From the NCBI GenBank assembly GCA_041690595.1, contig JAWLHB010000026.1, forward strand, positions 1 to 64,000: a DNA stretch of 64,000 nt, in the 5' to 3' direction. Shown piece by piece: positions 1 to 64,000 of the stretch (position 1 is its first letter; each line of letters begins with the position of its first letter). This DNA comes from Lentisphaeria bacterium (lineage in GTDB: Bacteria > Verrucomicrobiota > Lentisphaeria > JABSQK01 > JAWLHB01). A program made the position numbers and the translations under genes. The notes under the pieces are model-generated. The model saw nothing but the letters and a program-made list of their open reading frames with translations, was not told the DNA's origin and ran no database searches.

Positions 1-360
1 ACTCAGGCGAGTGGCGTGCCCAGGAACGCTGCACCGCGGAAGCGACGCGAAATCATGGTTCAGCCTTCATTGGCGTAGCTGGCAGAATCTGCTTCGGACC
101 GATCAGGTGCAATGCATCCCCAACCCTGGGCACGCCACTCGCCTGAGTGGCACCGGGTTGCGCGTTGCCACCCAACCCCCACGTGTCGGTGTCATCCGTA
201 TCGTCCGCCCTCAGCGCCAGCGCATAAGGCGACTCTCGTGGCGGACGTTTCAGATCTCTCCTCCACCGCGGACATCAGGCCACCTCCAACGCCGGAGCCA
301 CTCAGGCGAGTGGCGTGCCCAGGAACGCTGCACCGCGGAAGCGACGCGAAATCATGGTTC
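1..360. repeat. Left REP cluster: 27-bp palindromic REP CCTGGGCACGCCACTCGCCTGAGTGGC (minus copy truncated at 1-24, plus copy 125-151, minus copy 297-323)
   Basis: Read directly; internal hairpin GCCACTC-GCCT-GAGTGGC; 1-61 identical to 300-360; adjacent to RAYT. Confidence 0.9.
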
Positions 361-499
361 TGCCCTCACTGATGTAGCAAGAGCCGCTTCAATTCCCAAA
401 ACGATGATCGCACAACTGGCGAAGTTCAGATCTATAGCGTACAGTTCTCTACACTTTCCTCACTCTTCCCGCTATCTACCTTCTCATTCAGAGCATGGC

Positions 500-1108
500 A
501 TGCCGGATCATCAAGAGTGGTACAGCCGCGGTTATCTGCCGCACCGAGACGCGCCGGAGCTTATTCAGCACCTTACGCTGCACCTGGCGGACAGTCTGTC
601 CGCTGATGCGATTGAACGCATCGAGCACTCGATCCTTACTCTCGACCATGAGCTGCGGCTGGTTGAACGGCGCAGGCGCATTCATGCCTGGGTGGAAGCG
701 GGCCACGGCTCCTGCATTCTGGTAGACGCCGCCATCGCCAGCGGCGTCCAGAGTGTGTTGCAGCATTTCAACCGCGATCGGTACCAGCTTCACGCCTGGG
801 TGATCATGCCCAACCATCTGCACGTGCTTTTTCATCCTATGAACGGCTGGACCATGCAGCAAGTCGTGGCGACATGGAAGAAGCGCACGGGGCGCATCGT
901 ACACGACAGTCTCCGGGATCAGCAGCGGGCAGCCATGGTCGAGGCCCTTTCCCCGCTATGGCACCGTGAACCGTGGGACCGCTACATCCGCGATCGCGAG
1001 CATTACCAGGCTGTGGTTACCTACATTCATCAGAACCCTGTACGGGCACGGCTGGTGAAGTGCGCCTCGGACTGGCCATGGAGCAGTGCCTCCCTCGCGA
1101 CTACATAG
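500..1108 (+). mobile_element. REP-associated tyrosine transposase (RAYT, IS200/Y1 HUH family), 202 aa
   Basis: Likely true start MPDHQEWYSRGYLPH inside ORF 11..1108; LADSL, HUH motif WVIMPNHLHVLF, WDRYIRD, catalytic-Tyr motif YIHQNPV, C-terminal DWPWSS; flanked by REPs. Confidence 0.9.
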
Positions 1109-1160
1109 AGCCGTAGCCGGCGGAATGCGGCCGGGCAATGTCCATGGTCGGTGCCTCCCT

Positions 1161-2009
1161 CCTGGGCACGCCACTCGTCTGAGTGGCTCCGGGTTGCGCG
1201 TCGCCACCCACCCCCACTGTCGGTGTCATCCGAACCGTCCGCCCGCGCCTTCGTGTTGCGCGTTGCCTCCCACCCCACGTATCGGCTGATCACTCGCTCC
1301 TCCTGGGCACGCCACTCGCCTGAGTGGCACCGGGATGCGCGTCGCCTCCCACCCAACGTAACGGCGTCGTCGCAACCATCCGCCCGCAGCCCCGGGTTGC
1401 GTGTCGCCTCCCACCCCACGTGTCGGCCGCCTGCTCGCCCATCCTGGGCACGCCACTCGCCTGAGTGGCACCGGGTTGCGTGTCGCTTCACCCCCAACGC
1501 GAAGGCGTCGTCGCAACCATCCGCCCGCAGCCCCGGGTTTTACGTCGCCTTTCACCCCACGCGTCGGCTGCCTGCTCGCCCATCCTGGGCACGCCACTCG
1601 CCTGAGTGGCACCGGGTTGCGTGTCGCTTTACCCCCAACGCGAAGGCGTCGTCGCAACCATCCGCCCGCAGCCCCGGGTTGCGTGTCGCCTCCCACCCAA
1701 CGCGAAGGACCATTGCTCGCCCATCCTGGGCACGCCACTCGCCTGAGTGGCACCGGGTTGCGCGTCGCCACCCACCCAACGCGAAGGACCATTGCTCGCT
1801 TCCCTGGGCAACGCCAGCAGATGAGACGCCTCTCGCGGCGGACGTTTCGGATCTCTCCTCCACCGTGGGCATAAGGCCACCTCCAACGCCGGAGCCACTC
1901 AGGCGAGTGGCGTGCCCAGGAACGCTGCACCGCGGAAGCAACGCGAAATGATGGTTCATTGGCATAGCTGGCAGAATCCGCTTCGGACCGATCATGTGCC
2001 CAGGAACGC
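1161..2009. repeat. Right REP cluster: tandem array with plus REPs at 1161, 1302, 1443, 1584, 1725 (141-bp period), degenerate copy at 1803, minus copy 1894-1920, partial copy 1996-2009
   Basis: Positions read from sequence; inter-REP segments are homologous to each other. Confidence 0.92.
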
Positions 2010-2035
2010 GCGCAATCGGCCTTCCCGCCGCGCCG

Positions 2036-4195
2036 CTACTCCCGGGGGGAATAGACGAAGACCGGGGCGATGAGTCCGCCGGTGCCGACTTCGTCGAGCG
2101 TCTGATTCACGACGCGGAGCAACAGCACATTGACCTCTCCGGGGGCGGCCGCTTCCGTGATGTCGAAATCGAAATGCCGAAAGGCACCCGTGTGCGTACC
2201 GATCGGTTTGCCGTTGAGCCAGACCGTGACGCCTTCATCCACGCCGCCGAACCAGAGGCGCAGTGGCGCGTCCCCTTTGGGCAGCTCGAAGCGCTGGCGG
2301 TACCAGGCGACACCGTCGTACTCGCCGAGACCTTCACTGACCCAACTGCTGGTCCAGGTCGGTTGCGGTTGCCACGCTTCTTCCGCTTCCTGCATGGGAT
2401 CGAGCTGGAAATCCCAGACCGGATCCAGAGCCGCGATCATCCGCTCCTCGCTGGTTGTCCTGCGCCAGCCCGCTTCGATAGCATTGCCGAAGAAGAGATC
2501 CAGGTAGGGGCGGGCGAACGACGGATTGAGCAGTGGCGGGTCGTACGCTTGCAGATTGGCGATGAGCTGGCGGCATGCATCGAGCGCCGCGTGGGCATCG
2601 GCGAATCGAGCCTGATCGCGCGCGTCGATCATGGTGCAGAAGGCATCCAGGTAGTCCAGATTGAGTGAAATGGCCTGGGTGCGGTCGCGGTAAGGTGCGT
2701 CAGTGGCGCCGGCGAGCGCCTGGTTCACCGATTCCCGGGCCTGGCTCCGTACCGCCTTTGTGTAGACGCGCGGAAAGTCGATGGCCGAGCCGGCATGAAA
2801 GGGGGCATCGCGCATCGTACGCTCCAGCAGCTCATGATACGCCTGCATGGGGGCGGCCGCGGGGCCGTAGAAGCGGCTGTAGAAGTCGCTGAGCAGCGCC
2901 TCCACGTCGGTCTCATGATCCCAAAGGAGGCGCGCCCCCACGTAGCTCGAAGGCAGTTGGCTGATGTAATGGCTGTAGTCGGATCCGCGCACCCCCTTGA
3001 TGCCGGCCGCATGGTAGGCGGGAAAGTCTCGGCGATACCGGTGCACCGCCGGCAGCGGCAGCCCCGGGCCGGCAATATTCCCCCAGTCGCTGCGCTCATG
3101 GAACTCCCCTTGGAGCACCTTCACCCACTGCGTTTCGAGCGCCAGTACGCCCTGCCGCTGAGGGCAGGCTGGGTTGTTCACCCCATGCAGTCGGCAGAAG
3201 CCATTCGCCCAGGCAAGCACATCCAGATTCGCATGGCCGATGGTCCGCGACGGCGGTTGAAACTGCGGCGTGCAGACCGTCAGCATCAGCCGCTTCCCCG
3301 GAAGGTCCCCGGCGACGCTCTCCAGTAGCCGATTGCAGAACCAGACGTAGCGGTCGTTCAGGTTGATGCCCCCCGTGAAAGGCGAGGCAAGCCGCTCCGG
3401 AGGATCCAGCGCGCGACATCCGTCGCACTCGCAATGGTTGTCGCCATGATTGCTCACCGGCATCCAGATCGCCGTCGGCCGCTTCTCGAAGTAGGCGCGC
3501 ATCACCTCGGCTTCCAGCCGCAGCACCTCGGGATTCGAGACGCACAGCTGGTTGGGACGCCGCTCTCCCTTGACCAGCGCGAAGAACTCCGGATGCTCGG
3601 CAAAGGGGGCGGGATCGGGAAAGGAAAGGGAAGAAGGCTGGGCAATACCGCCAAGCCGGCTCCGCTGGCGCCAGATCGGTTGCGCCCCGCTCATGCCCCG
3701 CACGGCAAACGACGGCGACTGAAGTCGTGCCTGATCCACCACGGCCAGCCGATCTCCCGTCGGCAGGACCCGCCCCAGTTCGCCCGGCATGTACCACCGG
3801 ACCCCAAGCTGCTCCAGCAGGTCATAGACGCCATACAAGGTGCCGATCGGCGTCACCCCGCCGATGGTGATGTCGTCGCCGCGGACCACCAGCGCATAAC
3901 TGCCCGGCGCCCGGCTCCGGCTCTCCAACTCCTCGCGATGCGCTTCCGTCAGCACACCCAATCTGACCGCGATCATCTCAGGCAGGGGGGCGGCAACCAC
4001 CGCCGCACGCTCACCCGTGATCGCTTCGAGATGCTCCACCAGCTCCCTGGCCGCCTGCCGCTCCAGCTTGTCCGGTGCGGCGGGTTGAACAATGCAGAGC
4101 CTCAGCTTCCCGTCGACGACGAGTTCAGTACCCATGCTCGGGAGAGCGACGACGAATGCGGAGAGCAGGAAAGTGAGGTACTGTTTCATGATCAC
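2036..4195 (-). CDS. Secreted DUF4838-domain protein with C-terminal GH2-type sugar-binding (jelly-roll) domain
   Basis: Signal peptide; GTLYGVYDLLEQLGVRWY, HPEFFAL..QLCVSNPEV, CECDGC, ARLLWD; C-terminal YDGVAWYRQRF..FGGVDE..VWLNG. Confidence 0.8.
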   Translation of the reverse strand: MIMKQYLTFLLSAFVVALPSMGTELVVDGKLRLCIVQPAAPDKLERQAARELVEHLEAITGERAAVVAAPLPEMIAVRLGVLTEAHREELESRSRAPGSYALVVRGDDITIGGVTPIGTLYGVYDLLEQLGVRWYMPGELGRVLPTGDRLAVVDQARLQSPSFAVRGMSGAQPIWRQRSRLGGIAQPSSLSFPDPAPFAEHPEFFALVKGERRPNQLCVSNPEVLRLEAEVMRAYFEKRPTAIWMPVSNHGDNHCECDGCRALDPPERLASPFTGGINLNDRYVWFCNRLLESVAGDLPGKRLMLTVCTPQFQPPSRTIGHANLDVLAWANGFCRLHGVNNPACPQRQGVLALETQWVKVLQGEFHERSDWGNIAGPGLPLPAVHRYRRDFPAYHAAGIKGVRGSDYSHYISQLPSSYVGARLLWDHETDVEALLSDFYSRFYGPAAAPMQAYHELLERTMRDAPFHAGSAIDFPRVYTKAVRSQARESVNQALAGATDAPYRDRTQAISLNLDYLDAFCTMIDARDQARFADAHAALDACRQLIANLQAYDPPLLNPSFARPYLDLFFGNAIEAGWRRTTSEERMIAALDPVWDFQLDPMQEAEEAWQPQPTWTSSWVSEGLGEYDGVAWYRQRFELPKGDAPLRLWFGGVDEGVTVWLNGKPIGTHTGAFRHFDFDITEAAAPGEVNVLLLRVVNQTLDEVGTGGLIAPVFVYSPRE

Positions 4196-5223
4196 AGGAA
4201 GAGGGGACGGCGAATTGGCGATTCATCGTCGGGAAGTCCGAACGCTTCCAGAACCAGGCGGCGGATCTCCCGCAGCTCCGCTTGCCCGTCGGGAACGACC
4301 GTATCGAGCAGAAGCCGCGGAAGGTGGTTGTCCAGGAACTGCCGGACAAAGGTCTCCGGCACCTGCAGTCGCCGCAGCGGCCAGATCATCTTGTCCGCCG
4401 CCAGTTGCTGACGATGCATCAGACCGAAGGTCGAATGGGGTTGCTGATTCAGCGTGCTGCGGTTCACCACCACCAGGATGGCGTCGCTCAGGATGGCCTC
4501 CACCGACATCACCGACTCGACCCCATGCCGATAGTAACAACTGCCGCTGACCCCGCAGAGCTGAGGCTCCGACAGGAAGACGCGCCGCGCGGTCTCGATG
4601 TCGAAGAGCTTGTATCCCGAGTGGAAGTCGGGAAACTCGTCCAGCAGCGTGGCATACTCCAGGCGCAGGGGGCGCCCGGTGACGGCGCCGTGATAATGGA
4701 GCGCGTCGAGCATGACCCGGTCCGCAAGCTCCTCGATCTCCCCACGCGGAAAGCCCATGGGGCGGTGACGCGATATGCGACGCCCAAGGACCAGCACCCG
4801 ACTCTGAAAGCTCTGCCGCTGTACATGCTCTCCCGCACGGATGAAGTTGAGCAGCTCGTTGGCGAAGTGATCCCCATCCTGATCGACAATCGCGACGAAG
4901 CTCAGTCCCGGTCGTTCGATGAGCAGATCCACTCCTTGCCGGGCCGCCTGCAGCTTGCCATGATTCTCTTCGCCGACCACGATCTGTACACCGAACTGCT
5001 GGGCCAGCTCGGCCGCGATCTCCGCTCCATGCGCGTTGCCATCCACGCTGAGGCAGATCGACATGGGATCGTCCACCTGTTGCACGAATGCCGACACCGT
5101 ATCCGTCAGGTAATCAGCCGCGTCGCCGGCCGCATCGCCTTTCGGGAAATAGACCGGAATGACGATTCCCGTCGAGAGGCGCATGGTGGTCAACGCGGAC
5201 TGATAAGAGTTGGTCGTATGCAT
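4192..5223 (-). CDS. Glycosyltransferase family 2 (GT-A)-like protein
   Basis: N-terminal GIVIPVY, ENHGKLQA, DxD motif IVDQDGDH, VLGRR, DFHSGYKLF. Confidence 0.7.
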   Translation of the reverse strand: MHTTNSYQSALTTMRLSTGIVIPVYFPKGDAAGDAADYLTDTVSAFVQQVDDPMSICLSVDGNAHGAEIAAELAQQFGVQIVVGEENHGKLQAARQGVDLLIERPGLSFVAIVDQDGDHFANELLNFIRAGEHVQRQSFQSRVLVLGRRISRHRPMGFPRGEIEELADRVMLDALHYHGAVTGRPLRLEYATLLDEFPDFHSGYKLFDIETARRVFLSEPQLCGVSGSCYYRHGVESVMSVEAILSDAILVVVNRSTLNQQPHSTFGLMHRQQLAADKMIWPLRRLQVPETFVRQFLDNHLPRLLLDTVVPDGQAELREIRRLVLEAFGLPDDESPIRRPLFL

Positions 5224-5231
5224 GGGGTGCC

Positions 5232-6305
5232 CTATTCTGGAAGGATGAGATCGCTTTCGCGGAAGACATAACCCCGGATCTGTGCCTTCGGCGCATCGTC
5301 AAGAAGATAATTGACCACATAGAGTTCGCCATCATCCATGGCGACCCAGCCGCTGTACCCCGTATCGGAGTGCGGTGAACGATCGAAGCTGATCGGGAAG
5401 ATCCGCGTACGCGCATTCCCGCGTTCCGTCGCCAGGCAGGATTCCACATCCGTCATGCCGGCAAAGAGGTTCTGCGTCCACCAGCCCGTCCATCCTTTGC
5501 CCCCCTGCATGTGGCGATAGGTGATCATGACGCGGCCGCTGGGCAGCATCCCCGCTACCGGGCGATGGCAGGCCGGCAGCGTAAAGCGGCACAAGTCGCC
5601 CCAGCTTTCACCGCCATCACGGCTGATCGCTTTGAACGCATCCAGCCCCTGGCCCGAATTCTCGCGCATGAAGCAGACCAGTTCCCCACCCGGCAACTCC
5701 AGGATGCTTCCCTCGCAGAGCTTCAGCCCCGCATCCGCCGCGATGGTGACGGGCCCATGCCACGTAGCTCCCCGATCGTCCGTATGCCAGACGCGAACAT
5801 GCCAGATATCCTGGCCGTCCACTGTAAGGATGGTGTGCGCCGCCAGCAGCCAGCGTCCCGCCTGCTCACCATGGCGAAGCTCGATGAGCTGGTCCGGCAC
5901 GATGCCGTGGACCGGGGTAGGGCGGGGGCCTTCCCAGCTGGCTCCTTCGTCCGCACTGATCCACAGCCAATTGCTCTGCTCGCCGCCGCTCTTGCCCTCG
6001 TTGCGCCCCGCAATGCGGTCTGCCACCGCCACCAGCCGCCCATCGCTCATGGTCGAGATGCGGGCGCAGTTCCAGTAGGGATCCTGCTTCGGATCACCGC
6101 GCAGCGGAGCCGACAGGGGGCGCTTCGTCGACCACGTGCGGCCACGATCCGTCGAGTCGGTCAGCATGATCCGCGTATAGTCCCGGCTGTGATGATGCGT
6201 GCATTCCGAGAAAACGCAGACCAGTCGGCCGGAGGGAGCAAGCGCCACATCGGGGAAGGCCTCGTAGATGGAGTCGTCGCGGCTGACCGAAAACTGCTGG
6301 ATCAT
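5232..6305 (-). CDS. BNR/Asp-box beta-propeller protein (exo-alpha-sialidase family)
   Basis: Four Asp boxes (STDRGRTW, SADEGASW, TDDRGATW, SRDGGESW), CEGSIL, DTGYS; start placed after G-rich RBS. Confidence 0.8.
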   Translation of the reverse strand: MIQQFSVSRDDSIYEAFPDVALAPSGRLVCVFSECTHHHSRDYTRIMLTDSTDRGRTWSTKRPLSAPLRGDPKQDPYWNCARISTMSDGRLVAVADRIAGRNEGKSGGEQSNWLWISADEGASWEGPRPTPVHGIVPDQLIELRHGEQAGRWLLAAHTILTVDGQDIWHVRVWHTDDRGATWHGPVTIAADAGLKLCEGSILELPGGELVCFMRENSGQGLDAFKAISRDGGESWGDLCRFTLPACHRPVAGMLPSGRVMITYRHMQGGKGWTGWWTQNLFAGMTDVESCLATERGNARTRIFPISFDRSPHSDTGYSGWVAMDDGELYVVNYLLDDAPKAQIRGYVFRESDLILPE

Positions 6306-6396
6306 GATCCCCCCCCTGGATTGGTGTGGCGTGATGAAAGCAAGATACACCGGGCTCGCCCCTACGCCAGGAGGCGACCCCGGTAATCAGATGCCG

Positions 6397-6858
6397 TCAG
6401 GCAATATCCGCCAGGATATCCACGGCATGCGTCTCGGTCTTGACCTTGCGGTAGATCTTCTGGATCGTCCCATCGGGGCCAATGACAAAGGTGCTGCGGA
6501 TGACCCCCATCGAGGTTTTGCCGTAGTTCGTCTTCTCTCCCCAGGCGCCATAGGCCTGAAGGATCTCCTTGTCGGGATCCGAAAGAAGGGTGAACGGCAG
6601 GTCGTACTTCTCGATGAACTTGCGGTGGGACTCCTCGCTGTCCGGGCTGACGCCGAGCACGGCCACGTCCCGTTGGTGCAACTCCTCGATATTGTCGCGG
6701 AAGTTGCAGGCTTCCTTGGTACATCCGGGGGTATCGTCTTTAGGATAGAAATAGAGAACAACGGTCTTGCCGCTGTACTCGTCGAGGGAGACAGTGGTTC
6801 CGTCCTGCGTCTTGGCGGTAAAGGCCGGGGCCTTGTCGCCTTCCTTCAGATCTGCCAT
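6397..6858 (-). CDS. bcp: Thioredoxin-dependent thiol peroxidase (Bcp/PrxQ)
   Basis: VLYFYPKDDTPGCTKEACNFRD motif, LLSDPD, RSTFVI. Confidence 0.93.
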   Translation of the reverse strand: MADLKEGDKAPAFTAKTQDGTTVSLDEYSGKTVVLYFYPKDDTPGCTKEACNFRDNIEELHQRDVAVLGVSPDSEESHRKFIEKYDLPFTLLSDPDKEILQAYGAWGEKTNYGKTSMGVIRSTFVIGPDGTIQKIYRKVKTETHAVDILADIA

Positions 6859-6948
6859 GGTGGAAACTCCTTGAAACTGGTGACTGGGCTATGAGGGCGG
6901 CGCCGAGGCGCCTGAAGCCTGCAACATAGATCAAGTACGCTTCGAAGT

Positions 6949-7917
6949 TCAAGCCTGCATGTCCACGACCTCACCCGTCCGAATGGCACGATCCGCCGCC
7001 AGCACGATGCGCGTTGCCTGAAGCCCGTCATAAGCAGTCAACTCCGGTTCGCGATCTTCCCGCAACGCCGCAATGAAGGCCTCGTTCTCCAGTTGCATCC
7101 CCTCTTCTTCCGTGCGCTCCTCCGTCCAACTCTTCTCCCCGTCGAAGAAGGTCGCCTTCTTCAGCCGATCGTGAAGCTGAACTGACTTCCCATCCCCGAA
7201 CAGCTCGAAGAAGAACTTGCTGGGAAAGGTCGCCGGCCCGGAATCTCCCTGAATCCAACTGCCGACATGCCCGTTCGCGAACTGGATGGTCGCGACGCAT
7301 TGATCGATGCACGGATGCCCTGGATGGGTGAGCGCACCGCCCGCGGCCCAGATGCGCTTCGGCTCACTGCCGGCAAGGTAGCGGATGATGTCCGTCGTAT
7401 GGCATCCCTGGCTGAAAACGTTGGCGCCCCCCTGCACCGGATCCTGCGGCCAGATATCGTCCGGCCACCGCCCATCCATCATCTGCCCGACCAGAATCTG
7501 CGGTTGCGGGATGAACGCGTGCGCTTGGCGAATGAGCGGATAGTAGCGCATCTTGAAGGCCGGCATCAGGTAAATGCCGTTGCGGATCACCGCCTCCGCC
7601 ACCGCCTCGCACTCCTCCTCGCGAAGCGCCAGAGGCTTCTCCACCAGCACGTGCTTGCCCGCTTCCGCCGCCGCAATGGCAAGCCCGGCGTGCGAATCGT
7701 GACGCGTACAGATGTAGACCGCATCGATGTTGTCGTCCATGAAGATCTGCCGCGTGTCGACGCACGCGTAGTCGCCGCCGAACTCCTGCAGGAAGCTCTT
7801 GGCTGCATCCTCATTCACATCGCTGTACGCGGCAAAAGCCGCATCCTCGATCTTGGCGATGCACTCCGCGTGAATCCTGCCAAGCTTGCCGCATCCAATC
7901 AGGCCGAGACGTATCAT
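6949..7917 (-). CDS. Gfo/Idh/MocA family oxidoreductase
   Basis: LIGCGKLG Rossmann motif, GKHVLVEKPLA, GCHTTD. Confidence 0.9.
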   Translation of the reverse strand: MIRLGLIGCGKLGRIHAECIAKIEDAAFAAYSDVNEDAAKSFLQEFGGDYACVDTRQIFMDDNIDAVYICTRHDSHAGLAIAAAEAGKHVLVEKPLALREEECEAVAEAVIRNGIYLMPAFKMRYYPLIRQAHAFIPQPQILVGQMMDGRWPDDIWPQDPVQGGANVFSQGCHTTDIIRYLAGSEPKRIWAAGGALTHPGHPCIDQCVATIQFANGHVGSWIQGDSGPATFPSKFFFELFGDGKSVQLHDRLKKATFFDGEKSWTEERTEEEGMQLENEAFIAALREDREPELTAYDGLQATRIVLAADRAIRTGEVVDMQA

Positions 7918-8024
7918 GAAGTAAGCTCCTTTATGATTGCTGAGGAATACCCTCCATAGCCTGACACCGTTACGCCGCTTTGCAAACCAATCGAAGCACC
8001 CCCGGAATTCTTTTTCCGGATCTC

Positions 8025-8077
8025 TTGCATCACGGCCGATTCTTTATTATTATGTTTTTTATGCTGACCATAAAAAA
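8025..8077 (+). promoter_or_regulatory. Sigma70-like promoter (TTGCAT-17bp-TATTAT) and 9-bp inverted repeat overlapping the regulator start codon
   Basis: TTGCAT 8025-8030, TATTAT 8048-8053, TTTTTTATG-ctgac-CATAAAAAA 8055-8077. Confidence 0.6.
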
Positions 8078-9197
8078 GAGCTTAGATGGGTGCGACCTGG
8101 GTCCCAGTCCCGCCTTGCCGCTGTGGCGGCAGGTCGAAGAACACCTCAAGGGACTCGTGAGAAGTGAACAACTGACTGCCGGTCAGAAGCTTCCAGCTCA
8201 CGAGGAACTGAGCCAGCAACTGGGGGTGGGCCATGTCACCTTACAGCGTGCCCTGGCTTCCCTGGTCAAGCAAGGCGTGATTGTGCGGCAGCCGCGGCGC
8301 GGAACCTTTGTCGCGGAGAAAGCGCACGCTCGGCAGCTCTGCATCGGCGTTGTCACCCGCGCCATGTTCGATCCAGCCGTCAGCGCCTTCGATGCCCTCG
8401 TCGCCCGCGCTATTGCCTCCTATTACGGGCAGACCGGTGACGATTATCGCTTCTACCAGTGCCTGCCCGCTCCCGGAGCGACGGACGACGCCGACGCGGA
8501 TCTCGATCCTCGCCTCATCGAGGATGTCGAACTCGGTCGACTACGCGGTCTCCTGGTCATCGGACGTATTCGCGAAGAACATGCGGACTTCCGCTCCCAG
8601 ATCGAGGCGCAGCACCTGCCCATCGTCGAGACATCCATCTTCGCCCCCGATACGGCCTATGCCGTTTCGCCCGACTACATGCAGCTCATTACGCTCGCCC
8701 TGCACCATGTCGTCGAGCAGAAGCGCCATCGCCCCGCCCTCATCTTCAACAGGGAGAAGGGGATAGCTGACGCTATCGACCGGCGGCCGCGCGCCTGGCG
8801 GCAGGCCCTGGCTTCCCTCGGCCTCCGTGAAGCCGATTCGCCCATGGTCACGGACGAGCCAACCGCGGAAGGTGGATACGCCTGCGTCAATCGCCTGCTC
8901 GATGCCGCCGTACAGCCCGACGCCATCATCTGCGCCGACGACGTCATGTGTCGCGGCGTCATCATGGCCTTTCTGGAAAGAAACATCGATGTGCCGGCCA
9001 AGGTGCTCCTCATCTCCCATGCCAACGAAGGCCGCGAGCTTTGGTCCCCCCTTCCAATCGTTCGGCTGGAGGCTTCCGCGGAGGCCATGGTCCGAGCCGC
9101 CTCCGAAATGCTGGCCCAGCGCATCGATGGGCGGCGCGTCGCCAAACCGCGGCAATGGATACCTTTTCGACTGGTGCTACCCAATGACAAACAGTAA
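8061..9197 (+). CDS. GntR-family HTH regulator with LacI-type periplasmic-binding-protein-like domain
   Basis: [30 protein letters not shown]-terminal [14 protein letters not shown]; start uncertain (7980 vs 8061). Confidence 0.88.
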
Positions 9198-9210
9198 GGA
9201 GTTCATCACA

Positions 9211-9798
9211 ATGAAACGGCAGAGATTCACCTTGATCGAATTGCTCGTGGTCGTGGCTATAATCGCGATCCTGGCATCGATGCTCCTGCCCGCCCTCTCG
9301 CAGGCGCGGTCCCGAGCACAAACCGTCAACTGCAAGAGCAATCTGAAGCAGTTTTCTACCTCCGTTCTGCTCTATGCCGATGACTACAACAACTATACCC
9401 CGCGCACGTACAGTGCCACCCAGGCAGGCACCTTCTGGTCCGGCGCTTTGAGCGCCACCGGCATCATGCCGATCAAGGAGCAGATTCGCGCCCAGTGCCC
9501 TACCAATGACTATGCCCCCTACAGCGTAAATGTTCCCAAGTACGTCTATGGCAGGGTTATGGGCGAGGTCGCCCTCACCCGATTCGATCCGGCCGAGAAC
9601 TTCATCGTCTTCACCGACGCCGGCTATCGCAGCGACTGGGGCACTCCACGGCTGGACTACTATGTTGCCGACCACAGCTACCATATACAGGTTGGATACG
9701 ACCTTCACAACGGCGCCAACCTGGCCTTCCTCGACGGGCACATCGGATTCGCCCGCCAAAAGGGAGAGATCAACATCAAATCGCTGCGGCTGCCTTAG
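9211..9798 (+). CDS. Prepilin-type N-terminal cleavage/methylation protein with H-X9-DG-type C-terminus (DUF1559-like)
   Basis: [56 protein letters not shown] upstream. Confidence 0.9.
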
Positions 9799-9816
9799 CG
9801 GCACTGGAGGCTTTAC

Positions 9817-12800
9817 GTGCGCAACCTGCTGATCTATGGCATGCTCGCCGTCGTGACGGCTGCCGCGGCCCCCAGAATCGAACAACCCTGGTATCGCAGC
9901 AAGGTGCCGCAGGCGGCCGTGCCCAAGGTCGCGGTGGCTCCCACCATCGATGGTCTCGTTGACGAGGACGAATGGGCGCGGGCTCTCTCCTTCACCGGCC
10001 TCATGGCGCCCGGCAATCCCTATGTGCTGCCAGAGGTGATGCAGGGGCGGGTCTGGGTGACCTATGACGACAGCCATTTCTACGTCGCCCTGAAGTCGCC
10101 TATTCCCCCGCCATTTCGCTATGCGCCCAACGGTCTGCGCGTCGCCGGTGAAAAGCATGACGACAGCGGCAGGATCGAATCCGGCGATCATTGGGAACTG
10201 CGCTTCCATGAGGATGGTCCCCGCGCTCGACCCGATACCATGCTCTTCTACATCAGTCCCTCCGCCACCTTCAGCGATCAGCGCATTCTGCCGGAGCATC
10301 GTGGCCAGCCGCGCCATCAGTCGGGACTGGAGTGGGAAAGCGGCGCCACCGTGAAGACCGCCATCGGAGATCGTTTCTGGACCGTCGAAATGGCCATTCC
10401 ACTCCTCGCCCTCGGTTACGAAAACGGCATTCCCGATGGCCAGCGCTGGCGAACCCTTTTCTGTCGCCGTCGCGGCTATTCCAGCATGGACAACGCACAG
10501 GGAGAATGGAATGGCGCCGTCGCGCATTTCATGAACGACCAGGCGGGATTGCTCCTCTTCAGTGGCACCTCTCCGGCCGTCCAGGTTCGGGGACTGGGGG
10601 AGATGCGGGTGGCGGACCAGGTCGTTCCCGATATTCGCGTACACGGCAGTGGCGAGCTCCGCCCCGTCCAGGTCCGGCTCACGCTCGCCAGCGGCGACTC
10701 CGTCCTCGCCACACAGCAAGTGGACGTCACCCCGGGCGATGAGACGCTACGCCTCGACTTCGCGCCAATGCCGATCGTCTATCCGCCAGATCGGACCGCC
10801 CGCCTTGAGATCGAGGCTTCCGCGGGGGACGATCATCTCTACAGTGCCTGGATTCAGCTCAAGCCACTGACTCTCGCCGATTATCATGCTTTCGCCGAAT
10901 GGCCCTATGGCACGTGGCCCTTCGCCTCCCCGCTGCATCAGCAGTGGAAAATGGATGTGGCTCACTATCCTTCCCATGCGACCCTCACCGCGGATGTCGA
11001 TCTCACTGCCAGCTACCTGCCGGAGCCGGTCCGTCAGGCTGCCGTGGCCATGCTGCAGCTTCATTCGGATGAGGCCCTGATCCGGGAAGAGGTGATCGCC
11101 ATCGCCGATGGGCGAGGGCACCTGCAGTGGGACAACCTCCTTTTGTCCGAAGGCACGTATACCATGCGTGGGCAACTGCGACAGGCCGATGGCACCCCGA
11201 TCGGCGAGCCGGTTGAGGTCGACTTTGTCCGACACCTCTACCCCTGGGAGAATAACCGCATCGGCATCTCTGACAAGGTCTTTCCACCATTCGAGCCCAT
11301 ACGGGTCGACGCTTCCCGCCTGGATCTGTGGGGACGCACCTACGAGCTCGGCACCTGCGCTCTGCCCGGCGCGGTCACCGCCGGCGACCAGACTGCCGTG
11401 CCCGGCCAGCGGATCGTCGCCCCCATGCTGCTCGACGTGGTCACCGCCGCCGGCCGTGAACGCTTTACGGGCAGCACCACCGTAACCGCGCACGAACCCG
11501 GCCTGGTTCGCCTGCAAGGCACCGGCACTGCCGCCGGCATCGACCTTAGCGTCGAAAGCCATCTGCAGGTTGATGGTTGGTACGAAGTCACCATGACTCT
11601 CTCCCCGAGGGAGCCGGTCGATATCGAGCGCCTGGAACTGGTGGCGCCTGTTGGCGAGTATGCCGATACACTCTGGTTCTACCGCCTGCGATCGCAGATC
11701 GGCGCCAGCGGCCTGGCGGCGGGCGATGGTCTGCTCTGGAACAATCTGCATCGCAAAGGGCGCGAGTCGCGCAATCTTTTTACTCCCGTTCTTGGCGTGG
11801 GTAATGGCGATGTGGCTTGGTGGTGGTACGCCGATTCGGATGCCGCCTGGAAGCTCGATTATACTTTGCCATCGCAGGAGATCGTCCGCCAAGATGGTGA
11901 CGTGCAGGTGCGTATGGCCCTCATCAATACGCCCACCCGCCTCTCCCAACCCATGAGCCTGACCTTCGCCATCGGCACCAATCCCTGCAAACCCGATCCA
12001 CCTGACCGCCGCCGCCAGATGTGGGGTGGGAACTCCCGCATTCACGACACCAGCGGCTATGCCTACTGGGGCATGGGCGTCGATGCCATCTGCGCCGAAG
12101 ACGAGGCCGCTTACCGTCAACTCAAGGAAGTCATCGATAACTGGGCCGGTGATAGCCGCCCCATCGTCCTCTACAACTCCGGCGAACTCATTGGCCCCTC
12201 CATGCCTGGCTTCGAGACTTTTGCCGCCGAATGGGGACACACAACCCCGTTCGTCCCCGCTCCCGAATACCGGGACAGCGATGTCCATGCCACCGTGCAC
12301 TGGCGCGGACTCACCCAGGATTGGCGCAGCAAACCCCTGCGCCTTGGACCGGCCAAGGCGGACCTTGTCCAGAGTCAGATCGACTTCCGCATGTGGCACT
12401 ATGCCCGCAACCTCCGGGAACTCGGCATCAACGGCTACTGGTGGGACAACGCCTCCATCTGGCCCGGCGACAACGTCATCACCGGCCGCGCTTACCGCAC
12501 CGCGGATGGCCAGCTTCGCCCCGGCTACCCCACCTTTGCCCGCCGTCAGCTCAACCAGCGCCTCTTCGTGCTCTACAAGGAGGCAGGCGTCGAACCCTTC
12601 ATGCTCATCAACAACCATACCAGCTATGCTTTCTCCCAATGGCGCTGGGCCATCGAGGCAGACGCCTACGTTTACCGCCATGGCGGAAACATCTTCGAGA
12701 CCCTGGAGCGCCACCACGAGTATGATATCATCTCCCGCGTCGTCGAGACGGATCCCACCCCCCTCGATCCCGTCGCCCGCTTTCGCTCCCACCACTGCAT

Positions 12801-13230
12801 GCGCCGCCTGCCAGGCGCCATCGTCAGCAATCTCGACCGCCGTGCCGATCATGCCATACATGGCACCCGAAGCATCATCGGCCTCTCCCTGCTCCACGAC
12901 TTCGGTGTAGAATCCGGCGTCCACGAAGAGACCCTGAAGGCGATCAGGGAGACCCTCGAGAGCTTTGACTTATTTGACCCGGGGGTGACCTTTCTGCCGT
13001 ACTGGCGGCTGCCCGACAACGCCGCCTTCAGCCATGATCAGCTGCTGATGAGCCTCTATCGCCATCCCGATGGGCAGATGATGGCCATCCTGGTCAATCC
13101 GCTCAAGGAGCCCCTGACCGGCCGCCTCACGCTACCCGCTCGGACAATCACCGATGCTGAAAACGGCAGCGCCGCGGATGGCGACATCACCATCCCCGCA
13201 CGCGAATTTCGATTGATTATCGCACACTGA
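9817..13230 (+). CDS. Large secreted putative glycoside hydrolase (CBM9-like N-terminus, DUF6067/GH123-like core), 1137 aa
   Basis: Signal peptide; APTIDGLVDEDEW, WTVEMAIP (CBM9-like); GINGYWWDN; FLPYW; paralogous to next gene. Confidence 0.6.
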   Translation: MRNLLIYGMLAVVTAAAAPRIEQPWYRSKVPQAAVPKVAVAPTIDGLVDEDEWARALSFTGLMAPGNPYVLPEVMQGRVWVTYDDSHFYVALKSPIPPPFRYAPNGLRVAGEKHDDSGRIESGDHWELRFHEDGPRARPDTMLFYISPSATFSDQRILPEHRGQPRHQSGLEWESGATVKTAIGDRFWTVEMAIPLLALGYENGIPDGQRWRTLFCRRRGYSSMDNAQGEWNGAVAHFMNDQAGLLLFSGTSPAVQVRGLGEMRVADQVVPDIRVHGSGELRPVQVRLTLASGDSVLATQQVDVTPGDETLRLDFAPMPIVYPPDRTARLEIEASAGDDHLYSAWIQLKPLTLADYHAFAEWPYGTWPFASPLHQQWKMDVAHYPSHATLTADVDLTASYLPEPVRQAAVAMLQLHSDEALIREEVIAIADGRGHLQWDNLLLSEGTYTMRGQLRQADGTPIGEPVEVDFVRHLYPWENNRIGISDKVFPPFEPIRVDASRLDLWGRTYELGTCALPGAVTAGDQTAVPGQRIVAPMLLDVVTAAGRERFTGSTTVTAHEPGLVRLQGTGTAAGIDLSVESHLQVDGWYEVTMTLSPREPVDIERLELVAPVGEYADTLWFYRLRSQIGASGLAAGDGLLWNNLHRKGRESRNLFTPVLGVGNGDVAWWWYADSDAAWKLDYTLPSQEIVRQDGDVQVRMALINTPTRLSQPMSLTFAIGTNPCKPDPPDRRRQMWGGNSRIHDTSGYAYWGMGVDAICAEDEAAYRQLKEVIDNWAGDSRPIVLYNSGELIGPSMPGFETFAAEWGHTTPFVPAPEYRDSDVHATVHWRGLTQDWRSKPLRLGPAKADLVQSQIDFRMWHYARNLRELGINGYWWDNASIWPGDNVITGRAYRTADGQLRPGYPTFARRQLNQRLFVLYKEAGVEPFMLINNHTSYAFSQWRWAIEADAYVYRHGGNIFETLERHHEYDIISRVVETDPTPLDPVARFRSHHCMRRLPGAIVSNLDRRADHAIHGTRSIIGLSLLHDFGVESGVHEETLKAIRETLESFDLFDPGVTFLPYWRLPDNAAFSHDQLLMSLYRHPDGQMMAILVNPLKEPLTGRLTLPARTITDAENGSAADGDITIPAREFRLIIAH

Positions 13231-13261
13231 ACGACCCCGTGAAATCCAACAGGAGGGACTG

Positions 13262-16200
13262 ATGAAGAGGATACTGCTGACCATGATGCTGGCTATGGTA
13301 ACTGTCGGAGCCCCCGCCGCGGAAAGCCCCGCTTTCCAACATCCCGTATTGCGGGTGCCCCGCATGAGCAGCCCTCCAAACCTAGACGGCATCTTTGTCG
13401 AAGGCGAATGGCGCGAGGCCGCCGCCTTCACCGGCCTCAGCGGCAATCCCCTCGGCAAGCCCTTCCTCCTGCCCGAGGCACAGCAGGTGACATGGTACCT
13501 CGGCTGGCATGGCGACATGATCTATCTCGGCATGAAATCTCCCCATCCCCAGGGCACCTTCCCTGTCGGACGCATCAAGGAGAATGACGACCCCGATATC
13601 CTGTGGGGCGACCACACCGAGATCCAGATCTGCCCCCATGCACGCGGTGACGCCTCCCGCCCCGGCAAAGGCTTCTACAAGCTGATCACCAACGCCTGGA
13701 GCGCTCTGCAGGACACCCATTACTACAATGGCACCCCCGGCACCGAAGATCTCTGGTCATGCGGGGGAGAGGTCAAGAGCCACGTCACCGACAGCATGTG
13801 GACGATGGAGATGTCCATGGACGCCCGCCAGATGCAGCTCCGCAAACTCGATGGTGCCGAGCTGATCGTTCAACTCGTGCGGGCAGCCGACACCGGCGGC
13901 ATCTACTATGCCGGCTGGGTTGGCAAGAGTTGGATGGCCTGGGACGATTTCGCCTCATGTATCTTCGATCCGTACGCCCCGGTCATCCAGTTCACCCGTC
14001 TGGGCGAAGTGATGGAAGGCCGCCTCGATGCTGCCTTCACCCTTACCGCCGTCGAAAAGCCGCGTGACATCAAGGTTGAAGTCTCGATCGAGAACGCCGA
14101 TGGCAAGGCCGTCTACCAGGAGGCCAGGAGCGTGAGCCTCGCTGCCGGCGAGAGTCAGGAGCTGCTCTTCAGCAGTGTCGATATCCCCCTGACGGAAGTC
14201 GACATCGACGGACAGCGCAATCACCTTGAGATCCGTGCCACCTACATGGATGGCAAGGCCGAGCGGGTGCTGTACCACAATCGCAGCTCGATGATGAAGA
14301 TGACGCCGGCCTGGCGCGCCAAGTACTGGGATCCGTGGGTCAACACTCGGCCACAGGCCGGCGACTGGCAAGCCGATTTCGCCTATCTCCCTTACAGTCA
14401 GCGCCTCAGCGCCAAAGTCGACACCGACTTCTTCGGCATGACCGACGACATTCGCCAGGCGAGCCGCTTTCAGGTGAGCGTTCGCGACAAGGCATCCGGC
14501 AGCGAACTCCTGAGCAGCGCCGCGGAGCTGACCAAGGGCGCGGGAGAGTTGTTCGTCGAGACCCCCGATTTGGCCGACGGTGAATACCAGGTCGTCTTCA
14601 CCCTGATCGGCCCCGACGGTACTGCCAAGGTCGGCGAGCAGCTCTTCGATTTCGTGCGCAAGCGCTATCCTTGGGAGCACAACCGCCTCGGCTACACCGA
14701 CAAGGTGATCCCGCCCTACACACCCATGGCGGTGAACCCGCGCATCATCGTCGGCGGCGGCCCCGCCGGACGTTACTACATGGGCTTCGACAACAAACCG
14801 GGTACCTATCTGCATGCCTGGGGACGCGTCTACCAGCTCGCCGCCAACGGCCTCCTCGAGCAGATCTGGGCGACCCCGCCGACCGGTACAGCCGGCCGTG
14901 TCGAGACCCTGCTGGCCGCTCCGATGCGACTCGAAGCGAAGCTCGCGGGAGAGACGCAGGTGCTGGAAGGGACCGGTTTCACGCTCACCCGCGAAAGCGA
15001 AACGCGCATGGACGTCGAAGGCGGCGCCGCCGGCTCGGGTATCCGGGTCGCCACGACCGCTTACGAAGAGTTCGATGGCTGGTATCAGGTGGAACTGGCC
15101 GTCTCGCCCGAGGCCGGCGCCGTCGAGGTGGAAGCCCTCGATCTCGTTGTCGACCTGCGTGATGTGACCGGCGACCGCCAGAACCCCGTCTTCCCCGTCG
15201 ACACCCTCTACACGCAACGCCTTGGCATCGGGAAGGACTCCTTCTACGGCGGCATCGACCGCAAGCCCGGTCTGGCCTTCACCAGCAGCAGCCTCTTCAG
15301 TCCAGGTGCGCGCACCGGCCCCGCTGACGTCATCAAGGACTGGAAGAGCTTCCTGCCCATCACCTACGTCGGCAACGGCGACCGTGGCCTCTGGTTCTTC
15401 GCCTGGAGCGATACCGGTTGGACACTCGACGAGGAGGATTCCGCGGTTCGTGTCGAGCGGCTCGCCGACGGCAATGTGCGCCTGCGCGTGCGCTTCATCA
15501 GCGGCCCCGATCAGCTCGACGCGGTGCGCCGCATCCGGTTCGCCGTTCAGGCCGCGCCCATCAAGCAGAACGATGTGGAGTATCGCACCCGCCTCTCGCG
15601 CATCATGCACGACACCAGTGGTTACCGCTACTACGGCGACTCCGTGGACAGCTTCTCGCTCCATACCGAGGAAGACTACGCCAAGCTGCGCGAATACCTG
15701 CTCCACGGCACCCGCTATCAGGAGCATGACAAAGGCTCCCGCTATGGCCACTGGGAAGGACGGCTCGGCAAGTTGCTTCGTGAGGGACGCGCCGACCGTG
15801 TCATGATGTATGGCAGCCAATGGATGACCGGACTGGGCGCCGAGGAGTTCGATTCGTTCGGCGGCGAGTGGCTCGGAAAGTCCAACTGGGAGCCGAACCC
15901 GGATCTCAAGTTCGCCGACAAATGGAACTACGGGCACACGGTGAAGTGGCACTCCCCCCGCGAGCTTACCGCCAGTCGCGTCAACTGGCCTCAATCCATG
16001 GCCGACTTCTTCGTCTGGTACCACGAGCGCTTGATCGACAAATCCGGCTTCAACGGCACCTGGTGGGACAACTGCTACTCCGGAACGGTCACCGAGTACG
16101 ACCCGGAACTGGACCGCCTGGATGCCAAGTGGAACGTGCCGTATCGGCGCGAGCTGTGCAAGCGCCTCAATGTCGTCGGCTGGGAACATATGCGTCCGCC

Positions 16201-16882
16201 CTGCTGGAGCATGAATACCCAGGTGGACATGGCCTGGTGCCAGGTCTTCTGGCTCGTCGAGGGTGACTGGGGGCAGAGCGCACCCGACATCACCATCCAG
16301 GAGCAGTTCGGCTCCATGGGCTGGGCGCGATCGCAGATTCGCACCAAGTCCACCACAATGGTGGCCAAGACCTCCTATATTTCCCACTTCAAGGGAAACA
16401 CCCCCGAGACCGACCGCCAGTGCAAGCGCAGCGCCGACGGCCTGATGCTCTCCCACGACATCCCTCCCGTCAACAACACGGAACTGATTCACCAGCTCAA
16501 GTACGTCGTCGATTATGCCAACACCGACGCCTGCTTCTTCATGGGCTACTGGGGCACCGGCGCCTTCGTGCAGCCCGCCGGACGCGAGGTGCACGTCTCC
16601 GCCTATCAGAACCCCAGTCGCGGTGCCGCCGTTCTGGTCTTCTATAACGGCCTGAAGCGCGATCAGTACCTTGGCGGCACGACCATCGACGCCGCCGGCG
16701 TTACCCGGACCTCATCCTGGCAGCCCATGGAAGCCGACCGGGCCGTTGACATTGCCCGCGTCTACGACCTCGAAAGCGGCCAGGCGGTACGAACAGCCTT
16801 CCGTGACGGCCGCCTGGCGATCGACGAGCCATACGTCCTGAAAGCTCACGAATACCGTGTCCTCGTTCTCCAAGCCAATTGA
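13262..16882 (+). CDS. Large secreted putative glycoside hydrolase (paralog of upstream gene), 1206 aa
   Basis: Signal peptide; PNLDGIFVEGEW; shared motifs YPWE.NR.G..DKV.PP, HDTSGY, G.WWDN, FMGYW. Confidence 0.6.
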   Translation: MKRILLTMMLAMVTVGAPAAESPAFQHPVLRVPRMSSPPNLDGIFVEGEWREAAAFTGLSGNPLGKPFLLPEAQQVTWYLGWHGDMIYLGMKSPHPQGTFPVGRIKENDDPDILWGDHTEIQICPHARGDASRPGKGFYKLITNAWSALQDTHYYNGTPGTEDLWSCGGEVKSHVTDSMWTMEMSMDARQMQLRKLDGAELIVQLVRAADTGGIYYAGWVGKSWMAWDDFASCIFDPYAPVIQFTRLGEVMEGRLDAAFTLTAVEKPRDIKVEVSIENADGKAVYQEARSVSLAAGESQELLFSSVDIPLTEVDIDGQRNHLEIRATYMDGKAERVLYHNRSSMMKMTPAWRAKYWDPWVNTRPQAGDWQADFAYLPYSQRLSAKVDTDFFGMTDDIRQASRFQVSVRDKASGSELLSSAAELTKGAGELFVETPDLADGEYQVVFTLIGPDGTAKVGEQLFDFVRKRYPWEHNRLGYTDKVIPPYTPMAVNPRIIVGGGPAGRYYMGFDNKPGTYLHAWGRVYQLAANGLLEQIWATPPTGTAGRVETLLAAPMRLEAKLAGETQVLEGTGFTLTRESETRMDVEGGAAGSGIRVATTAYEEFDGWYQVELAVSPEAGAVEVEALDLVVDLRDVTGDRQNPVFPVDTLYTQRLGIGKDSFYGGIDRKPGLAFTSSSLFSPGARTGPADVIKDWKSFLPITYVGNGDRGLWFFAWSDTGWTLDEEDSAVRVERLADGNVRLRVRFISGPDQLDAVRRIRFAVQAAPIKQNDVEYRTRLSRIMHDTSGYRYYGDSVDSFSLHTEEDYAKLREYLLHGTRYQEHDKGSRYGHWEGRLGKLLREGRADRVMMYGSQWMTGLGAEEFDSFGGEWLGKSNWEPNPDLKFADKWNYGHTVKWHSPRELTASRVNWPQSMADFFVWYHERLIDKSGFNGTWWDNCYSGTVTEYDPELDRLDAKWNVPYRRELCKRLNVVGWEHMRPPCWSMNTQVDMAWCQVFWLVEGDWGQSAPDITIQEQFGSMGWARSQIRTKSTTMVAKTSYISHFKGNTPETDRQCKRSADGLMLSHDIPPVNNTELIHQLKYVVDYANTDACFFMGYWGTGAFVQPAGREVHVSAYQNPSRGAAVLVFYNGLKRDQYLGGTTIDAAGVTRTSSWQPMEADRAVDIARVYDLESGQAVRTAFRDGRLAIDEPYVLKAHEYRVLVLQAN

Positions 16883-16884
16883 GG

Positions 16885-18759
16885 TCAGCCCAGCAGCGAC
16901 GGCCACCAGATGCAGGCCATGGTCAAGCTCACTACCGCATACAGCAGGTTGAGCGGCAGGCCGATCCGCAGATAATCGCGATAGGTGTAGCCGCCGGGGC
17001 CATAGACCATCATGTTGGTCTGGTAGCCGATAGGCGTGGCGAAACTCGCCGACGCGGCGATGGCGATGATCAGGATGAAGGGTCTGGCATCGGCGCCCAG
17101 CAGGTCCGCCGTACGCAGGGCTATGGGAAACATGAGCGCCGCCGCCGCATTGTTGGTGATCACTTCCGTGAAGAGGTTGGTCAGCAGGTAGACCGCGATC
17201 AGCGCGCCAAGCACACCGCCGGCCGCGGAGATATGCAGAAGGCGCTCCGCCACCAGGGCCGATGCACCACTCTGATCGAGCGCAAGACTGATCCCGAAGG
17301 CCGCTGAGATCACCGCAATGACATTCCACTCCACATGGCGGAACAGGTTGTGCGGCGGCAGGCAGTGACCCAGTACGAGCGCCGCCACCGCCACCGCCGC
17401 CGTGATCACCAGCGGCGCCAGCCCCACCGTCGGCAGCAGCACCATCAGGATCAGCACGATCAGCGCCAGGGGGCCTTTCTTCGGAATACTCAAGTCCTGG
17501 CGCAGGGGGGACACCAGATAGAAGTCGGCGGAGTTCTGCCAGATCCGCCTGAAGCCGAGCCCGGCGATGAGCAGGAGCGTATCCCCCGCCCGCAACGGCG
17601 TATCGGCGAGTTGACTCTCCATACGTTCGCCATTGCGGTGGATGGCAAGAACCGTCGCGTCGTACTTGCGGTTGAAACGAACCTGGCGAAGCGTGCTTCC
17701 CAACAGCGGTGACGAACTGGAAATGACCACTTCCAGGAGCTGTGACTGGCTGCCCAGGTCGATATGATCGCCAAGATGGGGCATCGACAGGCCGGGAAGA
17801 TTGTTCAGCGAAAGCACCCGATCGCGTTCACCCGCGAAAGTGAGCATGTCCCCTTCCTGAAGCTGGAACTCGCGCTTCACCGGGGCGAAGTTCCGGTCAC
17901 CCCGTCGAACCTGGAAGAGGAACAGCCCCTCCTGATCGCGCAGCCCCGCCTCGTCGATGCTCTTGCCCGCGAGACGGCTGTTGGGTTCGACCGTCGTCTC
18001 CAGCAGATACTCGCGCACCTCGCTGTCGGCGTTCCCCAGCATGTCGGCGCGCCCTGGCAGGAGCCTCGGCGCCGCAAGGATCAGGTAAATGGCGCCCACA
18101 ATCGCGGCCGGTACACCCAGCTTGGCCAATTCGAACATCCCCATGCCGTCCAGACCGTGACTCTGCATCAGGCCGTTGACCAGAAGGTTTGTCGAGGTGC
18201 CGATAAGCGTGCAGGCACCCCCGAAGATGGTCAGGTAGCTGAGCGGAATCAGCAGTTTCGACGGCTGAATGCGGCGCCGGATTGCCCAGTCACGCAGCAG
18301 CGGCATGAAGATGGCCACGATCGGCGTGTTGTTCAGGAAAGCTGACATGGCGATGAGGGGGGCGGCCATGCGCACCAGTGCCTGACGCGCATTCAGCTCG
18401 GAGGTCAACACGCGACCGGCTATGCGTTCCATGATGCCCGTCCGCTGGACGCCGGCGGCGACGATGAAGAGGAGCGCTACCGTCACCACGCCCGGATTGC
18501 TGAGCCCCGAAAGCGCATCCTGTGTGCTCAGAAACGGCTCTGGCGCCAGCAGGCTGGCCACCATCAGCCAACTGAGCGTGCCGCAGACCGCCAGCTCCGG
18601 CGGCCAGTAGTCCCGGATCAGGACCACCAGCATGAGGCCGATGCCGAACAGGGCGCATGCCGCGGATGAGAGCACCCCGGCCCAAAGCAGCACAAGGAGT
18701 AACAAGAGCAGGAGTGGCGACAGCCAGTAGCCGGGATCGTGACTGCGGGAGTTCGACAT
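16885..18759 (-). CDS. SLC13/DASS family permease with TrkA-C domains
   Basis: SAFLNNTPIV, GGACTLIGTSTNL, TEVITNNAAA, FATPIGYQTN..GPGGY. Confidence 0.92.
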   Translation of the reverse strand: MSNSRSHDPGYWLSPLLLLLLLVLLWAGVLSSAACALFGIGLMLVVLIRDYWPPELAVCGTLSWLMVASLLAPEPFLSTQDALSGLSNPGVVTVALLFIVAAGVQRTGIMERIAGRVLTSELNARQALVRMAAPLIAMSAFLNNTPIVAIFMPLLRDWAIRRRIQPSKLLIPLSYLTIFGGACTLIGTSTNLLVNGLMQSHGLDGMGMFELAKLGVPAAIVGAIYLILAAPRLLPGRADMLGNADSEVREYLLETTVEPNSRLAGKSIDEAGLRDQEGLFLFQVRRGDRNFAPVKREFQLQEGDMLTFAGERDRVLSLNNLPGLSMPHLGDHIDLGSQSQLLEVVISSSSPLLGSTLRQVRFNRKYDATVLAIHRNGERMESQLADTPLRAGDTLLLIAGLGFRRIWQNSADFYLVSPLRQDLSIPKKGPLALIVLILMVLLPTVGLAPLVITAAVAVAALVLGHCLPPHNLFRHVEWNVIAVISAAFGISLALDQSGASALVAERLLHISAAGGVLGALIAVYLLTNLFTEVITNNAAAALMFPIALRTADLLGADARPFILIIAIAASASFATPIGYQTNMMVYGPGGYTYRDYLRIGLPLNLLYAVVSLTMACIWWPSLLG

Positions 18760-18840
18760 CGCGTAACCTGGGGTCAGGGGAAAAACCCTGAAAATACGTC
18801 AGCTTGTCGTGCAGTCAAGCTACTGGCCATGATCATCCTG

Positions 18841-19242
18841 TCATTGAGCTGACGGAAGCGGCTGGATGAGCAGGCGATCATCGCGCAGGTCAACGACCTG
18901 GCCGGTGTGCTGCGCAATGGCCTGCTGGATCGTTTCCGGTGTCATGTTGTGCGGATCGCACTGGATCGCAACCATGGTCTCCAGTTGCGGATCGTTGAGG
19001 CTCGTCTGGGTACCGGGCAGGTAGATGGTGCCGGTGGTGAAATCCACCGCGAAGGCGATCACGCCCGGCAGCAGAAAGAAGAGCAGGCCGATGGCATCGA
19101 GGAGGACGACGCCAACATCGAGTCGGCCGCCCTGTTGACCCCGGCGCTCCGGATACAGGATTGTCCCGCAGGAGGTGACATGCAGCGTCGCCAGCGTCGT
19201 TACGAGGACAAGCATAAGGGAAAGGAACTGCTTGATTCGCAT
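18841..19242 (-). CDS. Conserved hypothetical lipoprotein/membrane protein
   Basis: Lipobox-like VTSC then CGTILYPERRGQ..GLLFFLLPGVIAFAVDF..GTIYLP. Confidence 0.7.
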   Translation of the reverse strand: MRIKQFLSLMLVLVTTLATLHVTSCGTILYPERRGQQGGRLDVGVVLLDAIGLLFFLLPGVIAFAVDFTTGTIYLPGTQTSLNDPQLETMVAIQCDPHNMTPETIQQAIAQHTGQVVDLRDDRLLIQPLPSAQ

Positions 19243-19329
19243 GATAAAGTACCTCTGTTGACGTTGATTTTGCAGCCGCTGCCTTGCCAGGATGGTTCAC
19301 TATAGCGTAGATGAAGAAGACTATGCAAA

Positions 19330-20301
19330 TCAGTAGAGATGGCAGTCCACTTCGTTGCCGTCGACGTGGCGGGTCTTCGGATACGTGTTGCGGCAGATGT
19401 CCATGGCGTGTGGGCAGCGGGGATGGAAGGGACAGCCGGGTGGGGGATTGGATGGCGAGGGAACATCTCCGCTCAGGATGATTCGCTGCCGCTTATCCTC
19501 ACCGGGAACCGGCACCGCCGAGATCAGCGCCTGCGTATACGGATGCTTGGGATTGTCGATCACCTGGTGCGTGTCGCCAAATTCGACGATGCGCCCGAGG
19601 TACATCACCGCCACCCGCTGGGATATGTGGCGCACGACACTCAGGTCATGGCTGATGAAGAGGTAGGCGATGCTGTACTTCTCGCTCAGCTCCATCAGCA
19701 GGTTGATCACCTGTGCCTGGACGGAGACATCGAGGGCGCTCACCGCTTCATCGCAGACGATGAATTGCGGCCGTACCGCCAGCGCGCGCGCAATGCTGAT
19801 GCGCTGGCGCTGCCCGCCGGAGAACTCGTGAGGATACCGGTATAGATCTCGGGCATTGAGGCCGACCTCGTCAAGCAGCTGGCCGGCCTTCTCTTCCCGG
19901 TCACCCTCCAGGAGGTCGTGCTCTACCAGCCCCTCCGTGATGATGTCGAGCACGGACATGCGGGGATTGAGCGAGGAATAGGGATCCTGGAAGATCATCT
20001 GCAGTTCCTTGCGCACCGGCTTCCACTCCCGCGAGCTGTAGTCGAGAAGATTCTGCCCCTTGAAAAGCACCTCGCCGCCACTTGCCTTCTCGAGCCCCAG
20101 AAGGGTGCGGCCAAGCGTGGTCTTGCCGCAGCCCGATTCCCCCACCAGGCCAACCGCTTCCCCCCGATGCACCGTAAACGAGACGCCGTCGACGGCCTTG
20201 ACATGGCCAGTGGTGCGGGAGAATACGCCGCGGGTAATGGGGAACCAGGTGCGCAGCTCCACGGTTTGCAGCAGGACGGGGGCGGGTGAAGTGTCGGGCA
20301 T
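19330..20301 (-). CDS. oppF: Oligopeptide/dipeptide ABC transporter ATP-binding protein (OppF/DppF-like)
   Basis: [44 protein letters not shown]. Confidence 0.9.
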
Positions 20302-20306
20302 GATGG

Positions 20307-21893
20307 TCAACCGGATTGAACGAGGATGTAGCGGCGGAAGTCGCGGGTGAGTTTGGCGCGGTAGAGCACGCCGATGAAGATGGGGACGGCAATGAAGAGC
20401 AGGGGGCCGATGATGGCGGCCGAGAAGGTCAGCAGGAAGACGACCAGAGCGAGAACAAGGTGACCGATGGTCAACCAGAGGAAGAGCCCCACGATCGAGA
20501 CCGCCGTCGGATACGTGGTCAGGCGCAGCGAAACGTAGAGGCAGAAGCCGCTGTAGCCATACAGGGTCGCCATCCACCAGATGTAGCCGATAAGATTGAA
20601 GGTCAGGCTCGATCTCCCCATGAAATAGCTGGTGACCCCTGCATTCAGATTCGCATACGAGGCAATGCCGAAGCCGATGACGCTGATCAGATAACCGAGC
20701 AACCAGGGAAGCAGCGTCAGATAGAGCGCCTGGATCTTGGCCCCGATGATATCTTCATCCGAGAGTGGCGTGCAGAGCAGGGGCTCGATGGTGCCGTCCG
20801 AACGCTCGCGGTTGAACATCCGCGCGGCACCCACCGTGAAGACAAGCAAGGCGACGAAGCCACTGATGTGGCCGATCAGCAGCATGCTCATGAGGATGGT
20901 GTCGGTCACGTCGAAGGTGCCGCGGAGAAAGGTGGCCGCGGCCGTACCCACCACCGTCAGGACGACCACGAGGAAGAAGCGCAGCCAGGCCGTGGCGGTA
21001 CCCCCGTGCACATAGTCGTACTCGCGCCAGGTCAGCGGGTTCGGGAAGAACTGCCGCGGATCGAAGCCCCGCCCCAGCAGGCGAAAATGCCGCGGGCGAA
21101 GGTGGAAAGAACGCCGGAGGCGAGGCTGCTCCCCCTGGCGGAGCAGTTGGCGCGGCAGTATGGCGATGGCCATGACGAGGAGAACCAGCGAACCGCCAAG
21201 CAGGACCGCGCAGGTGTGAAGCGGAGCTGCCAGATCCGCCGCACTGCTCACCTGGATCATCGCCAGAAGTGGCGAGAAAAGCGCCGTCAGCGCAAAGGCA
21301 TCGCGACCAAGATGATCCGCCAGCACAAAAACTCCCAGCGGCAATGCCACATGCAGGAAGAGTGTGCCGCCGATAAGCAGGGAGACCACGCGTGGCTCAT
21401 CGCTTGTGCGCGACGCAATGAGCAGGCCAAGGCTGTTGCCGAACAGAATGCTCGCCAGCAGCAGCAGGTGCGCGATGACGATCTGTTGCGCTGAGACGCC
21501 ACCGAGGCTGATGCAGAGCAGGAAAAGCGGCAGCACCGCCAGCATGACCAGCATTGTGCGGCCAAGGCTGGCCAGCAGCTTGCCGAGAACGATGTGCGCG
21601 CTGCTCAGATCGCTCAGCATCAGGAGCCCCACCAGCTGGTGGCGCCGTTCCTCCGCCAGAGAAGCGCTGCCCGCATACGGGGCCAGCACATAGACGAAGG
21701 CCGTCAGCAGCAGCGTCAGCGTATAGAAGACCGGCAGACCCGCGCCCCGGATATCCGCCATGCGGGCATAGACGAAGGCCCCCAGTACCAGCGCACCCGC
21801 GGCCCCGGCAACGCCAAGGCGGCGCCAGTAGAAGCCCCGACTGCGCGGGAGCGCTGTCAGCTCCCGGCGAAAGAGTATGAGTAGCAGATCCAT
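20307..21893 (-). CDS. ABC-2 type transporter permease (tandem duplicated domain)
   Basis: Multiple TM helices; [42 protein letters not shown]. Confidence 0.8.
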
Positions 21894-21952
21894 AGTGTCA
21901 TACAATAAGAGCAATTCGTGCTGGAGACGGTCGAACCCGCGAAAAAAGCTGG

Positions 21953-23578
21953 TTAGGTCTGGCGGAGGCGTTCAAGTCGAAATACCGTCCACTGTCGATA
22001 GATGGCGCTGATGAGCAGGCCCAGACCAAGTGCGGTGAGGCCGACCATAATCGGAATCAAGATCAACAGAAAGTCGAAGTTGAGCCCCGCGGCACTGGCC
22101 AGCTCGCTCCCAAAAAGACTGAGGAGCGTCGCGAAGACCATCACGATCATGCCGCCCAGGAAGGAGATCGGCAGGTAGAGCAGCATCAGGATGCCGATCG
22201 AGACAAGGACCGGATGATTGGGATAGCGGAAGCCGGTGAATAGCCCGATTCCCGTGAGCGCCAGCCAGAAACCGACAGCGACGCAGGCTCCGGTGATGAC
22301 GGTCAGCGTGATCGGGAGCACAAGCTCGAAATCGCCGTCCACGATCACCTTGACGACGGAGGCCGAAAGACCGAAGAGAGTAACCAGCGCGATTATAACG
22401 AGGCTTGAGCCGCAGGCCAGTCGAATCGATTGCAGCTTGCCGGCGACGATCTCCTTGGCCGTCAGGTCCGTGCAGACGATCAGCTCGAGGAGCCCGCTCT
22501 CCATCTCGTCCTGAAACAGGTGGCAGCTTTGCCAATACGAACTGAAAATGACCCATACCGCGATAATCCCCGCCACGAAAAGAAAGGTGGCGGCTATGCT
22601 TTCCGAGTCATGGTTCATGGCCATCCACGCAGTCCCGCCGCTACCGATTACGACGACTATCAGCAGCGCGAATCCAGGCAATCGGTGCCGCGGGCGTCGC
22701 TGCATTCGGCAGTACAGGCCATGCCAGGCCACCGGATTCAACAGCCCGATGGGAGGGCAATCGAGGCGCCGCTTGGTGCCGCGCGCGACAGGTCGTGCCC
22801 CTTCCGCCGTGGCAGACCCTCGTGAACGCCGCCGTATGGTCCACATGGCAAGCAGGCAGACCGGCAGCGTCATCAGCATGAGGAACAGGCTGTAATAGAT
22901 GGGGCCGGACAGGTCGACGCCAGCCGTGATGGCCCTCCCGGCCTGGAAGGGCGAGAGTATGACCTGCCGCTGAAAGCCCAGAAGATAGTCGAGATACACG
23001 GCAAGCGGAAACCGCACCACTGGGGTGAAGAGAAAGAAGACGAGCGAAAGCACAAAGGCGAGGCCGACAGCCTGCCGGGGCGTTGCGCTCCATGCCCCGC
23101 TCAGCATGCCGATGCCGCTGCTCAGGCAGATCGTCGAGAAAACCAGCAGCAGCGCTGAAAGCACCTGCGCGGAACCGATCCCGCCCAGGCTCACCGAAAG
23201 CATGATGAGCGGCAAGGCGCAGAAGATTCCGGTCAGCGATATCAGGATCGTGGCGAGCAGGCGCCCGCAAAGCAGCCGTCCCAGGCTGATGTCGCTGAGC
23301 AGCAGCAGGGAGAAGACGCGATTCTGTCGCTCTCGCGCCAGGGTCTGCGCGGCGGCCATGGAAGCGCCAAAGGCGGCAAGCAGCAGCGCCACCGGAATGA
23401 TCTTGCTGAATACATGCAGACCGACTGCCGTTCCTCCGTTGAAGACGCTCCCGGTCATGTAGCCGAAGCTGAGCATCAGGCTGAAGATCAGCACGATGAA
23501 GACGCGGCCGGTGTGGAAGAAGCGTTGGCGCGCTTTGCGCCTGAACTCACCCAGGATCAGCGTGCGGATAAAGTCCAT
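21953..23578 (-). CDS. ABC-2 type transporter permease (paralog)
   Basis: RERQNRVFSLLLLSDIS, LGGIG, EMESGLLELIVCTDLTAKEIVAGK; start after GGAGG. Confidence 0.8.
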   Translation of the reverse strand: MDFIRTLILGEFRRKARQRFFHTGRVFIVLIFSLMLSFGYMTGSVFNGGTAVGLHVFSKIIPVALLLAAFGASMAAAQTLARERQNRVFSLLLLSDISLGRLLCGRLLATILISLTGIFCALPLIMLSVSLGGIGSAQVLSALLLVFSTICLSSGIGMLSGAWSATPRQAVGLAFVLSLVFFLFTPVVRFPLAVYLDYLLGFQRQVILSPFQAGRAITAGVDLSGPIYYSLFLMLMTLPVCLLAMWTIRRRSRGSATAEGARPVARGTKRRLDCPPIGLLNPVAWHGLYCRMQRRPRHRLPGFALLIVVVIGSGGTAWMAMNHDSESIAATFLFVAGIIAVWVIFSSYWQSCHLFQDEMESGLLELIVCTDLTAKEIVAGKLQSIRLACGSSLVIIALVTLFGLSASVVKVIVDGDFELVLPITLTVITGACVAVGFWLALTGIGLFTGFRYPNHPVLVSIGILMLLYLPISFLGGMIVMVFATLLSLFGSELASAAGLNFDFLLILIPIMVGLTALGLGLLISAIYRQWTVFRLERLRQT

Positions 23579-23592
23579 GGCCTCCGCTCGCC

Positions 23593-24543
23593 TCAACCCT
23601 TGGTGAGGGACATGAAGATCTCTTCCAGGTTGGCGGCGCTGCGGCGCGCTTCCGCGATGCGAATACCATTCTTGACGCAATGGTCGATGATATCGGCGGT
23701 ACTGATCGTGGCAATATGTTCGACGTAGAGCCGCTGCCCACTCGTCCGGACCTCAAGGATGCCCTCGAGCTCCTTGACCTTCGCCGCCATCGTCTCCATG
23801 TCGCCCTCTACGGTCAGTTCCAGAAAATCCTTCCCTTCACGAATATGCGCGGATGCCTGGCCGACGGTACCCGAATATGCCAGCCGCCCATGTTCGATGA
23901 TCACCACCATATCGCAGAGGTTGTGCAGCTCGCTCAGAATGTGCGACGAGATGAGGATGGTCTTTCCCATGCGCTTCAGCTCGCGCAGCAGCTCCATCAG
24001 CTCGATGCGGGCCCGCGGATCCAGCCCCGACGCCGGTTCGTCCAGAAGGAGAAGGCGGGGATTGTGCACCAGGCATCGGCCGAGGGAAAGACGTTGCTGC
24101 ATGCCGCGCGAAAGCCCGGCGATGAGCGTCTCCTTCTTCTCCGGCAGCCCGATGATGTCCAGGATGTCGTCCACCAGCGTGGGCCGCTTGCTGAGCGGAA
24201 TGCGATAGGCCGCGGCAAAAAAATCCAGGTACTCCCCGGAGGTCATGTCGTTGTAAAGGCCGAAATAGTCGGGCATGAAGCCGATTGCATGACGAACCTG
24301 TCGGGCCTGGCTGCTGGATTGGGTGTTGAGGCCAAATACATGCGCGCTGCCGGAGTCCTGCCGCAGCAGTGTGGCGAGCACGCGCATGGTCGTCGTCTTG
24401 CCCGATCCATTCGGACCGACAAAACCGGCGATCACACCTTCCGGCACCCGAAAAGTCAGCTCGTCCAAGGCTTTGGTGGTTCCGTATACCTTGGTGAGGT
24501 TCTCCACCTCGATGGCGTACTGTGCCTTCTCATTTTCGCTCAT
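23593..24543 (-). CDS. ABC transporter ATP-binding protein
   Basis: GPNGSGKT, LSRGMQQR, LLLDEPASGLD, SSHILSE. Confidence 0.93.
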   Translation of the reverse strand: MSENEKAQYAIEVENLTKVYGTTKALDELTFRVPEGVIAGFVGPNGSGKTTTMRVLATLLRQDSGSAHVFGLNTQSSSQARQVRHAIGFMPDYFGLYNDMTSGEYLDFFAAAYRIPLSKRPTLVDDILDIIGLPEKKETLIAGLSRGMQQRLSLGRCLVHNPRLLLLDEPASGLDPRARIELMELLRELKRMGKTILISSHILSELHNLCDMVVIIEHGRLAYSGTVGQASAHIREGKDFLELTVEGDMETMAAKVKELEGILEVRTSGQRLYVEHIATISTADIIDHCVKNGIRIAEARRSAANLEEIFMSLTKG

Positions 24544-24556
24544 TCGGCACCTTCTC

Positions 24557-26479
24557 TCATGGTTGCGGCGGCAGTTGGAGGCGGACCAGGTTGAGGGTTC
24601 GCGATTCGACGCTGAAACGGGTGAAGTCGATGGGCAGAACCTTCGAATCCGGCGTCAGGCCGATCAGCAGCACGCGCCCGCCAAAGAGCAGGCGCTCGTT
24701 GATGCTCAGGCTCTGCTCTCGCGAGCTGCGCATGTTCGCCAGATGTTTGAAGGAATCCGTATTGCCGGGCATCGCATTCACGTAAAAATCGAGGTTCTCC
24801 ACCTCCTCCGGCGGCTCCACCGCTTCAGTCTCATCTTTCGGCGGAGGCGGTGGAATATGGGCAAAGGATAGCCAGGTTGCATAAATCATGAGGCTATCGA
24901 TCGAAGGCAGATTGTCGGGCATGAGGTTGCCGCGATAGCTGTAGTAAGATGGATTCAGATGGCTGATAACCTGTTCGAGCGCTTGATGCCAGGTCTTCTC
25001 CTCCTCCAGGATCCACGTATCGCTGACATCGTCATGAGTGGCTTCCGTCAGCCCGTCGGCCGTCGCGAGCGTCAGCGAGGCTGCCGTGAAGCCTTCTGGC
25101 AGGTGAAGACGGAAACCATTCTCCACCTCTTCCGCCACCAGAGGCTTGTCCAACTCACGGATCCAGGTCGCGTCAAAGGTCTTCGACGAGAAGATGGGGA
25201 TCTTCGCCTGCATGAGGGGCGGGGTGTGGTGAAAGATGTCGACTTTTGCGATGCCGGTGCCAATGGCGCTCTCGCGGGCGGAGAAGGCGGCGTTCGGCTC
25301 AGGTGTGGTAATGTCGTAGGTGTCGTTTCGCGTCGAATAGATCCAGAAGATCGCGTTCCCCTTGGCGGGGCGCTGCCCGTTGACGACATCGAGCAGATTG
25401 ACATGGACAGCCTCCATCGAGCCCGAATGAACGAGGGTGCTGTACCAGTAGGCAATGACGGAAAAAAGAACGATGGCGGAGAGGAAGATCACCCACGTGA
25501 GGTAAGGTTTCCCGCTGCGCTTGCAGATGTAGTAGTCAAGCGGCCCGATGACGAGAATATAGGCGCCGATGATCAGCGCGAGCCAGAGAAAACCCTTGTA
25601 GCCATAGGTGCCTTGGTCGTGCGTCAGATTGCTGAAGATGTTGCCGGCGGATGGGAGATTGCCTTTCGGGAAGAGCGTCGAGGTGTAGCTGGGAATCGGA
25701 CGACCGCCTGCCATCCAGAAGGCGTTCAAGCTGCCGTTCCTCCCCGCCGTGGCGGCAAGACCTGCCCCGCACGAATAGATGCCGGTCGTAAAGAGATCGA
25801 TCTGGTCGTCGATGCCAAGAGCCGTTGCCTGATCGAGGAAGGCGCGGTCGCTCGTCGGGTCGAGGAAGACAACCCGACCTCCCGTCCGCAGCCACTGGCC
25901 CAGCGCCTTGACGCGGCCGCGGCTCATGTCCGTGAGCGCGGCACTCGTCAGGATGACCAGGTGAATGCTGTCCAGCGCCAGAGGATTCTCCGGCATCTGC
26001 TCATGCCCGATCGGCACGAAACGATAATTCTCGCTGGTGCCTTCGTTGAGATGCTGCGCATGCTTTGGCGTCAGGCCGACCCCCAGCACGAGCGCTTCTC
26101 GGCCGCTGCTGTAGGCCGGCAGCACCTTCTGGATGGGATCGAAATGTCGAGAAAAGCGGATGACCACGCGCCACTCGCTTTCGCTCCGGTTGCGCACATA
26201 GAGGGTGAACCGCTTCACCGAATTGGCAGGGGAGGTGAAGCCCAGCAGATGTCTGACTTCGCTTTGTCCGCCCGGCGGCGTCTGATAGACCTCGATCATT
26301 CCATCGGTGTTGCGCAAGTCGTTGCGTAATACGACCTCCACCGGGACCAGTGACGCGCCGGGCGGAATGTTGCCCGCATAGCCGACGGTGACGACTGCCT
26401 CTATGTCGGCTTCTTGCTCTGCACCCGCCGGCATGACCAGCATGCCGCACACGAAGAGGAGGCTGAAAAAAAAGCGCAT
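24557..26479 (-). CDS. Hypothetical exported/membrane protein associated with ABC-2 transporter
   Basis: Signal peptide, L..WL..GG glutamine-amidotransferase-like segment, YILVIGPLDY..TW TM pair. Confidence 0.65.
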   Translation of the reverse strand: MRFFFSLLFVCGMLVMPAGAEQEADIEAVVTVGYAGNIPPGASLVPVEVVLRNDLRNTDGMIEVYQTPPGGQSEVRHLLGFTSPANSVKRFTLYVRNRSESEWRVVIRFSRHFDPIQKVLPAYSSGREALVLGVGLTPKHAQHLNEGTSENYRFVPIGHEQMPENPLALDSIHLVILTSAALTDMSRGRVKALGQWLRTGGRVVFLDPTSDRAFLDQATALGIDDQIDLFTTGIYSCGAGLAATAGRNGSLNAFWMAGGRPIPSYTSTLFPKGNLPSAGNIFSNLTHDQGTYGYKGFLWLALIIGAYILVIGPLDYYICKRSGKPYLTWVIFLSAIVLFSVIAYWYSTLVHSGSMEAVHVNLLDVVNGQRPAKGNAIFWIYSTRNDTYDITTPEPNAAFSARESAIGTGIAKVDIFHHTPPLMQAKIPIFSSKTFDATWIRELDKPLVAEEVENGFRLHLPEGFTAASLTLATADGLTEATHDDVSDTWILEEEKTWHQALEQVISHLNPSYYSYRGNLMPDNLPSIDSLMIYATWLSFAHIPPPPPKDETEAVEPPEEVENLDFYVNAMPGNTDSFKHLANMRSSREQSLSINERLLFGGRVLLIGLTPDSKVLPIDFTRFSVESRTLNLVRLQLPPQP

Positions 26480-26603
26480 AACGGTGGGGTGGCTTTGGTT
26501 ATGACGTGGCACTGAATCATATTAATGTGCAGTGACTCGGAGTGAATACAACAGAACCCCATGACCTTTTGATGGTTTCAGAGGTATAATTCAGGTGAAG
26601 GAA

Positions 26604-28001
26604 ATGCCAGATCAGCGTGCTTTGCGGGTAGCAATTGTCGGCAGCGGACCAAGTGGATTCTTTGCAGCTGATGCGCTTTTTCGCGCGGATGATACCGTGC
26701 GCGTCGATATGTTCGAGCGCTTGCCCGTTCCATTCGGCCTGCTTCGACATGGCGTGGCCCCCGATCAACTGAAGATCAAGAGCGTCAGCAAGGCCTTCGA
26801 ACGCATTGCCGAGCGTCACCATTTTGGCTTCTTCGGCAACGTGAGCATCGGTGAATCGGTGACCATCGACGAGCTGCGCAAGTTCTACGATGCCATCATT
26901 CTGGCCACTGGCGCCACGCAGCCCCGGCAACTCGGAATTCCCGGTGAAGAACTCCCCGGATGCCATACCTCCATGGAATTCGTCGGCTGGTACAATGGGC
27001 ATCCAGAATTCTCCGGCGCGGAGTTCGACCTGTCCCACGAACGGGCCGTGGTGATCGGCAACGGCAATGTGGCGCTGGATGTGGCTCGCGTCCTCATCAA
27101 GGGGGCCGAGGGTCTCGGCCATACCGACATTTCCTCCCGCGCCATGGCGGCGCTCGCCCGCAGCAAGGTGCGGGAAGTCCAGATCATCGGGCGGCGGGGG
27201 CCCGTGCAGGCAAGGTTCACCATCAATGAACTGAAGGAGCTTCTGAAGCTGCCGGACTGCCAGCCTTACATTTCCCCTGAAGATCGCCTCCTGAACGCCT
27301 CCAGTGAGGCGGAACTGGAACATCCCGATGGCGGCTTGCTCCGCCGCACGCACGAGGTCCTCATGGCCTGCGAGGACCAGTTGAAAGAGGACCGACACAA
27401 ACGGATTCAGTTGCGATTTCACCTCAGTCCCGTGCGTCTGGAAGGTGCCGGGTGCGTCGAGAGGCTCATTCTGGAGCGCAACATCCTGCGAGGTGAACCC
27501 GGCAGACAGGAGGTGGAAGGCACGGGCGAGGAGACGGTGGTGCCCACCGGGCTGGTCATCTCCTGCGTGGGCTATTATGGGAAACCACTGCCGGGCGTAC
27601 CGTTCGACGAGGCGCGGGGCATTGTGCCGAATCATCAGGGAAGGGTGCTCGACGAACAGCGGCTTCCAGTGCCGGGACTTTACGCCGTTGGCTGGATACG
27701 TCACAGCGCGCGCGGCATCATTGGCGACACGAAGGCCGACAGCAGCGCCACCGTCCGCGCTCTGTTGGAGGATGCGCCCCTGCTTCCGCCGTGTCCCGTT
27801 CCCGATGACGATGGGGTCACGCGCATGCTGAAGGAGCGCGGTGTCAGCGAAGTTGCCTTCGACGACTGGTCACGCCTGGATATGGAGGAGCTATCCCGCG
27901 GCAAGGCTGCCGGAAAGGTCCGGGAGAAGTTCACCCATATTCCGGACATGCTCCATTTTTTGAGGGAGAGCGCCAGTCAGGCCGCGGTCGCGGGAAGCTG
28001 A
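26604..28001 (+). CDS. fprA: Ferredoxin--NADP+ reductase (FprA/adrenodoxin reductase-like)
   Basis: IVGSGPSG, PFGLLRHGVAPD, FVGWYNGHP, GNGNVALDVAR, GRRGP; TATAAT at 26585. Confidence 0.88.
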   Translation: MPDQRALRVAIVGSGPSGFFAADALFRADDTVRVDMFERLPVPFGLLRHGVAPDQLKIKSVSKAFERIAERHHFGFFGNVSIGESVTIDELRKFYDAIILATGATQPRQLGIPGEELPGCHTSMEFVGWYNGHPEFSGAEFDLSHERAVVIGNGNVALDVARVLIKGAEGLGHTDISSRAMAALARSKVREVQIIGRRGPVQARFTINELKELLKLPDCQPYISPEDRLLNASSEAELEHPDGGLLRRTHEVLMACEDQLKEDRHKRIQLRFHLSPVRLEGAGCVERLILERNILRGEPGRQEVEGTGEETVVPTGLVISCVGYYGKPLPGVPFDEARGIVPNHQGRVLDEQRLPVPGLYAVGWIRHSARGIIGDTKADSSATVRALLEDAPLLPPCPVPDDDGVTRMLKERGVSEVAFDDWSRLDMEELSRGKAAGKVREKFTHIPDMLHFLRESASQAAVAGS

Positions 28002-28012
28002 CGGCGGGAAGA

Positions 28013-28291
28013 CTAGGCTTCGCTGAGGGGCTCTTTCTTGTCGACGATGACCGGATGCTTCGGAGCCTCTTCAGCGTTGATGCGGATGTAGTCGCTCCAC
28101 TTCTCCGGGACATCGTCTTCGTGAAAGATGGCCTCGGTCGGGCAAACCGGTATGCAGGCGCCGCAGTCGATGCACTCGTACGGATCGATATACAGCATCC
28201 GATCCCCCTCGTGGAAACAGTCCACGGGACAGACTTCGACGCAGTCGGTATGCTTGCAGTCAAGGCAAGGTTCGGTAACGATGTGAGCCAT
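28013..28291 (-). CDS. fdxA: Ferredoxin (7Fe FdxA type)
   Basis: MAHIVTEPCLDCKHTDCVEVCPVDCFHEG..CIDCGACIPVCP. Confidence 0.92.
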   Translation of the reverse strand: MAHIVTEPCLDCKHTDCVEVCPVDCFHEGDRMLYIDPYECIDCGACIPVCPTEAIFHEDDVPEKWSDYIRINAEEAPKHPVIVDKKEPLSEA

Positions 28292-28391
28292 TCGCTCTGC
28301 TCCTGCTATACTTGTGCTATCTGAAAACGCAGTGCACGGTCGCACTGACGACAAACGTTCACTATACCATCACAGAGGCGCCATTTCCACT

Positions 28392-29093
28392 TCAAGAGCC
28401 GCCGCACTCCAACTGCCGGACAATCTCACTGGCGGCCGCGGCGGGATCGTCCGCACGCGTCACCGGTCGCCCGACCACGATGAACTGCGCGCCTGCCTCC
28501 GCGGCGGCACCTGGCGTCATGATGCGCTTCTGATCGTCCGCGCTGCCGCTCGCCAGGCGTATGCCGGGGATGACCTGCACGAAATCAGGGCCGCAGGCCG
28601 CCCGGATCATGGTGATCTCATGGCCGGAGGCAACGACGCCATCCAGGCCGGCTTGTCTGGCCAGCCGCGCCAGCCGTTCGACCTGGTCGGAAAGAGAACT
28701 CTGGACCCCCACCTGACTGAGCGCCTGCTGATCCATGCTCGTCAGGACGGTGACGGCAATCACCAGACTGTCGGGCCGCCGCGCCTCTGCCGCGGCCGCC
28801 ATCATCGCCAGGCCACCCCCCGCATGAACATTGACCATGTCGGCGCCTATGTCCAGCGCGCTTCGGACTGCCTGCCGCACGGTGTTCGGGATGTCATGAA
28901 ACTTCAGGTCGAGAAAGACCTTCTTTCCGGCCTTCTTGAGTGGGCGCAGGGCATCTGGGCCATAGCGCGTAAAGAGCTGCTTGCCGACCTTGTACCAGAG
29001 GACGGAAGCACCCGCGGCGTCGACCAGCCGGGTGGCTTCATCCAGCGAATCGAAGTCGAGGGCAACAATGAGCTGGGTAGGTTGATTACTCAT
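28392..29093 (-). CDS. pyrF: Orotidine-5'-phosphate decarboxylase
   Basis: LIVALD, FLDLKFHDIPNTV, AVTVLTS, PGIR..DDQKR.MTP, VGRPVT. Confidence 0.96.
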   Translation of the reverse strand: MSNQPTQLIVALDFDSLDEATRLVDAAGASVLWYKVGKQLFTRYGPDALRPLKKAGKKVFLDLKFHDIPNTVRQAVRSALDIGADMVNVHAGGGLAMMAAAAEARRPDSLVIAVTVLTSMDQQALSQVGVQSSLSDQVERLARLARQAGLDGVVASGHEITMIRAACGPDFVQVIPGIRLASGSADDQKRIMTPGAAAEAGAQFIVVGRPVTRADDPAAAASEIVRQLECGGS

Positions 29094-29784
29094 GGGGGGC
29101 TCCAAGGCTGATGACAGCGGGATCGGTAACGGACTCCTGATTTGCCTGGAGGAGGTGGCTGGCCCACATCGGCATCGCCAGGCCGGAGACGATGATCAGC
29201 AGCAGCCATAAAGCCATGGCGATCAGCAGCGGGAGCGTCGCCAGTGGGTGCTGCACAAAGATCCCGCTGAAAACGTCGATCGGCGACCTGGCGGTCTGAT
29301 AGAAGTCCCAGCCCAGATTGAGGACAAGCGCCGTGAAGGAGCAGAAAAAGAAGTACATGATGCCGTACCGGGTGACGATGGCCACTTTGTGAGGAGTTTC
29401 GGATTCATAGTGCCCCGCGACGGCCATTGCCGCTTCGTTGATATAGTAGCAGAAGGCGATGCAGGCATAGCAGGCCGCGACGGCATTGATCAGCAGATAG
29501 GTGCTGCTCGAATTGATGTACCACCACGATACGAACGGAATGAGGCCGGCTGCCAGAACGGCCCACAAGCGCAGCTTTGGCATGACCTTTCGCCAGCGCT
29601 CATCCGCCAGCAGCTTCCCCGGCATGCGCAACGCGAACCACGCCGCGATCCACACCGGCAGCGCCACGACCAAGGTCAGCCGATCGAGCTGATCCCGTGC
29701 TGCCCCCGGGCTGAGCAGAAGGATGAGAAAGAAGAGTACGCAGAGCGCGATGCTGTCAAAGCTGCGAATGGCCCGAATCGTCAT
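29086..29784 (-). CDS. Hypothetical integral membrane protein
   Basis: ~6 hydrophobic segments; overlaps both neighbours. Confidence 0.65.
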   Translation of the reverse strand: MTIRAIRSFDSIALCVLFFLILLLSPGAARDQLDRLTLVVALPVWIAAWFALRMPGKLLADERWRKVMPKLRLWAVLAAGLIPFVSWWYINSSSTYLLINAVAACYACIAFCYYINEAAMAVAGHYESETPHKVAIVTRYGIMYFFFCSFTALVLNLGWDFYQTARSPIDVFSGIFVQHPLATLPLLIAMALWLLLIIVSGLAMPMWASHLLQANQESVTDPAVISLGAPHE

Positions 29785-30176
29785 CCTTCGATTTCTTCCA
29801 GGAAAGCAGCGTACTCGGTGCTGCTCATCAGCATCTCCAGCTCGTCCGGCTCGTCATATTCCATCTTGAAGAGCCAACCACGCTCGTAGGGTGACAGGAA
29901 AATCTGCTCGGGCTGATCGAGGGCGTCCGCGTTCACTTCGATGACCCGTCCGGTCAGAGGGCTGGGAATGTGATAAAGCTCCACGTCCGCCAGATGGAGG
30001 GTGACGCAGTCAAGGTCCATTTCGAGTTCGTCGTCGACCAGCGGCAGGTCGATGCTTTCGATGGCGGTGATCTCGTGCTGGAGGTCGTCGGCGAGACCGA
30101 CCGTGGCTGTATGGTCGTGTGTCTTCACCCACACATGATTCGGCGTAAACTTGAGGTGTTTGGGAAAGGCTACCAT
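29781..30176 (-). CDS. Glycine cleavage H protein-like (GcvH fold) lacking the lipoyl lysine
   Basis: LKFTPNHVWV..ATVG, SPLTGRVIEVN, SPYERGWLFKM, LMSSTEY; ESVK region replaced by HLADV. Confidence 0.8.
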   Translation of the reverse strand: MVAFPKHLKFTPNHVWVKTHDHTATVGLADDLQHEITAIESIDLPLVDDELEMDLDCVTLHLADVELYHIPSPLTGRVIEVNADALDQPEQIFLSPYERGWLFKMEYDEPDELEMLMSSTEYAAFLEEIEG

Positions 30177-30409
30177 GTGCTGTATGACCCTCTGAATCGT
30201 TGGTGGGTGTTGGCGACGCCGTGCGGCAGTGTCGAATGATGCGTACCCTACAAAGGTATGCCACGGAGCCTCCTTTACACAAACGCACAAAAAAGGCTTC
30301 CGGATTTGGCGGTTTTGGCCAGGCAAAAGCGCGGTTTGGTTGTATGTTAATACGGTTGTAGTTCGATGCAACAGGGAAGCCGTAAAAAAGTAACTCGGGA
30401 AACGGTGCC

Positions 30410-31120
30410 ATGGCAAGCAACATGCAATATTACGTTCGCACGACGGACGGAAAAGAATACGGTCCCGCCGAACAGGACGTGCTCATCCAGTGGGCCAAGG
30501 CCGGACGCATCACCAGCTCGTGCCAGGTGCGAAACGCGCTCGTCCACAAGTGGGCACCTGCCCTGAAGATCCCATTTCTGAAATCCGTTGTGCGCAATGA
30601 AGAGGAGGAGGCCAAGAAGAAACGGCTGATCCCCGAGTCGCACGACCAGGTGGATCTGGGCTTCTCGCTCAATCGGCGCGGCAAATACCGCTACGTCCCC
30701 GCGAGCGTCGGCATGCGCTTCGGCGCATGGGTGATGGACATGCTGATTGTCGGCGCGGCGGCACTGCTCCTTTTGGCGTTCGGCTGGTCCATGATCGAAA
30801 ATGGAGCTGTCCGCGATGGGGTTTGGATGCTTGTGAGCATCGGCATCCTCGCTCTCTACCTGCTCTACTACGTCGTAGCCATGGGACTGCGGGCGCAGAC
30901 GGTGGGACAATGGTTCTGGGGCATCATGGCGACGCGCCCGGACGGCCGCCCCGTGCTCATGGGCCGTGCCTGCTGGTTCGCCGTACTGGAATTGCTCTTC
31001 TTCTGGTCTACCCTGCTCTTCGTCTTCGTGTTGCCCAGCAAGCGCGGCATTCAGGATATGCTGAGCGGTGTGGCCATATCGCGCATCACCGTTCGTGAAA
31101 TCGCCGCTGCTTCGGTATGA
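30410..31120 (+). CDS. RDD family protein with N-terminal GYF_2-like domain
   Basis: YYVRTTDGKEYGP..W...GRI; ASVGMRFGAWVMD, QTVGQ..GI, RGIQDMLSG. Confidence 0.82.
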   Translation: MASNMQYYVRTTDGKEYGPAEQDVLIQWAKAGRITSSCQVRNALVHKWAPALKIPFLKSVVRNEEEEAKKKRLIPESHDQVDLGFSLNRRGKYRYVPASVGMRFGAWVMDMLIVGAAALLLLAFGWSMIENGAVRDGVWMLVSIGILALYLLYYVVAMGLRAQTVGQWFWGIMATRPDGRPVLMGRACWFAVLELLFFWSTLLFVFVLPSKRGIQDMLSGVAISRITVREIAAASV

Positions 31121-32289
31121 CCTCCAAGCTGGCTGCCGCGAGCCCATCCAAACGCCTGCCCGGCAAGCGTCGTGGCTTCTCGTGGCCGCTCTTTCGCTAT
31201 GTGCTGCGGGAATTTCTCGGCATCCTCGGCATCACCCTCCTTGCCTTCGCTACTCTCTTTCTGGTGGCGGCACTCTATGACGACCTCGAGGACTTTACCT
31301 CGCGGAAGATTCCAGCGGTTACGATAGCCAGGTATTTCCTCCTCCTCCAGCCGGATATGCTTCTTACGGTGATCCCGATGTCGCTGCTTCTTGCCGCGAT
31401 GTATACGGTCGCCACCATGTGCAAGAACAATGAGTTGACCGCGATTCGGGCCTCGGGGCTCTCCATCCTCCACGCGTTTCAGCCCCTGCTGCTTGTCGCT
31501 TTCTGCTTCATGCTGCTCCAGGGCTTTCTGGCCGAGTTTGTCGCGCCGGCATCGCGAAACCGTGCACTCGGCATGCACGAGCGACTCACGTCCAGACCCT
31601 CCGAAGTGGCTGCCGCGCGCATGAGCAAGACGCTTGCCTATCGTAACCGCCAGGACCGGCGCGACTGGGTCTTCCGGAACTTCCAGCCAAAAGGGATCTC
31701 CAGCGATGTCGTCGTGACGCAGTTTCGCCCGGAAGGTACCGTCGCCTGGGAATTGCGCGCCCGCGAAGCGCACTTTGATGAGACTGCCGGCCATTGGCGC
31801 TTCTCGGATGTCCTCGAGACGGTCTTCACCGAGGTCGGTACCGAATTGGCTGAACCCCCGCGCCAGGCGGCAACCCTGGCCAGAGAGGAGCTGCGGGAGA
31901 AGCCGGATTCCATGTCCTTCTACTTCAGCATCAAACCCGCCATCGACATGTCGATCAGCGACATTGTGCGCGTGCTGAACCACCCCGATGGTGATCTGAG
32001 CGCGGCGTCGCGGGCCGTTCTGCGTACCCATCTCTACTCTCGAATCTCCCTGCCGTTTTCCTGCATGATAGCGGTTCTCCTGGGCATTCCGCTGGCAATC
32101 TTTCGTGAACGGTCGGCGACCATGCGCAGCATCATTCTTGGTGTTGTGGTGATGGCGCTATATTATGTGCTTGCGCAGCTCTTCGTGATGATGGGCAAGA
32201 CGCAGACGCTGCCGCCGTTGCTTGCCGGTACCTTTCCCACACTCCTCTTCCTCTCGTGGGGAATGTGGGAGATGAAGCGCAAAATCTGA
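31117..32289 (+). CDS. LPS export ABC permease LptF/LptG family
   Basis: RYVLREF, NNELTAIRASGLS, RISLPFSC..LLGIPL. Confidence 0.88.
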   Translation: MTSKLAAASPSKRLPGKRRGFSWPLFRYVLREFLGILGITLLAFATLFLVAALYDDLEDFTSRKIPAVTIARYFLLLQPDMLLTVIPMSLLLAAMYTVATMCKNNELTAIRASGLSILHAFQPLLLVAFCFMLLQGFLAEFVAPASRNRALGMHERLTSRPSEVAAARMSKTLAYRNRQDRRDWVFRNFQPKGISSDVVVTQFRPEGTVAWELRAREAHFDETAGHWRFSDVLETVFTEVGTELAEPPRQAATLAREELREKPDSMSFYFSIKPAIDMSISDIVRVLNHPDGDLSAASRAVLRTHLYSRISLPFSCMIAVLLGIPLAIFRERSATMRSIILGVVVMALYYVLAQLFVMMGKTQTLPPLLAGTFPTLLFLSWGMWEMKRKI

Positions 32290-32301
32290 GGCTGCTGGAT
32301 C

Positions 32302-33552
32302 ATGGGTAATATTCGCAAACGACGCCGCGACCCTCTCGCTCGGGAGGATGTGAAGAAGGCGCACAAGCGTCTGCTTATCCGTCGTGGCAGCAGCCCTGGC
32401 GTGGCGGGTGAGGACAAGAGTCTGCAGGCGATGCACCGTCGTCGGCGGTGGATCATTCAGGCAGCCCTGGCGCTGGCGGCGGTCGTCGCCGTGGTGGGCA
32501 CATGGCTGCAGTCGCGCCACGACGTCATCCCGAAGCCACCAAAGCTTTACATACCCGTCGGAGCGCCCGCGCCGATCTTTGGGGACGCGGCAAGTCTCCC
32601 GGTCGGTGCCCGCGAGGTGGCAGATGCCCGCCTGGCCGGCTTGGCTGGACTGGCGGAAGGAAGCGGACTGGCGCAGCAGACGCAGCTCGCCCTTGCGGAG
32701 GAAATGAAGTGGCCCGTTGAGATCGAAAACTCCATAGGCATGCGTTTCCGGTTGATCCCGCACAGTACCTTCGTCGTGGGCACTCCTGATGAAGCGGTGC
32801 AACGGGCCCCTGATGAGACGGCTCGTGTCGCCGCGATTCGACGACCTGTCTACATGGGGATGCATGAGGTGACGCAGGCGCAGTGGGAAGCGGTCATGGG
32901 CGCCGGCACCAACCCTGCCGAATTGAAGGGCGCGAATCGACCGGTGGAAAACGTGACCTGGGTAGAGTGCCGCGAGTTCATCGCCAAGCTGTGTGAGATC
33001 GAGGGGGTGCCGCGTTGGTCATACCGCCTCCCCTATGAGGCAGAGTGGGAATACGCTTGTCGTGCCGGCACTCAGACCGCCTGGCATTGCGGTGATGACG
33101 ATAAACAATTGCCCAAATACGCCCTCTTTTACCGCAATGTCACAGCGTCGGGAACTGAGCCGGTGGGGCAGCGACGCCCAAACGCCTGGGGACTTCACAA
33201 CATGCATGGCAATGTCTGGGAATGGTGCCTGGAAAAGTTCTACTACTACGAAGATCTGGAAGTCAAGGATGAGGTCCGACGCGTGATTCGCGGCGGAAAC
33301 TGGCATCTGGAGGCTGTTGACTGCCGCTCCGCAAGCCGGTACCGGCTGCCGCCGCTCTCGCACAGCAACCTGCTTGGCTTCCGCGTTGTACGCAGCATCT
33401 ATCGGCCGGCGCCGCCCGTCTTTCACCCGGCAGAAGGTGACCGTGCCGCGCGGGAACGCGCGCAACAGGATCCGCTGGATGCCCCTGTCGTGCCCGATGA
33501 GGAGCTATTCGACGTCGAGACACCCGAAGTTGACGTGCAGGAGCCACAGTAG
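32302..33552 (+). CDS. Membrane-anchored formylglycine-generating-enzyme (SUMF1/FGE-sulfatase) domain protein
   Basis: NSIGM, EVTQAQW, PVENVTW, YRLPYEAEWEYACRAG, NAWGLHNMHGNVWEWC, GFRVV. Confidence 0.9.
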   Translation: MGNIRKRRRDPLAREDVKKAHKRLLIRRGSSPGVAGEDKSLQAMHRRRRWIIQAALALAAVVAVVGTWLQSRHDVIPKPPKLYIPVGAPAPIFGDAASLPVGAREVADARLAGLAGLAEGSGLAQQTQLALAEEMKWPVEIENSIGMRFRLIPHSTFVVGTPDEAVQRAPDETARVAAIRRPVYMGMHEVTQAQWEAVMGAGTNPAELKGANRPVENVTWVECREFIAKLCEIEGVPRWSYRLPYEAEWEYACRAGTQTAWHCGDDDKQLPKYALFYRNVTASGTEPVGQRRPNAWGLHNMHGNVWEWCLEKFYYYEDLEVKDEVRRVIRGGNWHLEAVDCRSASRYRLPPLSHSNLLGFRVVRSIYRPAPPVFHPAEGDRAARERAQQDPLDAPVVPDEELFDVETPEVDVQEPQ

Positions 33553-33613
33553 ACTTCATGCTTGCGTTGGCCGATCTCATGCGACCGTCATGGCCGGATC
33601 CTGGCACATGGGC

Positions 33614-33653
33614 AAAAAGAAGCCCCGCGCACCGCGTGTAGCGGCGGCGGGGC
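33614..33653 (-). terminator. Probable intrinsic terminator after rplT
   Basis: Minus strand GCCCCG..CGGGGC stem followed by TTCTTTTT. Confidence 0.65.
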
Positions 33654-33678
33654 AAAACATACCGAACGGCAGTACCGG

Positions 33679-34041
33679 TCAGCTCTTGGCGATGGCCTGA
33701 CGGGCTTGGGTGACGACGGCCTCGAAGGCATCGGCGTCACGCACGGCCATATCAGCCAGAACCTTGCGGTTCAGCTCGATTCCGGCCAGCTTGAGGCCAT
33801 GAATGAACTGGCTGTACGTCATGTCAAGGCTGCGACAGGCGGCATTGATACGCACGGTCCACAGGCGACGGTACTCGCGTTTCTTCTGCTTGCGCCCTTC
33901 GTACGAAAAGGCATTCGCCTTGTTGACGGCGCCGTACGCCTGGCGGATAAGTTTGCTGCGCGAGCCGCGAAAACCGCTGGCGCGCTTGAGCACTTTTTTG
34001 CGACGCTGCCGTGAGGCAGGGGAACTGGTTGCGCGTGGCAT
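33679..34041 (-). CDS. rplT: 50S ribosomal protein L20
   Basis: [41 protein letters not shown]. Confidence 0.97.
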
Positions 34042-34115
34042 GATTCAGTCTCCGGTTGAGTGAAAGTAAGCACAGGGGCGGGAGCAAGCCCGCCGCGGAC
34101 GGTGGGGGGCGGCGA

Positions 34116-34313
34116 TCAGTCGTACGGAAGCGAAGCTTTGATTCGCTTGATCTCCGTGGACTTGATCAGGGCGGGGGTGCCGAGACGGCGCTTCCGCTTG
34201 GCGGACTTCTTGGTGAGAATGTGCCGACCACCGGCCCGGTAGTGCATGTACTTGCCTGTACCGGTCTTCTTCACGCGCTTTTTACAACTCTTTCGGGTCT
34301 TCTGTTTGGGCAT
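34116..34313 (-). CDS. rpmI: 50S ribosomal protein L35
   Basis: MPKQKTRKS..KRVKKTGTGK..HILTKKS.KRKRRL; synteny. Confidence 0.95.
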   Translation of the reverse strand: MPKQKTRKSCKKRVKKTGTGKYMHYRAGGRHILTKKSAKRKRRLGTPALIKSTEIKRIKASLPYD

Positions 34314-34486
34314 TGTCTGCTCCGCTCGCTTGTTGGTATCGTGTGAGGTGCAGGCTACCGGGGGAGCCGGATTCATCGCCGTCGCGATGCCACGGTCAGC
34401 CATACATAAAACTTCTGCCCGCGGGGAAACTGAACAGATCGCGCAGCACCCGGGGCAGTTTTCAGGGGATAGAGCTGGTTGTGAAC

Positions 34487-35002
34487 TCAGGTAGCGTTCG
34501 GACTGAATTGCAGACTTACCACGCGACCTTGCATCCGCGCGCGCCCTTCAGCCGTTCCGTGTTCCTTGACATCTTCCGTGATCTTCTCGATCAATTCCAT
34601 GCCGATCTCACGATGCGCCATCTCTCGGCCCCTGAAAAACAGGGAAACCTTGACTCTAAACCCTTTGTCGAGAAAGTCAACAATGTGGGCAAGTTTTGTC
34701 TTGTAGTCGTGCTCGTCGATGTTGGCGTGGAATTTGATCTCTTTGTTCTTCTGGGTGGCCTGCTTACGCTTCTGTTCGCGCTCGCGCTTGTTTTTCTCGT
34801 AGACGTACTTGCCATAATTCATGAGTCGGCAGACGGGCGGAGTAGCCTTATCGGCGACCGCAACGAGATCAAGTCCGTTTTCCTTGGCCAGCGCCAGTGC
34901 CTTATCAATGGGAAGAATGCCCAACTGATTGTTCTCCGGATCGATCAGGCGGACTTCACGTCCACGCAGTGTCCGGTCGTTATCTCTGACAACGCGAGAA
35001 AT
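34487..35002 (-). CDS. infC: Translation initiation factor IF-3 (probable ATT start)
   Basis: EVRLID, GLDLV..PPVCRLMNYGK..Y, KEIKF..I.EHD..K, FRGRE; GGAGG 8 nt before in-frame ATT at 35002. Confidence 0.95.
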   Translation of the reverse strand: MSRVVRDNDRTLRGREVRLIDPENNQLGILPIDKALALAKENGLDLVAVADKATPPVCRLMNYGKYVYEKNKREREQKRKQATQKNKEIKFHANIDEHDYKTKLAHIVDFLDKGFRVKVSLFFRGREMAHREIGMELIEKITEDVKEHGTAEGRARMQGRVVSLQFSPNAT

Positions 35003-35091
35003 AGCTCGACCCTCCATTTAGGTTTATTTGTGCAGAAAACCCCCTTGCGCACGAACTGGCGGGCGCATCGAGAATTTTCACATTACTAAAG

Positions 35092-35097
35092 TATAGG
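35092..35097 (-). promoter_or_regulatory. Putative -10 element (TATACT) for infC operon
   Basis: TATACT on minus strand in AT-rich intergenic region; no clear -35. Confidence 0.4.
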
Positions 35098-35155
35098 AGT
35101 TCTTAGCCAAAATAAAAGAGCAGGAAATCTCTCACGCTCGACTTTTTTGCCCAAA

Positions 35156-36427
35156 TCAGTCCAAATCGTTCATCATTCTCAGCATTGACCGCAAGTGCCG
35201 ACGGTCCACACGGTCGTTTTCGCCACTTCTGGTGTGCCGAAGCGCGACAAGGTTGGCGGCAATCTCTCGCTCGCCCAGGATGCAGGCACATGGCACGGCC
35301 AGTTGGTGCAGGAGGCGTACCCGTGCCCCCAGAGTGCGGTCGGAGGGCCAGACCTCGGCGCGAATAGCCGAATCGCGAAGGACGTGAAGGAGCTCTTCCG
35401 CGGCGGCCTGCTGATGCTCGATCACGGGCAGAATAGCAACCTGCAGTGGCGCCAGAAAGAAGGGCAGGTGGCCGCTGCCGTGCTCGAGAAGAAGCGCACA
35501 CTGATGCTCCAGGCTGCCGAGCAGTTGCAGGTGAATCACCATCGAGTCGCCGCGGGGGCGAAGCGAACAGCTGCCTGTCCAACTCTCGCGACCGAGAGGA
35601 TCCACCACATACGCCTGCACGCTTGCCCCGTCCTGGTGGCGACGGATGGGGACGACAGCTTTCCGATATGACCCGAGAACCATCGACAGGAGCCCTTCGA
35701 GCGGCTCCATGTGGTCAGGGTGCGCCTGGTGCAGGCGAAGCGTCGGAGGTGGAAGTTGCAGGCGCTTCCAGTGCCGGTGCGCCACCGCCAGGACCTGGTG
35801 CAGCTTGTCGGCCAGCTCCGCTCGGGTGACCTGCCAGGTCATGAGGTCGACGCGCGGTGATGCCGTGGGCAGCAGCTGTTGCCAAGGCTGATGCAGCGAC
35901 GCGGAAGCAAGGGGGCCAAGTTCAGCGACGTCTTCTCCGAGGGCGGCATGTGCCAGACAACGTTCCTCGAACGTCGCGGCCGTGGTGACACGCCGCAGGC
36001 CGTGCTCGGTGGCTGTCTGTTGCCAAAGGTCGGCGATCAGCTTGCCCAGCAAGTCACCTCGGGGCTGCCACCGCGGCCCGTCGCGCGAGACCGAGTACAA
36101 CCCAAGGCGTTCCCCCAGGCCGCGGCAGTCACCCTGCTTAGCCTGCTGAAGAAGGTCGAGCCGTGCCTGCAACTCGTCAGCGCAGGGGCAGCAGAGTCCG
36201 TACAGGCGATGATGGTGCGCCTGCGTGCTGCTGCTGTGATGGCGATAGGGAGCGCCGTGAAGAACGGCGACGCACGGGTGGGGCATGATGGTGGGGGAGG
36301 GTGGGGCGGCGCCTGCCGGCAGATCGAGATCGCAAATGAAACGTTCGTGATCGGTTCGTACTGCCGCGAGGTGGCCGGCCGCGACCGCCGGTACGCTGTG
36401 GAGGATGTCGGTAAGGGGCGATGTCAT
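35156..36427 (-). CDS. Degenerate threonyl-tRNA synthetase paralog (ThrRS-like pseudoenzyme or decaying thrS), 423 aa
   Basis: RLYG..ELQARL..QQAKQGDCRGLG..LGL (cf. RIYG..EEAKKRDHRKLG), DPLGRESW..SC, MVIH..LGSLEH, LPFFLAPLQV.ILP anticodon domain; native thrS position. Confidence 0.78.
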   Translation of the reverse strand: MTSPLTDILHSVPAVAAGHLAAVRTDHERFICDLDLPAGAAPPSPTIMPHPCVAVLHGAPYRHHSSSTQAHHHRLYGLCCPCADELQARLDLLQQAKQGDCRGLGERLGLYSVSRDGPRWQPRGDLLGKLIADLWQQTATEHGLRRVTTAATFEERCLAHAALGEDVAELGPLASASLHQPWQQLLPTASPRVDLMTWQVTRAELADKLHQVLAVAHRHWKRLQLPPPTLRLHQAHPDHMEPLEGLLSMVLGSYRKAVVPIRRHQDGASVQAYVVDPLGRESWTGSCSLRPRGDSMVIHLQLLGSLEHQCALLLEHGSGHLPFFLAPLQVAILPVIEHQQAAAEELLHVLRDSAIRAEVWPSDRTLGARVRLLHQLAVPCACILGEREIAANLVALRHTRSGENDRVDRRHLRSMLRMMNDLD

Positions 36428-36524
36428 GACAAAAGATAATGGTGGCTTGATTTAACGCCAGCCGCTTGCCGGTGGAGAGGGAGCGGATACAGTTGGACAA
36501 ATCCTAAACTCTTTAACGAGGAGC

Positions 36525-37013
36525 ATGCAAGCGATGGACGAACTGGACAAAGGACTGGCAATTTCCCTGCGCGGAACGGCGGCAGAAGAAGCCCTCGAGC
36601 GTTGCCGGAAGGTCTTGGCGGCGTGGCAGGTCGCCATGCCGGACGTACAGCCTCTGGTGCTCGATTTCGGCCTTGGCGATTTCGCCGGGACCGGTCTGAT
36701 TGAATACTGGATCGCCAACGAGGCGGAGGCCGGCTATTGCGGCAAGTATCTCTTCGTCTTCGAGGGGCAGACATGTCCCCTCCATCGTCACGCCCGAAAG
36801 ATGGAGACCTTTTTTGTGGTGAAGGGGCGCCTGCTGGTCAACTACGGAGAGCGCCAGTTGGTGCTGAACGAGGGCGATGTGCTGCCGGTACAGCCCGGGC
36901 ATTTTCACAGTTTTACTGGCGAGGGCGGGCCTGCCCTGCTGCTGGAACTCTCGATGCCCTGTCAGGTGCAGGATAACGACTTTGCGGACGAACGCATCCC
37001 CATCGGCCGCTGA
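36525..37013 (+). CDS. D-lyxose/D-mannose family sugar isomerase (cupin)
   Basis: YCGKYLF..GQTCPLHRH..KMETF, PGHFHSF, E.S. Confidence 0.82.
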   Translation: MQAMDELDKGLAISLRGTAAEEALERCRKVLAAWQVAMPDVQPLVLDFGLGDFAGTGLIEYWIANEAEAGYCGKYLFVFEGQTCPLHRHARKMETFFVVKGRLLVNYGERQLVLNEGDVLPVQPGHFHSFTGEGGPALLLELSMPCQVQDNDFADERIPIGR

Positions 37014-37016
37014 TGG

Positions 37017-37367
37017 TCAGGATCGCTCCTCCCGATAATGGATGGCGAGCCAGACACACGGCGGCGTGCTGCTGGTTGCTTCGACCCGATGGCGGCAATG
37101 TGCGGGGATCAGGATGTAGTCGCCAGGGACGAGCTGGAGCGGTGCGTGGGCATCGGCGAAACGGAGGGTTGCCTCGCCTTGCAGAAGGAGAACCCATTCC
37201 GGGCGCTCCTGATCATACCACGCATCGGCGGCGGTCACGTGCCCTTGCGATACGATACGTTCCACCAGCAGGCCTGCCTGTTCGACGAGCGGCTCGAAGG
37301 CTTCGTCGGCACCTCGCACGGGAAGGTCATGGTAAAGATTCTTGAGTATGGGGAGTGGCATGGGCAT
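37017..37367 (-). CDS. Cupin domain protein
   Basis: ERIVSQGH..WYDQ...EWVLLLQG.A.L, IPAHCRHRV..T...CVWLA. Confidence 0.85.
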   Translation of the reverse strand: MPMPLPILKNLYHDLPVRGADEAFEPLVEQAGLLVERIVSQGHVTAADAWYDQERPEWVLLLQGEATLRFADAHAPLQLVPGDYILIPAHCRHRVEATSSTPPCVWLAIHYREERS

Positions 37368-37479
37368 TTCCTGCTTTATATTCCCGCCTGAGGCGAATGC
37401 CTCTTCCCGAACACTATAGCACCACCAGAGAGAGCTTTCTTCCGTGCGTCTGACCCGAAATCTCGAGCCAGTAACCGAT

Positions 37480-38793
37480 ATGGAACGTGCCGCCGCGGAG
37501 ATCGTCCGGCGTCTCCATGAGGCGGGGCATCAGGGCTACATGGTGGGCGGCGCGGTCCGGGATCGCCTGCTCGCACGGCATCCCAAGGACGTTGACGTGG
37601 CAACCGATGCCAGACCCGAGCGCGTCCAGAAGCTCTTTCCACGCACGCACGCCGTCGGCGCGGCATTCGGGGTGGTCCTGGTGCGCATGGGTGACCTCGA
37701 TATCGAGGTGGCCACCTTTCGCATTGAACGCGGCTATCGCGATGGCCGACGGCCAGACGTCGTGGACTACGCGACGGCCGAAGAGGATGCGTGGCGGCGC
37801 GACTTCACCGTCAACGCTCTCTTCTACGATGCCGTGGCTGGCGAGGTTGTCGATCATGTCGGCGGTCTGGCGGATCTGGATCGGGGAGTTCTGCGCGCGA
37901 TTGGCGACCCCCACAAGCGCTTTGCCGAGGATCACCTGCGGATGCTGCGCGCCGTACGCTTCGCCTGCAGCCTGGGCTTCGCTCTCGATGAGAAGACCGC
38001 CGACGCCATTCGCGATGCCGCGCCGGCAATTACACGAATCAGTGCCGAGCGCATCCATATGGAGCTGACGCGCATGCTGACGGGGCCGCGCCCCCACCGA
38101 GCCATGGCGATGCTCGACGATCTGCAACTTCTGCACCACATCCTGCCGGAAGTTAGCGCCATGAAGGGCGTTCCCCAGCCACCCCAGTTTCATCCGGAAG
38201 GCGATGTCTGGATTCACACGCTGCTCCTGCTCGAACTGATGGTGCATCCGCCGGCCGTACTGGCATGGGCATGCCTGCTGCACGACGTGGGCAAGCCTCC
38301 CACCTTCGCGCGCAGGGAGGATGGTCGCGAGACCTTTCCCTGTCATGCCGCCATCGGTGCCGACATGACGGCCGACATACTGAGGCGCTTGCGCGCGTCG
38401 CGCAGATTCACCGATGATGTGCGGGCGCTGGTCGAGACGCACATGACCTTTGCGCATGTCAAGGAGATGCGCGTGGCAACCTTGCGCCGGCTCATGGCTC
38501 GTCCCACCTTCGATCTCGAACTCGAGCTGCATCGCATCGACTGTTCCGCCAGCAGCGGGTGGATGGATAATTACCTCTTTCTGCTGGACAAGTTGCACGA
38601 GGTGGCCAACACCCCGAAGTTGCCCGAGCCCCTGCTGACCGGGCGCGATGTCCTGGCCCATGCTATCCCCGCGGGGCCGGCGATAGGGCGGATCCTCGAA
38701 GAGGCGCGCGAGCTGCAATTGAATGGCACCTTGAGCAGCCGCGAGGGAGCCCTGGCATGGCTTGCCGGGCGGGCGCATGGGGAGAAGGGCTGA
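37480..38793 (+). CDS. cca: CCA tRNA nucleotidyltransferase with HD domain
   Basis: VGGAVRD..KDVDVAT, E..Y.DGRRP loop, RRDFTVNA, EDHLRMLRAVRF, QPPQFHPEGDV..H, LLHDVGK; start 37444 or 37480. Confidence 0.88.
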   Translation: MERAAAEIVRRLHEAGHQGYMVGGAVRDRLLARHPKDVDVATDARPERVQKLFPRTHAVGAAFGVVLVRMGDLDIEVATFRIERGYRDGRRPDVVDYATAEEDAWRRDFTVNALFYDAVAGEVVDHVGGLADLDRGVLRAIGDPHKRFAEDHLRMLRAVRFACSLGFALDEKTADAIRDAAPAITRISAERIHMELTRMLTGPRPHRAMAMLDDLQLLHHILPEVSAMKGVPQPPQFHPEGDVWIHTLLLLELMVHPPAVLAWACLLHDVGKPPTFARREDGRETFPCHAAIGADMTADILRRLRASRRFTDDVRALVETHMTFAHVKEMRVATLRRLMARPTFDLELELHRIDCSASSGWMDNYLFLLDKLHEVANTPKLPEPLLTGRDVLAHAIPAGPAIGRILEEARELQLNGTLSSREGALAWLAGRAHGEKG

Positions 38794-40382
38794 TGTCAGC
38801 GTCGGGCAGTAAAATCAGCCGGGGCTTCGCCGCTGCGTCCAGCGGTATCCTGGGCAGCCGCGTCTCGGGGCTTGTGCGCGACATGGTATTCGGCGCTTTC
38901 TGGGGCACCAGCGATGCTCTCGGCGCCTTTCTGGTGGCCTTCACGGTGCCGAATCTGGTTCGCAGCCTGCTGGGAGAGGGGGCGCTCTCCGAAGGCTTTG
39001 TGCCGCTTTTCAACGAGCGGCTGGCCAAAGGCGGGAAGGCGAGCGCCTTCGCTATCCTCTGCAACGTCCTTTCCGTGGTCAGCCTGCTGTTGGCTGCACT
39101 TGTTGTCGTCGGCGTGATTGGCTGTGTGATTGCTTCGATGCTGCTCGAACCGGGCCTCGCGCGGTTGACTCTGAGACTTGCCGCTGCCCTCCTCCCTTAC
39201 ACCTTCTTCATCTGCCTCGTCGGTTTTCTCACCGGCGTTCTTAACAGCTTCGGCCGTTTCTCACTTCCCTTCCTCGCCCCGGTGATCCTGAACGTGATGT
39301 TCATCGTCGCGACGATGTGGCTCGCCCCACTGATCGGTACGGAGCAGCGGGTGCAGATCTTTGCCTTGGTCATTGGCGTAATGCTGGCCGGCATTCTCCA
39401 ACTGCTGGCCATGGGCTGGCTGCTCCATCGCCAGGGCTTTCGCTTTCGCTTCGTGCCGCGCTGGCGCAGCGAAGGCATGCATGAGTTATGGGCGCTGGTC
39501 CTGCCCGCATGCTTCGGTGCCGCCATCTATCAGGTTAACGTGCTGTGCGACCGGGTCGTGGCAGGGTGGCTTGGCGGCTATGCCGTAACGTCTCTCTACT
39601 ACAGCGAGCGACTGATCTTTCTGCCGATCGGCATCTTTGCGGTGGCGCTCTCCGCGGCCTGCCTCCCCGTCATGTCGCGCGCCTCTGCCGAAGCGGACGT
39701 CAGCGGCATGGTCTCCGCCCTCCTGTATGCGGTCCGGCACATCCTCTTTCTCACCCTGCCGTGCGTGCTGATCTTCATGCTGTTAGGACGAGAGGTCATC
39801 GCCCTGATCTTCGAGCGCGGCAGCTTCACCAGCGAAAGCACGGAGCATACCTTGGCCGCGCTGCTCTTCTATGCGCCCGGAATTCCCGCTTTCGCGGCGG
39901 CAAAAATCCTGCGCGCCGGCTTCTTCAGCCGGAAGAACACGCGCAGCCCGGTGCGCATTGCGGCACTCTGCATGGTGCTGAACCTGATTTTGAACCTCGC
40001 CCTCATGGGGCCGCTGCAGCAACGCGGCCTGGCCCTGGCCACGGTCGCAAGCGCCTGGTTGAACGTCATTCTCCTCACCCTTATCTTCTTTCGCTCGGTA
40101 CAGACCCCAGCGCTCGACCTGGCGCGGCTGGTGAAGTCGTTGCTCCGACAGGCTCTGGCGCTCTGCGTGATGGGGGTAGCTGTCTGGAGCAGCCGCACGT
40201 GGTTGGTCGATCACGTCGAACCCGGGCTGTTGGGCCAGATCCTTCACGTTGCCGTTCCGGCTGGAGTGGGCGGCGCGGCGTTCCTGGCGGTGGCCTGGTG
40301 GAGCGGTTCAGACGAGTGTCGTGAACTTCGCGCTCTCTTCGCGCGCAAGTTGTCAAAGGGGGGCGCGGGCGATACGGTATAG
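38793..40382 (+). CDS. murJ: Lipid II flippase MurJ (MviN)
   Basis: SRVSGLVRD, AFTVPNLVRSLLGEGALS..FVP, LYYSERLIFLPIGIF, GLALAT. Confidence 0.95.
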   Translation: MSASGSKISRGFAAASSGILGSRVSGLVRDMVFGAFWGTSDALGAFLVAFTVPNLVRSLLGEGALSEGFVPLFNERLAKGGKASAFAILCNVLSVVSLLLAALVVVGVIGCVIASMLLEPGLARLTLRLAAALLPYTFFICLVGFLTGVLNSFGRFSLPFLAPVILNVMFIVATMWLAPLIGTEQRVQIFALVIGVMLAGILQLLAMGWLLHRQGFRFRFVPRWRSEGMHELWALVLPACFGAAIYQVNVLCDRVVAGWLGGYAVTSLYYSERLIFLPIGIFAVALSAACLPVMSRASAEADVSGMVSALLYAVRHILFLTLPCVLIFMLLGREVIALIFERGSFTSESTEHTLAALLFYAPGIPAFAAAKILRAGFFSRKNTRSPVRIAALCMVLNLILNLALMGPLQQRGLALATVASAWLNVILLTLIFFRSVQTPALDLARLVKSLLRQALALCVMGVAVWSSRTWLVDHVEPGLLGQILHVAVPAGVGGAAFLAVAWWSGSDECRELRALFARKLSKGGAGDTV

Positions 40383-40449
40383 CGTTTTGCAGAATGGCAG
40401 CGCCGGTCGGCCCTGCTCCGCCACCTTCAGCTTCCGGAAATTCGTCCGC

Positions 40450-41481
40450 ATGTCGTCGATTGGAAAAGGCAGTCGTTTGACGCAGCATCCGGTGCAGTCG
40501 TGGAGCGTTGGCTCCTTCCTCTGCCCGGGCTGCAGTTCATTTGTTTCGCTTGGCGACTACCCGGTGTTGGCGACCATATCGTGCCCTTACTGCGGCGCTG
40601 ACTACTTCACGCCGAAGAAGGTGGGCAAGTTCTGGCTCTTCGAGCATCTGGGCGGCGGCGGCGGCGGCGCGGTTTACAAAGCCTACCACGAAAGCTCTAC
40701 CAGCAAGAGTTATGCCGTCAAGATCCTCCCTCCTACATCCAGCAAGAAGCTGATCGGCAGCCTCGAGGAAGAAGCGCAGATCATGGAGAGGCTGCGTTCC
40801 CATGCCTGCATTGCCAACTCCCTGGCGTGGGGCGAATACGAGGGCGAGCATTTTATCGCGATGGAGTTCGTCGATGGCGAACGCATGGATCGCAAGATCA
40901 AGCGCCTTGGCAAGCTCTCCGAACCCGAGATGCTCCTCATCATTCTGCGCCTCCTTGCCGCGGAAACACATATCTACAATCGCGGCTTCCTCTATCGCGA
41001 CATGAAGCCCCAGAACGTCATCCTCAATCCCCAGATGGGCGCCTACCTCTACGATTTCGGCATCTGCGTCACCATCGAACAGGCTCTCGACGACTCCGCG
41101 GAGCTCATCGCCGGCACCCCCATGTACTTCCCCCCGGAGCGGCTGACAGGTGAGGGCGAGCGTGTCTCCAGTGAGATCTACAGCCTCGGCATGCTCTTCT
41201 ACAATGGCGTCACCGGCCAGAACTTCTTCACCAATCGCGAACTGGAAGCCATGGCCGCACGAGATACCTTGCCGGCCATGTTGCTCAACAAGAACAAGAT
41301 GGAAGGCATCGCTCCTGACGTCGCCGAGGTCATCACGCGGATGATCCAGCGCAATCCGAAGAAGCGCTATCAGACCTTTATCGAAGTGGAGCGTGATGTG
41401 GTGCGGCTGCTCTGGGTACGTGCCAAGCGCGCCCACCTCGGGAAGCTGTTGCTCCCGGAACCCGGAGCCTCCAGACCATGA
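40450..41481 (+). CDS. Hanks-type Ser/Thr protein kinase with N-terminal zinc ribbon
   Basis: CPGC..CPYC; LGGGGGGAVYKA, AVKIL, YRDMKPQN, DFG, GTPMYFPPE. Confidence 0.9.
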   Translation: MSSIGKGSRLTQHPVQSWSVGSFLCPGCSSFVSLGDYPVLATISCPYCGADYFTPKKVGKFWLFEHLGGGGGGAVYKAYHESSTSKSYAVKILPPTSSKKLIGSLEEEAQIMERLRSHACIANSLAWGEYEGEHFIAMEFVDGERMDRKIKRLGKLSEPEMLLIILRLLAAETHIYNRGFLYRDMKPQNVILNPQMGAYLYDFGICVTIEQALDDSAELIAGTPMYFPPERLTGEGERVSSEIYSLGMLFYNGVTGQNFFTNRELEAMAARDTLPAMLLNKNKMEGIAPDVAEVITRMIQRNPKKRYQTFIEVERDVVRLLWVRAKRAHLGKLLLPEPGASRP

Positions 41482-42281
41482 GCCAGCCAGACGTTGTCAA
41501 GTTCTCCTGCTACCAGTGCTCCCAGCACATCCGTGCCTTTCGCGAGCATATCGGGGAGAGCATCATGTGCCCGTCATGCGGCACGATGATCACCGTCCCC
41601 GCCGTCTCCCAGTTCGATGAGAAGGTGGAGGAGCTCGTCGTTCAGCGCAAGTTCACCGATGAAGAACTGGACCTCATTCGTCAGGAAGGGGCAGGCGCTT
41701 ACGAAGCCTTCATCGGGGGCGCGGTCAGCAAGTACTGGCAGTTCGCGCTGGTCGCCGATCTGTTGACCAAGCGGTTGTCGCCCCTGCAGCAGTCCGTTCT
41801 CGATCTGATGCGGCGACAGGTGATCTATGACCGCGAGGTGGTGAATCATGGCCCGTTCATCAAGTTCGTCAATGCCAAGGCCGAAGAGTTCTTTGGGATA
41901 CTCTATATGCTGACGGATCGCCTTGCCGGGGAATTGGACCGGGTGATTTATGAGGATAATCTGAGCCAGATCATCACCTTCAGCAACCAGGTCGGGGTCG
42001 TGATCCTGCGGCTTCGCAAGTTCCATGACAGCATTTACGAGCAACCCCTGCCCGGTGAGTATCCCTACCCGGAGTTGCAGGGAATCATGAAGAGCTGGGC
42101 GCCACATTGCTGGCAGAGCATCAAGAATGTCACCGAGGAACTTCGCCAGCTCAGCGTGAGGAAGCGCAACGATGGTAGCTGGAAAGCCATGCAGATGGCC
42201 TTCGCTCCAGCATTGCTCCACGAGTTCTACTACCACCTCAAGTTCCTCCCCGAACCCGAGCCCGATCTCTTCCAGGATTGA
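41478..42281 (+). CDS. Hypothetical protein with N-terminal zinc ribbon
   Basis: KFSCYQCSQ..CPSCG..ITVP; ATGA overlap with kinase. Confidence 0.75.
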   Translation: MSQPDVVKFSCYQCSQHIRAFREHIGESIMCPSCGTMITVPAVSQFDEKVEELVVQRKFTDEELDLIRQEGAGAYEAFIGGAVSKYWQFALVADLLTKRLSPLQQSVLDLMRRQVIYDREVVNHGPFIKFVNAKAEEFFGILYMLTDRLAGELDRVIYEDNLSQIITFSNQVGVVILRLRKFHDSIYEQPLPGEYPYPELQGIMKSWAPHCWQSIKNVTEELRQLSVRKRNDGSWKAMQMAFAPALLHEFYYHLKFLPEPEPDLFQD

Positions 42282-42364
42282 GCCTCCCCGAGCTCAAAAC
42301 TGAACTTTTTTCCCCTTGATCCGCAAAAAACTCCTCGACACGACTGGAAAACGGGCCAACACTT

Positions 42365-42447
42365 TGCTATAAGTATCTTTGTCAGACAAACACTGACACG
42401 GACAAAAGGCGCGGGGCAGCAGGGACCTTGTCCGTTTGTAAGACAAA
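42365..42447 (+). promoter_or_regulatory. Extended -10 promoter with two palindromic operator-like sites
   Basis: TGcTATAAG 42365-42373; TTTGTCAGACAAA 42378-42390; TTTGTAAGACAAA 42435-42447. Confidence 0.5.
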
Positions 42448-42559
42448 CGACAGGAGATATGTGAATGCTGCTTCCGCGTAATAGAAGTATGAAGCTCTTG
42501 GCCACGTTGCAGAGACCCATCCAGAACGTGATGTGGAGAGAGTTGTTATATATAGTTCG

Positions 42560-42735
42560 GGTTGGGGCCCGGATCGCAGATGCGTCGTTTATCGGCGCCC
42601 ACACGAACAGCACAGATGTTAAGAGGGACGACTCGGCCATCGTTGGGATGACTGCGTCAAAAGGATGCCTCTGTGCAGTTGCCGTGCGCGTGAATCGCTG
42701 ACTCCGGTCGGCGAGGAAGCTGTGATCAAGGCGGG
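42560..42735 (+). ncRNA. Candidate long-hairpin ncRNA, 6S RNA-like
   Basis: Nested pairings 42572-42579/42720-42727 and 42606-42616/42670-42680, apical CATC/GATG; TATATA upstream, terminator downstream; boundaries approximate. Confidence 0.4.
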
Positions 42736-42770
42736 TCAGCGGAATTTGGGTCCGCTGACCCGCCTCTTTA
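42729..42770 (+). terminator. Strong hairpin terminator (likely bidirectional)
   Basis: AGGCGGGTCAGCGGA / TCCGCTGACCCGCCT perfect 15-bp stem followed by CTTTA. Confidence 0.8.
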
Positions 42771-42784
42771 ATCTTGCCGGGTGA

Positions 42785-43147
42785 TCAGAACTGACCACTG
42801 TTGAGGAGGACCAGTGTACACGCCTCCTCCACCTCGATGCCCGCTTCTTTCAGACGCCGTTCACTCTCCTCGCACTCCGTGCCGGGATTGAAGATGACGC
42901 GGCGAGGCTTCTTCTCGATAATGCTCTCGATGACGGCTTCCTGGTGCTGCGGCGCCACATACAGGGTGACCGTATCGATGGGTTCGTCAATTTCCTTCAA
43001 GGTGGCCACGGCCGGAACCCCCAGAATCTCGCCGCCTTTGGGTGTTACCGGATACACCTGATGCCCGTGCTCCGTCAGCAACTGCTGGGCGCGATAGGAG
43101 TAACGATCTGCTTTGGGGCTCGCTCCGATGATGGCGACGCGTTCCAT
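42785..43147 (-). CDS. CoA-binding protein (YccU-like)
   Basis: VAIIGASPK.DRYS, IDTVTLYV, RRVIFNPGTE, ACTLVLL..GQF. Confidence 0.9.
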   Translation of the reverse strand: MERVAIIGASPKADRYSYRAQQLLTEHGHQVYPVTPKGGEILGVPAVATLKEIDEPIDTVTLYVAPQHQEAVIESIIEKKPRRVIFNPGTECEESERRLKEAGIEVEEACTLVLLNSGQF

Positions 43148-43176
43148 GTCTGCTTCCTCCGGTTACCGACAGGCGG

Positions 43177-45768
43177 TTACCGTTCAAGTCTGAAAGTGAT
43201 TGTCTCGACGGCAGTGATCTTCCGCGTCGTCGGGAAGATGGTTTCCCCTTTACCATGGATGCCAAAGGCGTTCAACGTCAACTCCCCATGGTAGACCGAG
43301 AGCCGAACTTTCCAGCTGTTCCGGGAATTCTTGATATGGCACATGCCCCAGGCATCGCCATTGCTCCAGAACCAGTTGCCCTCACGATCGGCAAAGCTCA
43401 TCGTCTGCGTGACCGCGGAATAGTGAAAGCCGGTGAAGGCGAGAACGCCAGCCCAACTGGCCATGGCACGGGCATAGTGATGGCCGCATTCCGCTTCGTT
43501 GAAGGGATTGCGCTTGCGCCCGTCATACCGCTGCCGGACGGCTGCTATCACCTTCAGCCCCTTCTTGAGCTTTCCCTCATAGATCAGATGTGCCGCAAGC
43601 GTGTACTCGAATCCGGTCATCACCTCGTTGTAGTACGGAAAGGGACGCTCCGGGCGATTTCCTTTCGGATACGATGCCATCAGGATGCCCGACTCGTCTC
43701 CCAGTACAAACGAGCGCAGGTGATTGAAGTGACTGTGGAACTCCGCGCGGCGGTTGTACTGAACAATGCTGCGCAAGGTGCGCCTGACCATGTGGGGATC
43801 GTGCAGATAGCCCAGATCGCAGATGTGCGCCATGTACTGTCCTACCAACTGGTCGATGAGGCAACCCGCTCCCAGTTGCAGCTCCGGATGCGCGGGATCC
43901 CTGGCCCCCATCGAGTGGGCAAGCGCCGCCGGGATGGAGCCGGGATCGGCCGGGGGGCGAATCTCCTGCTCGTAATATTCACCGTTGAAGAGGTGCGCAT
44001 CCATCCAGGCGGATCCTGCCGCGGCCAGGGATCGGCAGTGCTCGGCAAAATCGCTCTCGCCAAGGTACTCCGCCATGGCAGCGCCCGCGCGCAACGCGCC
44101 AAGGTACCATCCCTGCATCTGGGGATTCGGCCCATAGTATTCCACATCCATGGTATTGTGCTGGCATCCTTCCATGACACCATCTTCATCGCCATCCCAG
44201 CCACCTTCGATCCAACAGAATTCCAGCGCCCGGCGGGCGGCACTCCAGAGGCGGCTCAGCATCGCCTCATCCCCCGAGAGCTGCCACTCGCGGTATAGCT
44301 TCATGATGCAGCCAAGCTGTCCATCCGCGGCCGCCTTGCCCATCTCGCGGGCGCGAGAGAGCGGCAGGTTGACGCGGAAGGAGATCATGCCCTGCTCATC
44401 GGTGGCATGAGCGAACTCGACCTCGCGCATGCTTCTGGCCAGCTCACCGAAGAGGAAAGGCGTTGCCTGCTCGTAATTCCATACGTGGGTACATGAACCG
44501 GGGCAGCAACCAGCGGAATCATGGCACCCTTCCCAGCCGTAAAAGTAACCGTCCGGCGTACGAAAGCAGCTCTGGCTGCGCAGGGTGCTGAGATTGAAGA
44601 GTGCGGCTTCGCGCAGCTCCTTCGGAAGATCGCTCTCGATGAACGCGCTGACGAAGCGGCGGGTGCTCTCTTCCAGTGACGGCAGCTCTTCCGCCACCTT
44701 CTCGGCCACCTCCCAGGCATCCGCAAAGCGATCGGTGTAATAGTTCCCAATGCGATTGTCCGCCGGCTCACAGGCTCCATCCTGGCAGCCGCAGCCCTCC
44801 GCCGGGGCTGGTGTCCAGGTCATGCGGTTGGGAAAATGCCAGGTGACCAGGAACGTGACCGCGCGGGATTGACGTGGCGGGATGCTGAAACGCACGGCCA
44901 GTGACGCCATGGGCGAGTCGCTGCGCGAATGTTTGCGCTCGTCGACTTTCCCATCTTCGCTAAAATCGTCCCAGAAATCGAGCAAGGCGTCGCCCCATGA
45001 GCGGTCAGCCCAGGCCGTACGCCAGGAGATACCGCGTTTGGCGGTTGTGGTAAGGGCCAGGGTTCCCCAGGCTTCGGCTTCAGGGGCGACTCCTTCCGAA
45101 TGCATGGAGATGCCGCGCACCTTGCGGCCAATGCGCCACTGATTGCGATTCTTGCAGGCGCCGGTTGCCAGGGGCGTTCCGTCCCAGCACGGCGTCCGGA
45201 TGGAGCCATCGGTACCGATGAAGTTGGGCAATGAGCCACAGACGGATACGGTCAGCTTGCTGTCCGAAGTATTGGTGATGACGAAACGCAGGATGGCTAC
45301 TGGCAGGCCGCTGCGATCCGCATCGCCCGGAATGAGCGGATTGAAGCTCTCGATCCGCGCGTCGCATGGCAGGTCCGGATCGCTGAGGTGAACCTGGCCG
45401 AAAGGGTAGGCGGCGGCGAACTCGCAGCGACGAAAGCGCGGCAAGCCCGCGGTGGGCACGGGGCTGCCGATGGCCCCCTCGTAGTCATGGCTGTCGAGCG
45501 GACCTTCCAGCAACCGGCATGCGGTGGAGCCGCCGGCGCCATGGGTCCGCAGGACGAAACTAGGAGTATTGGCGCGAGTACCGTGTGCGTCTCGCGGCAC
45601 AAACCCTTTGGCCGGGCGATTGACGATCTCCCAGTCGCGCAGATCTCCCCGGCCACCCAGGGAGAGAGTGCCGGTGCCCAAGCCGCCAACTGGCAGGGCG
45701 ATACGCGCCAGGTGCTCAATATCATAGCTCTTGAGGACGGGCCAATTCGGGTTCCAGTGTCGTGCCAT
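43177..45768 (-). CDS. GH116 family glycoside hydrolase (non-lysosomal glucosylceramidase-like)
   Basis: LPVGGLGTG..GRGDLRDWEI.N, CPGSCTHVWNY, AADGQLG, QHNTMD, EVMTGFEY, NEAECGHHYARAM. Confidence 0.92.
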   Translation of the reverse strand: MARHWNPNWPVLKSYDIEHLARIALPVGGLGTGTLSLGGRGDLRDWEIVNRPAKGFVPRDAHGTRANTPSFVLRTHGAGGSTACRLLEGPLDSHDYEGAIGSPVPTAGLPRFRRCEFAAAYPFGQVHLSDPDLPCDARIESFNPLIPGDADRSGLPVAILRFVITNTSDSKLTVSVCGSLPNFIGTDGSIRTPCWDGTPLATGACKNRNQWRIGRKVRGISMHSEGVAPEAEAWGTLALTTTAKRGISWRTAWADRSWGDALLDFWDDFSEDGKVDERKHSRSDSPMASLAVRFSIPPRQSRAVTFLVTWHFPNRMTWTPAPAEGCGCQDGACEPADNRIGNYYTDRFADAWEVAEKVAEELPSLEESTRRFVSAFIESDLPKELREAALFNLSTLRSQSCFRTPDGYFYGWEGCHDSAGCCPGSCTHVWNYEQATPFLFGELARSMREVEFAHATDEQGMISFRVNLPLSRAREMGKAAADGQLGCIMKLYREWQLSGDEAMLSRLWSAARRALEFCWIEGGWDGDEDGVMEGCQHNTMDVEYYGPNPQMQGWYLGALRAGAAMAEYLGESDFAEHCRSLAAAGSAWMDAHLFNGEYYEQEIRPPADPGSIPAALAHSMGARDPAHPELQLGAGCLIDQLVGQYMAHICDLGYLHDPHMVRRTLRSIVQYNRRAEFHSHFNHLRSFVLGDESGILMASYPKGNRPERPFPYYNEVMTGFEYTLAAHLIYEGKLKKGLKVIAAVRQRYDGRKRNPFNEAECGHHYARAMASWAGVLAFTGFHYSAVTQTMSFADREGNWFWSNGDAWGMCHIKNSRNSWKVRLSVYHGELTLNAFGIHGKGETIFPTTRKITAVETITFRLER

Positions 45769-45860
45769 CGCGATCTTCTCCCCCGACGTTGATGTGCTGT
45801 CGTGAAACCAGCAGGTGCTGGGGGAGAAGGTAGCGTGACACAGAGCGGGAGAACAGCCCT

Positions 45861-46943
45861 TTACGGCAATTTTATCGGATCTTCATCGAGCAGACGGCTT
45901 TGCTCGAAGCCCCAGTCCAGCAAAGCCTCGAAGAACTGGTTGCGCGCAGTCTTGTTGCTGAACCCAGTACCGACAGCCAGCAGTACCCTGCCATTGCGCA
46001 GGCACGACACGGTGACGCAGAAACCCGCCCGATGCGTGAAGCCGGTCTTGAGGCCGTAAACACCAGGACAGGTGCGCAGCAACTGGTTATGATTGTTCAT
46101 GATCAGCGTCTTGCCATTGGGGTGCTCGAATGTGGCCTGTTCCTGGCCCGCCAGGCGCAAGGCCGCCGGATAGCGGTGCAGTTCGATCGCCAGCACCATC
46201 ATGTCCACCGCCGTGGCGCGGTTCTCTTCGTAAACAGAGGCACCCGGCAGCCCATGAGGGTTGTAGAAGCGTGCGTGGCGCATGCCGATTTCCCGCGCCG
46301 TCCGATTCATCGAGGCGATGAACGTATCGATGCTGCCATTGGGAGAAACCGCCTCGCCGATGGCATAGGCAGCATCGTTCGCACTCTGGATCATCATCGC
46401 CCTCAGCATCTCCTTGAGCGGATGCTCGTCTCTCGCACCAAGCCAGACCTGGGTACCCCCCATGCTCGCCGCGGCCGGCGAGACACGAACGATCGTATCC
46501 ATGGTGAAATCGTCCCGCTCTTCCAGTGCCCTCATGACCATCAGCAGGGTCATGAGTTTGGTCATGGAGGCGATGGAGACCAACTCGTCTTCGTTCTTTG
46601 TCCATAGAATGCGTCGCGCTTCCGGGTCGATCAGCATGCCGGCACCTGCCCCGCCCGCCAGTCGCTCCAGAGTGCCGCTGATGGGAAGATCCAGCTTCTC
46701 GAAGCCGTAGACGTCGTGTCCCGCTGGAAGCCCTGCCTCGGCGGACTCCGGCTCCGCTACGGTGGTGACGGCGGTAACCGGTTGCGAGGCCGCCGCTTCT
46801 CGCGCCGGCTCTTCGCCTTGTCGCTGAGCAAACGCATCGATCAATGTCGGCGCTCGCCGACTGGCGAAGAGAAAGGGCTGCACCAGCCAGGCAACAAAGA
46901 GGAGCGCGAGCACGACCAGAACAACTTTGGCCGTAGTCTTCAC
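45861..46943 (-). CDS. D-alanyl-D-alanine carboxypeptidase (peptidase S11)
   Basis: SxxK (ASMTK), SxN (SAN), NPHGL, KTGFT; N-terminal anchor. Confidence 0.92.
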   Translation of the reverse strand: MKTTAKVVLVVLALLFVAWLVQPFLFASRRAPTLIDAFAQRQGEEPAREAAASQPVTAVTTVAEPESAEAGLPAGHDVYGFEKLDLPISGTLERLAGGAGAGMLIDPEARRILWTKNEDELVSIASMTKLMTLLMVMRALEERDDFTMDTIVRVSPAAASMGGTQVWLGARDEHPLKEMLRAMMIQSANDAAYAIGEAVSPNGSIDTFIASMNRTAREIGMRHARFYNPHGLPGASVYEENRATAVDMMVLAIELHRYPAALRLAGQEQATFEHPNGKTLIMNNHNQLLRTCPGVYGLKTGFTHRAGFCVTVSCLRNGRVLLAVGTGFSNKTARNQFFEALLDWGFEQSRLLDEDPIKLP

Positions 46944-48154
46944 GTCTCTTCACCGCTGCGCTGCTTTCGACGGCGATAGCGGCGCTTGTTGGTCTTCTGC
47001 TGATTTGGCCAGGGACTCAGCAGGCCACTCGACAAGCCGGCGCCCTGCACGAAAATCTGGAAGAGGTCGCGTCCCCGGTTATACTCGGGATGATTGACCA
47101 CCCGCTTCGACGATTGACCTTCGAGAAACTTCGGCTGCACCAGCAGTGTATCGCAGATCTTGGCGATGGTATGTCGGGGCACGCGATACGGTTCGAGCAG
47201 CTCGTGGGTAAGCGAACGCACAACTTTGTTGATGCCCGAGGTGTTCTCCCACAGATCGCGCAAATCCTGGCCGGTGCCGCATGCATCGGCGACAAAAGGC
47301 AGCAGTAGCGCGGCCAGCCCAGTCACCCGTGACGGATAGACTTTGCCGCGCAGCATCAGCTCATCGCGTGCCTGCAACAGGTGCTGACAAAGCAGGCCCG
47401 ATTCGCTCTCCCAGCGATCCCCTATGGCTGGAAGCAGATACCGCAGAAGGCCAAAACGATGACAGACCTGCAGGGTGCGCCAGCAGTACGGCTTCTTCAG
47501 AATCTTGAAGATCTCTTCCAGCAACCGCGCTTGTGAACTTAGCTCGAGTTGGGAAGCATTGGCGCTCAGCACATGGCCCAATTCCTCTTCCACATCGAAA
47601 TTATACTGCGCTACCAGCTTGCAGGCGCGCAGCATGCGCACGGGATCTTCCTGCATCCGGATGTCCGGCAGCCCGATGGCGCGCACCGTTCGTTGCTTCA
47701 TGTCATCCAGACCGCCAACAAAATCCACCAACTTCTCGCCATCATTCATCAACGGGTTGTAGTAGATGGCGTTGACCGTGAAGTCCCGCCGGCGCGCATC
47801 TTCCTCAAGTGTCCCGAACTCGTTGTCGCGCCACACGATGAGCCCTTTGTCATCCTGCCGGCCCTTGCGTTCCTGAAGGCTCGGTTCACGGCGAAAGGTG
47901 CTCACTTCAATGATGTCCGACTGGTAATAGACATGCGCCAGCCTGAAGCGCCGCCCGATCAGCCGTGCCTGACGACCGAACAGCTCCTTCACCTCTTCCG
48001 GCGTCGCACTCGTGGCGACATCGTAATCCTTCGGATCGAGATCGAGGAGCAGGTCGCGTACGGCGCCGCCGACAAGATAGGTCTCGTAGCCGGCCTCATG
48101 AAGCCTGGTGATGACACTGGTGGCAGCGCTGGATATCTTGTGTTGAATGGGCAT
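46940..48154 (-). CDS. pcnB: Poly(A) polymerase I (polynucleotide adenylyltransferase)
   Basis: VGGAVRDLL..KDYDVAT, PAP signature LIGRRFRLAHV, DNEFGT.EEDA.RRDFTVNA, basic C-terminal tail. Confidence 0.85.
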   Translation of the reverse strand: MPIQHKISSAATSVITRLHEAGYETYLVGGAVRDLLLDLDPKDYDVATSATPEEVKELFGRQARLIGRRFRLAHVYYQSDIIEVSTFRREPSLQERKGRQDDKGLIVWRDNEFGTLEEDARRRDFTVNAIYYNPLMNDGEKLVDFVGGLDDMKQRTVRAIGLPDIRMQEDPVRMLRACKLVAQYNFDVEEELGHVLSANASQLELSSQARLLEEIFKILKKPYCWRTLQVCHRFGLLRYLLPAIGDRWESESGLLCQHLLQARDELMLRGKVYPSRVTGLAALLLPFVADACGTGQDLRDLWENTSGINKVVRSLTHELLEPYRVPRHTIAKICDTLLVQPKFLEGQSSKRVVNHPEYNRGRDLFQIFVQGAGLSSGLLSPWPNQQKTNKRRYRRRKQRSGEET

Positions 48155-48213
48155 GTACTTGATGTCACATTGACCGCGGCCTGTCACCCCGATCATCTCA
48201 TGTTTGAATTCAA

Positions 48214-49113
48214 CTAAAACGTGAGGTCAAAGGTGATGCCGTTGCGGCGGCAGCAGGCTTTGACGGCATTCGCCATCAGCATGGCGATGGTCATCGGGCC
48301 GACACCGCCTGGCACCGGCGTGATCCAGGAAACCTTCTCCTTCACCTCGTCGAAGGCCACGTCTCCAGTCAGCCGATAGCCTCGTTTGGCGGAGGGATCG
48401 TCCACCCTGTTGATGCCGACATCGATGACAACCGCACCCTCCTTCACCATCTCGGCGGTGACGAACTCCGGCTTGCCGATCGCGGCAATCAGAATGTCGG
48501 CCTGGCGGGTGATCTCGCTCATGTTTTGGGTGCGGGAATGGCACATGGTGACCGTGCAGTTGGCATGCTTGCTCTTGCGGCCGAGCAAGGCGGCCATCGG
48601 CTTGCCGACGATATTCGAGCGGCCGATCACGACCGCGTGCTTGCCGGAGGTCTCGATGCCGTAGTACTGCAGCAGCAGCATGCAGCCATAGGGCGTGCAG
48701 GGCAGAAAACCGTCATCATCGCCGATCATCAGCTTGCCGACGCTATAAGGGTGAAAACAGTCGACGTCCTTGGCTGGGCTGATGGCCTCGATCACGACCC
48801 GCTCATCGATATGTGGTGGTGGCGGCGACTGGACGAGAATGCCGTCGATGCGGTCATCCGCATTCAACTCGGCAACCTGGGCCAGCACCTGCTCCAGCGT
48901 CGCATCGGCAGGCAACACCTTCTTGACTGAATAGAGGCCGAGCTCTTCTGATTTGCGGGCTTTCATGTTGACGTAGACCTGCGAGGCGGGATCTTCACCG
49001 ACCAGCACCACGGCCAGGCCAGGCTGTAGTCCCTGCCGCTTCAGTGTCGCGGTCATCTGCTGCAGTTGGCCGAGTACGGCGTCGGCGACAGGCTTACCTT
49101 CCATCAGTTTCAT
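48214..49113 (-). CDS. folD: Bifunctional methylenetetrahydrofolate dehydrogenase/cyclohydrolase
   Basis: [54 protein letters not shown]. Confidence 0.97.
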
Positions 49114-49144
49114 CGAACTACCTCGTTTGCTTCTGGCGTCATGC

Positions 49145-49717
49145 TCACGATGAGATCATATCCAGGAAATTCTTCAGCAGCTTCGGCCCATCCGGCGTCA
49201 GGACCGACTCCGGGTGGAACTGCACCCCGACGGTGGGATGCAAGCGATGGCGAAGGCCCATCACGTCACCGTCTTCCGATTGGGCGGTTATCTCCAGGCA
49301 CTCGGGAAAATCTTCGCGCTGGCCAGCCAGCGAATGATAGCGGCCTGCCTGGAATGGTTGTGGCAATCCCGCAAAGAGATCCCGGTTATGATGCGTGATC
49401 GCGGAGACTTTGCCATGCATGATCGCTTTCGCATGGATGATCGTGCCGCCAAATGCCTGGACAATCGACTGGTGCCCCAGGCAGACGCCAAAAACCGGGA
49501 TCCGCCCTGAGAAGGCCTGGATCGCCGCCACGCTGATGCCCGCCTCGTTCGGGGTGCACGGCCCCGGAGAGATGATGAGCGCTGACGGTTTCATGGCTTC
49601 CAACTCATTGATCGAGATCTGATCGTTCCGATAGACCTCCATCTCGCCACCCAGCTTCCCAAACTCCTGCACAAGGTTGTAGGTGAAGGAATCGTAATTG
49701 TCGATCATCACTATCAT
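49145..49717 (-). CDS. trpG: Anthranilate/aminodeoxychorismate synthase component II
   Basis: [34 protein letters not shown]. Confidence 0.92.
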
Positions 49718-51213
49718 CGGCCCGCATCCTCTTCGAGTCGAAGTCCACGTTCGGCGAGGTCGAGAGCGCGTCGCATGCCGCGGCTCTTCTGGCGGGTCTC
49801 TTCGTATTCCCTGGCGGGTACGCTATCGAAGACGATCCCGGCGCCGGCGGTCACCGTTGCCTCACCATCGTCGAGAACCACCGTGCGTATGGTGATGGCC
49901 ATATCCATGATCCGCCCCCCGTAGGCAATGTACCCGAGGGCGCCGCCGTAGGGGCCGCGGCGGGTCGGCTCCTGCTCGTTGATGATCTGCATGGCGCGTA
50001 CTTTGGGCGCTCCCGATAGCGTTCCGGCGGGAAAGGTCGCCTTGAAAACATCCAGCGCGTCACAATCTTCCCGCAGTTGGGCAGTAACGTGGGAAACGAT
50101 GTGCATCACGTGCGAGTAGCGCTCGATCACCATGTAATCCGTGACGACTACGCTGCCGATTCTGGCAATGCGGCCGAGATCGTTGCGGGCCAGGTCCACG
50201 AGCATCACGTGCTCGGCCCGTTCCTTGGGATCGGCAAGCAGCTCTTCGGCGAAGGCCAGGTCCTGCTCGGGGGTCTCCCCGCGCGGCCGCGTCCCGGCGA
50301 TGGGGCGGGTCTCCGCCAGATCGTCCGTTACGCGCACCATCACTTCGGGAGAAGAACCGGCGATGGCGCGTTCGTCTTCCAGCTGCAGCAGGTACATGTA
50401 AGGAGAGGGATTGACATAGCGCAAGGCACGGTAAACATCGAGGGCGCTGGCCGTGACGTGGGTGCTGAAGTGCTGGGCCAGGACCACCTGGATGATGTCG
50501 CCATCCCGAATGTACTGCTTGCCGCTGTTGACCATCTGTTCGTAGTCATCGCGTGTGAGATTGGTTCGCATCTGCAATTTCGGGACTGAACCCGCTGGCG
50601 GCGCTATCGGCCGCGGAACAGGCGTCCGCAGGAGTTCTTCCATGGCATCGAGCTGGTCCATGCCGCTCTGATAGGCGGAATCCATGCTGTCATAGTCGCC
50701 CGGATGTATGCAGCAGACAAAGTGTATGGTGTGATCGCGGTTGTCGAAGGCGATCAGCTTGTCGGTGATGAGGAACTCGGCATCGGGAAATGCCGTGTCA
50801 TTGGGCTTGTTGTTGCCGCAACGCTCGAAGTATTGCACGGCTTCAAAGGAGAAGTAGCCAACCGCGCCGCCGAAGAATCGTGGCAGGTGCGGTACCTGCA
50901 CTGCTCGGAAGCGTCGCAGGTAGTTCTGCAGCGCGTCTACCGGGTTCCCCGGCAAGGCTACCTCCATCTCTCCCTGACGCAGGATGGCCTGACCGTCGCG
51001 AATGATGAATTGCTTGCGAATGTCGAAGCCGAGAATGGAGAACCGACCCCATTTCTCGCCCCCTTCGACGGACTCGAGCAGGAAATAGGGACCCTGTTCC
51101 TGTAGTCGGGCCGCGATGGTGATGGGGGTTTCCACATCGGCAACCTGAGTCCGCACAAGCGGAATGACATTGTAATCGCGGCTCAGTTGCTGAAATCGAT
51201 CGAGGCTGATCAT
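49714..51213 (-). CDS. trpE: Anthranilate synthase component I
   Basis: FLLESVEGGE..GRFS, NPSPYM, GSSPE, PIAGTR, KERAEHVMLVDLARND, FPAGTLSGAPK. Confidence 0.94.
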   Translation of the reverse strand: MISLDRFQQLSRDYNVIPLVRTQVADVETPITIAARLQEQGPYFLLESVEGGEKWGRFSILGFDIRKQFIIRDGQAILRQGEMEVALPGNPVDALQNYLRRFRAVQVPHLPRFFGGAVGYFSFEAVQYFERCGNNKPNDTAFPDAEFLITDKLIAFDNRDHTIHFVCCIHPGDYDSMDSAYQSGMDQLDAMEELLRTPVPRPIAPPAGSVPKLQMRTNLTRDDYEQMVNSGKQYIRDGDIIQVVLAQHFSTHVTASALDVYRALRYVNPSPYMYLLQLEDERAIAGSSPEVMVRVTDDLAETRPIAGTRPRGETPEQDLAFAEELLADPKERAEHVMLVDLARNDLGRIARIGSVVVTDYMVIERYSHVMHIVSHVTAQLREDCDALDVFKATFPAGTLSGAPKVRAMQIINEQEPTRRGPYGGALGYIAYGGRIMDMAITIRTVVLDDGEATVTAGAGIVFDSVPAREYEETRQKSRGMRRALDLAERGLRLEEDAGR

Positions 51214-51437
51214 AGATGGAGAAGGTATGGCCTTTCGCCCGCCACTCGTGGAAGTTTATGAAAGCAAAGTATATCGCAGGGAGATGGAAATTAAAGCTCC
51301 CGGCGCCAAAAAAGCCGGCTGTGGGCAGAAGGAAAGTGCAATCGCCCATTGCCTGCTTGATGTATACCCGGCGTGATGCCCGCGGTCGAGGTGCGCGCGG
51401 TGGCTTGCGGCGGCCTCCATGTTGCATTTGAATCACG

Positions 51438-54400
51438 ATGCAGGGTAAAGTAAGCAAATTTATCCTGGATGCGAGGCATAGGATGGTCGACGAGGCGTGT
51501 GAGGGCGTGTACCCCTCTCCAAACATTATTGTGAATGAAGGCGGAGCGTGCACCTCTCCGCCCAACTCCGCGCGCATGGGGAGATGGAGCCTCAACTGGC
51601 CAGCCGGCCGGATCTGTTGTGATGAGCTTTGTCGGCAGATCCTTGCCCTCCATGGAAGCACGGACCCCAGTATGGAGGAGCTCATTCTGCTTGTGGAGCC
51701 TGCTTTTCGAGCGCGCGTCCGCGAGGCGCTGGCACATACTTCACAATCCGCGGAGAGTTCTTTTTTCAACATCGAATATCCCCTCCGGCCGGTTGCCGAT
51801 CGACAGACGCCGGTCTGGGTGCGGATGATTGGTCTGACAGTCTCACCAGAGCATGATTCGGCATCGAGCATGACAGGCGTGATTGAGGATGTGACCGAGG
51901 ATCGCCTGGAGCGGGATTGGCAGGCCAACTTGCTCCGTGACCATGAGCAGGCGCGGCGTGACCTGCAGGACAGCCGCGGCCGCATGCAGGCCATTCTCGA
52001 CAACCTTCCCGTCGGCGTCTGGTTTGCCAGTCAGGATGGAGGCATCGACTATGGGAACGCCGCCGGCAAGATGATCTGGAGTGGTGCTCGTTATGTTCCG
52101 CGGGAGCAATTCAGCGAGTACAAGGCGTGGGCGTATGAGACGGGAAAGGAGATCGCGGCGGATGAATGGGCGGCCACGAGAGCCCTCTCCCGCGGAGAAA
52201 CCACCCTCAACGAACTCCTCAAGATCAAGTGCTTTGACAATACCAGCAAGATAATCCGCAACTCCGCCGTGCCCCTTTTTGACGAGAATGGCGCAGTCAC
52301 CGGATGCGTCATCCTCAATGAAGATATCACGGAAAAGCTGCAGGCGGAAGAGGCATTGCGTGAACGCGAGCAACGCTACAGAATAGCCGTTGAAGGGGCG
52401 GGGCTCGGCACGTGGGACTGGGATGCGACGGCCGGTACCTTCGTCTGGAATGACCACATGTTTGACCTGTGGCAACTGCCCCGGGAGACGCCCCCCTCTC
52501 CAGCTCTGGTGCGGCGGCGCATTCATCCATCGGATCGCCGAAAACTCTTCACCGCTGTCCGCGACGCCTTCCAGAACGGCTGGATCGATGTGGAGCTCCG
52601 CATCGCCACTACCACCTGGGTGCGCCTCCAGGGACAGGTCGTCTTCGACGAGCACTCGCGGGTGAAGCGAATGATCGGCATCTGCATCGACATGACAGAG
52701 CTGCGGCGCAACGAACTGGAGCTGCTCGAAAGCAATCGACGATTCAGGAGCACCTTCGAGAATGCCGCGGTAGGCATGGCTCACGTCTCGCTGGACGGGC
52801 GGTTTATCCGCGTGAACGACACGTTGTGCGAAATCACGGGGCGCCCGCGCGAGGAACTGCATGCAGTCAGCTTCTCGGATATCACCCATCCGGAAGACGT
52901 CGATCAGGATCTGCACTTTGCCGATCAACTTCGCGAAGGGGTTATCGCGAGCTATTCCATGGACAAACGATATGTGCGGGCGGACGGGAGCTATGTATGG
53001 GTCGCGCTCACCGGATCCTTGCAGCGTAGACTGGATGGAGAGCCCGAATACTTCATTGCCGTCATCGAGGAGATCGACTCTCGCAAGCGTGCCGAGGAGG
53101 CTCTGCGCTTCAGTGAGGACCGTTTCCGCGAAGCCTTCGAACGCGCCCCCATCGGCATGCTCCTCGCCACCACGTCCGGACGCTTTCTGCACGTCAACAA
53201 AGCCTATTGCGAACTCACCGGCTATACTGCTCAGGAGCTTCTGGCTGGCGATATGACCTTCATGAGCATTACGCATCCAGACGATGTCGGCGACAATCTC
53301 GAAGAGTATCAGGCCCTGCTTGACGGCAGGATCGAGGCCTTCTACTTCGAGAAACGGTACATCCGCAAGGATGGACACATTGTGTGGGTTCGTGCCAGTG
53401 CCACCTTGCGACCCGACCTTGAAAATCATGGCCGACAGATCGTCGGCATCGTCGAGAATATCACCGGGCGGGTGCTGGCCGAAAAGGCCTTGCGCGACAG
53501 TGAGGCTCAGTTGGCCATGCTCAATCAGAGTCTCGAGCAGCGCGTTGCCGACCGCACCGAGCAGGCTCGGAAGCTGGCGGCGCAGCTGCGCGCTCTTGCG
53601 GCGGAACTGACACAGGTCGAGCAGCGCGAACGCAAACGCCTCGCGACCGTGTTGCACGACCACCTTCAGCAACTGCTGGTAGCCGCCCGCATGCAATTGG
53701 AATGTGGGGGCAAGAGCGAGGGCGGCCAGCGTCTGGCCGAAGCCTCGCGCGTTGCTGACGAGATTCTGTGCGATGCGATCGAGGTGGCGCGCTCGCTGAC
53801 TGTCGAGCTCAGTCCCCCCGTTCTGCATGATGCGGGACTGGCTGGTGGTTTGGCGTGGCTGGCCAAGTGGCTCGGCCGCTCTGGAACCTTCACCGTCGAC
53901 CTGCGAGCCGATCCTGCTGCCGAGCCCGATCGAGAAGAACTGCGCTACCTGCTCTTCGAATGTACCCGCGAACTGTTGCTCAATGTGATCAAGCACGCTG
54001 GCGTCGACCGCGCATGCGTCACCATGAAAGTGAGCGACGAGTGGCAGACCTGCATTGTGGTGAAAGACGAAGGACGCGGATTTGACGACAATGCCATGCA
54101 AGCAAGAACCACCGAGAGTGTCAGCTTTGGCTTGTTCAGCATTCAGCAGAGACTTGCTCATTTCAAGGGAAAGATGGTGGTGGAGTCGAAACCTGGCGAA
54201 GGCGCCACCGTTACACTGACCGTTCCACACACCCTCCCGCGACGCTCCCTCATGCCGGATCAACGCAATGTGACGCATGATCGACATGCGCCGGCATCAC
54301 GCAGGCGCCTGCCCGGGATTTTCCACGTTGTGTTGGTCGACGATCATCAAATCCTCCGTGAAGGGCTGGGAGGATTGCTTCGCCTGGAGCCGGATATCGA

Positions 54401-54689
54401 GGTCGTCGGCGAAGCCGCCGATGGCGCCGCGGCTTTGCGCCTCGTTGATGAGTTGCAGCCCGATGTCGTGGTTCTCGATATCAATCTCCCGGACATCAGC
54501 GGCATCGAGATTGCGAGGGTGATCCACAGAGACTATCCCCGCACCCGCATCGTCGCGTTGTCCATGCACAATGACAGCGAAATGTCGGCAGCCATGATAC
54601 GTGCCGGCGCGGAGGCTTATCTGACCAAGGGCGGCCCCTCCGATCACCTGCTGGCAGCCATACGCGCCAGGTACGAGAAGACGGTCTGA
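51438..54689 (+). CDS. Multi-PAS hybrid sensor histidine kinase (HisKA_3) with C-terminal receiver domain
   Basis: Several PAS/PAC repeats (THPED, THPDD, KRY.R.DG..VWV), ERKRLA..LHD, N..KHA, D.GRGF, REC VDDH..LDINLP..K; start uncertain. Confidence 0.9.
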   Translation: MQGKVSKFILDARHRMVDEACEGVYPSPNIIVNEGGACTSPPNSARMGRWSLNWPAGRICCDELCRQILALHGSTDPSMEELILLVEPAFRARVREALAHTSQSAESSFFNIEYPLRPVADRQTPVWVRMIGLTVSPEHDSASSMTGVIEDVTEDRLERDWQANLLRDHEQARRDLQDSRGRMQAILDNLPVGVWFASQDGGIDYGNAAGKMIWSGARYVPREQFSEYKAWAYETGKEIAADEWAATRALSRGETTLNELLKIKCFDNTSKIIRNSAVPLFDENGAVTGCVILNEDITEKLQAEEALREREQRYRIAVEGAGLGTWDWDATAGTFVWNDHMFDLWQLPRETPPSPALVRRRIHPSDRRKLFTAVRDAFQNGWIDVELRIATTTWVRLQGQVVFDEHSRVKRMIGICIDMTELRRNELELLESNRRFRSTFENAAVGMAHVSLDGRFIRVNDTLCEITGRPREELHAVSFSDITHPEDVDQDLHFADQLREGVIASYSMDKRYVRADGSYVWVALTGSLQRRLDGEPEYFIAVIEEIDSRKRAEEALRFSEDRFREAFERAPIGMLLATTSGRFLHVNKAYCELTGYTAQELLAGDMTFMSITHPDDVGDNLEEYQALLDGRIEAFYFEKRYIRKDGHIVWVRASATLRPDLENHGRQIVGIVENITGRVLAEKALRDSEAQLAMLNQSLEQRVADRTEQARKLAAQLRALAAELTQVEQRERKRLATVLHDHLQQLLVAARMQLECGGKSEGGQRLAEASRVADEILCDAIEVARSLTVELSPPVLHDAGLAGGLAWLAKWLGRSGTFTVDLRADPAAEPDREELRYLLFECTRELLLNVIKHAGVDRACVTMKVSDEWQTCIVVKDEGRGFDDNAMQARTTESVSFGLFSIQQRLAHFKGKMVVESKPGEGATVTLTVPHTLPRRSLMPDQRNVTHDRHAPASRRRLPGIFHVVLVDDHQILREGLGGLLRLEPDIEVVGEAADGAAALRLVDELQPDVVVLDINLPDISGIEIARVIHRDYPRTRIVALSMHNDSEMSAAMIRAGAEAYLTKGGPSDHLLAAIRARYEKTV

Positions 54690-54763
54690 TTTGCCCCCAG
54701 CCTCCTTTTTCGGTTATCTTGGGTAAAAGGGAAAACCGAAAACGAACCACGAAGAGCCTTTTC

Positions 54764-56020
54764 ATGCCGGAACGAACTGGATTTGTGTCGACACGCTTTG
54801 CCGGTACTGATGGCGTCTCTCTGGAGGCAGCCAAATGGGCCGAGGTCCTGTGGAAGGACAAGCATGTCAGTTTCTGGTATGGCGGCAAGCTCGATACGGA
54901 TCCGGGGGTCAGTTACTGCGTACCTGAAGCCCATTTCGAGCATCCCGAGATTGCCTGGATCAATCACAACATCTGGGGCGGCAACTATCGCAGCCGCAAG
55001 GTCAGCGAACGCATCCATGACGTCGCCAACTACCTGAAGGGTACCCTCTACCGATTCGTCGAGGAGTACGAACTGACCCTCCTCGTTTTCCAGAACGTGC
55101 TCAGCATCCCCATGCACATCCCGCTCGGCATTGCCAGCACCGAATTCCTCGCTGAAACCCATCTGCCGGCCGTCGCTCATCACCATGATTTCTATTGGGA
55201 GCGAAGCCGGTTTCAGCGTAGCGCCATCAATGACTACCTCGAGAAGTGCTTCCCACCGCGTATCCCGGAGCTTCAGCATGCGGTCATCAACCAGACCGCC
55301 CGCGATGAACTCGCCTGGCGAAAAGGCATCTCCTCCATGCTCGTTCCCAACGTCTTCGACTTCGCCAATGCGCCCCCACCCGTCGACGACTATACCCGCA
55401 ATCTGCGCGAGGACATCGGCCTCAAGCCGGGCGACATCATGGTCTTGCAGCCGACCCGCATTGTCCCGCGCAAAGGCATCGAACACGCGATTCAGCTCCT
55501 CCACCTGCTGCACGATGACCGCTTCAAGCTGGTCATCTCCCATGCCGCGGGCGACGAGGGTATGGAATACTTCAACATGATCGACGAGCTCGCCCGTTCA
55601 CGGGACGTCGATATCCGCTATATCAGTGATCGTATCGGTGAAAAGCGCCAGATCGACATTCGCGGGCGCCAGACCTACACGTTGTGGGATCTGTACCCAC
55701 ATGCCGATCTGGTGACCTATCCTAGCCTGTATGAGGGGTTCGGCAATGCTTTTCTGGAAGCATGCTACTTCCGCAAGCCGATCGTCATCAATCGCTATCC
55801 AGTCTTCGAACGCGATATCGAACCACTCGATTTCGACATGCTTGCCTTCGACGGCTTTCCCACCTCTCGGCTTGTTCCGCGGATACGGCGCGTCCTGGAG
55901 GACGAGGGGTATCGCCAGGAGATGGTCGAGCACAATTACCAAGTCGCGGCCAAGTACTTCAGCTACGAGGTGCTGCACCGCAAGTTGCGTTCGCTGATCA
56001 GTATCAAACAAGTCCTTTGA
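54764..56020 (+). CDS. GT4 glycosyltransferase, mannosylglucosylglycerate(-phosphate) synthase-like
   Basis: GFVSTRFAGTDGVSLEAAKW, HHHDFYWER, PTRIVPRKGIE, YPSLYEGFGNAFLEA. Confidence 0.75.
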   Translation: MPERTGFVSTRFAGTDGVSLEAAKWAEVLWKDKHVSFWYGGKLDTDPGVSYCVPEAHFEHPEIAWINHNIWGGNYRSRKVSERIHDVANYLKGTLYRFVEEYELTLLVFQNVLSIPMHIPLGIASTEFLAETHLPAVAHHHDFYWERSRFQRSAINDYLEKCFPPRIPELQHAVINQTARDELAWRKGISSMLVPNVFDFANAPPPVDDYTRNLREDIGLKPGDIMVLQPTRIVPRKGIEHAIQLLHLLHDDRFKLVISHAAGDEGMEYFNMIDELARSRDVDIRYISDRIGEKRQIDIRGRQTYTLWDLYPHADLVTYPSLYEGFGNAFLEACYFRKPIVINRYPVFERDIEPLDFDMLAFDGFPTSRLVPRIRRVLEDEGYRQEMVEHNYQVAAKYFSYEVLHRKLRSLISIKQVL

Positions 56021-56033
56021 GGATACCCGTACC

Positions 56034-57782
56034 ATGCGTTTGAGGTCCAATCTGCATCCTGCCATGTATCGCCTCCGCGACCGCTTTGGCAGGCTCTACG
56101 GTGAGCACCAGAAGGACCTGCTCACCGAGCGGCTCAACATGATGTTCGGCCGCTACGGCCTCGGCTACGGACCGCTTTCCGATTCGCCCCGGTGGAGCGA
56201 GAAGAGCACCGTGCTGATCACCTACGCCGACATGATACGCGGTGAGAAGGATACTCCCCTCATGGCCCTCAAGCGATTCGCCGACAAGCGCCTGCAGGGG
56301 ATGTTCAGCGCCATTCACATACTGCCCTTCGCGCCCTATTCCTCCGACGACGGCTTCTCCGTCATCGACTATCGCAAGGTCAATCCCGAGTTCGGCACTT
56401 GGGGCGATATCGGCCAGCTAAACGCCAACTTCGACCTCATGTTCGATCTCGTTCTCAATCACTGCAGTCGCGAAAGCAGGTGGTTCAAGGACTTCCTCAA
56501 TGGCATCGCTCCCGAACGACACTATTTCCATGCAGTCGAGCCCAGTGCCGACCTCAGCATGGTCGTGCGCCCGCGAAGTCTACCGCTGCTCACCCCTTAC
56601 CAGACGATAAACGGCCTCAAGCACATCTGGACCACCTTCAGCGACGATCAGGTCGACCTCAATTTCTCCAATGCCGATGTGCTCTTCGAGTTCCTCGACA
56701 TCCTCATGCTCTACGTTCACTATGGCGCACGCATGATCCGCCTTGACGCGATCGCCTTCCTGTGGAAACAGATAGGGACCAACTGCCTGCACCTGCCGGA
56801 GACGCACGAAGTCGTCAAGGTCTTCCGCGACTTTCTCGAGATGCTGGCCCCCGAGGTGATCCTTGTCACCGAGACCAATGTGCCGCATGAGGAGAACATC
56901 AGCTACTTCGGCAAGGGCGACGAAGCCCACATGGTCTACCAGTTCCCGCTACCGCCCCTGCTGCTTCACGCTCTCCTGCGCGGCAGTGGCAAGGTCTTGA
57001 CGGAGTGGGCCGCCGGTCTCGCCACCCCGCCGGCCGGCTGCACCTTCTTCAACTTCACGGCTTCTCATGATGGCATCGGCGTACGTCCGCTCGAAGGCCT
57101 CCTCCCTCAGGAGGAAATCGACCGCGTGGTGGAGAATGTGCGCGAGCGGGGTGGGCGCATCAATACCCGGCGCCTCAGTGATGGCACCGACAAGCCGTAC
57201 GAGCTCAATATTACCTACTTCGATGCCCTCGCGGACCCCGCCAATGCCAGCGCCAGCTTGCACATAGCACGTTTCATCTGCTCGCAGACAATCATGGTTG
57301 CGCTGCAAGGCATTCCCGGCGTCTATTTTCACAGCATCACGGGAACCCGCAACTGGACAGCGGGCGTTGAGCAGAGCGGCCACAACCGCACCATCAATCG
57401 CCGCAAATGGAGCGAGATCGAGCTGCGCGAGCAGCTTGGCCGTGGCAGCAGCACGACGGCCCGCGTCTTCAAAGCCTACTCGCGTCTCCTTTCCTGTCGG
57501 CGCGCCAATCCAGCCTTTCATCCTGAGTCGCCCCAGACTATCCTGCATCTCGGCGATGAACTCTTCGCGCTGCAACGCGAGAGCATCCATGACGGCCGCC
57601 CCGTCGTCTGTCTCCACAACCTCACGGCTGCCACGATTCACGTTCAACTGACCAGCGATGCCAGCGCCCTCGATGTCAACGCCGGTGTGTTCGATCTGCT
57701 CGGCGAGGAGCCGGTCGATCTGGGGAACGGCGCGCTGACTCTGGCGCCATACCAGTGCCGCTGGCTCACGTCTCAGGTCTGA
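56034..57782 (+). CDS. GH13_18 sugar phosphorylase, probably glucosylglycerate phosphorylase
   Basis: HILPF.PYSSDDGF, RLDAIAFLWK, TETNVP, FTASHDGIG, KPYELN. Confidence 0.85.
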   Translation: MRLRSNLHPAMYRLRDRFGRLYGEHQKDLLTERLNMMFGRYGLGYGPLSDSPRWSEKSTVLITYADMIRGEKDTPLMALKRFADKRLQGMFSAIHILPFAPYSSDDGFSVIDYRKVNPEFGTWGDIGQLNANFDLMFDLVLNHCSRESRWFKDFLNGIAPERHYFHAVEPSADLSMVVRPRSLPLLTPYQTINGLKHIWTTFSDDQVDLNFSNADVLFEFLDILMLYVHYGARMIRLDAIAFLWKQIGTNCLHLPETHEVVKVFRDFLEMLAPEVILVTETNVPHEENISYFGKGDEAHMVYQFPLPPLLLHALLRGSGKVLTEWAAGLATPPAGCTFFNFTASHDGIGVRPLEGLLPQEEIDRVVENVRERGGRINTRRLSDGTDKPYELNITYFDALADPANASASLHIARFICSQTIMVALQGIPGVYFHSITGTRNWTAGVEQSGHNRTINRRKWSEIELREQLGRGSSTTARVFKAYSRLLSCRRANPAFHPESPQTILHLGDELFALQRESIHDGRPVVCLHNLTAATIHVQLTSDASALDVNAGVFDLLGEEPVDLGNGALTLAPYQCRWLTSQV

Positions 57783-57871
57783 CAGGATCGGATTCGGCCA
57801 TTTGTCGAATCCGTGGTTGCCATATGCCGGGGCGCGGTATACCCTTCTTCAAACCAAAGGGGAGCTGCATC

Positions 57872-58918
57872 ATGGAGCGGTTGAAAATCGGTATTGTGGG
57901 GCTGAACTTCGGCAGGCACATTGTGGAACAGGTATCCCGCGGCGACGGCGCTGCCTGGTTCGAGCTTGCCGCCTTGTGCGATCTGGACGGCGAAAAGGCA
58001 CGGGCCCAGGCGCAACCGCTTGGCGTCGATGCCTACGATTCCCTGCGGGATCTTCTCGCCCGCGACGATATCCCCGTCATCGGCCTGTTCACCGGCCCCA
58101 ATGGCCGCGCCAGACTAATCCGGGAGATCATGGCGGCCGGAAAGGATATCATCACCACCAAGCCTTTTGAAGCCAATGCCGATGAGGCCTTGGCGGTGTT
58201 GCAAGAGGCCAGGCAGCAGGGCAGGGTGGTGCATCTGAACTCCCCGGCCCCCATGCCCAGCGGCGACCTGAAGCAGATAAACGCCTGGCGCGAGCAGTAC
58301 AATCTCGGCCGCCCCGTTGGGTGTCGTCTCGACGTGTGGGGCGATTACCACGAGAAGGCCAACGGCAGCTGGTACGATGACCCGGAACTCTGTCCTGTCG
58401 CGCCCATCTACCGCCTTGGCATCTACATGATCAATGACCTCATCCGTCTGCTCGGCGTGCCCGAGACGGTGCAGGTGCTGCACAGCCGCATTCGCACCGG
58501 TCGCCCGACTCCCGACAATGCCCAGCTTGGCATCGCCTTTGCGAATGGCTGCCTTGCCAACATCTTCGCTTCGTTCTGCGTTGACGATGGCCAATACTAT
58601 GCCAACACCATGATCCTCAACTTCGAGCGCGGAACCATCTACCGCAACATCGGCCCCCTCGAGTACGGCTTGGCATGCGACCAGGGGGCCACCATGTCGC
58701 TGGTGACGGTGACCGGCGAACGCCACTCCACCATTCTGCGCCAGAACGTCGGTTCAGGCAGCGGCCATTATCAGTGGGAGAACTTCCATCGCGCCGTAAA
58801 GGGCGAGCTCCTCGAGGGCGCCATCACGCCCGAAGAGGTCGCGCTTGGCGTCCGCGTCATCGAAGCCATGAAGCTGGCCGAGCGCACCGGTAGCTCGACT
58901 GCCGTCGCGCCACTCTGA
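57872..58918 (+). CDS. Gfo/Idh/MocA family oxidoreductase
   Basis: KIGIVGLNFG, GKDIITTKPF, GSWYDDPE.CP.AP..RLGIY. Confidence 0.85.
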   Translation: MERLKIGIVGLNFGRHIVEQVSRGDGAAWFELAALCDLDGEKARAQAQPLGVDAYDSLRDLLARDDIPVIGLFTGPNGRARLIREIMAAGKDIITTKPFEANADEALAVLQEARQQGRVVHLNSPAPMPSGDLKQINAWREQYNLGRPVGCRLDVWGDYHEKANGSWYDDPELCPVAPIYRLGIYMINDLIRLLGVPETVQVLHSRIRTGRPTPDNAQLGIAFANGCLANIFASFCVDDGQYYANTMILNFERGTIYRNIGPLEYGLACDQGATMSLVTVTGERHSTILRQNVGSGSGHYQWENFHRAVKGELLEGAITPEEVALGVRVIEAMKLAERTGSSTAVAPL

Positions 58919-58927
58919 TCGGCTTTT

Positions 58928-61900
58928 TCAGGATGCAGCCGCAGCGCTGGCTTCCGGCATCTCCGGCACGATCGGCCGAAGCCAGCCAAGCTTGACGAAG
59001 AAGTTGCGAACATCCTGCAGGACCATGTACAGGCAGGGAATGATGAGCAGCGTGATCACCGTGCCGAAGACAATGCCGAAGCCCAGCGAGATCGCCATCG
59101 GGATCATGAAGCGCGCTTGGCGCGACGTCTCGAAGATCATCGGGGCCAGTCCGCCGAAGGTTGTCAGAGTGGTCAGCAGAATCGGCCGGAAACGCTGAAC
59201 GGCGGCGCTCCGGATGGCCTCCAGAGCGGGTTTGCCTTCGACGCGATGCTCATGATTGGTGAAGTCGATCAGCACCAGTGAGCCATTGACGACGACTCCC
59301 GCCAGTGCCACGATGCCGAGGATGCTGATGATGCTCAGGCTATAGCCCATGATCAGGTGCCCGATGATCGCGCCCACCACCCCGAAGGGAATCGCGATCA
59401 TGATGATCAGCGGCTGAAGATAGCTCCGAAAGGGGATCGCCAGCAGACCAAACACGACCAGCATCGCCAAGGCAAAGTTGATCTTCAGCGAGCCGAGACT
59501 GTCGCGCATTTCCGCCTGCCTGCCTTCGAAGCTGAAGGTAAGCCCCGGATAGCGATCCATCATGACGGGGAGCACATCCGTACGCAGATCGTTCAGGACC
59601 TCGTGCGCTTCATTTCGCGGCACCACATCCGCCGTTACCTGGACCACCCGCCTGCCATCCGTCCGATCGATCGACATGAAAGCCCGGCCGGACGTTGTCG
59701 CCACCACCTCTCGCAGCGGCACGAAGTTGCCGGTCGGTGTGCGGATCATGAGATCTTCCACCGTCTGCTGGGAGGATCGCTCCTCATGGGGCAGGCGCAC
59801 CATGACCAGGATTTCGCTGCGTCCGCGCTGCTGCCGGATGGCTTCAGCACCATAGTAGGCATTGCGCACCTGACGGGCGACATCACGCGCGGAAAGGCCG
59901 AGGCTGCGACCAAGATCGGTCAAGGTAACGTCGAACTGGGGCTTGCCTGGCTGGAAACCGCTATCCGCTTCCTTCACTCGCGAATACCCCACAAGCTCAT
60001 CCGCCAGTTCGTCCGCGGCAATCTGCAGCGTGTCCAGATTGCGGTGGCTGAGCTGTACCGTGATGCCACGACCACCGCCGGGGCCACCGGAGTCCGATTC
60101 GACGCGCAGCGATTCCACCCCTGCGACCTCCCCAATGGCTTCGCGCCAGGCGTTCGCAAAACGATCCGTGCTGATGCCCAATCGATCCCGCTCCGCTACG
60201 TCAACCAGATTCACATCCATGCGCATGTCATGACTGCCACCGCGACCGATCTCGGTGAAGATGCCATCGATGATTTCAGGATGCCCAAGCCCATCGGCGG
60301 CGCGATAGGCCGCTTCGATCAGGCGCTCGGATAGCGCCACTGTCCTGTCTACCGGACTGCCAAAGGGAAGTACTGCCGAGGCGCGCGCGAAGTCCGCCTC
60401 TACCTTGGGAAAGAGATCGAAGCCCATGCGGCCGCTGATGGCATAGCCCAGCACGATGAACAATACCGCAAAGGCCAGCGCCATGGACGCATAGCGCCAC
60501 GCCAGTACCCGGCCAAGAAAGGGGCCGTAACTGTTTTCGATCCAGCTCCTGAACGCGTTGCTGAACGCCTGCTGCCGCCCGTGCAGCCAACGGCTGACTC
60601 CGCGCCGCCGGCGGTCACGCTGATGTCCCAGGTGGGCAGGCAGGATGAAGAGCGATTCGATCAACGATATCGCAAAGGCCAGCCCCACCACCATTGGTAT
60701 CATCCCGAAAACCCGGCCGATCATCCCGGGAATGAAGAAGAGAGGCATGAAGCAGACAATGTTGGTCAGGATGCTGAAGGTCACCGGCATGGCAACTTCG
60801 CGCGCACCCTGTACTGCCGCCTGACGGAAGGGCATCCCGTCCTGATGGAGATGATAGATGTTCTCGCCGACGATGATGGCATCGTCAACCACGATGCCAA
60901 GTGCGATGATGTAGGCGAACATTGTAATCATGTTGATCGACACCCCCATCGCCGGCAGCAACAGGAATGACCCCATGAAGGAGATCGGGATGCCCAGCAT
61001 GACCCAGAAGGCAAGCCGGAACTCCAGAAACAAGCCCAGCACGATCAGTACCAGCACCAGGCCGAGCATCCCGTTCTTGACCAGAAGTTCCAGCCGTTGC
61101 TGATAAATCTCCGAGCGGTCGTTCTGTATCCTCGTGTGGATGCCGTCAGGCAGTTCAGACTGAAAAAGCTCCAGTTGCTCGCGAACCGCTTCGGAAACCT
61201 GTATGGGTGTCTGGTTGCCGACACGGTAGACCTCGATCATGGAGGAAGGCTTGCCGTCAAAGGTGGCAAAGCGGTCGCTGTCTTCGAAGCCATCGGTGAT
61301 GGTCGCGATATCCTTGAGCAGAACCCGCGAGCCATCGGCCATGGCGATGATCGGAATCTCGCCAAACTGGCTGCCAAGATGGCGCTTCTCCGTCAAGCGC
61401 ACCAGCACTTCCCCCGCTTCGGTCTTGATCGCGCCACCCGGCAGATCGAGAGAGCTGCTGGCAATGCGCTCGGCCACTTCACCAAGCGTCAGATCATACC
61501 GCCGTAGGTTGGCCTCAGGCACGGCCACTTCGATCTCCAGATCCGGCAAGCCTGTCACCTCCACCTGGGTCACATCCCGGCTTTGCAGCAGCACATCCCG
61601 CAACTGCTCCGTAAACGCATACAGGTTCTGCGTCGTGGTATCGCCATACAGGATGACGGAGACGACCTGTCGCCGTCGACTTGCCACCTCGACGACCGGA
61701 TCCTCCGAGTCGACGGGCAGTGTACGTACTCGGTCCACGGCGCCCTGCACGTCATCGGCAGCCTTCATCACATCGGACCCTTTCACCAACTCGATCGAAA
61801 TACTGGCGCGCCCTTCATTGGCGACGGAGGTCAGCTTCTCCACACCGTCAATGCCGCGAACGGCTTCTTCGATGGCCAGAATGACTCCGTCTTCCACTTC

Positions 61901-62095
61901 TTCCGGACTTGCCCCCGGATACGAGACGCTGATATCGATTCTCTCTTCGGCCGTATCCGGGAAGACTTCTTGTTTAATGTGATGGAGCATGATGAAGCCG
62001 CCCAGCAGAAAGGCGAGCATGATCAGGTTAGAAGCCACGCTGTTGCCGGCCATGTAGGCGATGGGGCCGCGCGTGATGGATCCATTGGTGCTCAT
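58928..62095 (-). CDS. RND efflux transporter permease (AcrB/AcrD/AcrF family)
   Basis: YPGASPEEVE, GIVVDDAIIVGENI, RFRPILLTTLTT..GL.P. Confidence 0.95.
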   Translation of the reverse strand: MSTNGSITRGPIAYMAGNSVASNLIMLAFLLGGFIMLHHIKQEVFPDTAEERIDISVSYPGASPEEVEDGVILAIEEAVRGIDGVEKLTSVANEGRASISIELVKGSDVMKAADDVQGAVDRVRTLPVDSEDPVVEVASRRRQVVSVILYGDTTTQNLYAFTEQLRDVLLQSRDVTQVEVTGLPDLEIEVAVPEANLRRYDLTLGEVAERIASSSLDLPGGAIKTEAGEVLVRLTEKRHLGSQFGEIPIIAMADGSRVLLKDIATITDGFEDSDRFATFDGKPSSMIEVYRVGNQTPIQVSEAVREQLELFQSELPDGIHTRIQNDRSEIYQQRLELLVKNGMLGLVLVLIVLGLFLEFRLAFWVMLGIPISFMGSFLLLPAMGVSINMITMFAYIIALGIVVDDAIIVGENIYHLHQDGMPFRQAAVQGAREVAMPVTFSILTNIVCFMPLFFIPGMIGRVFGMIPMVVGLAFAISLIESLFILPAHLGHQRDRRRRGVSRWLHGRQQAFSNAFRSWIENSYGPFLGRVLAWRYASMALAFAVLFIVLGYAISGRMGFDLFPKVEADFARASAVLPFGSPVDRTVALSERLIEAAYRAADGLGHPEIIDGIFTEIGRGGSHDMRMDVNLVDVAERDRLGISTDRFANAWREAIGEVAGVESLRVESDSGGPGGGRGITVQLSHRNLDTLQIAADELADELVGYSRVKEADSGFQPGKPQFDVTLTDLGRSLGLSARDVARQVRNAYYGAEAIRQQRGRSEILVMVRLPHEERSSQQTVEDLMIRTPTGNFVPLREVVATTSGRAFMSIDRTDGRRVVQVTADVVPRNEAHEVLNDLRTDVLPVMMDRYPGLTFSFEGRQAEMRDSLGSLKINFALAMLVVFGLLAIPFRSYLQPLIIMIAIPFGVVGAIIGHLIMGYSLSIISILGIVALAGVVVNGSLVLIDFTNHEHRVEGKPALEAIRSAAVQRFRPILLTTLTTFGGLAPMIFETSRQARFMIPMAISLGFGIVFGTVITLLIIPCLYMVLQDVRNFFVKLGWLRPIVPEMPEASAAAAS

Positions 62096-62098
62096 CGC

Positions 62099-63691
62099 TC
62101 AGCCTCCATGCCGATTAGGAAGGGGGGCATCACGATGCGCTTCCACTTCCGCTGGCGGATTCTCGGCGGCGGGGCGGGGAGTCGCGGCGTCTTTGGTGCC
62201 GGTTGTATCCTCCACCCGCAATTCCATTCCTTCCAGCGGAGTGGACAGATCGCTGCTTACGATCATCGCACCAGGTGACAAACCGCCCGTCACGTAGATG
62301 GAATCGCGATCGCTCCAACCCACGTCAACCTGGCGGATCGCCAGAGTCTTCTCCGGCGTCATTTCCCAGACGGTGTTGTCATCGCGAACGACACCCCGGG
62401 AGAGCTTGATTGTGTCGGGGATCCGCGCCCCCAGGATAGTCACGCTCATGTAGCTTCCCAGAATGAGCGACGGCGTACCCGGTTGGACGGTCAACGGGTC
62501 GTCAACGGAGATGAGCACCTGCGCAAGCCGGCCACTGGGTTCAAGATCCGTGAGCAGCCCGCTTACCGTGCCGGTGCGCTGCTGGCCCGCCGGCCAGGCC
62601 GACTCATCCCTCAGCACCGCGGGTGAACCCGCGCCCGTGGTCGAGTAGCCGGGTACGCTCAGCCAGCGCAATTGGTCGACCGGTACGGATGCCTTCACCC
62701 AGTAAACATCGGTGGCCACCAGCGTTGCAAGTGCGCGGCCGCTGGAGACCTGGGTACCTACCCAGGCGTAGCGCTCCTGCACGACCCCGTCGAATGGAGC
62801 GAGAATCGTGGTGCGTTGAAGATTCAGCCTGGCCTTGCTCAGGGCCACCTCCGCGGCGGATTTACCGGCTTCGGCCGCTTCGAGCGCTGCCTTGGCGGCT
62901 TCCAGACGGGCGATCGCCGACTCCTTCGAGGTCTGTGCCGCTTCCAACTGCGACGCGGCTACATCGCGCGCCGCGACAGCTGCATCATGGCGAGCCTGCG
63001 CTGCTGCCTGCTGCGGCTGCCGCAATACCAGTTGACGATCCTGATCCGCAATCTCCAGCCCAAGGAGTTCGAATTCCTGTTGAGCCAGCGACTGTTGTCC
63101 TTGCTCCAGCTGCAGCGAGCTGGCCATCTGCACGACATCCGCATCGCGCTGGCGAAGCTCGCCCCGTCGCCGTTCGATCTCGGTCTCCGCAAGCTTGATA
63201 TCCAGTTCGCGCTGCTCGATATCGCTGCGGCGCTGCGCACTCTCGGCTTCAAAGCGTCGCAGGGCCGCTTCCTGATCCGCAACGGCAAGCCGGTAATCCT
63301 CTGGATCGATCGTGAGCATGTGCTCCCCCTTGCTGAATCGGCCGCCGGGGATGAACGTCGGGTTGATATCCGTGACCTCGCCGGCGACACGGGCGGAAAG
63401 CTCGATCGACGTGGCGGGCATCACCGTCCCCATGGCCTGCACCGTCACCTGCTGATCGGAGAGCTGCACTGGCTGCACCGTCACCAGGCGTGCCTGGCGG
63501 GGTGGGCGCTGACGCTGCGCCTTGGGCCGATTCTTGAGCATATATCCCGCAATGAGCAAGCCGCCGACGACGAAGATCGTGATCAGGACCACCGAGATGA
63601 GCACCCGCCAAACTGGAGGGAAGAGCATCGGTTCTTTATTGGAGGGAGGAGGCGAATCCTCTGGAGCGGGTAGTGAATCGTGCTCAGTCAT
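62099..63691 (-). CDS. RND efflux periplasmic adaptor (membrane fusion protein)
   Basis: TM anchor, GTV.P..S.L.ARV.G, long coiled coil, L.RT.I.APFDG, GL.PG..IV. Confidence 0.9.
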   Translation of the reverse strand: MTEHDSLPAPEDSPPPSNKEPMLFPPVWRVLISVVLITIFVVGGLLIAGYMLKNRPKAQRQRPPRQARLVTVQPVQLSDQQVTVQAMGTVMPATSIELSARVAGEVTDINPTFIPGGRFSKGEHMLTIDPEDYRLAVADQEAALRRFEAESAQRRSDIEQRELDIKLAETEIERRRGELRQRDADVVQMASSLQLEQGQQSLAQQEFELLGLEIADQDRQLVLRQPQQAAAQARHDAAVAARDVAASQLEAAQTSKESAIARLEAAKAALEAAEAGKSAAEVALSKARLNLQRTTILAPFDGVVQERYAWVGTQVSSGRALATLVATDVYWVKASVPVDQLRWLSVPGYSTTGAGSPAVLRDESAWPAGQQRTGTVSGLLTDLEPSGRLAQVLISVDDPLTVQPGTPSLILGSYMSVTILGARIPDTIKLSRGVVRDDNTVWEMTPEKTLAIRQVDVGWSDRDSIYVTGGLSPGAMIVSSDLSTPLEGMELRVEDTTGTKDAATPRPAAENPPAEVEAHRDAPLPNRHGG

Positions 63692-64000
63692 GGGGAGGGG
63701 CATCCGGATATGAAGGTTCGGCTGACGTGAAGGTAAGGGGAAGCGAGTCTGGCCTTGGCGGCTGCCAGGTGCCGCCGAGGGCGCGGGCAAGTCCGATGTA
63801 CTCCTGCAACAGATCGCTGTAAGCAGTCAAACGGCTGCGAGAGAGGCGCTGTTGACTGGTCAGCGAGGTGAGATAGCGGGTGAAGTCGCCGCTTCCCTTG
63901 ATATAGGTCTCGCGTACTTGGTCGCTTGCCTGCCGTGCCAACTCCAGTTGCCGATCGAGGCTCTCCAGGAAACGCTGCTGGTCCCGCACCAGAGCAAGGC
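63684..64000 (-). CDS. Outer-membrane efflux protein (TolC/OEP family), C-terminal part truncated by window edge
   Basis: Y..G..DF..YL, L.RALGG.W motif; overlaps adaptor start. Confidence 0.8.
   Translation of the reverse strand, partial: LALVRDQQRFLESLDRQLELARQASDQVRETYIKGSGDFTRYLTSLTSQQRLSRSRLTAYSDLLQEYIGLARALGGTWQPPRPDSLPLTFTSAEPSYPDAPPHD

Follow-up and report, generated by a model that had tools for sequence, protein, structure and literature searches.

Directly upstream of infC, the window analysed here (the whole stretch of DNA, 64,000 nucleotides from a Lentisphaeria bacterium, genome G000) carries an open frame, pThrS, whose product P0001 descends from threonyl-tRNA synthetase (ThrRS) and has lost the catalytic signature of that enzyme. 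The genome has a real thrS at another place, the frame bears signatures of selection, and eroded ThrRS genes recur at this locus in other lineages. From these comparisons of sequences, it is suggested with roughly even confidence that P0001 is the catalytically dead remnant, still in situ, of a displaced native thrS, that it is under relaxed purifying selection, and that its probable role is to bind tRNA-Thr or another RNA without charging. It is well established that a foreign or second copy can replace a synthetase gene, and a few synthetase-like proteins are known to have taken on new functions; to our knowledge, the fate of the displaced gene has rarely been followed.

In the proposed course of events, the ancestor would have held an infC-linked ThrRS gene, and a second ThrRS from another clade, encoded on contig C10, would have taken over the charging of tRNA-Thr. 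Substitutions and deletions that jointly preserved the reading frame would then have stripped the old thrS of its catalytic centre and of most of the editing domain. The gene would persist as a presumably translated frame under relaxed purifying selection, the best-surviving part being the C-terminal anticodon-binding domain (ABD), including the residues that touch the tRNA-Thr anticodon in E. coli ThrRS, on a shrunken class II scaffold. Since the ABD and the anticodon-contact residues are kept on this scaffold, P0001 is a putative pseudo-synthetase, which may bind tRNA-Thr or an RNA resembling an anticodon arm and not charge it. We can only infer that P0001 is translated, that it binds RNA and that it might have any regulatory role.

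Organization of the locus

The pThrS frame occupies positions 35156..36427 of the (-) strand, encodes 423 aa from an ATG start codon and lies within a stop-to-stop frame of 431 aa. It is followed on the same strand by infC, encoding IF3 (34487..35017), rpmI, encoding L35 (34116..34310), and rplT, encoding L20 (33679..34041), all three confirmed by Pfam. With regard to coordinates, strand and neighbouring genes, the initial annotation of an uninterrupted 423-aa frame at the native thrS place of a thrS-infC-rpmI-rplT array was therefore correct, the order here being pThrS-infC-rpmI-rplT. The spacer between pThrS and infC (35018..35155, (-) strand) is AT-rich and 138 nt long, and includes a -10-like TATACT at 35095-35090 as well as a block, TCGATGCGCC, at 35071-35062 that is common to this genome and genus g2. 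In line with the earlier proposal that infC appears to have a -10 of its own, the hexamer is present, and the metagenome relative L057 has TATAAT at the aligned place; a promoter scan of the spacer returned no full -35/-10 pair. The true infC start is probably the ATT at 35002-35000, 8 nt past GGAGG (35015-35011), and this GGAGG-N8-ATT arrangement is conserved. Together, the spacer of at least 138 nt, the conserved GGAGG-N8-ATT and the -10-like hexamer argue that infC needs no coupling to pThrS. Shine-Dalgarno-like sequences precede infC, rpmI and rplT, and none precedes the ATG of pThrS.

ThrRS of E. coli has an RNA-binding regulatory role, in which it binds a mimic of an anticodon arm. At the present locus, no anticodon-arm mimic or other operator-like RNA was seen, either with Rfam, which gave no match in 33000-37500 at E <= 1, or by folding of the spacer and the pThrS leader, which fold no better than their shuffles (z -0.63 and +0.52, respectively). 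The tRNA-Thr genes of the genome are ordinary, with three (anticodons GGT, TGT and CGT) among 48 tRNAs.

Domain structure and erosion of P0001

P0001 begins with an N-terminal remnant (aa 1-57; 36257..36427, (-) strand) that shows faint colinearity with the two ends of the ThrRS editing domain, what lay between them being deleted, and that is modelled with low confidence. The linker helix and the start of the class II core (aa 58-149; 35981..36256, (-) strand) are still matched by ThrRS models, aa 68-149 scoring 28 bits against the HMM of clade A, to which the infC-linked ThrRS of relatives belong. The segment that follows (aa 150-295; 35543..35980, (-) strand) is a shrunken and unrecognisable catalytic core with an EERCLAH remnant and no motif 2; it gave no HMM match and is about 70 residues shorter than in ThrRS. 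The motif 3 strand and the ABD (aa 296-417; 35177..35542, (-) strand) score 71 bits against the clade A HMM. ThrRS similarity was found neither in the other frames nor in the 270 nt upstream of pThrS, and a frameshift as the cause of the unrecognisable middle was thereby ruled out.

In the alignments, GDCRGLG (aa 99-105) replaces the RDHRKLG/RDHRRLA of ThrRS, EERCLAH (aa 154-160) replaces KPMNCPFH, and GSLEH (aa 304-308) replaces GSxER, so that the motif 3 Arg is His308, while no alignable motif 2 region is left; all of these changes had been read by eye at the outset and are reproduced by the alignments. Across 42 ThrRS from the class, 119 columns are at least 95% identical and were taken as near-invariant. 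Of the 53 that fall in the core, P0001 keeps 8 (45 lost, 21 of them by deletion); it keeps 10 of the 15 in the motif 3 end plus the ABD, and 9 of the 36 in the N-terminal part. The suspected loss of the TGS and editing region is thus accurate for the editing domain, which is mostly deleted, but the TGS domain is lacking from native-clade ThrRS anyway, according to Pfam lists. Pfam itself recognizes in P0001 only HGTP_anticodon (PF03129; aa 329-417, E 3.1e-11, 43.7 bits, with a cut-off of 21); tRNA-synt_2b is not matched even at E <= 1, so that an HMM search for these two families, proposed as a check, recovered the ABD and not the class II core. The score on TIGR00418, the threonine--tRNA ligase equivalog, is 109.9 bits against a cut-off of 383.65.

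Of the threonine-site Zn ligands of ThrRS, which we take to be Cys334, His385 and His511 in E. coli numbering, the first and third align with Cys157 and His299 of P0001, in line with the two likely ligands of the initial annotation, which had also proposed retention of the ABD; His299 is E. coli His511 by alignment, and the QDDAH stretch with the second has no counterpart. The ABD aligns gap-free with E. coli ThrRS residues 507-615, with GERE in the place of E. coli GDKE. Residues Lys599 and Glu600 of the E. coli enzyme, which bond the anticodon according to the available text of bioRxiv 10.1101/2022.11.21.517450, align with Arg387 and Glu388 of P0001. A Gly, a Leu, a second Gly, Glu388 and Arg397 of the ABD are invariant in five eroded lineages and two real ThrRS.

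It is hardly credible that P0001 is still an enzyme, whether a highly diverged but active ThrRS or one that adenylates a different substrate. The predicted structure is class II-like (TM 0.67-0.76 to ThrRS structures) and counterparts exist for two of the three Zn-ligand positions, as might be expected of an enzyme; the AF2 model (pLDDT 84.8) was, however, computed from an input alignment of mostly real ThrRS, and does not demonstrate the folding of P0001 itself. Motif 2, the motif 3 Arg, most of the near-invariant core columns and any tRNA-synt_2b match are gone, an intact thrS exists in the genome, and the residues retained vary by lineage, the protein of genus g2 having kept the motif 3 Arg and lost the Zn His.

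The intact thrS and the native clade

One intact thrS is present in the source genome, as a 641-aa frame on contig C10, away from infC, which scores 675.6 bits on TIGR00418. It belongs to clade B, whereas the infC-linked ThrRS of relatives form clade A; infC lies just downstream of thrS at 16 of 17 clade A loci and at none of 15 clade B loci. Relatives with a clade B ThrRS 66-75% identical to the one on C10 also exist. With the clade A HMM, P0001 reaches 101 bits, and with the two clade B HMMs 83 and 80 bits. It is about 150 residues shorter than clade A ThrRS of relatives and is not the charging enzyme of the cell. The expectation that aminoacylation must come from another thrS is thus satisfied by the clade B gene on C10. 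The accompanying term paralog fits less well: a ThrRS-derived dead gene does stand at the thrS locus, but what stands there is, more accurately, the native ortholog in remnant form. The clade B thrS copies of genus g2, at one point regarded as nearly identical, show ordinary strong conservation (93.6-98.4% nucleotide identity, with differences mostly at third positions).

Selection on the reading frame

Some features of pThrS would suit a plain pseudogene that drifts neutrally and whose frame is open by luck, namely the vanished catalytic signature, the lack of a protein record in public libraries and of a Shine-Dalgarno-like sequence, and the complete loss of the remnant in several relatives. 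This explanation is nevertheless very improbable in view of the frame itself. In neutral simulations, which were substitution-only, started from the thrS of a relative and covered divergence far below that observed, the 423 codons stayed stop-free in 0-2.5% of 400 runs per setting. The ThrRS-matching pieces of P0001 all lie in one frame, and codon-position structure is retained, with a GC content of 0.75/0.47/0.73 at codon positions 1/2/3 and a codon score of +0.185 for the pThrS frame compared to -0.26 and -0.46 when the frame is shifted; the score is about 1 sd below that of the long ORFs of the genome (mean 0.30, sd 0.11). Erosion is also specific to certain regions and not uniform, as drift would have it. 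In near-identical sediment contigs, all four differences listed within pThrS are synonymous and at third positions; these DNA runs (X1-X3) consist of read-length pieces at a depth of 2-3, the four sites coming from contigs of depth 2, and the two pieces covering pThrS carry 7 differences in all. In a metatranscriptome run (X5), near-identical contig pieces fall on rplT/rpmI and on infC and none on pThrS, contigs being unable to show absence.

No close ortholog of P0001 was found in a word search of 5.8 billion proteins, in genome contigs or in metagenome contigs, and no protein reached E <= 1e-30 among 1.84 billion representatives. As a consequence, dN/dS is not computable for the lineage of pThrS itself, and as P0001 has no self-match in public protein collections, gene callers apparently did not emit pThrS. 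Rates could be estimated for the equivalent in genus g2, of which all six full-length copies are free of stops and indels. Its dN/dS is 0.30-0.44 in the deeper pairs (bootstrap 95% intervals 0.22-0.58 on three pairs), compared to 0.13-0.27 for the neighbouring genes. The frameshifted or absent orthologs with dN/dS near 1 that had been named beforehand as the mark of a plain pseudogene were accordingly not what was found in g2, where the comparison could be made.

Equivalents in the same order

Ahead of infC, genus g2 (348 codons), a genome of another family (G003; 222 aa) and L057 all have a short ThrRS-derived ORF. Pfam shows only the ABD in the eroded ORFs of g2 and G003 and in that of genome G006, a 263-aa ORF adjoining rpsB, away from infC. 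Both g2 and G003 also have an intact thrS elsewhere in the genome. Judged by IF3, L057 is the nearest relative (72% identity in IF3), but its ABD is only 32% identical to that of P0001, and the eroded proteins of G000, g2, G003 and L057 show a mutual identity of 23-32%, in the C-terminal part only. In the IF3 tree, genomes with intact clade A thrS fall between the eroded lineages, and erosion therefore looks independent in each. Upstream of infC, no remnant was found in G002, G006 and G009, or in the four family f9 genomes examined, all of which have thrS away from infC; in such genomes of the same order with a relocated thrS, the remnant is dispensable over time.

Equivalents in Chlamydiia

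In Chlamydiia, an eroded ThrRS-like gene lies directly upstream of infC in all nine genomes examined, and a real thrS was found elsewhere in each of the three checked for it. The six full-length copies keep 9-13 of the 53 core columns and 11-12 of the 15 ABD columns. Among the exceptions, the ABD is absent and the N-terminal part kept in two genomes (G371 and G399), and the copy is split in another (G368); these copies do not fit an ABD-centred function everywhere. In Chlamydiia, no more than about 30 nt separate the end of the eroded ORF from the infC frame. Database members of the infC-linked eroded group score 155-317 bits, below the thrS cut-off.

The distribution in both groups bears on a further explanation, the main rival of the favoured one although we consider it rather doubtful, namely that the protein is functionless and that its frame remains open and foldable only through co-expression with the essential infC-rpmI-rplT genes. 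Stops would then entail polarity or the loss of a promoter or leader and misfolding would be costly, so that the gene would shrink in frame until infC became independent, and then disappear. Consistent with this, what all lineages have in common is the location just before infC and no particular domain, the ABD being kept in the Lentisphaeria-type order and an N-terminal part without ABD in the two chlamydial genomes mentioned; sizes are graded, from 423 to 348 and 222 aa and then nothing; one copy is split; the chlamydial frames end close to infC; and selection is relaxed relative to the neighbours. Coupling is, however, unlikely with a spacer of about 140 nt or more, as in G000, g2 and G003, and with -10-like hexamers in G000 and L057. 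In addition, pThrS has no Shine-Dalgarno-like sequence before it, the dN/dS range of g2 holds in all three thirds of the gene and is below what stop-avoidance alone would give, erosion is heaviest in the core, which is usually where ThrRS is best conserved, and lightest in the ABD, and the ABD-only ORF of G006 adjoins rpsB instead of infC. Both alternatives offered in the initial annotation, a neofunctionalised RNA binder and a frame-preserving relic, thus still stand, with the qualification that some lineages have lost the gene, lost its ABD or broken it.

Similarity among the eroded proteins could also reflect one older family of ThrRS-like pseudo-enzymes, with a single origin in a PVC ancestor or spread by transfer, in place of independent erosion at each locus. 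Six ThrRS-like proteins of 470-515 aa in public data, all with sub-threshold scores, lack, as does P0001, about 30 residues between motif 1 and the KPMNCP site. When an HMM was built from the six, P0001 scored 180.8 bits in one stretch (aa 67-405), compared to 101 bits in two pieces with clade A; this HMM is biased because the six were chosen as matches to P0001. In a joint tree, all 11 eroded proteins form one group (SH-aLRT 86), which joins very long branches of the kind the tool warns about; such branches are found in every tree with eroded proteins, and the C-terminal tree is the product of a quick search. In lineages that are sisters by IF3 and by taxonomy code (G008 next to g2; family f5), the locus is still occupied by an intact clade A thrS, so that an older family would require its replacement there, and the proteins of G000, g2, G003 and L057 resemble each other little and only at their C-termini. 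A common older origin is on balance improbable, and erosion in place of the native thrS, separately in each lineage, is the preferred reading.

Relationship to known ThrRS-like proteins

Compared to bacterial ThrRS (E. coli, PDB 1QF6), P0001 is colinear from the linker helix to the C-terminus, its model superposes on the enzyme, and its gene is at the classic thrS-infC-rpmI-rplT position, whereas no class II core domain is detectable, motif 2 and the motif 3 Arg are gone and most of the editing domain is deleted. A displaced thrS persists as an open and conserved frame at its old locus in several independent lineages of two bacterial classes, with its catalytic centre erased and its ABD preserved. 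Binding of tRNA-Thr or an mRNA by P0001 would make it the first pseudo-enzyme to derive from a bacterial ThrRS and would offer a handle on how moonlighting and catalytic roles separate. If P0001 is functionless, it would illustrate clearly, in nature, how a neighbouring gene can keep the frame of an expressed relic open, which would matter for annotation, as pipelines drop the gene or give it a generic domain name, and for estimates of how long dead genes persist. A bolder proposal, which we put forward as a tentative and unlikely one, is that infC-linked dead ThrRS represent an undescribed kind of bacterial pseudo-synthetase, in which the native enzyme was repeatedly stripped of catalysis once a second ThrRS had taken over charging and was kept for its RNA-binding regulatory half, in parallel in Lentisphaeria-type and chlamydia-like bacteria. 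Such proteins might sense or buffer tRNA-Thr, or control the adjoining translation-factor operon. No mention of a ThrRS-derived pseudo-synthetase of this sort was found in the open-access literature searched, and the available text of one review (PMC9437257) has no such ThrRS paralog among those it covers.

Second ThrRS-type genes beside the housekeeping one include Anabaena T1/T2 and vertebrate ThrRS-L (TARSL2), the latter proposed to handle tRNA-Thr rather than to supply translation (available portions of PMC9437257 and PMC4787780). Those copies aminoacylate, which P0001, judged by its sequence, presumably cannot do. With regard to HisZ, the HisRS-like regulatory subunit of ATP phosphoribosyltransferase, which has no ABD and whose core is kept as a histidine sensor, P0001 shows the reverse arrangement, its core being eroded and its ABD kept, and no partner enzyme is known. 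The two are alike in being synthetase-derived and non-catalytic, putatively so for P0001; HisZ is described as a class IIa synthetase relative without adenylation and with a non-catalytic role in the accessible part of PMC9437257. The relation of P0001 to HisRS is only through the common ABD fold, the hisS model scoring 28.7 bits within the ABD (aa 328-408) without reaching the HisRS-type core. Similarly, NF011500, the model of a free-standing editing protein (Ser-tRNA(Thr) hydrolase), gives P0001 31.4 bits against 362, at aa 319-400, that is, in the ABD only. Short active ThrRS of about 410-420 aa, which consist of core and ABD only (P0144 and P0155), resemble P0001 in length and ABD and are its top sequence matches, but have strong tRNA-synt_2b scores (145-155 bits) where P0001 has none.

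A further parallel is offered by P0191 and its relatives, proteins of Chlamydiales MAGs entitled 'His/Gly/Thr/Pro-type tRNA ligase C-terminal domain-containing protein', which are eroded ThrRS with an ABD (183 bits on TIGR00418). As for P0001, there is a deletion after motif 1, infC follows the gene directly and the genome has a real thrS at another locus; P0001 and P0191 align over aa 74-407 with 25% identity (E 2e-22). No study of P0191-type proteins was found in the literature searched, and their name is an automatic domain label. Unlike P0001, the chlamydial proteins are 490-536 aa long, abut infC and have a recognisable editing-like N-terminus, with 10-19 of the 36 near-invariant columns.

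Genomic context of the ThrRS-derived ORF

ORF analysis delineates P0001, the ThrRS-derived frame, as 423 uninterrupted codons with an ATG start at 35156-36427 on the minus strand, followed by a 138-nt AT-rich spacer and then, in this order downstream, by infC, rpmI and rplT. Upstream, on the strand opposite to P0001, are genes for a cupin/D-lyxose-isomerase-like protein (36525-37013) and for a CCA-adding tRNA nucleotidyltransferase (37444-38793), with a second cupin (37017-37367, minus strand) between them; genus g2 of the same order does not share this neighbourhood (36525-38793). Unlike the genome's intact thrS (P0024), P0001 had no self-match in either public protein collection, and annotation pipelines apparently do not emit the ORF as a protein.

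Descent from ThrRS and loss of the catalytic centre

The curated thrS model, whose cut-off is 383.65 bits, matched P0001 in two separate pieces at 109.9 bits. The only Pfam domain found was the HGTP anticodon-binding domain (ABD; residues 329-417); relaxing the threshold to E ≤ 1 brought up no match to the class II core. In a search of solved structures, the C-terminal 109 residues gave a gap-free alignment to residues 507-615 of E. coli ThrRS, and a weaker piece (residues 39-119) aligned with E. coli residues 184-262. All ThrRS-matching pieces share one frame, and the insertions and deletions separating them must therefore add up to multiples of three; no ThrRS profile match was found in the middle of P0001 (residues 150-295), nor any ThrRS similarity in the other reading frames of the region or in the 270 nt upstream. 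The initial annotation had described the catalytic signatures as eroded, and this was borne out: in the alignments GDCRGLG stands in place of RDHRKLG and EERCLAH in place of KPMNCPFH, the motif 2 region is unalignable, and GSLEH occupies the motif 3 position where ThrRS has GSxER. Conservation was scored over 119 columns with an identity of 95% or more among 42 ThrRS from the class. P0001 retains 9/36 in the N-terminal/editing part, 6/15 in the linker/motif 1 part, 8/53 in the catalytic core (21 deleted) and 10/15 in the motif 3 end and ABD, a second alignment giving 9/36, 7/15, 7/53 and 10/15, respectively. These alignments show descent of P0001 from ThrRS, as a derivative of the native thrS, and every sequence criterion applied excludes it as a synthetase; the reading of P0001 as an active enzyme carries little weight.

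Probable displacement of the native thrS

If P0001 does not charge tRNA, another thrS should exist, as the initial annotation had proposed, and one was found. Exactly one match above the thrS cut-off is present in the genome (8.1 Mb, 99 contigs, 97% complete), namely an intact 641-aa frame on contig C10 (155487-157187; 675.6 bits), with no infC near it. In a tree of 44 ThrRS, the enzymes of the class fall into clade A (SH-aLRT 100), which takes in database proteins labelled Lentisphaeria and Victivallaceae, and clade B (SH-aLRT 85), which contains the C10 enzyme and a database protein labelled Pseudomonadota. infC lies immediately downstream in 16/17 clade A thrS loci and in 0/15 clade B loci. 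P0001 scored 101 bits with the profile for clade A, compared with 83 and 80 bits for the two clade B profiles, and in a quick C-terminal tree its very long branch fell within clade A. Given the infC linkage of clade A and the clade A-leaning scores and tree, the reading that fits best is that P0001 remains from the native infC-linked thrS and that the C10 gene replaced it. Six database proteins share 66-75% identity with the C10 enzyme, and many others, clade A types included, share 53-60%; clade B may have arisen by transfer or from an old second copy (paralog). Both clades are present in the bacterial class, with one intact copy only per genome. The sole clade A thrS apart from infC is that of G032 (L021, L056), in which infC is on another contig without a ThrRS remnant upstream.

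Displacement of synthetase genes is well documented, as is the recruitment of synthetase-like proteins to new roles, with HisZ, ThrRS-L and the Anabaena T1/T2 pair as examples (PMC9437257 and PMC4787780). A catalytically dead bacterial ThrRS paralog is absent from the table of the review PMC9437257, and no publication on one was found in full-text searches of an open-access collection. A dead, infC-linked ThrRS is of interest to research on synthetase evolution and pseudo-enzymes, its role being a prediction from sequence.

Probable repeated erosion within the order

All 15 genomes of the order in the collection carry infC. In six of them, namely G008 and the genomes of family f5, the gene before it is an intact clade A thrS; a clade B thrS away from infC is found in eight; no full thrS was found in G005, an 84% complete genome. 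A short ThrRS-derived ORF lies before infC in six of the 15, comprising the 423-aa P0001, a 222-aa ORF in G003 and, in the four g2 genomes, an ORF of 348 codons when counted from a conserved start, one copy being cut short by the end of its contig. The metagenome contig L057, whose IF3 is 72% identical to that of the P0001 genome (G000), carries directly upstream of infC an eroded ORF of 181 aa, open to the contig end, with an ABD 32% identical to that of P0001. These eroded ORFs are alike only over the last ~100-140 residues, at 23-32% identity. No ThrRS-like remnant was found before infC in G002, G006 and G009, nor at infC in 4/4 genomes of family f9, which have clade B thrS. In an IF3 tree, G008, with its intact thrS, is sister to g2 (support 89), G003 groups with G009, and G000 stands apart; from these placements, erosion of the infC-linked thrS seems to have occurred in at least three separate events in this order. 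G006 has a 263-aa ORF (L032 5950-6741, minus strand, contig C684) with an unrecognisable N-terminal part and a ThrRS-type ABD (Pfam 51.9 bits), which adjoins rpsB, not infC.

These distributions bear on the main rival reading, in which the ORF has no function of its own and stays open and tolerably foldable only through co-expression with infC. The position before infC is the one constant across all lineages, the remnant sizes form a shrinking series, and the remnant is gone in several lineages, all of which favour this reading. We consider it rather doubtful, at least for this genome and order, where ~140 nt or more separate the ORF from infC. This spacer holds a conserved GGAGG-N8-ATT start region (GGAGG-N8/9-ATT in G000, L057, genus g2 and G003) together with a -10-like hexamer common to the closest relative, L057, and the ABD-only ORF of G006 has been kept apart from infC.

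Chlamydial and database relatives

An exhaustive protein search returned no close relative of P0001 (0 matches at E ≤ 1e-30); several 470-515-aa proteins aligned to it in one stretch. They are sub-threshold ThrRS (155-317 bits), with the ABD present and the core domain absent or weak, and the interval from motif 1 to the KPMNCP site has lost ~30 residues in them, as in P0001. When six were combined into a profile, P0001 scored 180.8 bits over residues 67-405, a value biased by their having been picked as P0001 matches. One, from a Chlamydiales MAG, bears the NCBI name 'His/Gly/Thr/Pro-type tRNA ligase C-terminal domain-containing protein', and a species-genome search with it recovered three chlamydial MAGs (100, 64 and 50% identity), in each of which the eroded gene immediately precedes infC-rplT-pheS and a real thrS (650-655 bits) is located elsewhere. 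In a sample of the chlamydial class, 26/121 genomes matched this protein at E ≤ 1e-30. At all six further chlamydial loci the eroded gene precedes infC: three are full length, two have lost the ABD (G371 and G399; 435 and 392 aa), and that of G368 is broken into two frames of 453 and 72 aa, the last three being at L152, L153 and L155. The surviving part of the old gene thus differs by lineage, and such copies again suit a relic carried along with infC. The six full-length chlamydial proteins keep 9-13/53 core columns and 11-12/15 ABD columns. A joint tree unites the 11 eroded proteins (support 86), on extremely long branches for which the tool warns of possible false joins; given the locus history in the order, we tentatively favour parallel erosion over a single old family.

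Selection on the reading frame

A plain pseudogene is likewise given small weight. In a neutral, substitution-only simulation, seeded with a relative's thrS and halted at 50-75% ABD identity to the start, 423 codons stayed stop-free in 0-2.5% of 400 runs per setting (mean 3-8 stops), and the real divergence of P0001 lies far above these end points. GC at codon positions 1/2/3 is 0.75/0.47/0.73, and the codon-usage score is 0.185 in frame (genome mean 0.30, sd 0.11) and negative in both shifted frames. Near-identical low-depth sediment contigs covering two ABD pieces showed third-position, synonymous changes at 4/4 listed differences, a small sample. Erosion in P0001 is greatest in the core, usually the best-conserved part of ThrRS, and least in the ABD, a pattern that, judged by alignment, is the reverse of uniform decay. 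In g2, the full-length sequences number six, three from genomes and three from metagenome contigs (one of the latter identical to G011), and contain 0 stops and 0 indels; dN/dS is 0.30-0.44 for deeper and 0.53-0.68 for the closest pairs, with bootstrap 95% intervals of 0.22-0.58 for three pairs and values by gene thirds of 0.44-0.58, 0.29-0.36 and 0.24-0.36, all below 1. Neighbouring genes give 0.13-0.27. The g2 ratios are well under the prediction for stop avoidance only, contrary to an ORF held open solely by its link to infC. The P0001 frame is shown to be held by selection.

The anticodon-binding domain and a predicted role

The ABD is the best-kept part of P0001 and of most other eroded lineages, and Gly319, Leu350, Gly385, Glu388 and Arg397 are invariant in five eroded lineages and two real enzymes. 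According to bioRxiv 10.1101/2022.11.21.517450, Lys599 and Glu600 of E. coli ThrRS (PDB 1QF6) hydrogen-bond the anticodon, and Ile578, Val595 and Asp598 contact it. Their counterparts in the gap-free alignment are Arg387, Glu388, Leu366, Ile383 and Glu386, respectively, which places GERE in P0001 at the site of E. coli GDKE. An AlphaFold2 model based on an alignment of 88 rows is confident beyond roughly the first 80 residues (mean pLDDT 84.8, pTM 0.85) and resembles ThrRS structures (TM 0.67-0.76, 14-18% identity), indicating fold compatibility and not proof of folding, as the alignment is mostly real ThrRS. P0001 would be expressed as a protein that binds, but does not charge, tRNA-Thr or an RNA resembling an anticodon arm; that it is a selected RNA-binding pseudo-synthetase has, in our estimate, about an even chance.

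A locus search found no operator-like RNA near P0001, and whole-spacer folding was no better than that of shuffled sequences. The block TCGATGCGCC in the infC leader (35071-35062, minus strand), at the base of a local hairpin, also occurs in genus g2 (L031 ~1935-1950). The infC start is probably the ATT at 35002-35000 (minus strand), 8 nt past GGAGG, rather than the upstream ATG at 35017; the infC of E. coli also has an unusual AUU start.
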